DNA of 64,000 bases from Rebecca billardiae RCC1528 (taxonomy: Eukaryota; Protista; Haptophyta). Each line of letters opens with the position of its first letter. The stretch's first letter is position 1. Positions 1 through 64,000 of this stretch are shown one piece after another. The notes below the pieces were generated by a model. The model worked only from the letters and a program-made list of their open reading frames with translations, searched no databases and was not told the origin of the DNA. The DNA lies in NCBI GenBank assembly GCA_965240325.2, contig OZ251246.1, positions 558,001 through 622,000 of the forward strand, given 5' to 3'. The position numbers were made by a program, and so were the translations under genes.

Positions 1-140
1 CGGTCTCGATCTCATGAGTTAGCGGGCCCGGACCAGCCGGAGCGGGGCGGCGGATAGCCGGACACTTTACCAGGTGGCGTCCGGAATGAAATCGGTCCGG
101 GAGCCCTGTCCGCGTAGCCAAGGCGTGCTGCTCGGGAGCG

Positions 141-1720
141 ATGTCGCACCGGTGCGTACCCGCGACGCGTGGACTCGCGCGGGCGCGGAGGGCCGCGTCG
201 CCGACGGAGCCCGCGCTGATCCGAGCCTTGCACGGGCTGCGCCGTGACCCGCTCCCCCCCACCCCTCCCGCGCGCAGCAAGTTCGAGCACCCGCGCTGCG
301 GATCGCTCGGCTTCCTGCCGAAGAAGCGCGCGCGCCGGCAGCGCGGCCGCATCAAGAAGTTCCCGAAGGATGACTCGGCGAAGCCGCCGCACCTGACGGC
401 GTTCCTGGGGTACAAGGCGGGCATGACGCACATCATGCGCGAGGTCGACAAGCCGGGCTCGAAGCTCCACAAGAAGGAGGTCGTCGAGGCCGTCTCGATC
501 ATCGAGACGCCGCCGATGGTGGTCGTCGGCCTCGTCGGCTACGTGCGCACCGCGCAGGGCCTGCGCTGCCTCACGACGGTGTGGGCGCAGCACCTCTCGG
601 AGGAGTGCAAGCGGCGCTTCTACAAGAACTGGTACCAGGCCAAGAAGAAGGCCTTCACCAAGTACGCCAAGAAGGCGGCGGAGGACCCGAAGGTGCGGCG
701 CGCGCGCGCGACGGCGCGCACCGCCGCCGCCGCGGCGACGCCTCGCGCTGCCCTGCGCCGCGGCGACCGCCGCCGCGTTGGGGCGCGCTCGGTTCTGACG
801 CGTGTCGCGCCGCTTGCCCCCGCGCGCCGCGCGCCGTGCCGCAGATCATGGAGACCGAGCTCGAGCGCATCCGCAACTACTGCGAGGTCGTGCGCGTGAT
901 CACGCACACGCAGATCCGCAAGGTGAAGCTGCAGCAGAAGAAGGCGCACATCGCGGAGATCCAGGTGAACGGCGGCTCGGTGGCGGACAAGGTGGACTTC
1001 GGCGTGAAGCTGCTCGAGAAGTCGGTGCCGGTGGACTCGGTCTTCGCGCAGGTGCGTGCCGCCGCGCGGAGCGCGCGCCGCGCCGCTGCCGCGCGGCGCG
1101 CGCCAACGCGCACCAACGCGCATGTGAGACTCTCACCCCTGCCCGCCCCGCCGCGCGCCCGCACCGCTCGTCCGCTCGGCGCGCAGAACGAGATGATCGA
1201 CGTGATCGGCGTCTCGAAGGGCCACGGCTTCGAGGGCGTGGTCACGCGCTGGGGCGTCACGCGCCTCCCGCGCAAGACGCACCGCGGGCTGCGCAAGGTG
1301 GCGTGCATCGGCGCGTGGCACCCGGCCAAGGTGCAGTGGTCGGTCGCGCGCGCCGGCCAGCACGGCTACCACCACCGCACCGAGCTGAACAAGAAGGTGT
1401 ACCGCATCGGCAAGAGCGACGACCCGAACAACGCGACGACCGACTTCGACCTGACCGAGAAGTCGATCACGCCCGTCGGCGCCTTCCCGCACTACGGTCA
1501 GGTCAACGAGGACTTCGTCATGGTGAAGGGGTGCGTCGTCGGCCCGCGCAAGCGCGTGCTCACGCTGCGCAAGTCGCTGCTCGAGCAGACCTCGCGCGCG
1601 GCGCTCGAGGAGGTCAAGCTCAAGTTCATCGACACCTCGTCCAAGTTTGGGCACGGGCGCTTCCAGACGATCGACGAGAAGACCAAGTTCATGGGCATGC
1701 GCAAGCGCAAGATCGCCTAA
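141..1720 (+). CDS. RPL3: 60S ribosomal protein L3 (uL3); exons 141-151, 278-692, 845-1051, 1187-1720
   Basis: Spliced translation [21 protein letters not shown]...GYKAGMTH...[13 protein letters not shown]...[20 protein letters not shown]...[15 protein letters not shown] is the eukaryotic L3 signature. Three GT-AG introns restore the frame. Confidence 0.98.
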
Positions 1721-3617
1721 GCGGTTGCCAGGCCCGACCCCGCCCGGTCTGCGGCCATGCGAGCCGCCACGCCGCCGCCACGCACGGGGCCCGCCCGTGG
1801 GCGTCTCAGTGATCTCAGTCTGGCACGGGCGGCTCCGGACCCGGCGGCACCCGCGCGGCGTGAGTTGCGAGTCCGCGCTGGGCTGCCCCGACGTAAATAG
1901 CCGCCTGTCACCAATTAACTATTAAGAACTATATTTATAATAAATTAATATACTTTTTAAAAAAGACAATTATGATTCTCGGACTTGCCGCGAGAGTGAA
2001 TGAGCTGTAATTTAAGGCTATCATCCGGTCGTAATTATTCGTATAAATTATTCCGGGCCGGCCCGCCGGGGCCCGGGCCATGCGAGCCGCGCAGCGCGGC
2101 AGGTGGATCGCGGGCAGCAGCTCAAGGCCGCGCTCAAGCAATAATCCGATCGCGGTGCAGTGGGCCATGCTCTCACTGCCCACCAACGCCGACTTCGTCA
2201 CAGTTCGTGTCGACGATCCGCAGGGCAGAGGGCTTTCGGGCACTGCCGCCGGCCCGTCATTATGACGATTCATGAGTCGTCGGTAATGATGACTGAGTCT
2301 GATGTGTGATGGGCACGGCCACGGCCACGGGCTGGCAGCGCCGGCGGGGCTGGGCACCGCCCCCGGCCTGACCCCGGCACTCCCGCGGCCGCGGCCGCGG
2401 CCGCGGCCGCGGGCGCCCGCGGTCACCGCCACCGGGTCCGGCCTCCGGGTTGGGGAGTACACCGTATACTGATACACTCACTGATACAGAAATCAGAATA
2501 CTGGCTACGTGACCCATGGAGTTACGATCTATGCTCGACGCGACTGCGCCTAGTGCCTCAGGGGCTATCGCCTATCGGACGGCGTGCTGCGCCTCTACGA
2601 CCGCCGCGTGCGTGACGCAGAGAAGTGCACCGCCAAAAATGGCCAACCATCTCACGCATGGTGAAGCTCACCCTGCCAGGGGCAGGTGGCGCGTGTCTTC
2701 AGACTTCAGAGTGAATCAGACGCATTAACTGTGGCTCCATGACCATGGACTATGGACTTAATCGGGAGGGCGGCCGTGACGCGGATGCAGGCCCTGCTTC
2801 TCCACAGGGAACCACCGCCGGTGGCAGCCGGCGGCGCAAGAGAGGTCGGGTGGCGCGCCTACTCGTGCTCCCCCGCTGACCGCCCAGCGCGCAGCGCGCA
2901 AGCCGGCCCCGCCGGTGCGCCCGCCCGCCGTGCAGGGCATGGACGCTGACTGGTGCCGCAGGCGGAACGACGAGCCGAGCAGCACAAATCAGAAGCGGAA
3001 GAAGAAAGCCCCGGCGTGGGAAGCGCGGGCAACGGCGCGACGCCGACGGCCGACGGATTCGTTCTCCATCGAGCCGTCGCTCCTCGGCGAGCCGCGCCAT
3101 CAAGGAACGCCAGGCGACAAGGCGGCTTGGCGGCTTGGCGGCCCGTTCGTTGTCGAATGTCGGCGACCGACACTACCACCAACTACTTTTCATATATATA
3201 TGTCGTTACTAGGGATAGTGGATATGATGCGATAGATGATGTAGATGAATCAGGAGTGGAACGTCAAACTGCGCCGCTTGATGAATGACTGACCCGTCGT
3301 AATCACATCAGGCTGCGCGGTTGCCGGTTGCTCATCAGTCTCAGCGGTCAGGCGAACCCCCTTGGTCAGGCCTGCCGCGCGCACGGAAGGGATCAAAGGA
3401 CTTCGTCGGTTATCAGGCTGATTTCAGGCCCTTGGCGGGCCTTGCCGTGAGGCAATCATACTGAGGGCATTTGATGGCCCTGTCCTTGACTGTACTTCGC
3501 GGGTGGGCCAACTGGTAGTTGGTTAGGTGGACCCTCTACTCGTAGTAATCAGTGGTTCGTCAGCAGAACCTGGATCGCAAAAAGCACTCTTTGCTCGGCC
3601 CGAACCCGCGCCACAAC

Positions 3618-6600
3618 ATGGTCCACGCGCCACGAGAACCCCTCAGGCGGACGGCGATCGGGCCGGAAGCCGGCGAGGCCGACGTGGAGGCCGGATCCAC
3701 GCTGGACGACGACGACACGCTCCTGAGCCCGCGCTTCACCCGCCTCGTCGAGCTCAGCGACGCTGCGCTCGAGGAGGCGTTTGTGGCGCAGATCGGGCTG
3801 CCTGTGCTCTACTGGCGCGTGCGCATGGTGTTCGTGCTGCTCTTCGCAGGCTCGTTGCTCACGTTGGTGGCCCGCGTGGCCACGGGCACCGCCACGCCGC
3901 AGGACATGCTCGTTCGCGGCGCGTGGGCGGCCGCAGCCGTGGGCGGGATGAGCGTGGTCGTGTGCGCCAAGCGAGCGCTGCGCCGGCCGCATGCGTTTAT
4001 TGAGGCGCTGGTGTCGGTGATGATGGGCGTGCTGATGGCCGTCCTCATCGGCAGGGCGAGCGTTGGCGCCGACGCCGACCTGTCCACCCCCGCCGAGCTC
4101 TTCGTCCGCGTGCAGGCCATGGGCGTGTTTGGCGTGTCGGCGCTGCACGTGCGCGTGCGCGCTCTGCTGCCGCTCACCGCCGTCTACGGCGCGGCGAGCG
4201 CAGGGTATTTCGTCTCGCGCGCGGTGGCGGGCGAGCCGACGGACACGACCGTCGTCGTCATCGCCACGATCGGCATCGGGCTCACCGCCCTGCTCGGCGT
4301 GCAGCAGGCGCGCCACGCGCGGCGCGCGTTTGCGTCGGCCGCGCTCACGCGCGCGCTGAGCGCGCAGCGCGCGCGCGAGCAGCGCGCGGCGCAGGAGCAG
4401 GAGCTGGCGCTCTCGTCGGCGCAGGCGGCGAAGGTGGCGCGCGCGCGGCTCACGCGGATGGTGATGCACGACCTCCGCTCGCCGCTCCTCTCCGTCTCCA
4501 ACATCGTCGACGCGCTCGAGGACACTGCCGACGTCGCGCCGGCGACCGCGCTCGCCGACCCGTCGGTTGCTGAGCACCTCGCCTCCATGCGCGTTTGCTC
4601 CGAGCTGATGCAGGGGATCGTGCGCGCCGCCAGCGCCGCGCGGCCGCGCGACGCCGCCGCGCGCACCGCCCCGCGCGGCGCGCGCGCACCGCAGCTCACC
4701 GCCGCGCCGTCGGCTGCCGCGCGCACGCGCCGCGCCGCGCCCGCGCCGCCGCACGCTCGCGCCGCGCCGCGCTCGCGCCGCCTCGTCCGCCGCCTCGCTC
4801 TCTCGCGCACCAGGTGTCGGGCATGCTGGACTTTGAGCGGCTCGACTCCGGGCGGCTCGTGCTCAGCCCGCAGCCCGTCTCCGTCGCGCGCCTCCTCGAG
4901 AGCGTGCGGCGCACCTTCGCGGGCGCGGCGGCCGCGCACGGTGTGGCGCTCCGCCTTGCGCCGCCCTCCGCGCGTCTGGCTGCCGTGCGCGTGCTCGCGG
5001 ACGAGGGCTGGCTTCAGCAGGCGCTCAACGCCGGCGTGTCCAACGCGCTCAAGTTCACAGAGCGCGGCGGCAGTGTGAGCATCGACGCGCGCGTGGTGGA
5101 CGACGAGCCGGACGGCAGGGTGCACAAGCCGCAGCCGCCGCCGTCGCCGCAGCCGCAGCAGCCGCAGCCGCAGCCGCCGCTGCAGCGGCCGCCGCATCCG
5201 CAGCTGAAGCATCCGCGGCAGCTTCCGCCGCAGCCGCAGCCGCAGCCGTCGCCGCAGCCGCAGCCGCAGCCGCTGCCGCTGCCGCCGCAGCCGCAGCCGC
5301 AGCCGCGTAGCCCCGCCAGCACGAGCTCCTGGGCGGCCGCCGTCGACCCTCGCGTGGTGCTTCCCAGCCTGCTGCCCGCCGCCGCCGCGGGCGGCGGCGC
5401 GGCGGACGGCGGCGCGGCGGACGGCGGCGCGGCGGACGGCGGCGCGGCGGACGGCAAGGTGGCTGGCGCGGGTGCACGCGCCGGCGGCGCCGCGCACGCG
5501 GCGCGCGCGCCGCCCGCCGCCGACGCCGCCCTCGCCGCGCCGGTGGTGCGCCTCGCAATCGACGTGGTCGACACGGGCATCGGCCTGACGGCTGAGGAGC
5601 TCGCGGCGACTGGCGAGGGCTCGGAGCCCTTCCAGAGAGTCGGCCTCGGCCAACTTAACGGCGCGGGCGGCTCCGGCCTCGGGCTTGCGATCGCGCGGCA
5701 CGTGCTGCAGCTGCACGGGCCCGGCTGCTCGCTGCGCCTCCACAGCGACGGCGTCGGCCGCGGAACCACCTTCTCGCTCACGCTCGCCCTGCCCGCCGTG
5801 CCACCCGAGGCCTCCGCCGAGGCAGGCAACGACGACGACCGCCGCGGCTCGGCGGCGCCGCCGACCGCGCCGCCGCCCGCGCCGCTGGCGCGCAACGCCG
5901 AGCAGTCGGCGCCGGCGTCGCCGCCCGCGCCCGTGCGGACGCACGTCGTCAGCGGTCCGCCCGGCGGCCGCGCCGCCGCTGGTGCCGAGTCGCCGCTGCC
6001 CACCGCCGCCGACGCGCCGCCCAGCACTGTGCCGTCGCCCTCGCTCGCAGATGTCGTGCGCGCCTCCGCGGCTGCGGCGCAGCAGGTCTCATCGGGGAAC
6101 TACACATGTGCTCACATCAACACGTACGGGACGGCTGGCGGCGTGGCGTTGGGCGCGGCGGGCGGCGGCGGCGTGCGCGCGCTGGCGCGGGACGACGCCC
6201 CCGGCGTGCGCGGCGGCAGCGCGCTCGGCGGCAGCGCGCGCGGCGAGGGCGGCCCAGCTGACGGCCGTGCGCGCGCCCTGCGTCTGCTACACGTCGAGGT
6301 GGGTGGCGCACGCCGCGTAACCGCCGCGTAACCGCCGCGCACCGCCGCGCACCGCCGCGCACCGCCGTGCGCGTGCCCACGCCCCACCCACCCCCGCCGG
6401 GCTCTGCCGCGCGCAGGACGACCGCGTGCTGCGGCGCACCCTCGAGGTCAAGCTGCGCCGGCTGCATGTATCCTATACTTACGCCGAGCACGGCGCCGAG
6501 GGCGTGAAGCGCGCGCTCGACGCGCCGCACGCGTTCGACGTGGTCCTGATGGACAATCAGATGTCAGCGCGCGCGCGCCGGGCGCACTGCGCCGCCCAGC

Positions 6601-6944
6601 GCTGCGCCGCGCCGCCGCGCTCTCACGCCCCGCGTCGCGCCAACGCGCGCCCTCCGGTGCCGTGCGCGCCGGCACGCAGGCCGCACATGACGGGCACGGC
6701 CGCGACGCGCCGGCTGCGCGAGCGCGGGTACCAGGGGCGGATCGTCGGCCTCACGGGCGACCCGGTGGGCTGCCCCGAGCGAGACGAGTTCGAGGCGGCC
6801 GGGCTCGACGCGTGCCTCGACAAGAGCACGCTCGGCATGGCGAGTGTCATCGGCCTCGTGCAGCGCTGCGCCGCCGAGCTGGAAGCAGGCGCGCAGCCCG
6901 TGAGCTCCGAGCTCCGGTCCTGCAGGTCAGACCATCGCATATGA
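3618..6944 (+). CDS. Membrane-bound hybrid sensor histidine kinase (TM region + HisKA + HATPase_c + receiver); exons ~3618-4619, 4814-6298, 6417-6562, 6680-6944
   Basis: Several hydrophobic helices; H-box MVMHDLRSPL; N-box QALNAGVSNALKFT; G1 VVDTGIG; G2 GGSGLGLAI; receiver LLHVE|DD, VVLMDNQ|MP, IVGLTG, ACLDK. GT-AG introns join the motifs in frame. Start codon uncertain. Confidence 0.92.
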
Positions 6945-8875
6945 TTATGAGCTGATGAGCTTGTACAGTGCCGTGCACTGGCCAGCACTGGGGCGATAGG
7001 CTGTCGTGATGATGCGACGATATATGTACCGCCGGACGGCGCTCGGCTACTAGTAATAAGCACCGGACCGTTGCCTAACGGATATGCGCAGCTCCGAGTG
7101 AGTCAGTGATATTATTAATTATATTCTGATTCATTTTCCGCCGCCGATTAATATTATATATATATTTATTTCGATCGTCGCGGCACGCAGCGGTCTGAGC
7201 GGCAGCGCGGCAGCGCCGAGCCGGCGAGCCGCGGCAGCCGCCGCCGCCGCCGCGGGCCGAGCCCGAGACGCGCCGAACTGCTCGTACGACTGACGATGAT
7301 GATGATGAGTCAGTCGTCAGTGCCTCGAGAGTGACGACGTCTGACGAGAGTCGACTGAGTCGTATCGAGTGACAGTGAGACCGTGTGAGTGACCGTTGAC
7401 TGCTGATGACTGTGAGTGTGACTCCGAGCACCAGAGTGATCACCATCGACAGACTGAGCCGTCTAGCGGATCACCGATCAGTGATGGCGACCGCGCGTCC
7501 GCGCGAGTACTCTACTGTCTCTTTCAGTAGTGAACCCGCCGAGTCTCGGCGTGATGACTCAGCCTGACAGTGACACGCATGCCCATGCGGGCCCGGGCCC
7601 GGTGGCGGTACGGATCATACGGTCACCGCGCGCCGCTACCGGACCCGGGACGTACGGTCGAACGGTGGGCGCCACTCGCCCACTGCCCGTACCCGCCGAC
7701 TGGGGTCTGGGCGGCGTTACGGTGGCCCGCGGCCGCCGCGTGCCGTACTCGCTGGAACCACGACTCCGGGTCACTCCGCCGCTCGCCGTGCCGTCGCGGG
7801 CGTGCCGTCGGCAGCGCCCGGCGCTTCGCTGCAGGTGATGACGGACTGTCCGCGGAAGCCTAGTCTGAGTGCCTGAGTGGGGCTGCGCATTAACAGTCGT
7901 CACGGTTGCTGATCAGTAGTACCTAGACCGTCCTACGACGTCCCGCCGAATGCGGCGCGCAGTGTCTGCTGACCACGCTGTCCACGGCGCGCACCGCCAC
8001 GCGCAGCTGCCCGGCGGTTGATGAGACTTTTCCATGCTAATAGTACGGCCAGCCACCAGCGCCTGCAAGCGGACGCGAATCATCGAATCATCTATCGTGG
8101 CGGCCGGACGGGGCACCGTCGTGGCTGGGGCGGTGCAGCCAGCTCTTCGCGACTCAGGCGCCGCGCTGGGCAAAGGGCATCGTCTAGGATCATGCCATGC
8201 GCTCATACATCGGCCTTCGTTCGGATCAAGGAAGTGACACCGCCAGGCCTCACTGCTTGGGAAGACCGCGTGCTGTCCACGCTTGCTGGCTCTCTCCAAT
8301 GCTCGTTCTCGTCCCGAGCAGCTCATGCTGTCACCTCAGCACCACGCGGATCATCGTTTGCCCGCCCGCCCACCTCCAGAGCTGAGTGAACTTGGCAGTC
8401 ACATGCGTGCGTGATGCGCCTCGGTGATGGCACTCACGACCGCTAGCGAGTCGGGACTCCACCGCTCCACAGAGCCGAATTCGTTGTCGAACCTGATCCG
8501 TCGTGATTCAAGCAAAGGACCATCATCATTTGATGGTCCTTTGATTATTCAAGTCACTTTGCTCGGGCAAGCCTGAAACCATACAAGAGAAGCTGAACTA
8601 CCTATTGAACTGGGACGATCAAAAACGATGACGAATAGGACCACTTTTGCACCTGTCCCAGCGAGCCTATCTAGGTTGGTGAGTACTGCCGAGATGTGGA
8701 GCTCGGCTCGTCAACCACTCAGAAACGACGAAGCGGCCGTGGGATTTGGTGGGATTCGTCGCCTTCTTTGCGCCCGAACGGGGCGGGCCTGAAGTAATAA
8801 TTGCCATTGAGTTGGTGGTTGAGTGGGTCATCCCAGCCAGTCGTCGCAAAAGGGGCACCTGTCATCCGGTTTGTC

Positions 8876-9460
8876 ATGCTGGCCACGTCCACCCGCCGCG
8901 CGCTCTCGCGACTCGCTGGGACCCACAAGCACCCGACGGCGACCGTCCCGCACGCCTTCCCGCGCACGGAGACGGCCATCCCTCCGACCGTCACCCTCAA
9001 GGAGCTGCGGCAGCGCCGCGCTCGTGCCGTTCCGGATGACTACATCATGCCGTGGCCCTCCTCGGCGCCGGTCGTGCGCGCGCGCCCGTCGGTGAGCGCG
9101 GACTACTCCATCGATGTGCACCCGTCCTCGGCCCCAACACGGCCGAGGCGATGCGTCGACGCGGACTACGACTTCCCCGCCGAGCTGCTCAACCTCGCCC
9201 CGCCGAAGCCCGTCGTGCGCGCCTCGCGGCACCCGGCGGCGACGGCAGTTGGCGTGGAGGAGGCGGCTGCGTGGCCAGTGTCCCCATCGGCGGAGGCGCG
9301 GGCCGTCGACGCCGACTACGTGTACGACTGGCCATCATCCCTCGCGATGCGTGCCCCCCGCGCGCGCATCACCGACGAGAGCTACATCTACGAGTGGCCG
9401 TCGTCGGCGCCGAAGCTGTCCAAGCCGAGCCCGGCACATGTGATGAACTGGGGAGCCTGA
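8876..9460 (+). CDS. Hypothetical 194-aa protein with repeated (V)xxDYxxxWPSS motifs and a possible organellar presequence
   Basis: Coding-like GC3 bias. N-terminus MLATSTRRALSRLAG is Arg/Ser/Ala-rich with no acidic residues. About 5 imperfect repeats. Confidence 0.65.
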   Translation: MLATSTRRALSRLAGTHKHPTATVPHAFPRTETAIPPTVTLKELRQRRARAVPDDYIMPWPSSAPVVRARPSVSADYSIDVHPSSAPTRPRRCVDADYDFPAELLNLAPPKPVVRASRHPAATAVGVEEAAAWPVSPSAEARAVDADYVYDWPSSLAMRAPRARITDESYIYEWPSSAPKLSKPSPAHVMNWGA

Positions 9461-10699
9461 GTCTCCACGGAGTCTCGAAAAGGTCCCGATTCACTCTTGC
9501 CAATGTGAGTGCCAAGTCACCCTTTTGTCTACTACCTGCCGCAGCGCTCGGCTCTCGCGGTGCCACGGTGTCATGCGGGCTACTCTCCCTGCGTGGCTTG
9601 GCTCGGATGGCGGCGGCGCGGGCCGCGGCTCCGGCGCGCCGCGCGCGCGGCGCCGCCGTGACGCAGCAAGCCAGCATAACGCCGCCGCGAGCCGAACTCA
9701 TAATCCGCCTTAGGAGGAACCGTCCGCGACGACCGGGGCCGGCCTCGTCTGATGAAAACCGCGAACCGTGTTGATAATAATAAGAGACGCACACAGCTCT
9801 GAGCTCAGGCAGGCGTGAGATCCGGACGCCCGCGCCAACTGTCACCGCGGCGCCCATGCAGCATGCTGCCATGCCAGCCAGGTTTGGCGTTTGCCACTGG
9901 CGACTGCACACGGCAACAGGGCGTTTGCGCCCTGTTGTCGTGTGCACACTGGGGCGCAAAAGGGGTCACCCTCAGGGGGTTTCGCACTGCTGTTGCCGTG
10001 TGCACCGGCCCGCTGTGGCCGTGCACACGGCAACAGGGCGCAAACGGCCCTGTTGCCGTGTGCAGGCGTGCATGGCTTGCGATGGCAGCCAGCCGTCAGC
10101 AGGGCGCCACGCCCACTGTTCGTTGGTAGGCTGGCCCGATGGCGTCGCGGAGCTCACGCGTACGGGGGAGGAGGGCATCGACGAGGAGACGACCAAGGGC
10201 GAGAAGCAGCAGGGGGCACGCAGCACGGGGCTCGGAGCATGCCGCGAGCACGCGTGCCTCCACACCGTCGCACATCAACCTTGCTCGTAGCTGTGCGCTG
10301 TGCTGCCACTCATCTCACCATCGCCCATGCTACGGGCGCGGCCGGGTGGTGGGCATCTACCTGTCGGCGCAGCACTGGCACCGGTGGTCGCCAGACACTC
10401 CTCGACTTGCTCTGCGCGTCACAGCAAGGAGACGGCAGCGGCACAGCTGCGTGAGCACATGAGGTCCTACTACTCTAGTAGTACTCGGCGAGGCAGTACA
10501 GGCATGGACTGCACTCCAGGTGCATGCGAGCTACTGGCATACTCCCCTACTCAGACCGCAGGACCATCAATGCCGTGCTGCTTCGGATACACGAGCGCAG
10601 CGCTGCTGGTAACAGCGGCGCTGTTGATGCTGCAGCAGCAGTACGTACAGTATCATGACGGGCGGCAGCAGTTGCTCCAACTAACAGCTCGGTGTTGCT

Positions 10700-13540
10700 C
10701 GCTTGAACGGCCTGGGCAATGGCGCGCCAAACGCAGCGACCTGGCCCATCGCGCCCGCCGCGATGGGGTCGCTGGCACCTGATGATGCTGCACCCGCGCC
10801 CATCCGGGCCGCCAACACCAGCGGCAGCCACGCTCGAGTCTGCACTGCATGCGGCAGCAGCTGCTGGAATGGTCCCGCGGCGGATGACGGCTTTCGCCGC
10901 AGATGACAGCTCGGTGTCGCTCGCTCGAGGGGCCTCGTCGATGGACGCGCCGAGCGCGGTGACGTTACTCCACACGACCACGGCACTGCCCAGCGCGCTG
11001 GAGCCGCTGCCATCTGGTGCTGCTGTGCCCGCGCCCAGCTGGGGCCCAGCTGCAGCTGCACTTGACTCCGCGCCGCATTGGCTGCAGCAGCAGGGATGGT
11101 GCCACGGCGGGCGGCGTGGGTCGGCGCAGCTGTCAGCTCGGCGGTGCGCGCCCGAGGGGCCCGGGCATTGGTTGCACCGAGCGCGGTGTCACTGCTCGCC
11201 TCCCGCAGCGCGCTGGAGCCGCTGCCATCCGACGCTGCTGCGCCCGCGCCAAGCTTGGGCAGCAGCGGCTGCGCTAGACTCCGCGCCGCGTGCGGCAGCA
11301 GCAGCAGGGATGGTGCCACGGTGGGCGGCGGCGGTCGCTGGAGCTGAAAGCTCGGCTGTGTGCGCCCGAGGGGCCTGGGCGGTGGGCGCACCGAACGCGG
11401 CGCCGCTGCTCGCCTCGCCCATGGCGCTCGAGCCGCTGCCATCCGACGCTGCTGCGCCCGCGCCAAGCTTGGGCAGCAGCGGCTGCGCTCGACTCCGCGC
11501 CGAGTGCGGCGGCAGCAGCAGGGATGGTGCCACGGCGGGCGGCGTGGGTCGCTGGAGCTGAAAGCTCGGCAGTGTGCGCCCGAGGGGCGTGGGCGCTGGA
11601 CGCACCGAGCGCGGTGCCGCTGCTCGCCTCGCCCATGGCGCTCGAGCCGCTGCCATCCGGTGCTGGTGCGCCCACGCCCAGCTGGGGCAGCAGCAGCAGC
11701 GGCGCTCGACTCCGCGCCGCGTGCGGCAGCAGCAGCAGGGATGGTGCCACTGTGGGCGGCGGCGGTCGCTGGAGCTGAAAGCTCGGCTGTGTGCGCCCGA
11801 GGGGCCTGGGCGGTGGGCGCACCGAGCGCGGTGCCGCTGCTCGCCTCGCCCATGGCGCTCGAGCCGCTGCCATCCGACGCTGCTGCGCACGCGCCAAGCT
11901 TGGGCAGCAGCGGCTGCGCTCGACTCCGCGCCGCGTGCGGCAGCAGCAGCAGGGATGGTGCCACGGCGGGCGGCGGCGGTCGCTGGAGCTGAAAGCTCGG
12001 CTGTGTGCGCCCGAGGGGCCTGGGCGGTGGGCGCACCGAGCGCGGTGCCGCTGCTCGCCTCGCCCATGGCGCTCGAGCCGCTGCCATCCGACGCTGCTGC
12101 GCACGCGCCAAGCTTGGGCAGCAGCGGCTGCGCTCGACTCCGCGCCGCGTGCGGCAGCAGCAGCAGGGATGGTGCCACGGCGGGCGGCGGCGGTCGCTGG
12201 AGCTGAAAGCTCGGCTGTGTGCGCCCGAGGGGCCTGGGCGGTGGGCGCACCGAACGCGGTGCCGCTGCTCGCCTCGCCCATGGCGCTCGAGCCGCTGCCA
12301 TCCGACGCTGCTGCGCACGCGCCAAGCTTGGGCAGCAGCGGCTGCGCTCGACTCCGCGCCGCGTGCGGCAGCAGCAGCAGGGATGGTGCCACGGCGGGCG
12401 GCGGCGGTCGCTGGAGCTGAAAGCTCGGCTGTGTGCGCCCGAGGGGCCTGGGCGGTGGGCGCACCGAACGCGGTGCCGCTGCTCGCCTCGCCCATGGCGC
12501 TCGAGCCGCTGCCATCCGACGCTGCTGCGCCCGCGCCCAGCTTGGGCAGCAGCGGCTGCGCTCGACTCCGCGCCGCGTGCGGCAGCAGCAGCAGGGATGG
12601 TGCCACGGCGGGCGGCGGCGGTCGCTGGAGCTGAAAGCTCGGCGGTGTGCGCCCGAGGGGCCTGGTCGTTGGACGCACCGAGCGCGGTGTCCCCGCTGGC
12701 CTCCCGCAGCGCGCTCGAGCCGCTGCCATCCGATGCTGCTGCACCCGCGCCCAGCTTTGGCAGCAGCAGCCGCGCCTGACTCCGCGCCGCGTGCGGCGGC
12801 AGCAGCAGGGATGGTGCCACGGCGGGCGGCGGCGGTCGACGCAGCTGGAAGCTCGGCAGCGCACGCCCGAGGAGCCTGGGCGCTGGGCGCACAGAACGCA
12901 GTGCCGCTGCTCGCCTCGCCCATGGCGCTGGAGCCGCTGCCATCCGACGCTGCTGCGCCCGCGCCCAGCTTGGGCAGCAGCGGCTGCGCTCGACTCCGCA
13001 CCGCGTGCGGCAGCAGCAGCAGGGATGGTGCCACGGCGGGCGGCGGTGGTTGCTGCAGCCGGCAGCTCGGCGGTGCACGCCCGAGGGGCGTGGGCGCTGG
13101 ACGCACCGAGCGCGGTGCCGCTGCTCGCCTCGCCCATAGCGCTGGAGCCGCTGCCATCCGGTGCTGCTGCGCCCGCGCCCGGCCAGGGCAGCAGCAGCAG
13201 CGCTCGACTCCGCGCCGCGTGCGGCAGCAGCAGCAGGGATGGTGCCACGGCGGGCGGCCGCAACAGCTGAAAGCTTGGCAGTGCCCACCCGAGAGGCGTG
13301 GGCGCTGGACGCACCGAGCGCGGTGTAGCCGCTCGCCTCGTTCCGTAGCGCGCTCGAGCCTCTGCCATCCGATGCCGCTGCGCCCGCGCCCCGGCGCCGC
13401 TGCACGGCTGCAGCTGGCAGGCCTGGCAGCAGCTGCGCTCCGGAGGCTTCGCGCCGCATGCGGTGGTAGCAGCAGGGAGGTGCCACGGCCAGGCTGGCGG
13501 CGGTGGTCGGGCGGTGCTGGGTGCTGCTTGGCACGCGCGC
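10700..13540 (+). repeat. Tandem array of a 214-bp GC-rich unit (~13 copies, degenerate at the edges)
   Basis: Identical ORF starts recur at 11791, 12005, 12219, 12433, 12647 (period 214). The unit is not a multiple of 3. Confidence 0.95.
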
Positions 13541-13557
13541 CGACCGGTCGTCGTTAA

Positions 13558-13559
<2 letters not shown>

Positions 13560-13622
<63 letters not shown>
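13560..13622. repeat. (TA)n microsatellite near the centre of the foldback element
   Basis: Direct reading. Confidence 0.98.
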
Positions 13623-13623
<1 letters not shown>

Positions 13624-14399
13624 GTTATTGGTATACGTACTCTACTACAGTACTGCTACGGTCCCGGCGTAAGAGTATAGACTGCTGACCAGCTGACCGT
13701 GACCGTGTCGCGCCGGAGTGTACGTAGCACGGTGATGACGCCAGCAGTCGAGCTGCTACTGCTGCTGCTCACTACTGCTGCTCTTACATTGATGAGTTAG
13801 CTACTACTAACTTACACTGTGAGCCGCCAGGCCCAGCACAACTTGTCGTCGACAGTCCGGACGCGGACGGCGAGACCATCACATCACTGATAAGTGACTA
13901 GCTACGCGAGTCAGTCTGTGACGGCGGACAGACGACAACACCGCCGCCAGGGTACCGATCCGGATAGACCGCTAGGTGGAGTAAGTAGAGTCACTTATAT
14001 ACGCACATTCTGACGGCAGAGTGTCGGACAGCCGCCGCCCCGGGGCTGGCTGATGCATCGTCGTAGTCGGAGTACCGCTCTGAACGGCTAGTCGGAGATT
14101 GACGATGACGATTCGAGATATATGCTCGGTGCCGTAGTACGCGTGTATATATATATAATTTAAAGATAGTCGTAGTTCTTACGTACTCGTCTAGGCGGAT
14201 GCTGATGTAGTGATGACGATGCATGATGCTGCTGATAACTTCTGCATCGCCTACCTGCCGGGCTACGACTGGTCTGCGCCGCCGGCCTTATGAATATGAG
14301 CTGACCGGCATTGGCCCGCCCCGGAACCTGCTGGCGGCTCGGCTCGCAGCACGGGACAGAAGAAGTGTCGTAGCGACAGCTCCGGGGGCTGGCCAGCGC

Positions 14400-16450
14400 G
14401 CCTGACGCGTGCATCAGCGTCACTGCATTGCGCGCGTCTGCCGCCCAGGCCCCTCGCGCGTGCAGCACCGAGCTGCTAGCTGCATGCACCGCCGCCCGCC
14501 CGCCGTGGCGCCATCCCTGATGCTGCAGCCGCACTCGGCGCGACAGGGCGCGGGCGCGGCAGCATCGGATGGCAGCGGCTCGAGCGCGCCGGGCGAGGCG
14601 AGAGGCGTCAGCGCGCTCAATGCACCCACCGCCCAGGCCCCTCAGGCGCACACCGCTGAGCTTTCAGCTCTAGCGACCGTCGTCGCCCACCGCAGCACCA
14701 TCCCTGCTGCTGCCGCCGCACGCGGCGCGGAGTCGAGCGCAGCCGCTGCTGCCCAAGCTGGGCGCGGGCGCAGCAGCGTCGGATGGCAGCGGCTCCAGCG
14801 CCATGGGCGAGGCGAGCAGCGGCACCGCGTTCGGTGCGCCCACCGCCCAGGCCCCTCGGGCGCGCACCGCCGAGCTCTCAGCTCAAGCGACCGTCGTCGC
14901 CCACCGTAGCACCATCCCTGCTGCTGCCGCCGCACTCTGCGCGGAGTCGAGCGCAGCCGCTGCTGCCCAAGCTGGGCGCGGGCGCAGCAGCGTCGGATGG
15001 CAGCGGCTCGAGCGCCGTGGGCGAGGCGAGAGGCGGCACCGCGTCGGTGCGCCCACCACCCAGGCCCCTCGGGCGCGCACCGCCGAGCTTTCAGCTCTAG
15101 CGACCGTCGTCGCCCACCGTAGCACCATCCCTGCTGCTGCCGCCGCACTCTGCGCGGAGTCGAGCGCAGCCGCTGCTGCCCAAGCTTGGCGCGTGCGCAG
15201 CAGCGTCGGATGGCAGCGGCTCGAGCGCCATGGGCGAGGCGAGCAGCGGCACCGCGTTCGGTGCGCCCACCGCCAAGGCCCCTCGGGCGCACACCGCCGA
15301 GCTTTCAGCTCAAGCGACCGTCGTCGCCCACCGTAGCACCATCCCTGCTGCTGCCGCCGCACTCTGCGCGGAGTCGAGCGCAGCCGCTGCTGCCCAAGCT
15401 GGGCGCGGGCGCAGCAGCGTCGGATGGCAGCGGCTTCAGCGCCATGGGCGAGGCGAGCAGCGGCACCGCGTTCGGTGCGCCCACCGCCCAGGCCCCTCGG
15501 GCGCGCACCGCCGAGCTTGCAGCTCTAGCGACCGTCGTCGCCCACCGTAGCACCATCCCTGCTGCTGCCGCCGCACTCTGCGCGGAGTCGAGCGCAGCCG
15601 CTGCTGCCCAAGCTGGGCGCGGGCGCAGCAGCGTCGGATGGCAGCGGCTCGAGCGCCATGGGCGAGGCGAGCAGCGGCACCGCGTCGGTGCGCCCACCAC
15701 CCAGGCCCCTCGGGCGCGCACCGCCGAGCTTTCAGCTCTAGCGACCGTCGTCGCCCACCGTAGCACCATCCCTGCTGCTGCCGCCGCACTCTGCGCGGAG
15801 TCGAGCGCAGCCGCTGCTGCCCAAGCTGGGCGCGGGCGCAGCAGCGTCGGATGGCAGCGGCTCGAGCGCCATGGGCGAGGCGAGCAGCGGCACCGCGTTC
15901 GGTGCGCCCACCGCCCAGGCCCCTCGGGCGCACACCGCCGAGCTTTCAGCTCTAGCGACCGTCGTCGCCCACCGTAGCACCATCCCTGCTGCTGCCGCCG
16001 CACTCTGCGCGGAGTCGAGCGCAGCCGCTGCTGCGCAAGCTGGGCGCGGGCGCAGCAGCGTCGGATGGCAGCGGCTCCAGCGCCATGGGCGAGGCGAGCA
16101 GCGGCACCGCGTTCGGTGCGCCCACCGCCCAGGCCCCTCGGGCGTGCACCGCCGAGCCGACAGCTCCGTCGACCGCCGCCGGCCGCCGTGGCACCATCCC
16201 TGCTGCTGCCACGGCACGCGGCGCGGAGTTGAGCGCAGCTGCTGCTGTCCAAGCTGGGCGCGGGCACAGTAGTGCTCGAGGCAGCGGCTCCAGCGCGCTT
16301 GGCAGTGCCGTGGGCGCATCGAGCAGCGTCACCACGCTCGGCGCGTCCGTCGTCCAGGCCCTTCGAACCAGTGACACCAAGCTGTCAGCCGCGGCGACCG
16401 CCGTCATCCGTGCAGGACCATCCCAGCGGCCCAGCTGCTGCTGCCGCGTG
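14400..16450 (-). repeat. Inverted tandem array of the same ~213-214-bp unit (~9-10 copies)
   Basis: Reverse complement of the 10700-13540 unit, with arm-specific variants. Confidence 0.95.
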
Positions 16451-18265
16451 CAGCATAGAGTAGAGCGCCCCTCAGCCTGCCGGCAGAGTGGGGCGCAGGT
16501 GTTTGAAGCAGCACCCGGCGGTTGGTCCTGCGCTCCTGGGCACGGCTATGTACCTGTTGGTCTCATGAATGCGGGGGAATGCCAGCGCTCGCCACGCGTG
16601 CTCAGCCTCTCAGCCTCGCAAAGCAGAGGAGCACTTCATCTGCGAGCTCACACAGCTGTGCCGCTGCCGTCTCCTTGCTGTGACGCGCAGAGCAAGTCGA
16701 GGAGTGTCTGGCGACCACCGGTGCCAGTGCTGCGCCGACAGGTAGATGCCCACCACCCGGCCGCGCCCGTAGCATGGGCGATGGTGAGATGAGTGGCAGC
16801 ACAGCGCACAGCTACGAGCAAGGTTGATGTGCGACGGTGTGGAGGCACGCGTGCTCGCGGCATGCTCCGAGCCCCGTGCTGCGTGCCCCCTGCTGCTTCT
16901 CGCCCTTGGTCGTCTCCTCGTCGATGCCCTCCTCCCCCGTACGCGTGAGCTCCGCGACGCCATCGGGCCAGCCTACCAACGAACAGTGGGCGTGGCGCCC
17001 TGCTGACGGCTGGCTGCCATCGCAAGCCATGCACGCCTGCACACGGCAACAGGGCCGTTTGCGCCCTGTTGCCGTGTGCACGGCCACAGCGGGCCGGTGC
17101 ACACGGCAACAGCAGTGCGAAACCCCCTGAGGGTGACCCCTTTTGCGCCCCAGTGTGCACACGACAACAGGGCGCAAACGCCCCTGTTGCCGTGTGCAGT
17201 CGCCAGTGGCAAACGCCAGACCTTACTGGCCATGCAGCCGTCGCCGCCTGCGCCGTCGGAAAATTCGTTCAGCAGAGTTTTTTGGGTGCAGCGACGACCG
17301 ACGATGACGTTCGTACAGTAATCGTAGTTCATTCACTCGTTCGGCTGCAGGAAGTCCGAAGTCCCAGGAAGCTGCGACGCGCGCCGACCGGCTGCCGACG
17401 CGACGGGCTCACGCCGTCACACGGCCGGATCGGCTGTCGGCAATGCACGAGGAATGGGTAGTGGAGGAGGCCAGCAGCCATGCGAGCTTTTGCGAGGACA
17501 CTCCCTCATTGAAGGTGGTGTTGGCATCACCGCCGGTGCATCATGCTCGTGGCGTCACGTGCGTGCCCGACGTCCCTCGCACAACATACCAAACGCGATC
17601 AGACGCACCGCCGCCGAGGTGGCGCTGTTTTGCATGCGGTCCATTTCGGATACTCCAGCGCGTGCTGCGAAACCGCAGATGGCGACGATTATGGAGGAAG
17701 ACCAAGAAAACACGTCGCGTGAACATGGGCTTGGCAGAAAGCAAAACACGGCGGCAAAAGTTGCAGCCGCCTGCACCGAAGAAGCAGGCCCTGCGATACG
17801 GACACGGCAAGACATGTGGATCCATCAAGAGCCACGCAGCAGTCGGGCGGAAGACAGCACATGCGTCCTCGAACGTTGCACCGTCCAGCTCCGACGCATG
17901 CAGGAACCAACCGGTGGGTATCGTCGGCTCATCATCAGCGCCGGCGGCTGCGTCTTCCGGCTCTGCCTGGTCCAACTTTGTGATGTGGAGGAGGAGATTA
18001 CTCTGATGGACGATATCGAACTGACGATTGCACGAAGCTGTGGTGATGAGGAGTTGGCGATACGCATCACGCTCTTAGCATGCTTTTAGTTTCAGTTGCT
18101 GTCTGTCAGCCACGCTGTCGCCGCGCTCTTCGGAGAGCGTGCGATGAAGGCCCGCGTAGAGTCGGGGGCCCGCCCGCCGCCGCCCGGCAACCTGCCTCAC
18201 CTTGAGCCTTACGCACGTTAAAACAAATATATAATTATTATATAATAAACTGCGTAGTAGCAGCA

Positions 18266-18718
18266 GTAGTACTAACCTCGGCGAGTCCAACTACTACTAA
18301 CTTCGGCGAGTCCAACTACTACTGCTACCAATTTCGGCGAGTCCAACTACTACTAACTTCGGCGAGTCCAACTACTACTAACTTCGGCGAGTCCAACTAT
18401 ACTACTAACTTCGGCGAGTCCAACTACTACTAACTTCGGGGAGTCCAACTACTACTACTAACTTCGGCGAGTCCAACTACTACTAACTTCGGCGAGTCCA
18501 ACTACTACTAACTTCGGCGAGTCCAACTACTACTAACTTCGGGGAGTCCAAGTACTACTAACTTCGGCGAGTCCAACTACTACTAACTTCGGCGAGTCCA
18601 ACTACCACTAACTCAGGCGAGTCCAACTACTACTAACTGCGGCGAGTCCAACTACTACCAACTTCGGCGAGTCCAACTACTACTAACTCAGGCAAGTCCA
18701 ACTACTACTAACTTCGGC
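18266..18718. repeat. 25-bp minisatellite (CTACTACTAACTTCGGCGAGTCCAA)n, ~18 copies
   Basis: Head-to-tail units with period 25 (tactaacttc at 18481, 18506, 18531). No spacers. Confidence 0.95.
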
Positions 18719-20221
18719 CACAACATCATCCACCAGCTGCTGACCAAGAACAGGCTACACCATCGTCCACCACGACCTGCCACTGACCAAGTAGGCGACG
18801 ACATCATCCGCACCAGCTGCTGACCAAGTAGGGGACGGCCTGGCCGACGCCAACATGCTCACTCGCCTTTGATTTCGTACCCATACACTTCCTGGTGGGC
18901 CTGACGACGTCCGGACGACGACAACAACGACATCCGCCATGGGGACCAACATCATCGCGCTCACACCACTGCAACTGCTGCAAGCTTCGACCAGTACCAC
19001 TACAGACGAATCAGGAGAGCTGCGCCCTCGTGCCTGTGTCTTTAAATCATAGAATTAGTACAGATTAATGGCCCTCGCCCGGAGCCCGCGCCGCTGCGGC
19101 CTGCCCGCCAAGGCCGAGCGCGGCTCGCGAGCTGCCAGAGGCAGAGCCAGAGTCGTAACGGTCAACCTGCTGTCGCGCGTCAGCAAGTAATGAGTCACCA
19201 TCGTAATATTCATGCAGAGTCCACTATCCGCACTCGCAGGCACGCAGAACGTATGTTATACGGTATTAAGTAATGTGACCGAATATACTCGATGATGCAC
19301 GATGATGACGCGGATAGATGTATCATGTATGCGTCGTCAGCCGCCATCGTCGGCTACATATATATATGACGAGGCACCGGATAGTGCCCGGAGGCGGCGC
19401 CGCCGGGTGCTGCGCCGCTGCCGCGGCGCGGGCCTTCGATCATTCTCGTCTCAAGATCGACCGGTCTAGTGTCAAAAAAGTGTCATGGCTGACGAACGAT
19501 CGGACTGGCAAGTGCGCTGCTGCCTGTTGCCGCACGACGGCGCCAAGCACAGAGGGCGCCACGTCAGGCATCACGGGTGCGTCCAGTAACCGGTCCACGG
19601 CAGCGCGTATCTGCACATGTACAGGACGGTGTCGACTGTCGTCCTCGCGTAGGGCAGATGGGCACTCGGCGGCTCGCAATCTCGGGGCGGTAGATGCGTC
19701 AATCTCGCCTGCCTGAGCTGTGTGCGTCTCCTGTATTCTAGTGCGCCCCTGCCCATAACTAGCCCAGATCCACAGCACCTGTGCCTGAGGCCCCGCCCCT
19801 GCGCAAGGCTGCCAGGCTGTGCCAGCGCCGCATACCGGGTGCGGAGCAAGCGGCACAGCTGCAGCTCCTCACTCACCAGCGTGACGACGCTTCGCTCGCA
19901 CGGTCGCACCCGGCGTACAGGCAAAGCCTGCCTGGGAGCAGCCCGCCGGGGTCGACCTCGGGCAGCAGCCATACATGCAGGCCAGCACGAGCGGCGGGGT
20001 GGCACCAGTGCCGGCCCCAGCCCGCAAGCGCAAACAGCCGGACGCCCCGGCCCCCGCAGCTGGTGAGACAGCGGACCGCCTCCGGGCAACAGAACCCTGC
20101 CGCCGGCTTTGAGACCGACACGCCACACAGGGGGCCCATATCCCCTGAGGGCCAGGCCTTCTGTGTGATATGCTACCCCAGTCATGACGCTTGATACACG
20201 CCTTCCCTAACCGACAGTGGG

Positions 20222-20512
20222 GCTCCACATTGAGTACATTCCATGGCTACTAACATGGCTCATCCGACATCCTGCCCCGGGCGTGCTGTCGCATCGGCGC
20301 CCAGTCGGAGAGTTCGGACGACGACGTTTTGTGGACGACGGTGGGGCGAGGGCGACGGGCGCTGGCGCGCCGCGAGGCGGCCGCAGCCCTCATCCAGGCC
20401 TCGCAGGCGGGCGGCTGAATGAATCTTCCGACGGCGCCACCATCGGCGACGACGGCTTCGTGGGCGGTGACAGTTGGCGGGCGTCAATCTCTGCGCGTCT
20501 CTTTTTCTTAGT
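20222..20512 (+). repeat. Long partial copy of the dispersed MITE-like family
   Basis: Aligns by eye with ~55710-56020 (gttcggacgacgacgttttgtggacgacggtggggcgagg...ggcggtgacagttggcgggcgtcaatctc). Confidence 0.8.
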
Positions 20513-20525
20513 ACCCCATCCCGTA

Positions 20526-20705
20526 CAGTTTACTATGTTTTAACGTGCACACTTGCTTTAAGGCGTGATTATGGTAAACTGTCCAGAATAGGTGGACGGT
20601 ATGATAGTACTACTACCATCGGCGACGGCTTCATGGGCGGTGACAGTTGGCGGGCGTCAATCTCGCCTGCCTGAGCTGTGTGCGTCTCTTATTCTTAGTA
20701 AACTG
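20526..20705. mobile_element. 180-bp Tc1/mariner-type MITE (complete copy of the dispersed family)
   Basis: Perfect 10-bp TIR CAGTTTACTA (20526-20535) / TAGTAAACTG (20696-20705), with TA on both sides. Confidence 0.7.
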
Positions 20706-20981
20706 TACTTTACTTTTGTCGTAGGCAGTGAGTTTAGGGTTGCCTCTCTGATTAATACTAGCTTCTGGTCTGGCTTGTGGACAAGCTTTGCCGAACCGAG
20801 TTCTGAGTTATGAGTACTTGAGTAGCCTTGCCGAACCGAGTTCTGAGTATCACACGAGTATGATTGTTGGCGGCGGTTGGCATCTTGGCGCTCCACCTGC
20901 CGGCTGCGCACCCGCTTTAGTTACCACCGCCCTTGTAGTTCACGTAGGCACCGGCTCCCGGGCTGGGCGAGTACGCTGTGA

Positions 20982-23900
20982 ATGTGCCCACCACCACGCG
21001 CGGCCCTAGCGGCGCGCGGGCGCAGGCCGTGGCGCGAGCGGCTCCTGTGGATCCAGGCCGAAGCGGGCGATGGGCTCGCGCCGTCGACGACCAGCCGCCC
21101 ACTTGACCCGCGCTACGACATTTCCATCCTCACCTCGCGCTTCCGGAGCGCGGAGGCAAATCGCGAGTACGAGCGCGCGACGGCGCACGCTGAGCACGCG
21201 CTCTACCTCGCGCCGCACGCGGTGCTCACGATCGTGCCGCTGGCTTTCGTGACGATTTACTTCACGCTCGTCCAAGCCACCCTTCCCGACGCGCCCGGCT
21301 CACCGGTGGCCGCGGCTGCCTGCACCGCGCTCGCAATCGCGCTCTCACTGCTGCGGCTGGCATCGCTCGCCGGCCTGGCGTGTGGCCGCAGCTCGCGGCG
21401 CGTGCTGGAGGCGGTGACGGTAGTCGAGGTGTTGTATAGGCTCGGCCATCGCCTGTTCTTCGCCATCCCGCTCGCCATCGCCGCCGACGACTTCAACGTC
21501 GAGCTCGCGGCCCACGTTGAGCTCGCGTGCGCTCCTTGGGAGGTCGCTGTCTTGGCTCGCTTCGAGTACGCGCCACCCGTGGCGGTGCTCGTGGCGCTCG
21601 GCGAGCTGGTCGGGTGGCTGCTCGCGGCGGGCAGCGCGGCGGGCAGCGGGCTGAGCCCGCCGCAGCGCGGCGAGGCCATCGTCGCCTTCTGCGCACTCGT
21701 GACGCTGCCGGTGCTTCTGCTGCACGAGGTTCGGCTGCGCGTTGCGTTTGTGCGCACGCGCTCGCTCGCTGCGCTCCGGCAGGAGGTGAGCCACTTCGGT
21801 ACGCGCACGCGCGGCGGCGCGTGGCGCGCGCGCACCGCCGCCCCCGCCCCGACCGCGCGCGGACGCGCAACACACACCGCCCTCCAACCGCGCGCGCACG
21901 CCGCGCACCGCACCGCGCCGCACCGCACCGCGGCCTCTTGTTGGCTGCGCCACCAGGCCTCAACCATCTGTATCACGCGGCGTCGGCGATCGAGCAGATT
22001 GTGGAGGCGGTCGAGGACGTGCCGTCCGCCTCGTGGCTCACGAAGCCGCTCGCGTCGATCTCCGAGATGCTCGACCAGGTCACCTCGCTGCTCAAGCTCA
22101 TCGTGGATGACTCGCTGGCCGATCGCGAGACGGCGCTCTCAGATTTCAATCTCGAGGGTGCGCGCGCGGCGCGCGGTCGGGGTTGCGGTCTGGGGGGCGC
22201 GTGAGCGTGGGTGCGGGGCGCTCGGCGTGTGCGCGTATGCGCCCGCGCGCGCTCTCCACGCCCGCCCCGCGCCTGACCCCCGCGCCACCCCGCCGCGCTG
22301 CGCCGTGCGTTCACCTCCTCATCACCACACGACAGACTTTGCCGCCCTGCTGTTCCGCGGTCACCAGCACGAGGTGAGCGCGGAGGCGCGGACGCTTCGC
22401 GGCACCTTCGCCTCGTGGGCGGCGCGCTCGATCATCGTGGACGCGATCGCGCACGCGAAGCTGCAGACGCGGGGCGAGGTGCGCGGCTCACTCGCGCTCG
22501 ACGAGGAGCGCTCGACCCTCGTCGTCCGCGTCTCGCATCGCGCCTCGGCCACCGAACTGACCGGTCTCGGCCGCCGGCTGCTCAGGCCGAGTGCCAGCAG
22601 CGCAACGGGCAGCCCCCCGGGCCCCGGCGGCGGGGAGGGCGACCGCGCCGCGGGGGTGCAGGGCGCGCACTTCCGCTCGGCGGTGGCCCTCGCCGAGTCG
22701 GTCGGCGCGACGCTCTCCTTCACCCAGGACGAGTCTGGCCAGTCAGGGCAGTGGGGGCAGTCCGGGCACTGGGCGGTGTTTGAGATGCGACTGCCGGTGA
22801 AGGGCGTTCGCGAGCTCGCGCTGCAGGCGGAGCTGGTGCCGCCGCCGACCGCGCGCCAGTCGATGGGCTCGTCGGCGGAGTGGACCCACAGCGCAGCCTC
22901 CGTGTTCTCACGCCAGCTCTCGGTCGCCGGCGGCGCCGTCGCCAGCCTGTTCACTGGCGGCGCGGAGGGCGGCAGCGGCAACATCGTGTCGCGCTCGGGC
23001 GCCTTTGTGTTTCGTGCGAGGGAGCCACGCGACGGCGGGCACCGTGAGCGCGTCGGGCCGATGCGCCGCTCGGCGGCGGACGCCGGGTGCGCGCGTGTCG
23101 GGGGCGCGTCGACGCCGCCGATGTGGCGCGGCTCGCGAGCCCCCGGACTCGGCGAGACGGCAGCCGACAGCCACGACGGCGCGCCTCCGTCCGCGCCGGG
23201 CCTGGGCGCGCCGAGGGCGGGCGGGGTGGGCCGCAGGCTGGGCGCGAAAGGGATGTCTGCTCCGTGGTCGTTCAGACGGCAGGGGGCGGACGTCTCGCCA
23301 TCGGAGTACGTGCCACACCGCGGCTCCAGGCTCGGCACGCCGTGCTCGCCTTGCTCGCAGACCGGCCCGGCCCCGCGTCTCGAGGAGGCGGATGAGGAGG
23401 CGGAGGCGAAGTCCTTCTGCTCCTCGCGCGCCGGCGCGCTCGAGCGAGGAGCGCCGGATTCCGGGCTCGGGGATTCCGGGCCCTGCGGCGCACACGAGAC
23501 CGGGGCGGCGGGCAGCGTCCTGCCCTCGCCGTCGGCGGCGGCGCTCGACGAGGAGCTCCAGATTCCGGTGCTGAGGCAGCGCGACGAGGCGGCCGTCCGC
23601 CGCTTCGAGGAGCGGCGGCGCAAGAGGGTCGCCGCCGTCGCGCAGTCCGCGGTCGGGAGCGACTTTGAAAGGCTGGCCGGCATGAACATGGCCGGCAAGG
23701 CGCGCTCGAGCTCGGTGGTGGAGGTTGTCGGCTCGCGGCCCGGCGCCGCGGACTCGGAGCGCGCAGCGGCGTGCGAGCGCGGGCTGCCGACGCAAGCGGC
23801 GGCGCGCTCGGAGGGCAGCGCGCTCGTGCTGCGTGAAGCCATGGCGGACTGCTCTCTGCCGCCGGTGCCAGGCGCAATGCTCTATAGCGGTGCGGTCGGC

Positions 23901-24674
23901 GCGCCCGGCGGCGCCGAGTGTGGCGGCGACGGCGGCGGCGGCCACCGCCGTGTTGCCGTCCGCGGCGACGAGCGCGGCGGCGGCGGCGAGCGCGGCGGCG
24001 GCGGCGACGGCGATGGCGGCGGGGCCAAGCCGCCCGTGCCGTCGGTTCCTCCCTCGATCCCTTCGAGCTCGTCGGCCGGCACGGCGCTGCCGCTGCTGCC
24101 CATGCCCCAGAAGCACTCAGGCCGCGACCGGTCGCTCTTCCGCGCGCCGCGCGACGATGCCGAGCGGCAACGGCGCATCCTCGTCGTGCTTGACAACAAC
24201 CTCGACCCGCCGACCTGGGACGAAGGGACGAAGGGGACGGCGATCGCGCGCCGGCTGAAGCGCGAGCTGGGCTCTGACGCAACTGTCGTGATGCACACGG
24301 GCGCGCCGCCCGCCGAGCTCAACGGTCTGCTCGCCACCGGCGTCGTCGACGACGTGACGCTCAAGGACAAGGCGGGCCGCGACCACGTGGCCAACCTGTG
24401 CACGCAGCACGACCTGTGCGTGTTCGTCGACGACATGACGATGATCCTCACCTCGATCGACCTGGCACTGGGCAAGCTGCTCTACGGGAAGGTGCGCTCG
24501 ACCGCGCACGACGGCGGTTGGGCCGCCACCGCCAACGCGCACGTGCGGTACGCCATGTTCAGCGCGCAGGTGGACATGGACGTGCTCTACGCGGTGTGCA
24601 CGCACGAGCTCGTGTTCGATGACAACGTGCTCTTCTGGGAGAAGGGCAAGAAGACGACGCCGAGCGGCTCGTGA
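20982..24674 (+). CDS. Degenerate hybrid histidine-kinase-like membrane protein with an atypical (permuted) receiver; exons 20982-21798, 21957-22157, 22336-24674
   Basis: Multi-TM N-terminus; H-box-like QEVSHF|GLNHL; HATPase-like fold without N/G boxes (IIVDAIAHAK, LVVRVSHR, ALAESVGATLSF, VFEMRLPV); C-terminal receiver elements VVLDNNL, VVMHTG, DDVTLK, CVFVDD. Two GT-AG introns. Confidence 0.75.
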   Translation: MCPPPRAALAARGRRPWRERLLWIQAEAGDGLAPSTTSRPLDPRYDISILTSRFRSAEANREYERATAHAEHALYLAPHAVLTIVPLAFVTIYFTLVQATLPDAPGSPVAAAACTALAIALSLLRLASLAGLACGRSSRRVLEAVTVVEVLYRLGHRLFFAIPLAIAADDFNVELAAHVELACAPWEVAVLARFEYAPPVAVLVALGELVGWLLAAGSAAGSGLSPPQRGEAIVAFCALVTLPVLLLHEVRLRVAFVRTRSLAALRQEVSHFGTRTRGGAWRARTAAPAPTARGRATHTALQPRAHAAHRTAPHRTAASCWLRHQASTICITRRRRSSRLWRRSRTCRPPRGSRSRSRRSPRCSTRSPRCSSSSWMTRWPIARRRSQISISRVRARRAVGVAVWGARERGCGALGVCAYAPARALHARPAPDPRATPPRCAVRSPPHHHTTDFAALLFRGHQHEVSAEARTLRGTFASWAARSIIVDAIAHAKLQTRGEVRGSLALDEERSTLVVRVSHRASATELTGLGRRLLRPSASSATGSPPGPGGGEGDRAAGVQGAHFRSAVALAESVGATLSFTQDESGQSGQWGQSGHWAVFEMRLPVKGVRELALQAELVPPPTARQSMGSSAEWTHSAASVFSRQLSVAGGAVASLFTGGAEGGSGNIVSRSGAFVFRAREPRDGGHRERVGPMRRSAADAGCARVGGASTPPMWRGSRAPGLGETAADSHDGAPPSAPGLGAPRAGGVGRRLGAKGMSAPWSFRRQGADVSPSEYVPHRGSRLGTPCSPCSQTGPAPRLEEADEEAEAKSFCSSRAGALERGAPDSGLGDSGPCGAHETGAAGSVLPSPSAAALDEELQIPVLRQRDEAAVRRFEERRRKRVAAVAQSAVGSDFERLAGMNMAGKARSSSVVEVVGSRPGAADSERAAACERGLPTQAAARSEGSALVLREAMADCSLPPVPGAMLYSGAVGAPGGAECGGDGGGGHRRVAVRGDERGGGGERGGGGDGDGGGAKPPVPSVPPSIPSSSSAGTALPLLPMPQKHSGRDRSLFRAPRDDAERQRRILVVLDNNLDPPTWDEGTKGTAIARRLKRELGSDATVVMHTGAPPAELNGLLATGVVDDVTLKDKAGRDHVANLCTQHDLCVFVDDMTMILTSIDLALGKLLYGKVRSTAHDGGWAATANAHVRYAMFSAQVDMDVLYAVCTHELVFDDNVLFWEKGKKTTPSGS

Positions 24675-24857
24675 GCCAGCGGCTCAGTCGAGGCCCGACG
24701 CGGTCACGGTCGCGCGGCTCGATCGATCGCGGCTGATGCCCACCGCCGTCAGGGCCAGGCGCGCCATCACTCACTCATTCCGACGATGACTATGGTACTA
24801 TAGTACGGCAAGTAGTACGTATCACAGTCGTCGGTAATACTGTCTATAGTAGTACTG

Positions 24858-24958
24858 TAATCTCGCCTGCCTGAGCTGTGTGCGTCTCTTATTCTTAGTC
24901 AACTGTATCTCGCCTGCCTGAGCTGTGTGCGTCTCTTATTCTTATTCGTAAAACTGTA
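24858..24958 (+). repeat. Two tandem short terminal fragments of the dispersed MITE-like family
   Basis: atctcgcctgcctgagctgtgtgcgtctcttattctt...actg|ta occurs twice. Confidence 0.85.
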
Positions 24959-25752
24959 CAGGTGGGTCCAGATGAAGTTGGGGAGTTTTGAAGGGAAGCC
25001 ATGGCGGGCGTGAATGGCCGTCCCACCGCGATCCAAGGCGCGAGTGCAACGTCCGGGACAGGGGGGCGTTGCACTCGCCGGTCGGCGTCGCCGTACGAGC
25101 GCGTGTGCGTGAGTGACAGCTTCCCTTCCGACTTTTCGACCACTCTCACGTCCACGTCCACGTCATCGTGTGACCGGCGCGCGCGAGACTGCGCATGGGA
25201 AGGATGGGCAAGTAGTGGGCAGGATCACCCTTCTGATGGCTGTGTTGACCTCTGGGGCATGCCAGGCGAGGGTGCAGACCTATCAATGTTCTGCCTGACC
25301 CCACAAGTCGTGAGTCTGACGATCAATGTTGGCTACGCGGTAGTCGTGCGACCGCCGTCCGACACGGCTGCCATGCGATTACGCGTGGCGTGTGCGCGCC
25401 TGTCAACGGCGGGGTGATCAACGACCGGCATGGCTAGCAAGCTGGTCAGTGATAGCAGCAGCCTTCTCTGGGACCACGCCGCGCGATTTGGCGACCTCGC
25501 CACGGCTCAATGCCCGTCCAGAGGCACGGACGTGCCGCACTACCTGGCCAGCCACCATCGAAGTACCCGCCACCATCTGGACCCCCCTGTACCGGTGCTC
25601 CGGAGCGACCGAGCTTCCGAACCTTTCGCTTCGCCGAATCGCCGATGCCCGAAGTCGTCGCGTGAATTCGCGACGAGTCATCGAGACGTCAGACGAGGAC
25701 GTCCGGTGCAGCTCGCGCCCAGTCGTGAATCAGACCGCACAGCCGCAGCACG

Positions 25753-26601
25753 ATGATCCAGGAAGGGGCGAAGGTGCCGCAGGTGACGTTCAAGACGCGC
25801 GTGCGCATCCCGGTCGAGTCGGAGAACCCGTTCGACTGGGCCGACAAGACCAGCGATGACTACTTCAAGGGCAAGCGGTGCGTGGCGCGACACGCTCAAC
25901 CGCGCGCCCGGGCGCACACCACCCACGGCGCGCCACGGGCCACGCGGGCTCGCACGCTCACGCCGGCACGCCCGCTCTACCCGCCCTTCCCCCGCCATCG
26001 CACAGCGTCGTGCTCTTCGCTCTGCCCGGCGCGTTCACGCCCACGTGCTCGAGCACGCACCTGCCCGGGTACGAGGCCAAGTACGAGGAGATGAAGGGCC
26101 TGGGGATCGACGAGGTCTACTGCCTCTCGGTGAACGACGCGTTCGTGATGCGCCAGTGGGGGCTGAAGCAGGGGCTGGAGGAGGACAAGACGCCCGGTGC
26201 CAACGGCTTCAAGAAGGTGCGCGCCGGCTCGGCGTGCAGCGGGGAGATGGGCGATCGCGACGCGCGCGCGTCGGTCACACTGACGCGGTCTGCGTGCACA
26301 CGCCTCCACCCGATCCGGTCGCCGATTCCTCCACCCTGGCGCTTCCTCCACTATGGCGCAGGTGAAGCTGATTCCGGACGGCGCGTGCCTCTTCACGCGC
26401 GGCATGGGCATGTCATGCACGTGGGAGAAGGAGCGCGGCTTCGGCGAGCGCTCGTGGCGCTACTCCGCCGTGATCAACGACGGCGTGGTGGAGAAGCTGT
26501 TCGTCGAGGGCGGCGCCGTCACGCAGGACTCTGGCCCGGACCCTTTCGAGGTGAGCGACGCCGACACGATGCTCAAGTACCTGCAGGCGAACAAGAAGTG
26601 A
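25753..26601 (+). CDS. Peroxiredoxin, Prx5/type II family; exons 25753-25877, 26006-26216, 26362-26601
   Basis: KR|VVLFALPGAFTPTCSSTHLPGY, CLSVNDAFVMRQW, GFGERSWRYS motifs. Two GT-AG introns in frame. Confidence 0.95.
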
Positions 26602-27326
26602 GCGCGTGCCCACCACGGCGCTCCGCGTCGGCGTGGCGGCTGGCAGCGAGCTGTCACGCGCCGCCAGGAATGATGCGGGCTTCTGTCGCCACCAGGCGGT
26701 CCAGTTTAGGCACCGGCGTCGCCGCGGAAAGCTCTGACAGCCAGCCAGTCCGCGATCGACGGCTTTGGCCGAATGTTACAGACCATCAATGTCAGTGACG
26801 ACTCAGTGAGCTCTCCATATATATAGCGCTGCTACCCGCCAATTAGGTGGCGTCGATCGTCACATATCGCACATTATTCATGCAGTCGTGGCGGTTATTC
26901 GACGCGGTGCGACGCGCGTGAATTATATAATAATTCGTCGTCGTCCGATAACGCGGCGGTACCGTACCGATTAGTTGGCAGCCGACGAGTCACTCAGTCA
27001 TCGTGACTACTCAGACAGACCGACGACGACGAGACTGCTCTAATTACCCGCGCGGCGCCGTAATATACCGGACCGTATACTGTCATATAGTATAGCCGCG
27101 TCGGCCGAATCCGGGCGGAATCGGACTCAGTCGGCACTGGCATAGCTGCGACGAGTCTGACTCAGTGACTCGTCAGACAGACCGACGACGAGACTGCTCG
27201 ATCTAATTACCTGCCGTAATACCGGACCGTTTTGTCATAGCCGCGTCGGCCGAATCGGACTCAGTCGGCACTGGCATATGCTGCAGCAGTTGTCTGTGAG
27301 TTGATGATGGGGCAATAACTTATCAT

Positions 27327-27332
<6 letters not shown>

Positions 27333-27367
<35 letters not shown>
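27333..27367. repeat. (TA)n microsatellite
   Basis: Direct reading. Confidence 0.95.
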
Positions 27368-27370
<3 letters not shown>

Positions 27371-28934
27371 GTTACATCGCGTCGTCCGCGATTCGCCCGT
27401 GACGAGTGTGTCTGATCGTAATTCGTACATATACGTAGACGCGTGTTTAATAACACTACGTAGACCTACTGCTTGTGCGCCGTAGTACGACTCTGCGCTG
27501 TAATACTCAGTGCAGTACTGCGCTTGGCGGGTTGCAGCCGGACTCCGCCTAGCAGGCGACAGCGTGCCACCGGCGGCATAACGGGATGCCCTTGTGCGTG
27601 CAGTGGACTGCATGGTGCCAGCACTCCGCCTGCCCGGACCTCCTCCGGTCGCATGAACGTACCGTGTAGCTAGCTACAAGCAGTCGGCCCGGAGAGTTGC
27701 ATATCCCAGCTACTACCGTACTCACGACCTAGTCATCAGCAGTGAGAAAAGACAATAACAAGCCGCTGAAAGCTGCTCAGACTTGCAGTCAATTATTCGG
27801 CGCACGGACGGAGGTCGCGCGCGTGGCGCACGGTATATGCTATATTGGCGCGAATTGCGTTGTGAGGCAGCCTCTCCGCTGTAGTCCGGGAACTTGCCGC
27901 GCGTCGCAGCTCGCTTGGTCGGACGGTTATTATAACATGCACGCGAGCGATCGACTTTCCGGAGGACGCGTGGTGTCCTCTCTGCGTCGGTCGATTGAGC
28001 TCAGCTTGTCGCGCACACGTCCGACTTTCCCCGAGTGAGAGCTTGGGTCTGGGTCCCCTTGGAATAACTTGGATGGGTCAGCATCGGCACCGGCCGACCG
28101 CGGGAGCCTGCTGCTCGCGGCACGCCGTCCTAACTCAGCTGGCGGCCGAATCGCATGCATCAGCGATCTACGCCGGTAGTCTACGGTCAGTGACTAGTGA
28201 GAACACTGAGAGTGACATGCCAGATGCAGTAGACCGAGCGCGCACTACCTGTTATTATTGCACTGCATGCATAATAAGCAGCATAAGCCCGGGCCGCACA
28301 CGGACCGGCGGCCCTGGCGCCTGGTTTGAGCGGTTACGGCATCCGCTCGGGCGGCCGTCCGGCGCGCGGACTACGCCCGGGACGGCGGCTGACGGCGGTA
28401 ATATTATTATAATTATAAAGTTATAATACAGCACGGACCGCGCGCGCAGTCCGCGGCGTCCGCGCCCGCGTGCGGGCCCGCCGTCCGAGACCCGGTCCGA
28501 GACGTGACGGACACACGCCGCCCCGGGACCGGGCCATCCGTGGGCCCGGTGCCCCCGTGAGGGCCGGCCACGGCTCGGGCCGCCGCCGGCCGCGCGGGCC
28601 GCGCGCGGGTCCGACCCGCTCGCGGACCTGGACCAGTACTCTCTAAGTGGCTAAGTGACTTGACTTCCCGGGTGAATTGACCCTGATGTAGTATTCACAG
28701 TTACCCGAGTAATTCAAGAGTTCCGAACTCGCGGGACCGTGTCGCCTGTCGGTGTCATATAGTTCATAGCGTGGCTGTGGCTAACTGACGCGTTCGAAAT
28801 CACCGTCTGATGAGCGTCGTTTAAGACGGCAATGACAGTTTGCAGTCTCGCGGACCGTGTACAGAATTCTGAAGTGGTGGCAAGGATGGCCGCAGCCGAT
28901 TCGTGTAAGCCCCGATCGGGTTGCCATTGTGGTC

Positions 28935-29434
28935 TCACCACAGGCCCTCGTAGACGGCGGCGACCGAGTCCTCGATGTCGTTGGCGTCGTGATCCTGGGC
29001 GCGCCTCATGTCGCGGTAGATCTTCGTGATCGCGCGCTGGATGCGGAGCTGAGCGAGCTTGGCGCCGCGCAGCGCGTCGCCATGCATCTCGTTGAAGGTT
29101 GTGAGGTACTGCTTCAGCTGCTCAAGCTCTGACAGGACGTCGGAAGCCTGCGCGCGCAGAAAGAGGGCGAGGCGATGGGCGCGCGCTTTGTTGTGAGCGG
29201 GACGGCACGCGCACGTGACCGCCACCCTGGGGCATGCGCGCGCGCGCGCACCTCGTTGGCGCGTGCGACCGAGTAGTGGTACTGGCAGTCGAGCGCCTGG
29301 TCCAGCACGAGCGCGTTAACCTTGGGCGACCAGCGAGCGGGGACGACACGCGTCGTGTAGTGCAGGTCCGTCAGCACCACCCGGCCTTGCACCGTCGCCG
29401 CCAGGAGGAGCACGCACGCCGAAAGCTTCAGCAT
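28935..29434 (-). CDS. Small predicted secreted protein (~130 aa); exons 29434-29252, 29147-28935
   Basis: Signal-peptide-like MLKLSACVLLLAATVQG. A GT-AG intron with typical GC-rich content joins ...ARANE|ASDVLSEL... in frame. Helical C-terminus. Confidence 0.7.
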
Positions 29435-29690
29435 CAGGAGCGGGAGTAGAAGGGGTGACCGCCGCCGTGAGTGAGCCGTTCGTGAGTTCGTTTGCCCGGC
29501 CGAAAGCGTGCGGGCGGTTCGGCGCTCAGGGCCGACCAACCAGAGCGCTGCAAGCTGAGTTCGTCAGCAAACGCAAGCCTGAACTCCTACAATCAACCTC
29601 AGCGCCTGATTAGTCATCAGGAAAGTTGGTCCTGTGCGCAAGTCCTTCAGCACTCACTGACAATCCTTTTCCGCGTCCCGCACGCAGCTT

Positions 29691-30848
29691 TCAGCGCGGC
29701 CAGCGGTGCGCATACACGACGAACAGGCACAGCGCCTCTGGAACAAAGGCGACGTAGTTAAGACCGCCGTCATCCTCGTCGCTGTCACCTGGTGCAGCAG
29801 CGCCGCTGTCGGGGCGCTCCCCTGCGCCAGCCGGCGCCTCCCCGCCAGCTGACACGACTGCCACGGCGGCAGCTGGCGCAGACCCGTCGTGGGGCCACGT
29901 CGGCTTGGTCACCTGCGGCACCTGTCGCTCGACGTGCACGGTTGGGAACCGCGCGCGCAGCCGGAGCTCGCGTACCACCGCATCCAGGCGCCCGCCCGCA
30001 TACGCGGCCGCATCGCCAGTGCTCGGCCCCGGCGCGGGCCGCGCGACCGAGTCGTGCGCGCCAGCCCCAGCAGCGGCACCGGACTCTGCAGCACCGGACT
30101 CTGCGGCACCGGACTCCGGTGGCACGTCGTGCACCTCGACGACAGCCTGGTCCACCCGCGACCACTCGGCCTCCGAGAGGCCGCGGAGCACGTTCAGCTC
30201 GTCGCCCTCCACGTCCACCTTGAGAAGGTGCACGCGTGCCGCGCGCCTCCCGCTGAGCGGGTCGCCACCGCCGAGCCCGCCACCGTCAGTGCCGTCGCCG
30301 CTCCTGCCGCCGACTCCTCCGTGTGCGCCGAGCAGCTCGCTCAGCGTGAGCAGCGGCGCGCACACGGGCAGCGCCCGTGCGGGGCGATCCGGTATGAGCT
30401 CGGCCAGCCCGTACGCCTCCGCCTCGCGCGCCAGCACCGCCTGCATCTGCTCCCGCTCAGCCGCCCAGCGCGTCGACTCGCTGGGGGCGTCCGGATAGTA
30501 GCTGAGCTCGACGGATGGCGCACACCGCTCTCCGAGCGCGGCGTGCACGGGCACGATCGACGCGTAGTCCGCGGTGTTGCGTCTGAGCACGTCGAACACG
30601 GGCCCCACGGGCTCGACCGCCACCACACGCGCGCGGTCCCCGAGCTGTCGCGCGACGGCGAGCGCGAAAAGGCCAATGTTGGCGCCAGCGTCGATCACGA
30701 GCGGCGGCGGCGCAGTGAGCGGGCCGCAAGCGAAGCGGATGCCGTTGCGCTCGTACAACCGGCGTGTGAAGATCTCGTCGTACAGGAAGAGAGCCTCATC
30801 GTAAGTGAGAGCCTCGAAGGTGAGCTCGGGCCCCGCTTCTATCAACAT
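29691..30848 (-). CDS. FkbM-family SAM-dependent methyltransferase (intronless)
   Basis: EALFLYDEIF...Y...GI, VIDAGANIGLF, VVAVEP, LLKVDVEGDELNVLRG, QAVVEVH motifs. The ORF upstream of 30848 runs into an inverted repeat. Confidence 0.9.
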   Translation of the reverse strand: MLIEAGPELTFEALTYDEALFLYDEIFTRRLYERNGIRFACGPLTAPPPLVIDAGANIGLFALAVARQLGDRARVVAVEPVGPVFDVLRRNTADYASIVPVHAALGERCAPSVELSYYPDAPSESTRWAAEREQMQAVLAREAEAYGLAELIPDRPARALPVCAPLLTLSELLGAHGGVGGRSGDGTDGGGLGGGDPLSGRRAARVHLLKVDVEGDELNVLRGLSEAEWSRVDQAVVEVHDVPPESGAAESGAAESGAAAGAGAHDSVARPAPGPSTGDAAAYAGGRLDAVVRELRLRARFPTVHVERQVPQVTKPTWPHDGSAPAAAVAVVSAGGEAPAGAGERPDSGAAAPGDSDEDDGGLNYVAFVPEALCLFVVYAHRWPR

Positions 30849-31058
30849 CGTCCAGAGGGCGGCGCCTTTGCCGCCATCGTGCCCACCCGTTCCAGAAAGG
30901 CGATTAGTTCGGACACGGTCCGGGAGCTCAAAAGGTGCAAGTTGCACCTTTTGAGCTCCCGGACCACAGTGGGAGCACGCGGGGCCGCGGCCGTTGAGAA
31001 GGGGCGGGGGCGGGCGGGCGACGTCGACGTCGCGGCGTTCCACGCGCTCTGCTGTCGA

Positions 31059-32073
31059 TGACTTGCTGTTGGCGGCGCGCGCCGCGCTGGCGAGGTGGCT
31101 CGGGCCCATGCGTGCCTTCGAGCGCCCGGCGACCGCGCGCGCATCGGCTTCCTCCGCCTGCGAGTCGCCCGCGGCCGCGACCGCCGCCCGCTTCGAGTGG
31201 GTTGACTGCGCCCGAGCCTCCTCGCCGCCGAGCGCAGGGATGAGTCGAGCGCGGCGCGAGGCGGCGATCGTGATCGGGCGATCGTGTGCGCCCATATGCG
31301 CCCCATCTGCCACGGCGCGACCGCTTCAGCGTGCGTATGTCACCCCACTTGTCAGGGATGTCGGGTAGCAGGCGAGCACCGTCGGCCAGTGTGTCCGCCC
31401 GCGCCGCGTGCGCACAGGGCCATACGACGCGGAAACACGTCACAACCGGCATCAGTGCATGGCCATGGCCGTGTACAGCCCCGCGTGGGCCACCAAGGTC
31501 ATGCCATCCACTGCTCTGCCAGCTCGCAACGTGCGTCAATGCTGACGACAACTCTGGTCGAGAAGAAGTTGCTTCTTGAGTTCTGTCACAGTGGTGCACA
31601 CGGCATCAGTGGACGTCCCCATGACTACGGATGCGGACCAACCGTGCCCGCCAGCTTGCGTAGCGAAGACATCACGAGACGCCACGGAGCGACATCCGAC
31701 GCGTAGAGCCCTTCGCGCACGCGGCGGGGGCGGACACGCTGGCCGCCGACAGAGCTCGCCCGCTCCCCGACATGCCTGACAAGTGGGGTCACATACGCAC
31801 GCTGAAGCTGTCACGCCGTGGCAAATAGGGCGTAGATGGGCGCATGCGATCGCCCGATCGTGATCGCCGCCTCGCGCCGCGCTCAACTCATCCCTGCGCT
31901 CGGCCGCGAGCAGACTCGGGCGCAGTCAACCCCCTCGAAGCGGGCGGCCGCCGCGGGCGCGGGCGACTTGCAGCCGCAGGCGGAGGAAGCCGATGCGCGC
32001 GCGGTCGCCGGGCGCTCAAAGGCGCGCATGGGTCCGAGCCATCCCGCCCGCGCGGCGCGCGCCGCCCAAGTCA
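31059..32073. repeat. ~1 kb imperfect palindrome (arms ~31059-31425 and ~31702-32073), possibly a long-TIR MITE, between two divergent genes
   Basis: The ORF leaders on the two strands translate nearly identically (MGAxDRPIxIAASRRAxLIPALG...QAEEADARAVAGRSKARMGPSH). No TSD found. Confidence 0.9.
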
Positions 32074-32201
32074 CGCATATCTCGGTCCGCACGTCGGCCA
32101 CGCGCCCACCTGTTCGCCATCCTTCCGCCAGTCCGCCACCAGCCGGGGCGCCTGGCGGCGGAACAACACCCCGTGGAACGGGTGGAGTGCGCGGAAGTGA
32201 A

Positions 32202-33851
32202 ATGGCCACAGCCTTCAGCCTGCACCAGTCCTGCAGCGGAGTAGGGCTGCAGGCTGCAGCCCGGACTCTCCCGCGGATGCGAAGCCGCGAGATGGCGCGC
32301 GCCTTGCCCGAGCGCACGTTTGCGCTCATCGTCGGCGGCGGGCCCGTCGGGCTGTACACCTCGCTGCTGCTTTCGCGGTACGGCGTGCCGCACGTGCTCG
32401 CCGAGCGCCGCGCCGATGTCTCCACGCACCCGCGCGCCCACCTCATCAACACGCGCTCGATGGAGCTGATGCGACAGGTGGGGCTGGAGGACGCGCTGCA
32501 CGCGCTCTCGCCGCCGCCCGAGCAGTGGCGGTTCTTCCGGTACGCCGAGTCGCTCACCGGGCGCGAGCTCGCGTGCATTGACCACTTCGGCCTGCGCAGC
32601 TGGGCCGAGCTGCTCGCCGCGAGCCCAAGCCGGCTGCTGCATCTCTCGTTGCCGCAGCTGCAGCGCACGCTGCTCGGAGCAGCGCTGGACGCGTCCGAGC
32701 GCTTCGGGCACGCGACGATCGTGCGCGAGGCGGAGGTCGTCGGGATCGAGCCGCTCGAGCCGCCCGCGCGCACCGCCGACGGCGCCGCGCTCCGCGTCGC
32801 CGTGCGCCACGCGGGCCGCACGCACGAGCTCGCGTGCGCGCACGTCGTCGCGGCCGATGGCTCGGCCAGCCTCATCCGCCGTGCGGCGGGCATCGGGCTG
32901 TCGGCCGCGGGCGGGCGGGCGGCGCCGGACGTGGCGCCGACGCGCGTGGCGAGCCCGCCGGGCCCCGCCGCGCACCGCACCGTCGACACGGAGCTCGTCC
33001 TCGAGCACTTTGACTCCGTCCACTTCCGATGCCCAGCGCTCGCGCAGAGAGTAGCGCGCCGCGCGGCGATGCTCTACTTTGTCTTCAACGCCGACGTGAT
33101 CGCGGTGCTCGTGGCGCACGACATCGAGGCGGGCGAGTGGGTGGCGCAGCTGCCCAAGTTCCCCGTCCACGTGCCCGCGCCGCGCCGCGCGGCCGGCGCG
33201 GCCCGCGCCCCGCCGCCCTCGCCCGCGCCGCCCGCGCTTCCACGGCAGGAGGTGGCCCGACTCCTCCGCGCATGCATCGGCGACCCGTCGGTTCCGTTCG
33301 AGATCCTCGACGTGCGGCCGTGGCGCATGGTCGCCGCGGTCGCCGACGCGTTCGGCACGCCGCCGCGCTCGCGATCGGACGCGGCGGCACCGCCCGATCT
33401 CGACGGCCAAGACGACGCGCTCGCGGGCCGCGTGCACCTGGCCGGTGACGCGGCGCACCAATTCCCGCCCTCCGGCGGCTTTGGGATGAACACAGGACTG
33501 CACGACGCGCACGCGCTGTGCTGGCGCGTGGCGTACGCGCAGCGCGCGCACGAGCTCGGCGTCGACGCCGGCGCCCACGGCGGCGGCGGCGCGGCGGTTC
33601 TGCGCGCCTACGGCGCGGAGCGCCGGCCGGTCGCGCTGGCAGCCGCCGAGCTGGCCGTCGTGAATTATTCCAAAGGGTTGAGGGTGCCGGCTGCACTCGG
33701 GCTGGAGCACGGCTGGCTGCGCGGCGCGGTGCGCGCGGCGGGCGTGGCCGCGTCTGCGCTGCCGCCCGCCGCGCGCGGCCTCGCGCAGGGCGCAGTGGAC
33801 GCGTTCGCCGCGATCGGCCGCCAGCCCCTGCGCCTCCTGCGCGATGGCGGC

Positions 33852-33889
<38 letters not shown>

Positions 33890-34817
33890 CGGCGGCGGCC
33901 GGGTCTCGGCGGGCGCCGCAGCCGAAAGGGCCGGCTCGGAGCGGAGCGGTGTGCTGAGCTTCCCGGCGGCGCGGCTGCGCAAGCTGCGCGAGCTGGTCGA
34001 AGGGTGCCACGGGCTGCCTATGCTCTTTCCCCACGCAGAGCTCGGCACCTGCTACAACTACCCGTCGTCACCCGAAGGTGTCAGCGCGCCCGACAGCGCG
34101 CACGGCCGCCCGTCCGACTCAGCGGCGGCGCGCTCCGCGGATGGCGTGCAGCAGTATGCGCCAAGCGGCCGGCCGGGCGCGCGGCTGCCGCACGGCTGGC
34201 TCCTCGGCCCGCCGCCCGCGGCGACCTTCGCTCCGCACGGGAGCCACGAGCTCGCGGCCGCGCTGGAGGCCCCACCGGTCAAACTCTCCAGCCTCGACCT
34301 GCTCCAGGTGTCCACCCACCACTGCACGCCGCCACGGCTGCTGCTGCTGTGCGCGCAGCGGCACGGCCCGAGCTGGGCGGCCGCCGCCGCGGCCTTGCCC
34401 GCGCCAGTGGCCGAGCTCGTGCGCGTCGTCGCCATCGCGCGCGGCGCCGGCGCCGACGAGGCGGGCGCCTCGCTCGATCGGCGATGGCCCGTCTACGCGG
34501 ACGTTGACGGAGCGTTCTTAGCGGCCGCACAGCTGCCGGCCTCGGGCGGCGCGCTGCTGGTCCGGCCTGACGGACACATCGGCTGGCGAGCCGAGTCGCT
34601 CGCGCCGAGCGCGTCAGCGACGGGTGAGCACTCGAGCGGCAGCTCGCCAACGCCCGCCGGGGATGGCGCCGCGCTGCCTCGATCAGCGACGGCGGCGGTG
34701 GTGGCCAGTCCGTGCGACACGGGTGTCATGAGCGCCGCGCTCCTCGCCGCCGTGCACGATGTGATGCGGTTCGGTGGGCAGCCAAGTGCCCAGTGGCGTG
34801 GCCCTGTGCCGCATTAG
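32202..34817 (+). CDS. FAD-dependent aromatic monooxygenase (group A; phenol / 2,4-dichlorophenol hydroxylase-like), intronless
   Basis: LIVGGGPVGL Rossmann motif, HPRAHLINTRSMEL, VVAADG, RVHLAGDAAHQFPPSGGFGMNTGLHDA, PGARLPHGWL, LLVRPDGHIGWR. Start uncertain. Confidence 0.93.
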
Positions 34818-35678
34818 TCACCGCGCGTGAGTGACGACATGCACATATGCCGCTGCTTGAGCCGCCGCCTGCAGCCTCGGCGAACCATATTAATTTTCGC
34901 GCGCGGAACGGCGCTGTCGCGGATCCGCGGAACGCGGCCCGAACCAGCAGCCTGCCGGCAGGCTGAGGACGGTGAGGCGCGCGGTGTGCCACGCGCGGTG
35001 TAGTCGATATCGCGTCACCGTCGAATATTATTATATATGCGTATATATATATATATGTCTAGCCACTCCGCCATGCCCGGCTCGCACAAGGCGTCGGGTA
35101 CGAATGGACTCTGGAGCTGGATGGTCGCGGCGCGCGGCGTCGTGGAGTAGACAGACCACGATGATCAATCATGGAACGATCAGGTTAGCTATGTTGGGAT
35201 TTGAGCAACGAACGACAGCGGGCGCTGGCAGCGGCGTGGCGGTTGAGCTGCTGCCCGAGGTCGTTCCCGAGAGCGAAGCCTGATCGATCCGATGTGAGCG
35301 GTAACCAACCGAGTCCTGCAGGTGCGCCGCTGTGGGCCAGATTGGCAGCGCACCAGGACTCCTGCGCGCGGCGGTGCGCGCGGGACAACGCAGGAATGCC
35401 GTGCGAGCCGGATTCTTGGCGTCGCTCATAGACACTCAGTTATAGGTTCCCTATAACGCCACATATATAGCAGATTCGTATATATATAGCATATCAATAT
35501 ATATATATATATATACATGTATATGCAGTATAGTTATATATATTGGTGAGATCGTCGTCATTACTCGTCAGTCTCAGAGTCATTGAATACTGACACTGCT
35601 GTCAGTGCTGACGAAGTCCTCACTGACGAGCGGCTCCAGCCACAGTCAGGGACGTCCACTGACCCTTAACCCTATGGG

Positions 35679-36569
35679 GGGTTGCATTTAGACGAACCCC
35701 TGGGAGCCAGGGAGCGATGAGGGTACCAATCGAAAGACCTCCGGGGCGGCGGACGAAGTAACGTAGTCCTCATCGAAGTAATCGACGTCTTCTCACGCCT
35801 CGACGTGTTTGAACGCGTCGTCACAGTCGAACACGGAGGACTCCATCGTGCTGAAAATTTTTTTGGGCTCCCGGACCGGTCTCTCGCACGATGGAGCTCC
35901 GCCGAGCGGGCGAGGAGACGAGACGCCTTGGAGGCCTTGATCCGGGCGCATCCGCTGGTTGGCCGCGGCACCCTGTCGCGCTCGCGCCCCGGGTGCACCT
36001 TCGTGCACTGAGAGTCACCGATGGGCGAGAAGCTGCTCGTCGACTCGAGCAAGCTGCGCGCTGTCCGCGTCGAGCTGCTCGCGCCGGCGGCCACACCTTG
36101 AGCTCGCGGCGGTGCGGGTGTGCGCATGAGCTTGTGGGCTTCGAGCTGCTCGCGCCCCGGGCCGCGCCGTCAGCTCGTGGTGGCACGGGTATGCGCACGA
36201 GCTCGTGCTTGGCTGCAGCTCCTCAGAGGACTGCCACAGCTGGCTGGCTCAGAGTTTGTTCGACGAGTGCTGAGGTGCGGTGTGGCCTGCGCGGTGCGCC
36301 GCAGCGGTCAATGCGTTGCTCGATCCTGCAGTGCACTACGTCTTGACTCGCGAGGGAGGCGCCGATATCGGGGCTGTGTGCAATGCGTCATGGCCGCTCG
36401 GCGCAGAGCCGACGCCGCACGACGCAGCCCTCAGCCAACACCAGTCACCAGCGAACACGGTCTGCTATGCGAATTCTGGCGAGTTGGGGCCTTATTGAGG
36501 CGTATTTGGTCCTTCGATCGGCTGGGGGGAGCCCCCCCCAGACCCCCCCAGAGAGTCTGAATGCACCCC
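35679..36569. mobile_element. Possible non-autonomous TIR element (~890 bp) with decayed coding-like interior
   Basis: GGGTTGCATTTAGAC (35679-35693) matches the reverse complement of GTCTGAATGCACCCC (36555-36569) at 13/15. Subterminal GGGGGGAGCCCCCC hairpin. No clear TSD. Confidence 0.35.
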
Positions 36570-36661
36570 TGCTAGACGTCCCGGACAGTGACCGGAGCCG
36601 AGCCTGACGAAGCCTGGGCGAGCGATAACAGTGTTGTCACGCCCACGGCAGCCGCTGATGC

Positions 36662-37558
36662 TCACGATGCCAGAGCGCCACCACTCACGCCCTCGCTGCC
36701 GAGCGAGCCGTCGTCGGGCACGCCGTACTTCCGCCGCAGCCACCGCTCGCGCAGCGCGTCGAGCACCGTGCCGCCGCGGAACGTGTGCAGCCACGCGTTG
36801 AACTTGGTCGCCGTGCGCGTCTTGACGACCGTACTCACAAAGGAGTTGAGCGTCTCGAAGCGTCGGCCGGCGACGCTCGCAGGGGCGTCGCGGTGGGTGG
36901 TGAGGGAGCCATCCGCGGAGAGTTCGGCCGAGGCGACGTCGCCCACCCCGGGGATGCACACGGTGAGCACGTCGCCCGCGCGGAGCACTGGCGGGCCCGG
37001 GGGCGCCGCGCTGCCGTCCGGAGTGCCGTCTGAGCCCAACATATCACTCAGCGCGACGTTGAGAGTGAGGCGCTCCTTGCGCCGCTCGGCTGGCGAGAGC
37101 TCCTCGAAGAGCTGGTCGAAGATCTCCGTGGTTTTCCGCGGGCGCGGCACCTCGCCCGCGGCCGGATCGGGCTCACGCCCGTTCCAGATGGCCCTCTTGA
37201 GGCCGCAGCCTGAGTCGCCGCCGGATGCAGTGGTGGGCAGCGTCCTGCCTGGCGGAGCATTTTGGAGGTGCGCGCGGGGCTCGGGGCCGAGGGGCGGGGA
37301 CGGGGCAGCATCGTCGTCCGCGTCGAGTCCCCCCGAGCCCCGTGGCCCCGCCTCCGCCCGGCGTGCTCTGGTCACCCGCTGCGGCCGAGGAGGCTCGGGT
37401 GAGCGCGGCCGGGCGCGCGCTCGCCGCGCAACTGGCTTGGCACCGGTGTCGTCAGCGAGGGCCCGTGATCGGGCAAGCCCGAGCGCCTCGAGTTGCTCCT
37501 TGTTGCGCCTGATGTTTTCCTGTCGCGCCTGCTCGTACTCGCTTAAGGGCTCCGACAT
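36662..37558 (-). CDS. Putative chromatin protein with C-terminal RAMA-like domain
   Basis: N-terminal LSEYEQARQENIRRNKEQLEALGL helix, common in chromatin proteins. C-terminal LRAGDVLTV...AELSADGSL...FETLNSFV...NAWLHTFRGGTVLDALRERW fits the RAMA pattern from memory. Confidence 0.65.
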   Translation of the reverse strand: MSEPLSEYEQARQENIRRNKEQLEALGLARSRALADDTGAKPVARRARARPRSPEPPRPQRVTRARRAEAGPRGSGGLDADDDAAPSPPLGPEPRAHLQNAPPGRTLPTTASGGDSGCGLKRAIWNGREPDPAAGEVPRPRKTTEIFDQLFEELSPAERRKERLTLNVALSDMLGSDGTPDGSAAPPGPPVLRAGDVLTVCIPGVGDVASAELSADGSLTTHRDAPASVAGRRFETLNSFVSTVVKTRTATKFNAWLHTFRGGTVLDALRERWLRRKYGVPDDGSLGSEGVSGGALAS

Positions 37559-37734
37559 GGTGCGGGCGGGGCGACGGTCGCGCCGAGCGACCGAGGCCAA
37601 GGCTGCGGCTGCAGGCTGCTCGCTGCTCACCGGTCAAGCGGATCGGCTCTATCACCGGACCAAGGGTGTCCGGCAGACCGGCACGGACGGCCACCGCCCG
37701 GCCGACGACATCGAGGCCGACCGAGCCGGCCGCG

Positions 37735-38401
37735 ATGAGGCGCTCGCACATAATGATTCTATTGCTCTCCTTCCTGGGCGCGGCGCTCCTCGTCGTCTTC
37801 GTGTCGAGGCGTCAACCGACTCTGGCCAGGAGCCCCCACGGCTTCCCCAATTTCCGGCTGAAAGCGGGCTGCGCACCGCCCGGCAGCGACATCTGGTACA
37901 GCCCTTCACGAGAGACGGACAGGGTGGGCCCGCGGATATTCGAGTGGTGCACCGGCCCATGCGCGGCCATCAGCTTCTACGGCCCATCTCCCGAGGTATG
38001 CTACCGACCCCGCATGCGCCGCGCTCCAGCCACACGTCATCACGCGCATGCGCGCGCACTGATGCGCTGCCGCGATGCCACAGGTTGTCATGCGCGGCTC
38101 CAGCTTGCTCTACAAACGCAGCTGTACGGTGCTACCGAACAACCCGGACGGCACGCCCAACGGTATGTGCCCGCGGCCCATCTCGAACCATAATGGAAGG
38201 GAGCTGCCCAAGAACCAGTCGGGTGACCTCGAGGCGGGCTGCTCCTGGTGGTGTGTGCACGCCGCCGCACCGCTGCGCGGTGGGCTTCGGCCGGAGCGGC
38301 GGCATGCGGCTCATGCGGGTCTTGACGTGGCGTGCGCCGCCCCTCCCGGCATTCTGCGTCTGCCCAGGACGTATGTGCGCACCACCGTCTGTCGCTACTG
38401 A
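37735..38401 (+). CDS. Small Cys-containing secreted or type II membrane protein; exons 37735-37995, 38084-38250, 38368-38401 (second intron tentative)
   Basis: Hydrophobic N-terminus MILLLSFLGAALLVVFV; GT-AG introns in frame; divergent from the RAMA gene. Confidence 0.5.
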
Positions 38402-39095
38402 TCCGACAGCAGCGCGCGAGCCGGAGGGGAAGAGAGTGAGGAAGCGCCATACCCAGCGGAATCCGGTGCGGCTCATGTCGCGGAGCAGCGGCAGTCCCTG
38501 TCTGTCGTCTGTCCCGCCGTTCCCGTGGAGTGAAGTGCAACGACGACTAGTTAGCTTGGCGCGACCATGTTCCTTCACATCCGTGATGGGTTGCCACCCG
38601 TGCTGTGATCCAGTCCGTCTGCGTTGCCTCGGCCTTGACTGTTTGAGTGCTGCTCGTCTACTGAGACTCACAGCAGTCACAGACAGTGAATTGGCACCGA
38701 CTAAATACTTATTATTGGTCTTGGGCTCGGGGCGAGTCGGGCAGCTGCCCGCCAAGCCGGGCCAGCCATCGCTGAAGTGATGACATATTTATTATTATAA
38801 TTTTTAAAAGTGGTAACGGCGGGACCGAGTCTCCGAGAGGCGAGAGCGGGAGCCGCTCCACGGCTCCATCGGCGGCACGCGGTCCGTAATATAAGCTACA
38901 CAGTGCAGCAGGCAGGTCTGGTGACCGTAGTCGGCGATGGACTCGCGGTCGTGAGGCGGGGCACGGCCTGACGGCAGGTCCGACTCAACCGATCAAGCTT
39001 AATATGACGCGGTAGTCTGGCATGCGTGGGTCGGCCCTGTCGAACGCGTGGCGTCGCGCGCCCGCCAACCGGCCCGCCCGGTGTTTTACTGTTTA

Positions 39096-42000
39096 TATTG
39101 GGATTACCGCAAGCTCCGAGCGTCTCGAGCCCTGCTAAAAGCTCACCGCGCACGACAGGACGGACGCCACCGCGAGGATCACATGCCTCGCGATCTCATC
39201 AGCTCTCAAGCCTCTGAACCTGGCCCTTATTTCCGGCGCTCTTGCGCCGGGCCAAAACAGCGATCGAGCTCCGATCGCTCCTGGGCTCGGGGCGGTAGTA
39301 TCATCGCCGTGCCGACTTACCCAGATTTTGCCGCGATCAGCCAATCGGCGATCGCACCGTCCGTCCTGTTGCCGCTCAACTTTGTACCACTGCTTCTCGT
39401 CCATGTCCGGTGCTGCTCACCTGCTTTCCTTGGACAAATCCAGTGTACCAGCATGACGCCCGCGCTGCTCCGCGCTGCTCCGCGCTGCTCCGCGCTGCTC
39501 CGCGCTGCTCCGCGCTGCTCCGCGCTGCTCCGCGCGCTCCGCGCTGCTCCGCGCTGCTCCGCGCTGCTCCGCGCTGCTCCGCGCGCTCCGCGCTGCTCCG
39601 CGCGCCCCGCGCTGCTCCGCGCTCCCGCGCCGCTGCGCCCGCGCTGCTCCGCGCCCGCGCCGCTGCGCCCGCGCTGCTCCGCGCTCGCGCGTCTGCTGCC
39701 GCGCGCGTCCTGGACGCGCGCGCTGCCAGCCACTGCTCCGCAGCAGCTGCTGCCGCCGGCCCGCCTGATGCGGCGCCAGCCCTGACACCCCAGCGGCAAC
39801 GCCATCTGCTGAGATGCGTGCCCCAGACTGTGCCAGTTCATCCGCACTGCTGCTCTGCAGCAGCTGCGCCGCCGGTCTGCCTGCTGCAGCACCGGCCCTG
39901 ACTCACCGCCGGCGACGCCATCTGCTGAGATGCGCGCCCCTGGCCTCGTCAGCTCAACACCCCCCCTCGACAGCCATAGCCGCGAGCGAGTAGCGCCGCT
40001 CATCGCGCGCGCGTCGGGTGTCGCACACCATGATGGCGTCGACGTGCCACTCAAACGTAGCAGCGTCGTCCGTCGCCTTCGTCATGATGTCGGCGTGGTA
40101 CATTGACCTCACGCCACGTACTCCGCCTCCGTCGAGCTCAGCTGGGCCATAACCTGCAGCCCGCTGCTGTGCCACGACACCGGCGATCCATTGTAGAAGA
40201 CAATGATGCAGCCACCCGTCGACCTCCACCCGGATTCCCCTGGGTTGTTAGACCAAACAGAGTCACCCAAAGTGAGCAAGTCGTCGAGCTCGTCAATCTC
40301 CGCGCGCTGGACCAACGCCTTGTCCGCGTCGGTCAGCCTCGCGCGCGCCGCTGCCTCTGGCAGCCGTATCCGCGTGCTCGCGTTCGTGCCGAATCGCTCG
40401 AGCCCGCCATCGATCGCCTCTGCGACCCGCGGCAACCCGCCCGCATCTGCGCGGCGGTCCCGCGCCAAAGTTGCGCCGGTGGTATCTCATACCACCAGTG
40501 CGACTGCGCCCATGGCGCGCCCGCACCGCCCCGATCGCCGGCCTGCGGCATCGGCGGCTGTGCGCCCGTGCGCCCGCGCTGCTGCGCCCGCGCTGACCCG
40601 CGCCCGCGCTGCTGCGCCCGCGCACCTGTGCTACGCGGCGGCCCGCCAGCATCTGCTGCGGCCCCGCGCCGGGATTCCGTCGGCGGGATCCGACCCTGCC
40701 GACCCAGGCTGTGTCGCTGACGCGCCTGCTCCGCCACGCCCGCCCTGCGGCGTCGGCGTCGACGGCTGTGCGCACGCGCTGCTGCGCCCGCGCGCTGTTC
40801 CGCGCCTGCGCTGCCGCGCCCGTGCGCTGTTCCGCGCCTGCGCTGCCGCGTCTGCGCGCTCCGCGCCCGCGCTGCTGCGCTCGCGCGCTGTTCCGCGCCC
40901 GCGCTGCTGCGCCCGCGCGCTGTTCCGCGCCAGCGCTGCCGCGCCCGCGCGCTGTTCCGCGCCCGCGCTGCCGCGCTCGCGCGCCGACGCCGACGCATCT
41001 GCGTCGCCGTCGTTCCCGACGTCGAACTCCGTCGCGTCGTCGTCACCGGCGTCGGCCGGCGGCTCGCCGCCGTCGCCGTCATCGTCCTGCGCCGCGCGGC
41101 GGCCCGCCAGCATCTGCTGCGGCCCCGCGCCGTGATTCCGCCGGCGGTATCTGACCCTGCCGACCCGGCTGCGTCATCGACGCGCCTGTCCCGCCACGCC
41201 CGCCCTGCGGCGTCGGCGTCGACGGCTGTGCGCCCGCGCTGCTGCACCCGCGCTGTCCCGCGTCCACGCTGCTGCGCCCGCGCCCCGACGTTGACGCATC
41301 TGCGTCGTCGTCGTACCCGACGTCGAACTCTGTCGCGTCGTCATTCCCGGCGTCGGCTGGCTGCTCGCCGCCGTCGCCGTCATCCGCGCCCGCGCTGCTG
41401 CACCCGCGCTGTCCCGCGTCCACGCTGCTGCGCCCGCGCCCCGACGTTGACGCATCTGCGTCGTCGTCGTACCCGACGTCGAACTCTGTCGCGTCGTCAT
41501 TCCCGGCGTCGGCTGGCTGCTCGCCGCCGTCGCCGTCCTCGTCCTCACCGTCGGCGTCACCGCCGACCGGACGATGTCCGCCGCTTACCGCGGCGCCGTC
41601 ACCATCACCCACGTACGCGCCACCGTCAGGTGCGCCCAGCGACGAGTGCCCCCCCTCGACCAGGTCGGTCTCGTCGATGCGTACGTCACGCAAGTGAAGA
41701 GACGTCCGTCGTCTACACGACATACGTACCAGAGTACGTTGAAGCCACGGAGCTGCTCCGCGCGCGGCGCGCGCTGATCGCCGCCGCCGCTGCCTCCTCC
41801 GCCCTCGCAGCCAGTCGGTATCTCTCCGCCGTCTTGGCCGCCGCCACGATCCCCGCCGTCGCCACCGCCGCCTGAGCCAGGCGATGAGCTTCGTGCGTGG
41901 ACGTGTGGGTGCCGCCGCCACCACCGGGCGTACGACCACCTGGTTCGGTGCGCCCAGCGCCGCCGAGCCACTGCCGCGCGCTGCTGCGCGCACACACGCC

Positions 42001-43933
42001 GCACCGGCGTCCTGCGCCGTGCGTGTGCTTCCGACGCCTCAGCGTCGGGTCCCCACCTGCCGCCGAATGATCTCGGCCCGCAGCATGGAATCGAGCTGAA
42101 CCTCCCGGCGTGGGCCGAGTGCCATGCACTGCCCCGCCGTCACCCCGCACTCGCGCCTTGCGCGCGCGCGGATACCGCGACTCAAAGATCGCGCCAGCGC
42201 CGCCGTCTCGGCGGCACTGCCAGCTGCGCCTCGCGTCAGCTGCAGACGTAGTCTCGGCACCGCTGCGCCGCCCCGTCATGATCCCGCGCTCGCGCCTCGC
42301 GCGCGCGCGATTCCCGCGACTCAACAGTCGCGCCAGCGCCGCCATCTCGGTGGCACTGCCAGCTGCGCCTCGCGTCAGCTGCCGGCGTAGGACCAGTGCC
42401 AAGCACTGCCCGCCGCCGTAACGGCGCTCGTGTCGCCAGATTCCACCCGGACGATTCCGATAGATCCGGGTGTGCCAACCGCCGGACCTGTGTCCAGTCC
42501 GGTCGTGCCAGCCGTGCCAGCCGGACCGCAAAACCCAGTCCAGCTGCCAGCCGCCATCCGGTGCCCTAGACCACCGGACAGGTTGATGAGCCAGCCCCTC
42601 CGAGTAGATCGCCGAGCCCGCCGTCGCCGCCGTCAGCTGCCGTGCAGCCACCCGGCGCTCGGGGTGCGTGCTCGCGCCGATCGTGCCAGTAGCGCTGCTC
42701 AGTCATCCGCCGCTGCACGCAGTAGTTCTCCTGCACCAGCTGCATCCGCTCAGATCCAATCGTGAGCTTCCGGGAGGCTGTCGTGTCGGGCTCATCACCG
42801 ACAGGTACTGTTCCTCCCAATCGACGCGAAGTTCCGCGTCCGGGCCATGCGCGGAGATGATGCCGATGATCCCTGGCATCGTAGCGCCATGCCCCATCGA
42901 GAGCGTCGCCAGTTTGCCCGCGCTCTCGGCCAGGAACCTCTGCTGCATTCCATGCGACGCCAGAGTTCCTCGTTCCGCCCATCCTGCAACCGCGGCCGCT
43001 CGTGCCCATCAGCCCAATCGATGAGAAAGGACAGTGCGGACAACTCCCTCCCTGGGGTTGCTGCGCGCATATTGGGATTACCGCAAGCTCCGAGCGTCTC
43101 GAGCCCTGCTAAAAGCTCACCGCGCACGACAGGACGGACGCCACCGCGAGGATCACATGCCTCGCGATCTCATCAGCTCTCAAGCCTCTGAACCTGGCCC
43201 TTATTTCCGGCGCTCTTGCGCCGGGCCAAAACAGCGATCGAGCTCCGATCGCTCCTGGGCTCGGGGCGGTAGTATCATCGCCGTGCCGACTTACCCAGAT
43301 TTTGCCGCGATCAGCCAATCGGCGATCGCACCGTCCGTCCTGTTGCCGCTCAACTTTGTACCACTGCTTCTCGTCCATGTCCGGTGCTGCTCACCTGCTT
43401 TCCTTGGACAAATCCAGTGTACCAGCATGACGCCCGCGCTGCTCCGCGCTGCTCCGCGCTGCTCCGCGCTGCTCCGCGCTGCTCCGCGCTGCTCCGCGCT
43501 GCTCCGCGCGCTCCGCGCTGCTCCGCGCTGCTCCGCGCTGCTCCGCGCTGCTCCGCGCGCTCCGCGCTGCTCCGCGCGCCCCGCGCTGCTCCGCGCTCCC
43601 GCGCCGCTGCGCCCGCGCTGCTCCGCGCCCGCGCCGCTGCGCCCGCGCTGCTCCGCGCTCGCGCGTCTGCTGCCGCGCGCGTCCTGGACGCGCGCGCTGC
43701 CAGCCACTGCTCCGCAGCAGCTGCTGCCGCCGGCCCGCCTGATGCGGCGCCAGCCCTGACACCCCAGCGGCAACGCCATCTGCTGAGATGCGTGCCCCAG
43801 ACTGTGCCAGTTCATCCGCACTGCTGCTCTGCAGCAGCTGCGCCGCCGGTCTGCCTGCTGCAGCACCGGCCCTGACTCACCGCCGGCGACGCCATCTGCT
43901 GAGATGCGCGCCCCTGGCCTCGTCAGCTCAACA
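39096..43933 (-). mobile_element. Non-autonomous Ty1/Copia-type LTR retrotransposon (RT deleted)
   Basis: 864-bp direct repeats at 39096-39959 and 43070-43933, minus-strand termini TGTTG...CAATA. 5-bp TSD GTTTA (39091-39095, 43934-43938). PPT GAGGGGGGG abuts the 3' LTR. Copia RNase H remnant RSTGG..FYNGSPVSWHSS..LSSTEAEYVA and ADIMTKA; integrase C-terminal remnant RDVRIDE. Confidence 0.93.
39460..39690. repeat. (CGCGCTGCTC)n 10-bp tandem repeat inside the LTR (also ~43434-43664)
   Basis: Direct reading. Confidence 0.9.
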
Positions 43934-46669
43934 GTTTATGATAATAATTAATATCACACGACCGCGCCAACTGCCAGCAATATATAGCAGGCTGCAATAG
44001 TTCGAGCAGTCGATTATTTAAAGCGCGCACTTTAGCACGGCCGGATAGATTAGGCTCCGTAGTGTCAGCAGATATCCGGCGGCGGAGGCGACATGGCCAT
44101 AATATATACTACTATTATATTGCCACGACCATACTTATTCAAGCTTCATCATCCGACATCCGTCGTCACTACTCACTCTTCAGTAGTATGTGCAGTACGT
44201 GCTGCTCGATCGGCGCGGACAGCGCGCGCTCTGCAGTCTGCTGAGCAGCAATATCAGCGCGCAGCAGAAGTATATATAGTATTAGTACTCAGATAAGCGC
44301 GCCTCAGTTACTGATAACGACGGCGGTATATATATACACCGCGGTCCGAAAAGCGCGTCGTCGGACTCCGACATTAAATATATTTCCGGATTAAAGATGG
44401 ATTCGTCATACCCCAGACCGGCAGACGATCATATCAGACAGTTCTAGCGGATTATTACTATACACTGCTGCTGGCATCATTCCGCCGACGAACTACAAAG
44501 AATAGGCTGCTTTCATCATTCTGCTTAATTCGCCACGTCGTCAGCCGCCTCGTCTGCGGATGTGAGCTTGGTCCAAATATAATGATGATCAGCATTAAGT
44601 AAATTCATTGGCCATTCTCACTAGCTTAGTATACGTACTGCTACGGCGGTATCATATTGAGATGTAACTGCAACTACTGCCGCCTATACTGTACGGCCTA
44701 CGGGCCGAGCTATAAGACTCGGCGCCGGCGCGGCGACCACTGCCATGCCGCGGTAACGTGTGGTCTTGCCACTGGCGACTGGCGTGTGGCTGCCAGCACC
44801 AGTGGCCGGCAGCAGATTCCGGAATCGCCCGCTCACCGGAACACTGCTGCCCACTCTGCGCTGATTCAGAAGCGCTGCCGCAGCCTGCTGTTGTCGTCGC
44901 CGTGTCCGCGGAGCTGATTGAGTGCCATTATTCATTCGGATATCGCAGAGTCTCGAAAGAACTGAATGATACGTGTAACAAAGTCTCTCTCTATTCTGAC
45001 TCGGAAGCGTAGAGCAGTTGTCGTGAGCGGTTGGCCGGAGTCGCCCAGCCCGCACTATGAACTTCCCGCCACTTTCTCTGCAACTAAGGCACCTCCCCGG
45101 CCGCGGCGGTCTCACGCTCCGAAAGCGGTTCATCAAAGCCCGGCCCTGGGGCAGTGGATGATGAACTCCTCCCGACTCCTGGCGGGAACGCTGCCATCCA
45201 TGCTCCGCTCTGCAACTCGTAGCTTCCTCCTCGTCCACTTTACCGCGCCTACGATTCTCAGCGCGCATGCGAACGTCGCTTCGGAGTTCAGAACTCAACG
45301 AGCAGTCCGTATCGGCCTCAGTCAGCTGTGAGTGTGAGTACCAGCCTGGCGCGCGATGCGATCAACTCGGGTCACGAGCTGCGGCTGATCGAGGCAGCCA
45401 TATAAAATGTGCTGCATACAGTACGTTCGTGCAACCGCACACAGCCCGAAGACTCCGAATCATTCAGGGCGCTCACAGTCTGTTGTTTCAACTCTCCACT
45501 GCTGCATGCACGGCTCCTGCCGGAGGCTGATCGGCACTCGTCACAGCCGTCTACAGCTACCTCAAAGTGCACGATCGGTGGCTCAAGGCGGGGCGGCTTA
45601 CGCGCAGGTTCATTGCTCCTCGCTCAGACGCAGCTCAACCCCCGAGTCGATCGCATATCGCGCCGGGCCGGCGCTCACGGCTGAGACCGGAGCGGAATGA
45701 TCATCCGGAAGCGACGCTCGCATGCGCGCTGATCGCAGGCGCGGCAAAGTCGACGACGCGCAAGCTGCGGGGCGCGCTGCGGAGCATGCCAACGGTCTTA
45801 TGCCACGCGAGCAACACGTCACCTTCGCACGGCAGGCGCCATCATCCGATCGGATACTCCGATACTACTGCGTACTCTCATTCTACTTGGGCACTTTCTA
45901 CTTGAGGAGATTCTCCAAAATCCCTAATGAACACAATTCATTGTGCAGCACCAAGAGAAGGCGGTAGAAGGTGAGCGAATCCTCTCGAAACTTGTCTTCT
46001 GATATCTTGCATCCCCTAATGACAGGCTTGAACTATGATCATGTACCTCGGTAACCTCGCCCCTACGAGCCCCATACATTAAAGCCATGCTCCGATACCG
46101 GCCGGTAGGGTTCCCACCAATTTTTCACGCCGGTTCGATAATCTAGAAACGTCCTAAGTACACGGGTCAACGCAAATATATGGTTTCACTGTGGGTTCGG
46201 AACCTGACCTGTGAAATTGCATCCGGGTATACGAGGGTATTCAGATTTCTAAGCGTACGACGAGCATCTTCGACCCAATATATATTGGCCGTTGATCATA
46301 CTTCCAGAAGCCAATTAAGGTTCCCACTTTCATCGCCGATGCAAGCTTCGTTGATAGTCGTTCGATTCGAATATACTATGAGGCACGCCGAAACTCTACC
46401 GAGAGGTACTTTCGTGCCTCGTTAATCACCGTGGGACGGGTAGTTCGAGCCGACACATAGAGAGAACTCTTAAGAAGCTCTATTCGCTTGTGATCTCAAT
46501 TCATGATCGTGGATGGTTCCGACTTGCGTGTTCGTCAATCCTCGATCACGGAGTAAGCAAGTCGCCCGTCCGAGCCCGACCGACCTGGTCGTCCACCTTC
46601 GAGCCCAAAAAAAACCAACTGCTCCACGCGAGCACACGCACACGCTCAGCCGCGCTGCACGCGCGCACC

Positions 46670-49600
46670 ATGCTCGAATCACTGAAAGCCGTGCTCCTCG
46701 GCGCGCGCCATGGGTCCAACGCGCCAAAGGGCATCCTCCACGCGCACGAGCGGCCTCGCGGCGCGGATAAGCACATCCGCTGGCGCCAGGTGCTCACCGC
46801 ACAGAACGACAAGGAAGCCGACGAGTTCAACCGCGAGATCGAGCGCGAAATGTTCGACAAGTGGTCGTCGCTCTACAAGCTGATCCATCTGCTGATGCTG
46901 ATGTACGAGGAGCTGGCACTCCCCGTGCGCGTCGCCTTCCCGGCGTGGGTCATCGCCGACCCCTTCTTCATCGCCGTCGACCTGATCACAGACGTGCGCG
47001 CGGCGCGTGTGCAGCGCCGCGCGCGCCGCGCGCGCGCGCGCGCACGCGAGCCCGGACGCTGACGCTCGGCTCCCGCGTGCCCGTGCCTCGCGCGCCTCTC
47101 CGCTCCATACCGCGCCCGCCGCGCGGCAGATCTTCGAGATCATCTGGGTCTGGACGGAGGTGCGCGAGAACTACAAGAAGACCAAGGACGGCCACGGCCA
47201 ACACGCCGTGCACTGGCGGTACACGGCGCGCTGGGTGCTCGTCGACGCGATCTCGGTCGTCGGCCTGTACGCCGCACGCGCCTTCTTCATCCTGCGCGGC
47301 GGCGTGGACCCGTTCCTCCTCATCCAGCTCGTGCGCCTGCTGCGCGTGTACGACCTCACGATCGCGATGGAGGACATCAACCAGGACCTCTCGACCAACG
47401 TGACCTTCCTGAGCGTGTTCAAGTTCTCGCTCGTGCTCGTCTCCGTGCCGCACTGGGTCGGCTGCGTCTGGTGGTTCATCGCCGAGCAGGAGCAGCACGA
47501 CCACGGCCCGCTCGAGCTGCCCTCGTGGCCGGCGCAGCTGCACGCGATGGCGGGCACCGAGGAGTTCACGCCCGACGCCACGTCCGGCATCGAGCGCTAC
47601 CTGATGTCGTCGTTCATGGCGTGGGGCGGCGTCACCGCGATGGGCTACGCGGGCGTGATGATCGCGAACGAGTACGAGGTCGTCATGGCCTGCCTGATCG
47701 CCGTCATCCAGATCGTGTTCTACGCCTTCGTGCTCGGTACGCTCTTTCACTACCTCGTGCGCACCGACGAGAACGTCGTGCACTTCAAGGCGCTGATCAA
47801 GACGCTCGACACGTTCATCGAGACGAAGAAGCTGCCCGAGGAGCTCGCCGAGCTGATGCGCGACTACTTCGAGTACCGCCAGAAGAAGGCCGCGACGGGC
47901 GCGCTCCGCGTCATCGGCATGATGCCGCACGCGCTCCGCTTCCGCTACGCGTCGGAGCAGTACATGGGCCACTGCAAGGCGTCGTGGTGCTTCTTCGGCA
48001 CGACGGAGCAGCTCCTCGGCGCCGTCGCGCTCGAGATCACCGAGCGGTTCGTGATGCCGCGCGAGCAGGTGCTCCTCCGCGGCGACGGCTCGCACGAGCT
48101 GCTCTGGTGCGTGCTCGGCGCGCTCAACGTGATGAAGGGCGACCAGCACATCACGACGATCCGCTCCGACCTGGGCGAGGGGCAGCTCGTCGGCGAGACC
48201 GCCTTCTTCCTCGGCGTGCCGCAGCCGTACACGGTGCGCGCGACGCCCGACTCGGACGTGAAGCTGCTCGTCTTCTCGCACGACTCGTACGAGGAGATCA
48301 TCAAGACGTACCCCGAGCAGTCCGACCTGATCGTGCGCAACGTGCTGCGCAAGTTCGGCCTGAGCAAGAGCGGCGAGGAGCTCAACATGGAGTCGACGGG
48401 CGAGCTCGACGAGGACGAGGCGAAGGAGCTGGCCGAGATCAAGGCGGTGATCCGGCTCGCGATCCTCGAGCGCAAGGTGAACGCGCTGCAGCAGATGTTC
48501 ACGGCCGCGGTCACCGGCGACGTCGAGACGATCCGCTCGCTCGTCGCGCGCGGCTTCGACATCAACACGGGCGACTTTGACGGCCGCACCACGCTCCACC
48601 TCGCCGCGTCGTCGGGCCACACGGCGGTCGTGGCGACGCTCTGCACGCTCGGCGCGCAGATCGACGCGCGCGACCGCTGGGAGGCCACGCCCATCGCCGA
48701 CGCGGTCACCGGCCGGCACACGGCCGTCGTGGAGGAGCTGCAGCGCTTCGGCGGCATCCTCGAGCTCGCGGAGGCGGCGGCGCGCATGCACGAGGCCGCG
48801 GTCGCGGGCGACCTCAACTACATGACGCTGCTCGTCTCGCAGGGGATCGCGATCAACGTGGCGAACCACGACGGCGTGACGGCGCTCCACCTCGCGTCGG
48901 CGATCGGCAACGTGCGCGTCGTGGACTACCTGCTCACCAAGCTCGCCGACGTGAACGCGAAGGACCGCTGGGGCATGACCGCCATCGACGACGCGATCGC
49001 CAACGAGCAGCGCATCGTGACGCAGCTGCTCGCGGTCAACATGGCCGTCCCCGACCCGGAGCGGATGTCGAAGAAGATGCGCAAGGCGGCGAACGAGGGC
49101 GACGCGGAGAACCTGCAGTTCCTCGTCGAGGTGGGCGCGTCGCTCGAGGCGGTCGACTACGACGGGCGCACGCCGCTCCACCTCGTCGTCGCCTCGGGCT
49201 CGCTCGCCGCGACGCACTACCTCGTCGGCAAGGCGGCCAACGTGAACGCGATCGACCGCTGGGGCAACACGCCGCTCGTCGATGCGCTCAAGACCAACCT
49301 GGACGCCGCGGCGATCCTGGTGAAGCACAACGACGCGACGCTGCCCAAGCGCTGCGAGAACGACCAGGAGCTGCAGGGGCTGTACCAGCAGTGCCTCGTG
49401 CTGCCCATGTACGAGATGATCCACAAGCTGCACGCGCTGCAGGAGGAGCGGCGGCAGCTGACGGTGACCAAGAACGCCAAGCGGCGCGAGGTCGGCCTCT
49501 CGTTCAACGAGCTGAACGAGCAGATGCACAAGCTGCAGAAGCTGCACGCCGCGCTGTACAAGTCCGTGCTGCGGCACACCGACCACTGGATCACCGCGTA

Positions 49601-52600
49601 CGGCCTCGAGGACGACGAGGAGAGCGAGGCCGCGGAGGACGAGGAGGAGGAGGACGACGACCTCGACGGGCTCGGCGGCGTCAGCATGGCGCAGGCCAAG
49701 GCGGAGGCGAAGGCGGCGGCGGAGGCGAAGGCGCAGGCGAAGGCGGAGCTGGCGGAGGCGGCGTCCGCCGCCGCGGCGATCATCGCCGGCGCCGCCGAGG
49801 CCGACGCGCCCTCCGAGGAGCACCTCCAGGCCAAGGAGTTCGTGCGGCTCATCCTGCGGCTGCCCAAGGCGGAGGCCGGGCTGCAGCGCATCAAGGCGGA
49901 GTACGAGGAGCACGTCGGGCTGGCGGGTGCGACGACGAGCGACGAGCTGGCGCGGCGGCGCGCGGAGCACGCGGCCGTGTCCAAGCTGATCGGCTCGTAC
50001 GGCCTCTCCGACTCCGAGGCGGCCGCCGCCACCGACGAGATCTACCAGGAGCTCAACGGCATGCTGAACGACGTCTCGCCGATGCACCCGGACGTGTTTG
50101 AGGCGCTCGCGGAGATCCCGGAGGGCAGGCACGAGTCTGAGCCGCCGCCGGCGGAGGAGGAGCCGGCGTTCCCGGGGCTGGGCACGAGCGCGAACGTCGC
50201 GCCCGCGCCCGTCGTCGACGCCGCCGCCGTCGGCGCGCCCGCCGACGAGGAGTCGGCGCTGGCCGCGGCGGCGCCGCTCGAGACGGCGCCCTCCAAGGTG
50301 CTCACAGAGCCGCTCGGACGGTCGATGGTGCTCGACGGCACGCGCAACCCGCGCTCGGCGTCGGCGCTCGAGGCGAACCGGCGCACGTCGACGCTCGACC
50401 CGGCGCGGCGCGCGTCGATGATGGAGGAGGCGCGCCGCCGCGCCTCGCTCGCCACGCCGGTGCGCACGCTCTACCTCTCCGAGGTGGGCCACGTCGCGCT
50501 CTTCACCTCGCGCAAGTTTGTGGAGACGCTCGCGGCGCGGCACGCGCGCACGGTGCGCACGTCGATGACGACGGCGGAGCTGGCGAGCCACGAGGCGCAG
50601 CAGGGGCTCGATGTGGACGAGGTGCCGTCGACGCAGATGGGCCGCCGCTCCCGCGGCCGCACCAGCGGCGGCATCTTCACCTCGAGCGGCAGCGTGAACT
50701 CGCCGCCGGGCACGCCGCCCGGCTCGCCGTCGCGCAACAGCCGGTGGCGGCGCAGCCAGCAGACGGTGCCGGTGGCGCCGGAGGAGGCGAGGGAGTCGGC
50801 CGCGGAGGAGTCGGCGCACGCGCACGGCGAGGCGGCGGCTTCGACGGCGGACGCCGGCTCCGTCTCCGACGCCGCGTACCTCGTGAGCCGCATGTTCCGC
50901 GTCTTCGACCGCAACCGGCGCGGCGCGATCAAGCTGAGCGACGTGCGCATCGTGCAGTACGAGCTGGGCGAGATGGGCGGCCCGGAGATCAAGGCGCTGC
51001 TCGCGGCGCTGCGCGACGCGACGGGCGAGGTCGAGGCGCTGCGCTCGAAGGTGTACAAGGCGATGCTGCCCGAGGACATGCCCGACGACGCCGACGCGCT
51101 CAACCACCCGGAGAAGCAGAGGACGACCACCGTCAAGTCGTTCTCGCGCGTGCACTTTGCGATCGGCGTGTCGCGCTGGATCCTGTCGAGCGCCGAGACG
51201 GAGGGCAAGGACAGCGACGGGGAGGACGGGGAGCGCGGCACCGACCAGTCCGACACCGTGGGCGAGGCCGTCGTCGCCGCCGCCGCCGCCAGCAAGCTCA
51301 AGCTCAAGCTGCGGCCGAGCGCGGACACGGGCAAGCGCGACTCGGCGGCGGCCAGCTCGCCGCTCAAGCTCGGCAAGTCGATCACGGGGAAGAAGATCGA
51401 GCACAACCTGGAGGACGCGCCGCGGTACGAGGACCTGGAGGACGCGCTCAAGTCGTGGGCCGCGTACATCGCGCTCGCCGACCTCATCGACCAGCGCATC
51501 GACACGAGCCGGCTGAAGGCGCACGAGCTCGCCGACCCCGAGGTGCTGCTCAACTTTGCGTCGCACACGGTCACGCTGCGCACGATGGGGCCGGAGACGG
51601 CGGAGCACCTGCGGCAGTGGTGCGAGCAGAAGCTCGAGATCAAGCTCGCGCCGCCGGGGCACGCCGCCGCCACCGCGACTGCCGCCGCCGAGGGCGGCGT
51701 CGACCAGTGGGCCGGCGCGGCGATGACGGCCGAGTCGGAGGGCTACGTGTCGTGGATGCGCGTCGCGGAGGAGCTGCGCGAGCAGGGCAACAAGCTGCGC
51801 ATCGCGAGCATCGGCGTGGCCGAGCAGGGGGTGGTCCTCACGCCGTACGAGCGCGTGCGCAACCACCTCGTGCAGCGCAAGCAGCGGCTGCGCGAGATGA
51901 CCAACGGCGGCGAGGGCCGCGTCGAGATCAAGCCGTGGTACGTGCTCGACCACACGTCCAAGTTCTACGTCAACTTCCACCGCCTCTTCGTCGCGTGCGT
52001 GATGTACGACGCGATGTTCGTGCCGGTGATGCTCACCTTCCTCTCGGAGACGAGCCGGCTCGCCTGGATGCCGTACCTCAACGCCACGATCGACCTCCTC
52101 TACTGGCTGCGCATCGTGATGAAGTTCACGACGTCGTACCTGAACGAATCGTCCGTCCACATCGTCGACCCCAAGATGATCCGCAACCGCTACCTGATGA
52201 CGGACTGCGTGCCCGACCTGATCGCGGCGCTGCCGCAGGACGGGATCGCGCTGCTCTTCCACGAGCCGTACGAGGTCGTGTACGGCCTGCGCCTCATGCG
52301 CCTCATGAACCTGCGCCACGCGTGGCGCGTGCACAAGGCGTGGCTCGCGTCGCTCGGCGACGACGACATGTCGAGCTGGCTGTGGCACTACATCTCGGTG
52401 CTGCTGCTCGCCTCGCACTACATGGCGTGCTTCTGGAACCTGCTGTCGACCTTGGAGTTCAGCGAGCGCACGTGGCTCGACGCGTACACCGCCGACGCCG
52501 CGGCCATCGGCAAGCCCCTCGACTTTGTCACCGTGCCGCCCGAGCAGGCGCTCTTCACGCGCTACCTGATCAACCTCTACTTCGTGATGAGCATGATCAC

Positions 52601-55378
52601 CACGCTCGGGCTGACGCAGGTGCCGGTCAACTACGGCGAGATCGTCGTGTTCCTCGTCCTCATGGTGCTCAACCTCACCATCTGTGCGCGCCGGCCGCGC
52701 GCCGCGCGCGCGCCGCGCGCCGCGCGCTCGCGCTCACGCACGCCCGGTGCCCGCGCGCCGCCCGCGCCGCGCGCGCGCCGCAGACGCGTGGTGCGTCGGC
52801 CAGATCTCCACGCTGGTGATGAACCAGGACGCGGAGCTGGTGGGCAAGCGCCAGCAGATCGAGACGGTGAAGCACTTCCTCAAGCACGCGATCATCTCGA
52901 CCAAGCTCAAGGAGGACATCGAGTCCTTCTTCCGCGCGCACGTCACCGAGTCGTCCGGCTCGTCGGTCAAGACGGACGAGATGTTCTCCGCGATGCCGGT
53001 GGCGCTGCAGATCGACGTGTCGGTGTACATGTACCGCGCGATCGTGGGCCAGGCGTCGCTGCTCGAGAACACCTCGAACGGCTTCCTCAACCGCCTCGCC
53101 GCGACGCTCCGCGAGCGGATCCTCGAGGAGGAGGCGTTCCTCTTCCGCGCGGGCGAGGCGAGCAAGGAGCTGTGCATCGTGTGGACGGGCTCGCTCGAGC
53201 TCACGAACGAGGCGGAGGTGGCGGACGCCGAGCCCGAGCCCGCAGGCAACGCCGGCCCCGGCGACACGGTCGGCGAGGTGCCGTTCGTCTTCGGCATCCG
53301 CCATTTCCAGAACGCGCGCGCCGCGGCCGGCATGGAGTCCAAGGTGATCGTTGTGCAGCGGCCGGACTATGTCGAGCTGCTCAAGGCCTTCCCCGATGAC
53401 GAGGACAACATCATGGACAACGCGATCCGCCAGTATGACGGTGCGCGCCCGCCCGCCCGCGCGCCGCGCGAGCACACGCTCCGCGGCCCTCGCCACGACC
53501 GTCACCGCGAGCCGGCCGTCGGACGCGCCGCGAGCGCGCGCGCATGCGCTCACATGCGCGCGCCGCGCCGCGCCGGGTGCCGCGCGGGATGCAGGCGCGA
53601 TGACGGCTCGCTCGGGCCGCTCGAAGACGTCCGCGCACTCGAGCAAGTACTCGGCCGCGCGCTCGTCGGCCAAGTCCTCGACGACGATGAGCAACTCGAT
53701 CACCGACGCGTCCTCGGACGCGTCCTCGCACCTCGACAACGTGCGCCTGATGATCAGGGACATCAAGCGCAAGCGCGAGGACCTGATGCTCACCAAGCTG
53801 TGCGCGGCGTGCGCGAACGGCGAGCTGGACAAGGCGCGGCGCATCATCTCGGCGAGCGGCGTGAGCGTCAACCACGCCAACGTCAACGGCCGCCGCCCGC
53901 TGCACCTCGCCGCGTGCTTCGGCCACCTCGGCGTGATCCAGTTCCTGCTCGGCCACCGCGCGGACGTGAACGTGGCCGACCGGTACGGCGGCACGCCGCT
54001 CGAGGAGGCGCTGCGCGAGAAGCACGACGCGGCAGCCAGGCTGCTCGAGGCCAACGGCGCGAAGCGCCTGATGAAGGACCCGGTCGAGAAGCTGTGCGCG
54101 GCCGCGTGCAAGGCGGAGGGGCTCGAGACGCTGCGCTACATCCTGCGGTACGACACGGTGGGCGAGGTGACCTGCCGCGACGCGAACAAGCGCACGCCGC
54201 TGCACGTGGCCGCGGCGGAGGGCCACATCGAGAACGTCAAGCTGCTGCTCGAGCTGCACGCCGACATCAACGCGGTCGACCGGTACGGCGTGACGCCGCT
54301 GCAGGACGCGGTGCACGCCAAGCACGAGGACGTGTGCGACCTGCTGCTCGCGCGCAACGCCAACCTCGGCGCCACGTTCGACAGCGCCGCGTACATGTGC
54401 ACGGCGGGCGCGGCGGGCGACGTGGCGCAGCTCGAGCGGCTCGTCAAGTACCGGTGCAACGTCAACATCCAGGACCACCAGGGCCGGACGGCGCTGCACC
54501 TCGCCTCGGCGAACGGGCACGTGGGCGCGTGCCACTTCCTGCTCGACTGCGAGGGCATCGACCCGAACGTCGAGGACTTCTACGGCAACACCTCGCTCGA
54601 CGACACGGAGCGCGAGGAGTCGAACGAGGTGCAGCTCACGCGCATGCTGCTCAACCTGCGCGGCGCCAAGAACGGCTCGCACGAGCGCGCGGTCCGCAAC
54701 CTGTCCGAGCACGCGGCCAAGAAGCGCGCGGCGGACCTGGCGACGGTGCAGCAGCGCGAGCAGGTGTGCGGCATCGCGGTGGTGCTGGCCAAGTGGGTGC
54801 GCGAGCAGCGCAAGGTGGCGTACAGGTTCAAGAAGCGGGTGGACGAGATCACCAAGCTCGAGAACGAGGAGGGCCCCGACGCGGTCAAGCAGACCCAGGC
54901 GCGCTTCTGGGTCGAGGTCAAGAAGTACGCGGCGCGCAATGCCCTGCGCATCGAGTACTTCAAGAATGACATCACGCACGGCCTCGACACGACGGCGAGA
55001 TCAGCGGACGACCTCGACATCATCCCGCTCAAGGAGATGCGCGGCAGGGTGCGTGCCCGGCGTCCGACCGCGCGGGCGGCCGCTCCCCCCGGCGCGCGCG
55101 CGAACGGTGCTGCCGGCCACCATGCCCGAGCGCGCCACTCATCTGCGACCGCCCCGGCGCACCGCCCTCCCCTATGTCCACAGGCCAATGACCTGGTCAC
55201 GATGCAGGAGTCGGTGGCATTGACGTTCTCGCGGCTCGGCGAGGTCGACTTCTCGTCCGTCAAGAAGACGGGCCTCTCGGCCGAGGAGATTATTATCCTC
55301 AAGTCGGGCATCTCGCCGGAAGAGCTCGAGGCGATGGGCGCACACTCGGGATCTGATACTGACGGTGCCGCTCAGTGA
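46670..55378 (+). CDS. Tandem two-module cation channel, 2 x (6TM - CNBD - ankyrin repeats), ~2,727 aa; exons 46670-46993, 47130-52683, 52784-53440, 53595-55048, 55184-55378
   Basis: Module 1: S4 LVRLLRV, HWVGCVWW, pore VTAMGYAG, CNBD LVGETAFFLGVPQPYTVRA, ankyrins (DFDGRTTLHLAA, DRWGNTPL). Linker with coiled coil and EF-hand-like MFRVFDRNRRGAI. Module 2: S4 LRLMRLMNLR, HYMACFW, pore ITTLGLTQ, CNBD TVGEVPFVFG, ankyrins. No stop between modules. Confidence 0.9.
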
Positions 55379-55709
55379 GCTCGGAGCCCACTGAGGCCCG
55401 CCGTCAGCCCAGCGAGCCTGTCTGAGGCGACCATGGCCCCGCACGCGAGTCGGGCCATCTGCTGACCGTGGCTGTGTAGTACCGTGTACTGTTTCAGTCT
55501 GTTCGCGGCTGTCGGTGCCACCCGACTTTATTCCCCATCACTCATCAGTATATTATTCGGGACAGTCACACAATTGAAAGGGGGGCGCGGAGCTGTGTCT
55601 GACCAGGGCTTTGTCACGAATTAAATAAAATTGTTTTTTTAAAAAAGCTGTGTTCACCAGAATGAGAATTAGTGTAGTAGCTTTGTAATAGGCAGGTGCC
55701 AGCCGGTTT

Positions 55710-56029
55710 GCTTCTACATAGTAGTACATTCCTTACTTAATACTTCATCCCGTCATCCTGTCGCCCGTGTCGGCGGACGCTGTCGCATCGGCGCCCAGTC
55801 GGCGAGTTCGGACGACGACGTTTTGTGGACGACGGTGGGGCGAGGACGACGGGCGCTGGCGCGCCGCGAGGCGGCCGCAGCCCTCATCCAGGCCTCGCAG
55901 GCGGCCGGCTGAACGAATTTTTCCGGCGGCGCTACCATCGGCGACGGCTTCATGGGCGGTGACAGTTGGCGGGCGTCAATCTCGCCTGCCTGCCGCTGTG
56001 TGCGTTCTTATTCTTAGCAGTAAACTGTA
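55710..56029 (+). repeat. Long copy of the dispersed MITE-like family ending AAACTG|TA
   Basis: Matches 20222-20512 and the short copies. Confidence 0.85.
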
Positions 56030-56857
56030 CTCGCCCGTACGTACTCGGTACTCATCATCTGATGAAAAAAAGGCATGGGGGTACGTTTTTGCTACGACTG
56101 CTATTCTTGCACGTTGATGGTCGATCATCATGATACGCGATGCTGCTGGCATATTCATCATATCTGTCCGTTTTCATCTCGGTGATACGCGCGTATCACA
56201 TATCTTGCTTTAAAGCTTACTAAGCTAGAAACGGAAGTTCGGCTAACTACAGTAAGTCGGCGCCGCCGTTAGTCGCGCCCTCGGAAGTGCAGCGGATCTT
56301 CATCTCCGTGCCACCGTCCCTTCGCCAAGTGAGTGACCGAGGAAGAGGCGAGGAGCTCCCACGGCGCTGGCGCAGAACATGCCGCGACAGCAAGGGACAC
56401 AGTCACAGACAGACTCACACCGTCACACATCACTCACTCATGGCGCGTGCGCTGACAGAACCGCCGCCGCGCGGACCGGACCATAAGCTACTCGTCAGGC
56501 GGCACTGATCGGCCGCCCTCGTGCAAGGCACGGCGGACGTCACGGCAGGAACGCCATCGGGACGGCCGTGTGACCCCTTGTGGCTTATATTGTTTCGGCC
56601 GACAGATATATATATCATGATATAGTGGCCGGCCGTTTAATAACTCAGATCGATATCATATATATATATATGACCGCGTTCCGCGGTCCTTTTCCGTAGA
56701 ACGAACGTAGTTCGGGGCCCGCGGTGGCGGTGCACCCTCCGTCGCGCAGTCGTCTAACTCTATTCAATTTCACTATTGTCCGATTCGGACAGACCTGAGG
56801 CTGAGAGTGAGACCAGTAATGGCACGGTTGGCATGCCCGTACAACTACTGATGTAAC

Positions 56858-56970
56858 GATTTTTTTCCGGCGGCGCTACCATCGGCGACGGCTTCATGGG
56901 CGGTGACAGCTGGCGGGCGTCAATCTCGCCTGCCTGAGCTGTGTGCGTCTCTTATTCTTAGTAAACTGTA
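56858..56970 (+). repeat. Terminal fragment of the dispersed MITE-like family
   Basis: ccggcggcgctaccatcggcgacggcttcatggg...cttattcttagtaaactg|ta. Confidence 0.9.
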
Positions 56971-58356
56971 GCAGTAGACTCCAGCGGCGCGCCGCCGCCT
57001 CGGCCGCGCCGGGCCGCCGGGGCGCCCGGGGCCGGGCGGGCCCAGTCGCAGCCGCCGCCGCGGCGCCGATATTGTGTACAGGCGGATGCGACGAGGCGTG
57101 ATCGACGCATGAGCGCGACTCCACGTGCACGCCAGGCCACGCGGAGCAGACAGCCAGGGAGCACGGTGCGGGGCCGCGGATTCGTTCGGGCCGCTGCGCC
57201 TGCTGCTGACCGCGCTGTCCCGTCACCGCGCGCCGGCAGCGGCCACGGGATAGATGATTTGCACTGGTCCGAGTAGGGTTCGACCAGCGCCTGCGCGACG
57301 GCCGACAGGCGGGCGCGAGGCGTGATCGACGCATGAGCGCAACTCTACGTGCACGCCAGGCCACGCGGAGCTGACAGCCAGGGAGCACGGTGCCGCGGTG
57401 CGAGGCGAGGCCGCGGATTCGAGCCGAGCAGCCACAGCACCGGTGCCTTCGCGCGCGCCGCGCGTGGACCGGGTGACACACCTCGGTCAGGCTCGGCACG
57501 CGTCGCAGAGGCACGGCCAGCTCTGGGAGCGTCGCGCACCACCGTCGCCCGCGCTGCTCGTCCTCCTATGTCCGTCCGTCCAGCGCTAGACAGACTTGCC
57601 GGCGCGGGCTGATGACCCAGCCATTTCAACTTTCATGCAAGCATGCCGCTCTGCGCATCGATGGGACACGCGTGCGGAGGCGCGTGGCGGCGCACTCGAG
57701 GTGAGCAGGGCGCGAGGGGAAGACTGACGTCCGCGGGACCCCGCCACCACTGCCCGCTGCCCAGGCGCCGTGTGTCACGGCAGCGTACAGACAGTACCGT
57801 CGCCTGCTCGGTTAGTCCGTCTTCCGTGGGAGACCCCGGGAAGGCATGACGAGGGGGGCGCGTGGTGAAGTCGGAGACTCAGATGTCGATCAGTCCGCCA
57901 TCAGGCGCCGCTGCCCCCGTGCTTGCGAGAGCCCGAAAGGGCGGCTCGGGCCTGCCGCGGCCGGTCGCGGGCGGCACGCGCGGTGCACGATTCCGCGCGC
58001 AGGCATCGATGATCGATCGATAGGGCGGCGGGGGCGCGCGGAGTTCAGAGTGAGCGGGGCACGAACGCGATGTCGACGGCCGTCGGGGCCCACCACAGCC
58101 GCGCGCTCCAGACGCCACTCGCCGCGCGCACCTCGTGAGACGTGCTCGGCATCATGTCCACGTGAGCGGCAAAAAAGTGGCCTCGAGCCTGCTCAGGCCT
58201 GCTCTTAAAGTGCGCACAACTGGCTCGCCAGAGGGCAAAAGGCCAATAGCTACTCCCAATTCCCGAAGGCTGATGATGAATACGCACACGTGCGCCTGAT
58301 GAATATCGATGATATTTTGCTCGACCCCGTAGCAGTCCATGAACCATATATATATT

Positions 58357-58588
58357 ATAATGTATGAAAACGAAGCGGTGCAAATGTTGTTCTCCAGTAG
58401 TGGATACGACCCCGACGAAGCGATTTTATGCCTGCGTGAACCATACAGCATATATGGTTCATAATGTATGAAAACGAAGCGGTGCAAATGATGTTCTCCA
58501 GTAGTGGATACGACTCCGACGAAGCGATTTTATGCCTGCGTGAACCATACAGCATATGAATCAGTAGTGAATACGACCCCGACGAAGC
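58357..58588. repeat. 104-bp tandem duplication plus a partial third copy
   Basis: ataatgtatgaaaacgaagcggtgcaaatg... at 58357 and 58461. Confidence 0.9.
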
Positions 58589-58739
58589 CAATATATATCG
58601 GTTGGTTACTTCGCTGATCCCGTAAGGACGTGCGAAAATAGCCTCAAAGAAGCTGACGCTTGTATTGGACTTGTAACCGTCCTACTTCACACAGAAGTGA
58701 ACTCTCACGCCCGGCCGTCCACGATTGATTAGGGGAATG

Positions 58740-58925
58740 TTGTGGGCGCGGTTTTTTTCTCCGTGATGCACCTGTAGAGAGGGTCTCAAAATTCGAAACT
58801 CGGTCTCCGCCAGCCCTAAAATCGGCCCCCGCGTCCCTTTTTCTTGATCAAAGATCTTTTTGAAACGTGGTTCGGGCCCACTGGTGCGGGCTCCACGCTG
58901 CGCGCTCCGCCCTGCACCGCGGGCC
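58740..58925 (-). mobile_element. Repeat terminus abutting a TA-rich tract (inverted relative of 63321-63540)
   Basis: Reverse complement begins GGCCCGCGGTGCAGGGCGGAGCGCGCAGCGTGGAGCCCGCACCAG, identical to the start at 63321. Confidence 0.75.
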
Positions 58926-59303
58926 ATAACTATATATATATAGTTATATACATATATATACGCACATAAATAAGTCTTTCGCCTTCTTCAAAACTCTATC
59001 TGGCCAAGTAACTCTGACGACGAGATTCGCGATCGTGCGGGCGCCGCCGGGGGCGCTGGGGGGCAGTCAAGGTTATGAGCTGCTCAGGCCTCAGCCGGTC
59101 CGATCACTGAATGCGACCGCGGGCTCACTAGTCACTGAGTCACTGACTACTGTGACTCACTCACTCACGCCGGGATTCAGTCGGATGCCGCCTGGCGCTG
59201 TGCTGAGCAGCAGTATTCTGATTCGATTGGGCACGCGCCGGTCCGCGCCTGTGTCACTGTCACGGAACTGTGGATGATGTGCCGATGATGACCTGCATCA
59301 TAT

Positions 59304-60410
59304 TCACACAGTCAGCTCAGCGTGCGCGCGGCGGGCACGCTGCAGAAGGCTCCCGCGAGGCATGGCTCCGCGGCCATCGTCGTCGCTGCCAGCGCCGACG
59401 AGCTCGCGCTCAGCGAACTCAACGACGTCGCGGATGGTCATCGCCCCCGAGCCCGCCGAGGTCAGGTCGAGCTGCGTACGAAGGGCTGCTACCATCTCTG
59501 CAAGGGTCTTGTCTGCCCCGGAATTGCGCGTGCCTGCAGCCGCCGCGGGTGTGGTGGTCGGCTGCGCTGCACGCTGCGTGCGCGCGCCGCCGGCATGGGC
59601 TGAAGCTCCGGCACGCGAGGCGGCGGCGCGCTGGCTGGTGCTGCGCGCGCCTGTGGGCGCTGGTGCTGAGCCGTCGGCCGCTGGGGCTGCGCCCCTTGCT
59701 CGCTTCGCAGGGGGAGCCCGAGCGGGCTGGACGCGCAAGCGCATAGAGGGCGGCGCTGACGGTGCAGCCGCCGGCGCCGGAGGGCGTGCCCGCTTGCGCG
59801 ACGCGGGCGCAGGGCTCGAGGGCGAGGACGCCGGTGGGGTCCGCAGCACGCTCAGGCGCCTCGGCGTGGGCTTCGCGCTCGCCCCCTTGCCCTTCGCACG
59901 CGCCGGCGTCGTCGGCTTGGTGGGCGTCTGCAGCGGTGGCACCTTGCTGCCGCCATCGTCGAGCACCGAGAGATTGTTGTGGGTCGTCTTCGAGCCGTTC
60001 GGCGTGCAGTACGTGCCGAAGCGGGCGTGAAAGGAGGCGAACGCAATCAGGCTGGTCAATGGGCGGCGACACGCGTCTTTCTTCGGGCCCTCGCGCGGCC
60101 AGAGCGGCTCCCCGTCCCAGAGGAATTCGCGCGAGCCAGTCGCGCGCTCGAGGGCCTGCCCTTGCGTGTCGCGTAGCAGCATCTTGCCGGTGGTCGGATC
60201 CTTGTGGCAGACCTCGATCTCGTCCCGCGCGACGGACGGCACTCTCGAGACGATCTTGCCCGACTTTAGCCCGAAGATCCGCTTGTCCAGCTCCGCGTAC
60301 CCCATCTCCTCGGCAGTCTTCGCGGTCTCGCCCAGGAGTTGTGTTGACGTGCGACTCTCGCACGCGGTTGCCGGCGAACAGTAATCCGTTTCATCCGTTT
60401 CAGGTGCCAA
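59304..60410 (-). CDS. Hypothetical protein (globular N-terminus, basic Pro/Ala linker, C-terminal helical motif)
   Basis: 368-aa ATG-initiated ORF with coding-like composition. No family recognised. Confidence 0.7.
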   Translation of the reverse strand: MAPETDETDYCSPATACESRTSTQLLGETAKTAEEMGYAELDKRIFGLKSGKIVSRVPSVARDEIEVCHKDPTTGKMLLRDTQGQALERATGSREFLWDGEPLWPREGPKKDACRRPLTSLIAFASFHARFGTYCTPNGSKTTHNNLSVLDDGGSKVPPLQTPTKPTTPARAKGKGASAKPTPRRLSVLRTPPASSPSSPAPASRKRARPPAPAAAPSAPPSMRLRVQPARAPPAKRARGAAPAADGSAPAPTGARSTSQRAAASRAGASAHAGGARTQRAAQPTTTPAAAAGTRNSGADKTLAEMVAALRTQLDLTSAGSGAMTIRDVVEFAERELVGAGSDDDGRGAMPRGSLLQRARRAHAELTV

Positions 60411-61026
60411 TCGCCCAATCTAAAATCTCGCAGGCGTGATGGAGATGACTGAAGAGTCCCAGGTGATCTGTGCGACAGTGCCGCCGATACCGTCCCAGTC
60501 CTCCTCGGCGGAGCGGCCGAGCGCCTCGTACACCACCTTGATCGCGCAGCGCCTGCCCGACTCACCTGAGCGCCACTCGCGGTGCTTGGCATTCTAGCTC
60601 GCCTCGCGGTTCGCTACGCGCGTTCGCACGAGCGGCGCGTCCGGGGCTGGTGGGCCGGGCATGTCCGATGTCGAGCTGTCGCGCGACACAGACACAGTGG
60701 CCAGTGGGACCGATCGAGTGCAGCCGCCTTCGCAGCACGCTTCTCGCCACAAGCAGCGTTGCGCACCGGCCTCCATTTTTCAGTCCTTGTCAGAGTCCTC
60801 GGAGTCTTCCTGGCTATCACGACGCCGACGGGCATCGCGCCCGCGCGGTTGCACGCGGCCGTGGAGGTGCACGTGGGTGCACGTGACGTACACACATCAC
60901 GTAACTACAGTCTTGAGTCTACAGTCGTACACAGTCACACAGTGTGAGTGACACACACACACACACAATGCATGATGGCACCCGCCGCCGCCCGCTACGG
61001 TTCGAGCGGCGGAATGGCCACGTGGC

Positions 61027-61716
61027 TCATCCGTGCACGTGGTTATACGCCAGCCTTGTGTACTTGGCGGCAAGCGAGCGCGTGAACGCCTCCTTGTCCA
61101 GGTCGGAGCGAACCACCTTCCCTGGGAGGCCGAGCACGAGGGAGTTGGGCGGCACGATGAGGCCCGAGGGCACGACGCAGCCCGCGCCGACGATGGAACC
61201 GCGGCCGATGACGGCGCCGTCGAGCACAGTTGCGTTCATGCCGATCAGGCACGCGTCCTCGATCGTGCAGCCGTGCAAGACCACGCGATGGCCGACCACC
61301 ACGTCCTCGCCAATGATTGTCGCATCGGCATCGCCCAGGTGCACAACCGTGCCGTCCTGCAGGTTCGAGTTGCGGCCGAGGACGATGCGGTTGATGTCGG
61401 CGCGTAGGACCGCGCCGTACCACACCGTTGCGTTTTCGCCGATGTGCACGTCGCCCACCAGGGACACCCCCGCACACACGAGCGCCGACGGATCCACAGA
61501 TGGCACGGAAGCACAGTACCGATCGATGATGGCTCGTGGGTAGCGTGCGCGCAGTACATTGAGCCGTGTCTCGACCTCCTCGAGGTCTGCGGGCGGCCCA
61601 CTCACACGGGGACACACGTCATCGCCGACCACCGTCCGGATAGCCAGGCCACGCCCTCCGCGCGCAGACGGAGGGCGTGCTGCTTGCACGAGTCGGGATG
61701 CCAGGCGAGCCGCCAT
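61027..61716 (-). CDS. Gamma-carbonic anhydrase-like hexapeptide-repeat protein, probably mitochondrial
   Basis: VGDVHIGENATVWYGAVLRAD, GRNSNLQDGTVVH, VGHRVVLHGC (three Zn-ligand His present), LIGMNATVLDG. N-terminus MAARLASRLV is presequence-like. Confidence 0.92.
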   Translation of the reverse strand: MAARLASRLVQAARPPSARGGRGLAIRTVVGDDVCPRVSGPPADLEEVETRLNVLRARYPRAIIDRYCASVPSVDPSALVCAGVSLVGDVHIGENATVWYGAVLRADINRIVLGRNSNLQDGTVVHLGDADATIIGEDVVVGHRVVLHGCTIEDACLIGMNATVLDGAVIGRGSIVGAGCVVPSGLIVPPNSLVLGLPGKVVRSDLDKEAFTRSLAAKYTRLAYNHVHG

Positions 61717-61870
61717 CGTGCGCGAACGCCGCAGCGGAATGCACCACCGACCGAGGTTGAGGTGCGCGCGCAAGTCGTCGCAACTTGCAGCCTCACCAAG
61801 CAGGTGAGGTCGTTGTCCTCAAGTTAGGCTCCTCGTGCCACGCCGCGTTGTGGCCGCTCTCCACGGCCCA

Positions 61871-62776
61871 ATGGCGACCAGAGCGGCTGCACACCCGCTG
61901 GATCACCTGCTGTGGGGGCAGGACTCCTTCGACGGGCCCGCTGCAGCGGGCTGGTTCCTCGAGAATGTGCACATTCCTGCGTATGGCAGCCTTGCATACT
62001 TGGCGTGCCTCGTGCTGTTGCCGCGCTTGATGGCCGACCGCAAGCCGATGAAGCTGTACACGTTCACGCTATGGTGGAACATTGCGCTCACGGTGTTCAG
62101 CATGCTGGGCGCGATCAACACGATGCCGACGCTCGTGCGCGTCCTGTCGACCCGCGGCTTCCGCTACTCGTGCTGCGCCGATGTGTTTGAGATGGTTGGC
62201 GGCGGCGGCCGGGGCGCCCCGTACGCCTGGGCCGCGCTTTTCGTGCTGTCGAAGCTGTTTGAGTACGGCGACACCGTGCTGCTTATGCTGAAGAAGAAGG
62301 AGGTCATCTTCCTGCACGGCTTCCACCACGTCTCCGTCGGCCTGATCGCGTGGTACGGCTGTGGCAAGAACGCGCCGGTCGCGATGTGGTGTGGGACGAT
62401 GAACTACACGGTGCACTCGTTCATGTACCTGTACTACTCGGCGATGGCGGCGCCGGCAGCACGCCCGCTCGCAAAGCCGTTCGCGGGGCTGATCACGCTG
62501 CTGCAGATCTCGCAGATGGTTATGGCCACCGTCATCCACCTCGCCATTGTCTACTGGCACGTCACTGGCGCCGAGGGCGCCGGCTGCTGGTGGGACCCCC
62601 CGGTGCTGCTCTGCACGCTCGGCGCATACATTGTCTACCTCGTGCTCTTCGCCAAGATCTTCGTCGAGCGCTACATGATGAAGCCGGCGGAGAAGCGCGC
62701 CACGAACGCGGCTGCCAATGGCCGGGCCAAGTCCAATGGCCACACCAAGTCCAACGGCCACTCCAAGGCGGAATGA
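61871..62776 (+). CDS. ELO/GNS1 fatty-acid elongase (ELOVL6-like)
   Basis: KLFEYGDT, FLHGFHH His-box, MNYTVHSFMYLYY, TLLQISQM motifs. Intronless. Confidence 0.95.
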   Translation: MATRAAAHPLDHLLWGQDSFDGPAAAGWFLENVHIPAYGSLAYLACLVLLPRLMADRKPMKLYTFTLWWNIALTVFSMLGAINTMPTLVRVLSTRGFRYSCCADVFEMVGGGGRGAPYAWAALFVLSKLFEYGDTVLLMLKKKEVIFLHGFHHVSVGLIAWYGCGKNAPVAMWCGTMNYTVHSFMYLYYSAMAAPAARPLAKPFAGLITLLQISQMVMATVIHLAIVYWHVTGAEGAGCWWDPPVLLCTLGAYIVYLVLFAKIFVERYMMKPAEKRATNAAANGRAKSNGHTKSNGHSKAE

Positions 62777-63045
62777 GGTCCGCCTCCGACGGTCGGGCGG
62801 TGGCCGGTTCGCAGACCCGGTTCGCCGCGGACAGCGCGTTGAGAACGTGCAGCAGGCTTCTTGCCCTTATCGCAGCGCGCCGATGCAGCAGCCCTCGTCG
62901 TAGCAGACGATCCTCGTCGGGCGAGACGTGGCTTTTCGGCTATGGCACCAGAGCAGTGCTGAATCGTGCGCGCGCCAAGCAGGCGGCTTGCTCGCGATAG
63001 ATTACACACGTCACGCGACATGCTGCACGCAGCACCATCATTTAC

Positions 63046-63147
63046 CCGGCGGCGCTACCATCGGCGACGGCTTCATGGGCGGTGACAGTTGGCGGGCGTC
63101 AATCTCGCCTGCCTGAGCTGTGTGCGTCTCTTATTCTTAGTAAACTG
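63046..63147 (+). repeat. Terminal fragment of the dispersed MITE-like family
   Basis: Nearly identical to 56866-56968. Confidence 0.9.
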
Positions 63148-63206
63148 TTGCTGTTTATTACACTAATAAATCAGTACGCGTAATTACATACTGAGCTGCT
63201 ACGTAC

Positions 63207-63540
<334 letters not shown>

Positions 63541-64000
63541 CCTTAAGTAAAGTGCGATCTGGACGTCAGCTGGACGTGACATTAGTGTAACGGTTCGTTA
63601 CGAGCGAATCGTACTCGTCTTCCCGGATCGCGTGACGTCCGGACTGGGCCACATCCGGATCGTCGGAGGTGACGTGCCCCGGCACGATGGGCGATGGCGG
63701 ATATGCGGGACGGCGCCTGCACGTGCCTCCGGACCCGCCTCCCGCTTGCTGCTCACGCAGTCAGCTGCGACCGTGGCGCATGATCGCAGAAGCAGTGCCG
63801 GCAGTACGGCCTGCATCAGCTAGTGCCGCGCCGTCGTGGCGCGCGCGGTACGGTTGCGGCGTTGCGCGTTTGCAGCGCTCGCAGCTCGGCGACGGCACGC
63901 GCGTGCGGCTCAGGTGTGTCAAATGCGGTCTCGTCGGCGCGCTTTCGCCTGCCACCTCGTGCACCCGTGCCGCCAGTTTCATCGTCTTCATGAGGACTGC

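Follow-up and report, generated by a model that had tools for sequence, protein, structure and literature searches.

Few signalling domains are more abundant than the receiver, whose chain order, from beta1 to alpha5, is to our knowledge treated as invariant. A gene in a 64,000-nt stretch of the GC-rich genome of Rebecca billardiae RCC1528 (contig OZ251246.1, positions 558,001 to 622,000; hereafter the window) ends in a domain that carries the residues of a receiver active site in another order. We therefore asked whether this domain is a naturally permuted receiver, as a preliminary description made from the letters alone had proposed. A full-text literature search for circularly permuted receiver domains gave only incidental mentions.

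The host gene and its orthologue

The host gene has three exons, and the receiver-like domain lies at the C-terminus of its product. Its sole detectable relative is P0001, a 1084-aa intron-free orthologue, against which the features upstream of the domain were delimited as follows.

20982-21798, plus strand: exon 1, with a putative start codon; N-terminal region with about five hydrophobic (membrane) segments and, at its end, the start of the H-box, ...EVSHF(G)
21799-21956, plus strand: intron 1 (GT...AG, 158 nt); the coding frame passes from 0 to 2 and the junction restores the P0001 peptide
21957-22157, plus strand: exon 2, DHp-like helices (GLNHLYHAASAIEQ...LKLIVDD...DFNLE), with a frame-2 peak of GC at the third codon position (GC3)
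22158-22335, plus strand: intron 2 (GT...AG, 178 nt); the junction NLE-D-FAAL matches LLDFAAL of P0001
22336-22800, plus strand: start of exon 3, a degenerate histidine-kinase ATPase-like region, 49% identical to P0001 over 67 aa
22801-24095, plus strand: linker of about 430-480 aa, low-complexity, Ala/Gly/Arg/Ser-rich and unconserved, with GC3 still high

Exon 1 was placed by its GC3 phase, by the donor GT at 21799-21800, by a hydropathy scan and by the peptide SHFGLNHLYHA, which is uninterrupted in P0001. Exon 2 is collinear with P0001 residues 268-333. As far as sequence comparison goes, the gene model was confirmed by the intron-free orthologue. Across 24090-24630 the GC3 was 0.88-0.97 and it fell past the stop codon at 24672-24674, indicating that the frame of the domain is coding.

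The SHFGLNHLYHA peptide, comprising the H-box of the DHp segment, is kept in both the window copy and P0001. Pfam gave a weak HATPase_c match (E 0.005, 17.6 bits) in the equivalent region of P0001 and none in the ATPase-like region of the window copy, and the N-box Asn and the G-boxes were not recognisable by eye in either copy. The product appears to be a degenerate membrane histidine-kinase-like protein. Given the H-box and the weak HATPase_c match, this is a setting in which a receiver is expected.

The preliminary description had suggested a search for homologues, and this yielded one orthologue and nothing else. P0001 ends at the same place, its last residue falling 14 residues later in the alignment, and its domain is ~57-61% identical to that of the window copy. 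An exhaustive search of 1.84 billion protein representatives found P0001 alone and no receiver, and word-index protein searches with the P0001 C-terminal region, with the two-sequence alignment or with the N-terminal 450 aa of P0001 returned only P0001. No match was obtained in a metagenome locus scan, with the degenerate DNA pattern H.GGWAATAN.HVR, or in a genome-contig search with the neighbour's receiver as query. Since no relative beyond P0001 was found, the alignment was limited to two sequences.

Additional exons giving two normal tandem receivers, which the preliminary description had named as an alternative, were not found. BLASTP between the two orthologues detected no conserved island in the linker, and since the linker is unconserved, no N-terminal receiver half is hidden there. 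There was also no receiver exon in the 5 kb to each side, nor on any part of the P0001 contig, and the possibility of a hidden N-terminal half was rejected.

Motif order and searches in the native order

All the motif peptides quoted in the preliminary description were located on the plus strand, in coding frame 0, inside 24171-24671, where the GC3 is ~0.9. ILVVLDNNL carries an Asp at 24192-24194 and is followed by GTAIARRLKR; VVMHTG carries a Thr at 24297-24299, DDVTLK a Lys at 24363-24365 and LCVFVDD an Asp pair at 24429-24434, with MILTSIDLALGKL and AHDGGW downstream. The catalytic-type residues thus run Asp, Thr, Lys and then Asp-Asp along the chain. This residue order, which had been read as beta3-4-5-1-2, is real, and all five residues (D, T, K, DD) are present and invariant in P0001. 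The domain was divided as follows.

24171-24410, plus strand: block A, 80 aa, receiver-like beta3-alpha3-beta4-alpha4-beta5-alpha5 with the candidate phospho-Asp, Thr and Lys; 65% identical to P0001, aligning to receiver HMM positions ~50-107
24411-24545, plus strand: block B, 45 aa, receiver-like beta1 (LCVFVDD), alpha1 and putative beta2-alpha2 (KVRSTAHDGGWAATANAH); 73% identical to P0001, the best conserved block, aligning to receiver HMM positions 8-45
24546-24638, plus strand: conserved tail, 31 aa (RYAMFSAQVDMDVLYAVCTHELVFDDNVLFW), 45% identical to P0001
24639-24674, plus strand: C-terminal end, unconserved residues and the stop codon (24672-24674)

The 31-aa tail had no match to the receiver HMM, and AlphaFold predicted strands and a helix in it at low confidence only; it may be a remnant of the beta3-alpha3 of a second receiver copy or an extra beta-alpha unit. 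The most conserved stretch of the domain, AH.GGWAATAN.H, sits where receivers usually vary, which is a point against a permuted receiver.

Curated models gave little signal for the native sequence. Pfam Response_reg (gathering score 30.2 bits) had no match at E<=10 to the whole native domain or to its halves in either orthologue, while it detected the halves of the neighbouring kinase's receiver at 16.6 and 15.0 bits. That receiver has the normal order, in agreement with the preliminary description, its N-part matching Response_reg profile positions 6-52 and its C-part positions 53-100. NCBIfam produced a weak response-regulator match on the first half (E 0.1, profile positions 70-113 of 146), and language-model features pointed weakly to response regulators. 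PDB sequence and profile searches retrieved no receiver, only chance-level matches to phosphoheptose isomerase (E 1.4) and DDX23 (E 0.47). By Smith-Waterman comparison, block A of the window copy resembled the C-part of the neighbour's receiver (p ~3e-4), while P0001 block A and block B were not significant against that receiver.

The preliminary description had expected Response_reg to match as two halves in swapped order. Pfam matched neither half; the home-made HMMs of E. coli receivers described below did align the halves in swapped order. With the 12-receiver HMM the native domain scored 3.2 bits as two sub-hits, HMM positions 61-107 on residues 20-67 and HMM positions 9-36 on residues 85-114.

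In-silico un-permutation and predicted structure

We placed the 45-aa block B ('beta1-alpha2') before the 80-aa block A ('beta3-alpha5') and scored this un-permuted core with home-made, unfiltered HMMs built from small sets of E. coli receivers (12, a disjoint 13, and 25). The un-permuted order gave one collinear alignment over HMM positions 8-107 at 10-15 bits, whereas the native order scored 3-5 bits. Using the 12-receiver HMM and the boundaries of the preliminary description, the window copy scored 10.2 bits and P0001 12.5 bits (HMM positions 8/9-107), with HMMER P values of 2.8e-5 and 5.5e-6, respectively. The best boundaries, which were chosen after the fact, gave 14.3 and 14.9 bits. Shuffles reached the un-permuted score in 1 of 5000 cases for the window copy and in 0 of 5000 for P0001, and when either block was replaced by shuffled or real segments the real score was reached in 0 of 3000. 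In a rotation scan the score peaked at cut positions 72-83, and the best cut was exactly the predicted junction.

Control sequences scored lower. Swapped windows taken from E. coli ORFs other than receivers (6934 windows) reached 6.1 bits at most, and of 11650 swapped six-frame windows from the 64-kb window and the P0001 contig none scored 8 bits or above except those of this domain and of the neighbour's true receiver; about 14,000 identically treated control windows stayed at or below 7 bits. The 25-receiver HMM gave un-permuted scores of 9.6-14.8 bits for the window copy and 8.4-11.9 bits for P0001, relative to native scores of 3.9 and 5.4 bits and to controls of at most 5.7 bits. With the disjoint 13-receiver HMM the un-permuted window copy scored 7.6-13.5 bits and un-permuted P0001 3.2-4.5 bits, the latter being noise level. 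Comparison by hhalign gave a probability of 42% over 98 columns in the un-permuted order versus 2.5% in the native order, and after rotation D, T, K and DD fell on the corresponding receiver HMM columns. By these home-made tests the resemblance to receivers exceeds chance, at low scores in the twilight zone. The un-permuted HMM scores and the hhalign probability moderately favour the natural circular permutation that had been proposed; the silence of Pfam and the failure of P0001 with the disjoint HMM speak against it.

A structure was predicted with AlphaFold from the two-sequence alignment. The model was of middling quality because the alignment has just two sequences: the pLDDT was 59 overall, 70-79 over the first 90 residues and below 50 after residue 92, and a single-sequence run, at 41.6, was too poor to rely on. 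The model has four strands in succession with pLDDT 70-79, and D, T, K and DD are each predicted to lie at or just past the C-terminal end of one of them. The beta1 strand of block B had a pLDDT above 70, and CVFVD was a strand inside the confident sheet in both runs, while beta2-alpha2 was not confidently modelled. The model suggests a single domain built on one alpha/beta sheet, whose strand order, judged from the fold matches, is of Rossmann/HAD type. The best fold matches were the CopA P-domain (2voy_I, Z 7.4), HAD hydrolases and then NAD(P) Rossmann domains, with further HAD-type matches to 2pr7 (Z 7.0), 6cgj (Z 7.0) and HAD clusters of the structure atlas (TM ~0.52); all fold matches had Z below 8, a level that according to the search tool may mean no more than a common arrangement. 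An atlas search with only the second half returned nothing usable. As to the fold check named in the preliminary description, one alpha/beta sheet domain was predicted, and no CheY-like or flavodoxin-like chain was among the 50 matches listed by each of the three PDB structure searches. Cutting a receiver before beta3 necessarily yields a Rossmann-type order, and fold matches other than CheY are therefore expected.

Competing readings and the permuted-receiver reading

One alternative is that block A is half a receiver (beta3-alpha5) followed by an unrelated tail of helices, HPt-like or otherwise, the likeness of FVDD to beta1 having arisen by chance; we consider this unlikely, and with it the corollary that the protein would be a decayed member of a 'kinase + receiver + HPt-like tail' class. 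The reading draws on a weak Pfam Hpt (PF01627) match of P0001 block B (residues 986-1016 to profile positions 4-34, E 0.06-0.19, 12-14 bits), on a score of ~4 bits (P ~0.003) with a four-sequence home-made HPt HMM, and on the invariant His of AH.GGWAATAN, which is in register with the HPt phospho-His. Within the domain, conservation is also highest in block B, and the loss of AlphaFold confidence past residue 92 would suit such a tail. However, the window copy had no Pfam Hpt match (gathering score 24.6 bits), and it has H-D-G-G-W in place of the HPt signature H-x-x-K-G. Unlike an HPt domain, the matched segment was not helical in the model and no four-helix bundle was predicted; its first part is a predicted beta strand, CVFVD being placed in the confident sheet in both runs. 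On its own, the beta3-alpha5 half is unable to adopt the receiver fold. When all downstream 45-aa windows of three real receiver-HPt kinases were placed before beta3-alpha5, the best one in each added only 3.3-5.2 bits, whereas the adjacent block B placed in the same way adds 7 and 10 bits here.

A Rossmann-type domain of independent origin, HAD-like or of another family, with a convergent Asp/Thr/Lys/Asp-Asp arrangement, appears decidedly improbable to us. HAD phosphatases and the P-domain of P-type ATPases have the same chain order of nucleophile Asp, Thr/Ser, Lys and acidic pair (HAD motifs I-IV), the Lys here lying 22 residues before the Asp pair; their 3-2-1-4-5-type alpha/beta core looks like the one predicted for this domain, and HAD P-domains and hydrolases, followed by NAD(P) Rossmann domains, headed the structural matches. 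According to Ridder and Dijkstra (1999), as cited in PMC10400377, HAD and CheY have their Mg2+/phosphate site in common although the two are related non-sequentially. On the other hand, the HAD family models of Pfam and NCBIfam had no match to the native sequence at E<=10 despite the collinear order, the HAD motif I DxDx(T/V) is replaced by L-D-N-N-L-D in both orthologues, and a cap, squiggle or flap was not seen. A four-sequence home-made HAD HMM gave -1.2 and 0.1 bits, which is a weak test because the same HMM also misses OtsB. In the reverse comparison, with the receiver HMM, no rotation of the E. coli HAD proteins scored above -1.6 bits, while this domain, rotated, scored 10-15 bits. The Lys and Thr strands are set in sequence signatures of receiver type, and the beta5 motif G-x-x-D-D/E-V-T-L/I-K fits the receiver signature G-A-D-D-Y-L-T-K. 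The kinase-like host protein also counts against an independent HAD-like origin.

A very divergent receiver in normal order, with ILVVLD as beta1, TVVMHTG as beta2, CVFVDD as beta3, YAMFS as beta4 and an inserted beta-alpha unit, is barely credible and was rejected: RILVVxDNN does resemble the usual beta1 of hybrid kinases, FVDDMTM the beta3 D-x-x-M-P and MFSA the beta4 T/S-A, but the receiver HMMs never picked a normal-order collinear alignment and split the native sequence into swapped halves at 3-5 bits, the Lys needed after the last strand is unconserved (EKGK vs EPRE), and flavodoxin-like and CheY-like chains were absent among the matches listed.

We favour the reading that the C-terminal domain (~24171-24638) is a circularly permuted, receiver-derived phospho-acceptor domain, and regard it as evenly poised between true and false. 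With Response_reg (PF00072, CheY-like) the domain shares the same five active-site residue types, each predicted at the C-terminal end of a strand, the signatures h-h-h-h-D-x-x-(M/L), G-x-x-h-h-R-R-L-K, h-h-h-h-T-(G/A) and G-x-x-D-D-x-x-x-K, and a place at the C-terminus of a histidine-kinase-like protein. It differs from receivers in its chain order, beta3-4-5-1-(2) instead of 1-2-3-4-5, in a predicted Rossmann-type connectivity in place of the flavodoxin-type 2-1-3-4-5 of CheY, in a beta3-alpha3 loop six residues longer than that of the neighbouring gene's receiver and in the extra conserved 31-aa tail. Among P-loop alpha/beta signalling domains, circularly permuted GTPases of the YlqF/YjeQ/YqeH type offer a precedent for a motif order rotated in nature. 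Their superfamily and chemistry are different, and their presence among the fold matches (1t9h Z 7.2, 3h2y Z 6.9, 2yv5 Z 6.7) reflects a common alpha/beta arrangement only.

In the permuted chain, beta3 with the phospho-Asp would be followed by beta4 (Thr), beta5 (Lys), alpha5 and then beta1 with the acidic Mg2+ pair; alpha1, probably beta2-alpha2 and the 31-residue conserved tail would come after beta1. A 2-1-3-4-5 flavodoxin-like sheet cut before beta3 acquires a 3-2-1-4-5 Rossmann-type connectivity, and this connectivity and the motif order (Asp, Thr/Ser, Lys, acidic pair) are those of HAD phosphatases. The most likely origin would be a tandem duplication of a receiver with loss of the N-terminal half of copy 1 and the C-terminal half of copy 2, of which the 31-aa tail and a short helix-like segment, RDDAERQRR, upstream of beta3 may be leftovers. 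Mg2+ binding and phosphoryl acceptance on the Asp at 24192-24194 would be retained, with the conserved His in the protein's DHp-like segment (SHFG) as the probable donor. The ATPase domain looks dead, so another kinase or a phosphotransfer protein would have to load this His in trans. The analysis shows the coding status, the gene model, the conservation, the order of the motifs, the outcome of the in-silico un-permutation and a model of Rossmann/HAD type, while kinship with receivers, the route by duplication and all that concerns phosphorylation we infer.

Support for the permuted-receiver reading is partial because the signal lies in the twilight zone, P0001 fails with the disjoint HMM and beta2-alpha2 is not confidently modelled, and also because the conserved 31-aa tail has no counterpart in the receiver HMM and the HPt-like and HAD-like readings compete. 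The stronger claim, of a natural receiver permutant that is still a working phospho-Asp switch with its chain on a HAD/Rossmann-type path, is quite possible, though we lean slightly against it.

If the permuted-receiver reading is true, this would be the first natural permuted receiver found, as far as we have searched. It would place the CheY-like and HAD-like phospho-aspartate folds one permutation apart, provide a natural example linking the two topologies and measure how much rewiring the receiver fold tolerates. The alpha4-beta5-alpha5 output face would be moved to mid-chain, so that the coupling of the switch to its partners should change. It would also account for modules of this kind in algal kinases being overlooked by domain annotation.

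Gene model and the orthologue of the domain

The candidate receiver domain lies at the end of a histidine-kinase-like gene in GC-rich eukaryotic DNA whose introns are short and of the GT-AG type. On the plus strand, frame 0 contained no stop codon from 20982 until 24672-24674. Third-position GC marked this frame as coding at ~21000-21800 and ~22300-24650, and frame 2 as coding between ~21800 and ~22300. The introns read from the DNA and the parts of the protein are as follows.

21799-21956 (+): intron 1
22158-22335 (+): intron 2
Protein part 1: about five hydrophobic segments
Protein part 2: DHp-like segment, His conserved
22336-22800 (+), P0001 residues 330-480: part 3, degenerate ATPase-like region
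22801-24095 (+): part 4, low-complexity Ala/Gly/Arg/Ser-rich linker of ~430-480 aa
~24171-24638 (+): part 5, conserved C-terminal block, the domain studied here

An exhaustive search of 1.84 billion representatives identified a sole relative, the 1084-aa orthologue P0001, encoded at locus L001 of the Logan assembly of SRR30872636; word-index protein searches and metagenome scans found no further relatives. The domain is represented by two sequences, the window copy and P0001. The P0001 ORF was unbroken across both intron junctions (SHFGLNHLYHA..., ...LLDFAAL), which confirmed the two-intron gene model at the level of sequence. The L001 contig (6626 bp) has no introns at these two positions, and called genes on the opposite strand flank the orthologous gene on both sides; it may be an assembled transcript or else a piece of the genome of an intron-poor relative.

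Identity to P0001 was 65% at 24171-24410 (block A, 80 aa, receiver-like beta3-alpha5), 73% at 24411-24545 (block B, 45 aa, beta1-alpha2) and 45% at 24546-24638, and fell below 30% on either flank of the C-terminal block. The ATPase-like region gave a weak HATPase_c match (17.6 bits) in the orthologue only. Its N-box Asn and G1/G2 glycine motifs were unrecognisable in both orthologues while the H-box His was kept, and by its motifs this part of the kinase looks like a pseudo-enzyme. In the linker third-position GC stays high, but no similarity was found between the window copy and P0001; the GC-rich DNA there leaves long ORFs open on both strands in several frames. Two tandem copies of a ~43-47 bp unit, ctgta(a)tctcgcctgcctgagctgtgtgcgtctcttattctta, occupy 24855-24945 in the AT-richer 3' flank, ~180 bp past the stop codon. 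Farther on, a gene at 25878-26601 (+) was judged peroxiredoxin-like by eye alone (VVLFALPGAFTPTCS...; exon 2 KLIPDGACLFTRGMG...EKLFVEGG), with at least one intron and a frame change at ~26100-26350.

Order of the receiver-like segments

All peptides quoted in the preliminary description were found in frame, and the rotated order that it proposed (phospho-Asp, Thr, Lys, then the acidic pair) was confirmed; these candidate residues are invariant between the window copy and the orthologue. The normal order that it reported for a neighbouring kinase also held, its receiver's two exon pieces matching Pfam Response_reg positions 6-52 and then 53-100 (16.6 and 15.0 bits). That hybrid histidine kinase gene, at 3552-6941 (+), has a clear H-box and HATPase_c motifs. 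Its receiver is broken by one intron within beta1 (acceptor just before 6417) and by a second in the beta3-alpha3 loop (~6563-6680), which is stop-free and in frame and translates as false protein.

The expectation that a Response_reg HMM would match two swapped halves failed in Pfam: neither the complete ORF, nor the domain or one of its halves, nor the corresponding orthologue sequences had any match at E<=10. Home-made HMMs, at low scores, did align the halves in swapped order. In NCBIfam, a response-regulator model matched the first half weakly (E 0.1, 12.3 bits) over profile positions 70-113 of 146, that is, alpha3-beta5, where expected. PDB sequence and profile searches with the domain returned chance-level matches only, and language-model features gave weak leads (0.83-0.84) toward response regulators.

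The home-made HMMs were built, and run with filters off, from 25 receiver domains of annotated E. coli K-12 regions, using 12 sequences, 13 disjoint sequences or all 25. With the 12-sequence HMM, the native order scored 3.2 bits in two swapped sub-alignments (HMM 61-107 to residues 20-67; HMM 9-36 to residues 85-114). When block B was set ahead of block A at the originally proposed boundaries, a single collinear alignment was obtained (HMM 8/9-107; 10.2 bits for the window copy, 12.5 for the orthologue), with VDD, the phospho-Asp, G..h.RRLK, Thr and DD...K each in its own column. Moving the boundaries by a few residues raised the scores to 14.3 and 14.9 bits, respectively. Shuffled sequences attained the un-permuted scores in 1/5000 and 0/5000 cases, and a scan of all rotations of the 125-aa core peaked at cut 72-83, the predicted junction. 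No score above 6.1 bits was seen for 6934 windows taken from non-receiver ORFs of E. coli and swapped in like manner. Of 11650 swapped six-frame windows drawn from L001 and the window itself, the sole sequences at 8 bits or more were the studied domain and the receiver of the neighbouring gene. With one block fixed and the other replaced by shuffled or real segments, the real score was attained in 0/3000 trials for each kind of substitute, and six E. coli HAD proteins and one flavodoxin scored <=-1.6 bits in any rotation.

The 25-sequence HMM gave 9.6-14.8 bits for the un-permuted window copy and 8.4-11.9 for the orthologue, against 3.9 and 5.4 in native order and <=5.7 in controls; hhalign gave 42% probability un-permuted (P 2.6e-4, 98 columns) and 2.5% native. 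With the disjoint 13-sequence HMM the un-permuted window copy scored 7.6-13.5 bits and the orthologue 3.2-4.5, which is noise level. By these controls the un-permutation signal in the sequences is real, yet small and dependent on the HMM used.

Predicted fold and alternative readings

AlphaFold, run on the two-sequence alignment, returned a pLDDT of 59 and a pTM of 0.59, with 70-79 for the first 90 residues. These were modelled as strand-helix units (ILVVLD, helix, ATVVMHT, helix, DVTL, helix and LCVFV), with D, T, K and DD at strand ends or just past them. Confidence fell below 50 past residue 92, the putative beta2 (KVRST) was unmodelled, and no CheY-like chain was among the matches listed by the structure searches. 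Foldseek, VIA and atlas searches all gave Rossmann-type domains, with HAD P-domains and hydrolases at or near the top (2voy_I, Z 7.4; 2pr7, Z 7.0; 6cgj, Z 7.0; atlas TM ~0.52); since every Z was below 8, what these matches indicate is a shared arrangement of the fold, not membership of a family.

The stretch AH(D/V)GGWAATAN(A/T)HV at 24504-24545 (+), P0001 residues 1014-1027, is the best conserved of the domain, and its strong conservation is accounted for by none of the readings. Its invariant first His aligns with the phospho-His position in HPt profiles, and with a weak Pfam Hpt match in the orthologue and ~4 bits from a small home-made HPt HMM it could point to half a receiver followed by an HPt-like tail. 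We regard this as unlikely, though the strongest of the alternatives: the window copy has no Hpt match, the H-x-x-K-G signature is missing, CVFVD was modelled confidently as a strand, and the swap gained 3-5 bits in real HPt-bearing kinases as against 7-10 bits here.

A flavodoxin-like 2-1-3-4-5 sheet cut ahead of beta3 becomes a 3-2-1-4-5 sheet, the Rossmann-type HAD core, and HAD enzymes carry motifs I-IV in the order Asp, Thr/Ser, Lys, acidic pair. The modelled fold is thus what a permuted receiver predicts, and it suits an unrelated HAD-like domain equally well. HAD proteins and CheY share a Mg2+/phosphate site in a non-sequential relationship (Ridder and Dijkstra 1999, as cited in PMC10400377). 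An independent HAD-like origin nevertheless seems improbable, as the DxDxT form of motif I is absent, no HAD model matched the domain (Pfam, NCBIfam or our own HMM), and the beta5 and alpha3 signatures are of receiver type. A receiver in normal order with an insertion is very improbable: receiver HMMs never picked such an alignment, and the Lys that it requires is not conserved. Extra exons yielding two normal tandem receivers were rejected, with no receiver-like piece of at least 4 bits in any frame of 18000-28000 or L001, an upstream linker that is not conserved, and both orthologues ending within ~25 residues past FWE.

Proposed origin and class of the domain

If circularly permuted, the domain would be a phospho-acceptor descended from a receiver that was duplicated in tandem and then trimmed. 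Copy 1 would have retained beta3-alpha5, and copy 2 beta1-alpha2 together with a remnant, the 31-aa tail; RDDAERQRR, upstream of the domain, aligns as the end of alpha2. The putative active site would comprise Asp 24192-24194, Thr 24297-24299, Lys 24363-24365 and the Asp pair 24429-24434. The ATPase region looks inactive, and loading of the conserved DHp His would therefore have to occur in trans.

A full-text literature search found no description of a natural permuted receiver. The domain fails formal membership of both Response_reg and HAD: it resembles HAD cores in modelled topology but lacks the DxDxT motif and a HAD profile match, and it would probably work as receivers do, but has no Response_reg match and the wrong chain order. 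We consider the chances about even that it is a circularly permuted receiver, and as such a departure from the known receiver type.

What the first reader, a model, noticed from the sequence alone, without database searches (positions are those of the whole stretch)
46670..55378. Concatenated two-module Shaker/SKOR-like channel with two different non-K+ pore filters
Seen: one spliced ORF contains two complete 6TM + cyclic-nucleotide-binding-like + ankyrin modules, and the 5.5-kb exon spanning the junction has no stop. Pore 1 reads VTAMGYAG (~47631-47654); pore 2 reads ITTLGLTQ (~52595-52619). Established: plant AKT/SKOR/GORK subunits are single modules with TxGYGD that tetramerise. Internally repeated channels I know (TPC 2x6TM, Nav/Cav 4x6TM, 4-repeat CNGK) do not repeat a CNBD-ankyrin module. 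Inference: a dimer would give a fixed 2:2 pseudo-tetramer with an asymmetric GYA/GLT filter, perhaps non-selective or Ca2+-permeable. This could be an undescribed algal channel class.
Basis: partly seen in the sequence, partly recalled or inferred. Interest (0 to 1): 0.8.

Follow-up and report, generated by a model that had tools for sequence, protein, structure and literature searches.

The report
Doubled Shaker-like ankyrin channel gene
One intact algal gene encodes two different plant-Shaker-like channel units (voltage sensor, pore, nucleotide-binding-like domain, ankyrin repeats) in a single 2,727-residue chain; neither pore has the potassium signature, and the layout belongs to an old, untested family I found in no paper.

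Summary
A five-exon gene (46670-55378, + strand, 2,727 codons) carries two complete 6TM + C-linker/CNBD-like + ankyrin units. The junction lies inside one 5,554-nt exon with no stop. Third-position GC is 0.99 there, including 0.986 in the ~830-residue linker, against about 0.5 in the flanks, so the linker is coding and this is one reading frame.

Relatives of 2,400-3,000 residues match it exon by exon. Some sit on intron-free transcript contigs. Named ones come from Diacronema, Rhodelphis, Pycnococcus and Cymbomonas.

In a tree, first units and second units form two separate, well-supported clades with matching branching, so the doubling is old.

The pore loops read AMGYAG and TLGLTQ where plant Shakers have TTGYGD. 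Loss of GYG in unit 2 is nearly family-wide.

The likely product is a dimer forming a fixed 2:2 pseudo-tetramer, probably not potassium-selective. That part is inference.

Two-repeat tandem CNBD channels were described from sequences in 2020, but without ankyrin and, in my tree, in a different clade. I call this a new variant of a known kind.

The scan found this family before on other DNA of this genome, including a copy about 19 kb past this window. No RNA run was listed for this gene.

The parts
46670..46993 (+). Exon 1: start codon, N-terminus, S1 and first half of S2 of unit 1 (108 codons)
   Evidence: ATG at 46670. Donor GTGCGC at 46994. Aligns to residues 64-156 of relative P0001 and continues directly into exon 2.
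46994..47129 (+). Intron 1 (136 nt, GC 0.85, GTGCGCGC...CAG)
47130..52683 (+). Exon 2 (5,554 nt): rest of unit 1, the whole linker, and S1 to mid-S6 of unit 2
   Evidence: No stop in frame and GC3 0.990. Collinear with P0001 residues 157-1968.
47316..47357 (+). S4 of unit 1: only two arginines, followed by Tyr-Asp where AKT5 has His-Arg
   Evidence: Alignment to AKT5. Family alignments.
47631..47654 (+). Pore loop 1, VTAMGYAG (AMGYAG where AKT5 has TTGYGD)
47776..48449 (+). C-linker and CNBD-like domain of unit 1. The phosphate-binding cassette at 48189-48242 lacks the ligand arginine and resembles the plant Shaker form.
   Evidence: Pfam cNMP_binding. Alignments.
48477..49346 (+). Ankyrin repeat domain of unit 1
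   Evidence: Pfam Ank families, E down to 2e-33. One alignment stretch to SKOR runs from the TM part into ankyrin.
49350..51896 (+). Linker between the units (about 830 residues, rich in Ala, Glu and Ser) with conserved blocks
   Evidence: GC3 0.986 and no stop. Blocks conserved with P0001, P0002 and P0003.
49479..50090 (+). Conserved helical block after ankyrin domain 1
   Evidence: 23-28% identity to P0001 and P0003 at the same relative position
50862..51230 (+). EF-hand-like block of the linker (core 50892-51002). Position 5 of its loop is an arginine kept in all four aligned relatives.
   Evidence: 16 invariant columns in 4 proteins. Model shows helix-loop-strand-helix twice, pLDDT 63. Foldseek finds only weak hits, nearly all EF-hand proteins. 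Pfam finds nothing here.
51930..52683 (+). Unit 2 transmembrane part, S1 to mid-S6. Its S4 at 52284-52337 has four Arg and one Lys.
   Evidence: Pfam Ion_trans. Aligns to KCNH5 and KCNH1 S1-to-pore at E 6e-15, and to AKT1.
52596..52619 (+). Pore loop 2, ITTLGLTQ (TLGLTQ where KCNH5 has TIGFGN); one residue shorter than a K+ filter
52684..52783 (+). Intron 2 (100 nt, GC 0.93)
52784..53440 (+). Exon 3: end of S6, C-linker and CNBD-like domain of unit 2. Its cassette at 53269-53322 carries the conserved Arg-His.
   Evidence: Pfam cNMP_binding. 38-48% identity to the same part of P0001, P0002 and P0003. Cassette alignment.
53441..53594 (+). Intron 3 (154 nt, GC 0.84)
53595..55048 (+). Exon 4: Ser-rich stretch, ankyrin domain of unit 2 (about 53789-54679) and a helical C-terminal region
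   Evidence: Pfam Ank families, E down to 7e-39. 37-40% identity to relatives.
55049..55183 (+). Intron 4 (135 nt, in frame and stop-free, GC 0.80)
   Evidence: Donor GTGCGTGC in phase 0. With the intron removed, the C-terminus matches those of P0001, P0002 and P0003 without an insertion.
55184..55378 (+). Exon 5: C-terminal tail and TGA stop

Best explanation
This is one intact nuclear gene of a very GC-rich, haptophyte-type alga. Its 2,727-residue product holds two diverged channel subunits in a row. Each unit has a voltage-sensor-like S1-S4, a pore, a C-linker, a CNBD-like domain without the ligand arginine, and ankyrin repeats. A cytosolic linker of about 830 residues joins the units and contains a conserved EF-hand-like block.

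Shown here: the single continuous coding frame, the domain order, membership of an old family with the same order, and the non-canonical pore loops.

Inferred: two chains pair so that four pore loops, two of each kind, line one pore. That would be a hard-wired 2:2 pseudo-tetramer. Ankyrin-bearing plant Shakers already lower their cytosolic symmetry from four-fold to two-fold through ankyrin pairing, and the tandem chain would make that two-fold arrangement permanent. Unit 1 has lost the filter threonine and the second glycine. Unit 2 has lost Tyr-Gly and is one residue shorter. The pore is therefore probably not K+-selective and more likely passes cations non-selectively. Unit 2 keeps more S4 charge than unit 1, so it would be the main voltage sensor. 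Neither CNBD-like domain is expected to bind cyclic nucleotides in the canonical way.
For: - One frame: exon 2 (47130-52683) has 0 stops, and GC3 is 0.97-1.00 in every 300-nt window including the linker (0.986), against about 0.5 in the flanks. Unit 1 therefore has no stop codon of its own.
- Gene model: all four introns share the donor GTGCG[CT]GC.
- Domains: Pfam finds Ion_trans, cNMP_binding and Ank twice.
- Collinear relative: P0001 (2,704 aa) matches exon 1 through exon 4 in order and across every exon junction. It is a single ORF on an 8,395-nt intron-free contig.
- Transcript-derived relatives: P0046 and P0195 carry MMETSP transcript names, and three Rhodelphis proteins come from EukProt.
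- Family size: 13 full C-A-C-A and 4 partial C-A-C representatives among the best 150 of 1.84 billion proteins.
- Named members: Diacronema lutheri KAG8466681.1, Rhodelphis marinus, Pycnococcus provasolii and Cymbomonas tetramitiformis.
- Tree: all second units fall in one clade (SH-aLRT 99) and all first units in another (99), with matching inner branching.
- Linker under constraint: conserved blocks, with 16 invariant columns in the EF-hand-like block.
- Pore, S4 and cassette readings.
- Two-fold cytosolic symmetry of GORK, AKT1 and SKOR through ankyrin dimerisation: bioRxiv 10.1101/2024.12.17.628833.
Against: - No RNA run was listed for this stretch, so this copy has no direct transcript or protein evidence. 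An internal start giving unit 2 alone cannot be excluded.
- Dimer assembly, selectivity and gating are untested for any member of the family.
- Some paralogues keep GYG in unit 1 (P0001, P0046, P0047, P0050), so loss of K+ selectivity may not be general. Selectivity cannot be read reliably from sequence, as PMC7576140 also notes.
- The tree is a quick search with SH-aLRT support only and contains some long branches.
- The EF-hand reading is weak: Pfam finds nothing, the model has pLDDT 63, and Foldseek gives no significant hit.
Confidence: 0.8

Rival explanations
1. These are two adjacent paralogous genes, and the open frame between them is a by-product of the GC-rich composition or of the gene model.
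For: Long ORFs arise by composition here: the antisense strand carries an 1,810-codon ORF. No RNA run was listed for this copy. Gene callers do split such loci, as in the metagenome contig L003.
Against: The linker has GC3 0.986 in the same frame as both units, and unit 1 has no stop. Linker blocks are conserved in relatives. Relatives are single ORFs on intron-free transcript contigs. The NCBI annotation of Diacronema lutheri has one 2,867-residue gene.
Confidence: 0.04
2. The chain is made as one protein but is cut in the linker, giving two separate subunits in exact 1:1 supply that then form a heterotetramer.
For: The linker is long and rich in Ala, Glu and Ser. Large parts of it are unconserved and modelled with low confidence. 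That would suit a protease-accessible tether.
Against: No known cleavage motif or protease domain was found. Conserved linker blocks suggest a role beyond a spacer. No data address this either way.
Confidence: 0.08
3. It works as an ordinary K+-selective Shaker-type channel despite the altered filters.
For: Gly-Tyr of unit 1 is kept. Paralogues keep GYG or even GYGD in unit 1. The closest solved channels with ankyrin are K+ channels.
Against: Unit 1 has lost the filter Thr, the second Gly and the Asp. Unit 2 has lost Tyr-Gly and is one residue shorter. 17 of 18 second units sampled lack GYG.
Confidence: 0.2
4. This copy is a decaying or non-conducting duplicate of the neighbouring paralogue.
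For: Earlier scan notes report a near-twin about 19 kb beyond the window, which I could not read. The GYA filter of this copy departs from the GYG of several paralogues.
Against: All 2,727 codons are intact, with no frameshift and with conserved splice sites. GC3 is 0.99 throughout. P0002 shares GYA.
Confidence: 0.05

Closest known systems
Ankyrin-bearing plant Shaker channels (SKOR, GORK, AKT1, AKT5)
   Same: Each unit has the same order: S1-S6 joined by a short S4-S5 link, C-linker, a CNBD-like domain lacking the ligand arginine, then ankyrin repeats. One alignment stretch runs from S3 into the ankyrin repeats of SKOR (E 7e-42). The cassette of unit 1 resembles the AKT5 form.
   Different: There are two units per chain instead of one. 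There is no TxGYGD filter and no KHA domain. Without the ankyrin part, unit 1 is about as close to bacterial SthK and animal KCNH as to AKT5. Streptophyte-alga Shaker-like proteins (Closterium, Chlorokybus) form a clade of their own.
[quoted passage not shown] 2020, PMC7576140)
   Same: Two 6TM-CNBD repeats sit in one chain. The repeats share low identity. First and second repeats form separate clades with parallel branching, read as co-evolution of the two halves (for the paper, here).
   Different: The paper does not use the word ankyrin and reports no tandem channel from haptophytes, green algae or Rhodelphis. Ankyrin-free two-repeat proteins in my sample fall in a separate clade (SH-aLRT 100) together with four-repeat proteins. 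Their chains are about 1,200-1,900 residues, without a long linker.
Two-pore channels (TPC1)
   Same: The logic is the same: two different 6TM units in one chain, a dimer forming a pseudo-tetramer with two kinds of pore loop, and, in plant TPC1, EF-hands in the cytosolic link between the units. This comparison rests on established knowledge; PMC7576140 lists TPC as a tandem channel.
   Different: TPCs have no CNBD or ankyrin, and no TPC appears among the sequence matches. This is a resemblance of design, not of descent.
Four-repeat CNGK (tetraKCNG) channels
   Same: They are covalently joined 6TM-CNBD units forming one pore. About 35 four-repeat proteins are among the best 150 matches.
   Different: They have four repeats and no ankyrin, and they fall in a different clade.

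Membership tests
Plant Shaker-type K+ channels (AKT/KAT/SKOR/GORK) | 6TM core with voltage-sensor-like S1-S4 and one pore loop per unit | tested here: met
   Unit 1 aligns to AKT5 residues 156-522 and SKOR 179-730. Unit 2 aligns from S1 to the pore of KCNH5 and AKT1. Pfam finds Ion_trans.
Plant Shaker-type K+ channels (AKT/KAT/SKOR/GORK) | K+ selectivity signature TxGYGD | tested here: not met
   Unit 1 has AMGYAG and unit 2 has TLGLTQ at the aligned positions.
Plant Shaker-type K+ channels (AKT/KAT/SKOR/GORK) | C-linker plus CNBD-like domain lacking the phosphate-binding arginine | tested here: met
   Pfam finds cNMP_binding in both units. Cassette position 11 is Gln in unit 1 and His in unit 2. 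The numbering against canonical CNBDs is from my own knowledge.
Plant Shaker-type K+ channels (AKT/KAT/SKOR/GORK) | Ankyrin domain after the CNBD-like domain (AKT/SKOR/GORK subgroup) | tested here: met
   Pfam Ank families are found after both CNBD-like domains.
Plant Shaker-type K+ channels (AKT/KAT/SKOR/GORK) | C-terminal KHA domain | tested here: not met
   No PF11834 hit here, whereas the precomputed Pfam list of the Closterium relative P0007 includes PF11834.
Plant Shaker-type K+ channels (AKT/KAT/SKOR/GORK) | One unit per polypeptide, four chains per channel | tested here: not met
   There are two units in one ORF. The number of chains per channel is not testable here.
Plant Shaker-type K+ channels (AKT/KAT/SKOR/GORK) | Placement inside the streptophyte Shaker clade | tested here: not met
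   Closterium and Chlorokybus Shaker-like rows form their own clade (98). Unit 1 and unit 2 each lie in other starred clades (quick tree, no land-plant rows included).
Two-repeat tandem CNBD channels (PMC7576140) | Two 6TM-CNBD repeats in one chain | tested here: met
Two-repeat tandem CNBD channels (PMC7576140) | First and second repeats form separate clades with parallel branching | tested here: met
   The unit 2 clade has support 99 and the clade holding all unit 1 rows has 99. The same sub-groups recur in both.
Two-repeat tandem CNBD channels (PMC7576140) | Common descent with the dinoflagellate and oomycete tandem channels | tested here: inconclusive
   Ankyrin-free two-repeat proteins form a separate clade with support 100. 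Their organisms could not be named: one is from an unnamed transcriptome sample and one was not on record.
Four-repeat CNGK channels | Four 6TM-CNBD repeats in one chain | tested here: not met
   There are only two channel units.
Two-pore channels (TPC) | Sequence relationship to TPC 6TM domains, with no CNBD | tested here: not met
   No TPC is among the solved-structure matches, and both units carry CNBD-like domains.
EF-hand Ca2+-binding domains (linker block) | 12-residue loop with oxygen ligands at positions 1, 3, 5 and 12 | tested here: not met
   The loop reads D-R-N-R-R-G-A-I-K-L-S-D, and Arg at position 5 is invariant in four relatives. Pfam finds no EF-hand here. The Pycnococcus relative does have a Pfam-significant EF-hand pair in its linker.

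The most novel reading that the evidence does not exclude
The family is a distinct class of hard-wired two-fold channels. A dimer of tandem chains places two K-type loops (GY-x) opposite two shortened non-K loops in one pore. That would give a non-selective or Ca2+-permeable voltage-dependent conductance. The ankyrin pairing that regulates plant Shakers would have become an intramolecular, permanent feature, tuned by an EF-hand-derived linker module. It could be one of the unidentified cation conductances behind excitability and signalling in haptophytes and prasinophytes.
Probability: 0.3. Interest if true: 0.75.

Novelty: new variant of a known kind. Interest (0 to 1): 0.55.

Why it matters
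Plant Shaker channels with ankyrin repeats were recently shown to switch their cytosolic part from four-fold to two-fold symmetry by pairing ankyrin domains. Here nature appears to have fixed two non-equivalent subunits in one chain, in a family shared by haptophytes, early green algae and Rhodelphis. That gives a natural system for asking what two-fold symmetry does in these channels. It also lets one ask how a pore built from two different loop types selects ions, and which genes carry cation currents in ecologically important marine algae. It matters for annotation too: members are currently labelled hypothetical, 'CNBD-containing', or even 'potassium channel skor', and gene callers sometimes split them.

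Tried and rejected
- RNA evidence: the look-up of sequencing runs listed no run.
- A word search restricted to the transmembrane part of unit 2 scored nothing.
- A word search with unit 1 returned only four short fragments and no plant Shakers, so no land-plant sequences are in the tree.
- Pfam on the linker alone gave no domain.
- The protein atlas gave only sub-threshold EF-hand-like leads.
- The fold of the linker block has moderate confidence, and Foldseek against PDB gave no significant match.
- I first considered that stand-alone proteins of the unit 2 type might show a fusion origin. At least two such rows are artefacts: P0189 is the downstream half of a tandem gene split by a gene caller, and P0179 starts inside an ankyrin domain. 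That idea stays open.
- No second copy lies inside the window. The copy reported about 19 kb past the end could not be read.
- The organism is not the deposited Diacronema lutheri assembly, since no near-identical protein exists in either protein collection.
- All work was exon by exon, by reference.

Full report
**What is in the sequence.** On the + strand an ATG at 46670 opens a 108-codon exon. It is followed by a 136-nt intron and a 5,554-nt exon (47130-52683). Three further exons follow (52784-53440, 53595-55048, 55184-55378), ending in TGA. All four introns begin GTGCG[CT]GC, end CAG, and are 80-93% GC. The coding sequence is 8,184 nt, or 2,727 residues.

Pfam finds Ion_trans, cNMP_binding and several ankyrin families twice along this model.

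**One gene or two.** The junction between the units lies inside exon 2, so splicing is not at issue. An open frame alone is weak evidence here, because the antisense strand carries an 1,810-codon ORF. That ORF is expected when nearly every sense codon ends in G or C.

Codon structure is the decisive signal. Third-position GC is 0.97-1.00 in every 300-nt window of exon 2 and 0.986 in the linker, against about 0.5 in both flanks. Frame 1 has no stop and frame 2 has 53. The linker is therefore translated in the same frame as both units, and unit 1 has no stop codon of its own.

**Relatives.** A word search with the whole of exon 2 found proteins of 2,440-2,899 residues. P0001 (2,704 aa) matches exon 1, exon 2, exon 3 and exon 4 in order, and each exon boundary falls on adjacent residues. 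This supports every splice site. P0001 is a single ORF filling an 8,395-nt contig without introns, with GC3 0.97. P0027 is a similar case.

An exhaustive HMMER search with unit 1 gave 3,561 hits. I mapped channel and ankyrin segments on the best 150:

| Layout among the best 150 | Count |
|---|---|
| Full channel-ankyrin-channel-ankyrin | 13 |
| Partial (channel-ankyrin-channel) | 4 |
| Four-repeat, no ankyrin | about 35 |
| Two-repeat, no ankyrin | about 20 |
| Single units | the rest |

Named members of the doubled form are:
- Diacronema lutheri KAG8466681.1, annotated as one 2,867-residue gene
- three Rhodelphis marinus proteins
- two MMETSP transcripts
- a Gymnodinium smaydae transcript on a long branch
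- Pycnococcus provasolii, deposited as 'potassium channel skor'
- Cymbomonas tetramitiformis

No near-identical protein exists in either collection, so this genome's own proteins are not in them.

**History of the doubling.** Within this gene the two units share 22% identity in the C-linker/CNBD-like part and 29% in the ankyrin part. BLASTP finds no match between their transmembrane parts. Unit 1 is 32-41% identical to first units of relatives and about 25% to their second units.

I built a tree of 111 unit sequences (quick IQ-TREE search, SH-aLRT support).
- All 18 second units fall in one clade (support 99).
- All 16 first units fall in another clade (99), together with single-unit proteins that include Mesostigma.
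- Shaker-like proteins of Closterium and Chlorokybus form a third clade (98).
- Ankyrin-free two- and four-repeat proteins form a fourth (100).
- The same sub-groups recur in the first-unit and second-unit clades.

The doubling therefore predates the split of these lineages, and the halves have evolved together. Five rows in the second-unit clade looked like single-unit proteins. At least two of them are artefacts: a split gene call and a truncated protein. I found no verified stand-alone protein of the second-unit type.

**Reading the parts.**

*Unit 1.* Aligned to AKT5, the filter TTGYGD reads AMGYAG. The S4 keeps two arginines, followed by Tyr-Asp where AKT5 has His-Arg.

*Unit 2.* Aligned to KCNH5, TIGFGN reads TLGLTQ. 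In the family alignment this loop is one residue shorter than a K+ filter. Its S4 has four arginines and a lysine.

*Across the family.* Gly-Tyr of unit 1 is nearly always kept, but the next residue varies (G, A, E, D, Q, V, I). 17 of 18 second units lack GYG.

*CNBD-like domains.* Both cassettes lack the arginine that binds the cyclic phosphate. Unit 1 has the plant Shaker form. Unit 2 has an Arg-His kept in 14 of the 17 second units aligned there.

*The linker.* It contains a helical block after ankyrin domain 1 and a block with the pattern of an EF-hand, 16 of whose columns are invariant in four proteins. Loop position 5 is an invariant arginine, so canonical Ca2+ binding is unlikely. The model folds as helix-loop-strand-helix twice at moderate confidence. 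Foldseek gives only weak hits, nearly all EF-hand proteins. Pfam finds no EF-hand in this linker, but it does find a significant EF-hand pair in the linker of the Pycnococcus relative.

**How it most likely works.** Twelve membrane spans place both ends and the linker in the cytosol, so the layout is topologically sound. By analogy with TPC and with the published tandem CNBD channels, two chains should form one pore lined by two loops of each type. This is inference.

Ankyrin-bearing plant Shakers (GORK, AKT1, SKOR) reduce their cytosolic symmetry from four-fold to two-fold by pairing ankyrin domains of neighbouring subunits, which holds GORK closed (10.1101/2024.12.17.628833). A chain with two ankyrin domains could make that pairing permanent. 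This too is inference.

The filter changes argue against K+ selectivity, but sequence alone cannot settle this.

**Comparison with what is known.** Pozdnyakov et al. 2020 (PMC7576140) described two-repeat tandem CNBD channels from dinoflagellate and oomycete sequences. Their text does not mention ankyrin, and they report no tandem channel from haptophytes. Five full-text searches found no paper describing a doubled CNBD-ankyrin channel. I therefore class this as a new variant of a known kind: real, old, fairly widespread, and untested.

**Earlier notes of this scan.** The same family was noted at least eight times in this genome, including a copy with the same two pore motifs about 19 kb past this window. 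Those notes agree with my results. I treated them as leads and repeated the tests on this copy.

**Limits.**
- No RNA run was listed.
- The tree is a quick search and contains no land-plant rows.
- The organisms of the ankyrin-free tandem proteins are unknown.
- The joined spliced protein was never built or searched, by instruction.

Noticed in passing
window 46986-52418, - strand: An 1,810-codon antisense ORF overlaps exon 2. It is a by-product of sense codons ending in G or C (GC3 0.99), which leaves antisense codons almost never starting with T. It is not a gene.
   Followed up: partly
window 55049-55183: Intron 4 is 135 nt long, in frame and free of stops, so its retention would add 45 residues without breaking the frame. 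Relatives have no insertion there.
   Followed up: partly
L002 1-780: Upstream of the called ORF, this transcript contig encodes a unit 1 pore loop reading TSTGYGS, out of frame with the ORF. This is probably an assembly frameshift. It shows that this paralogue lineage keeps a canonical GYG in unit 1.
   Followed up: partly
L003 646-10123: On this metagenome contig, gene calling cut a doubled channel gene into several same-strand pieces. The downstream piece (P0189) is labelled 'ankyrin repeat protein/Ca2+-binding EF-hand superfamily protein' and looks like a single-unit channel.
   Followed up: partly
P0149 (Gymnodinium smaydae transcriptome): A doubled ankyrin channel is recorded from a predatory dinoflagellate transcriptome and sits on a very long branch. 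It could be prey or contaminant RNA.
   Followed up: no
Best 150 hits: About 35 representatives are four-repeat 6TM-CNBD proteins of 1,600-2,900 residues, and about 20 are two-repeat proteins without ankyrin. Covalently repeated CNBD channels are therefore common in public sequence data.
   Followed up: partly
window 44000-46600: GC falls to about 0.55 just upstream of the gene, against 0.65-0.73 around it. This is probably the promoter and 5' untranslated region.
   Followed up: no
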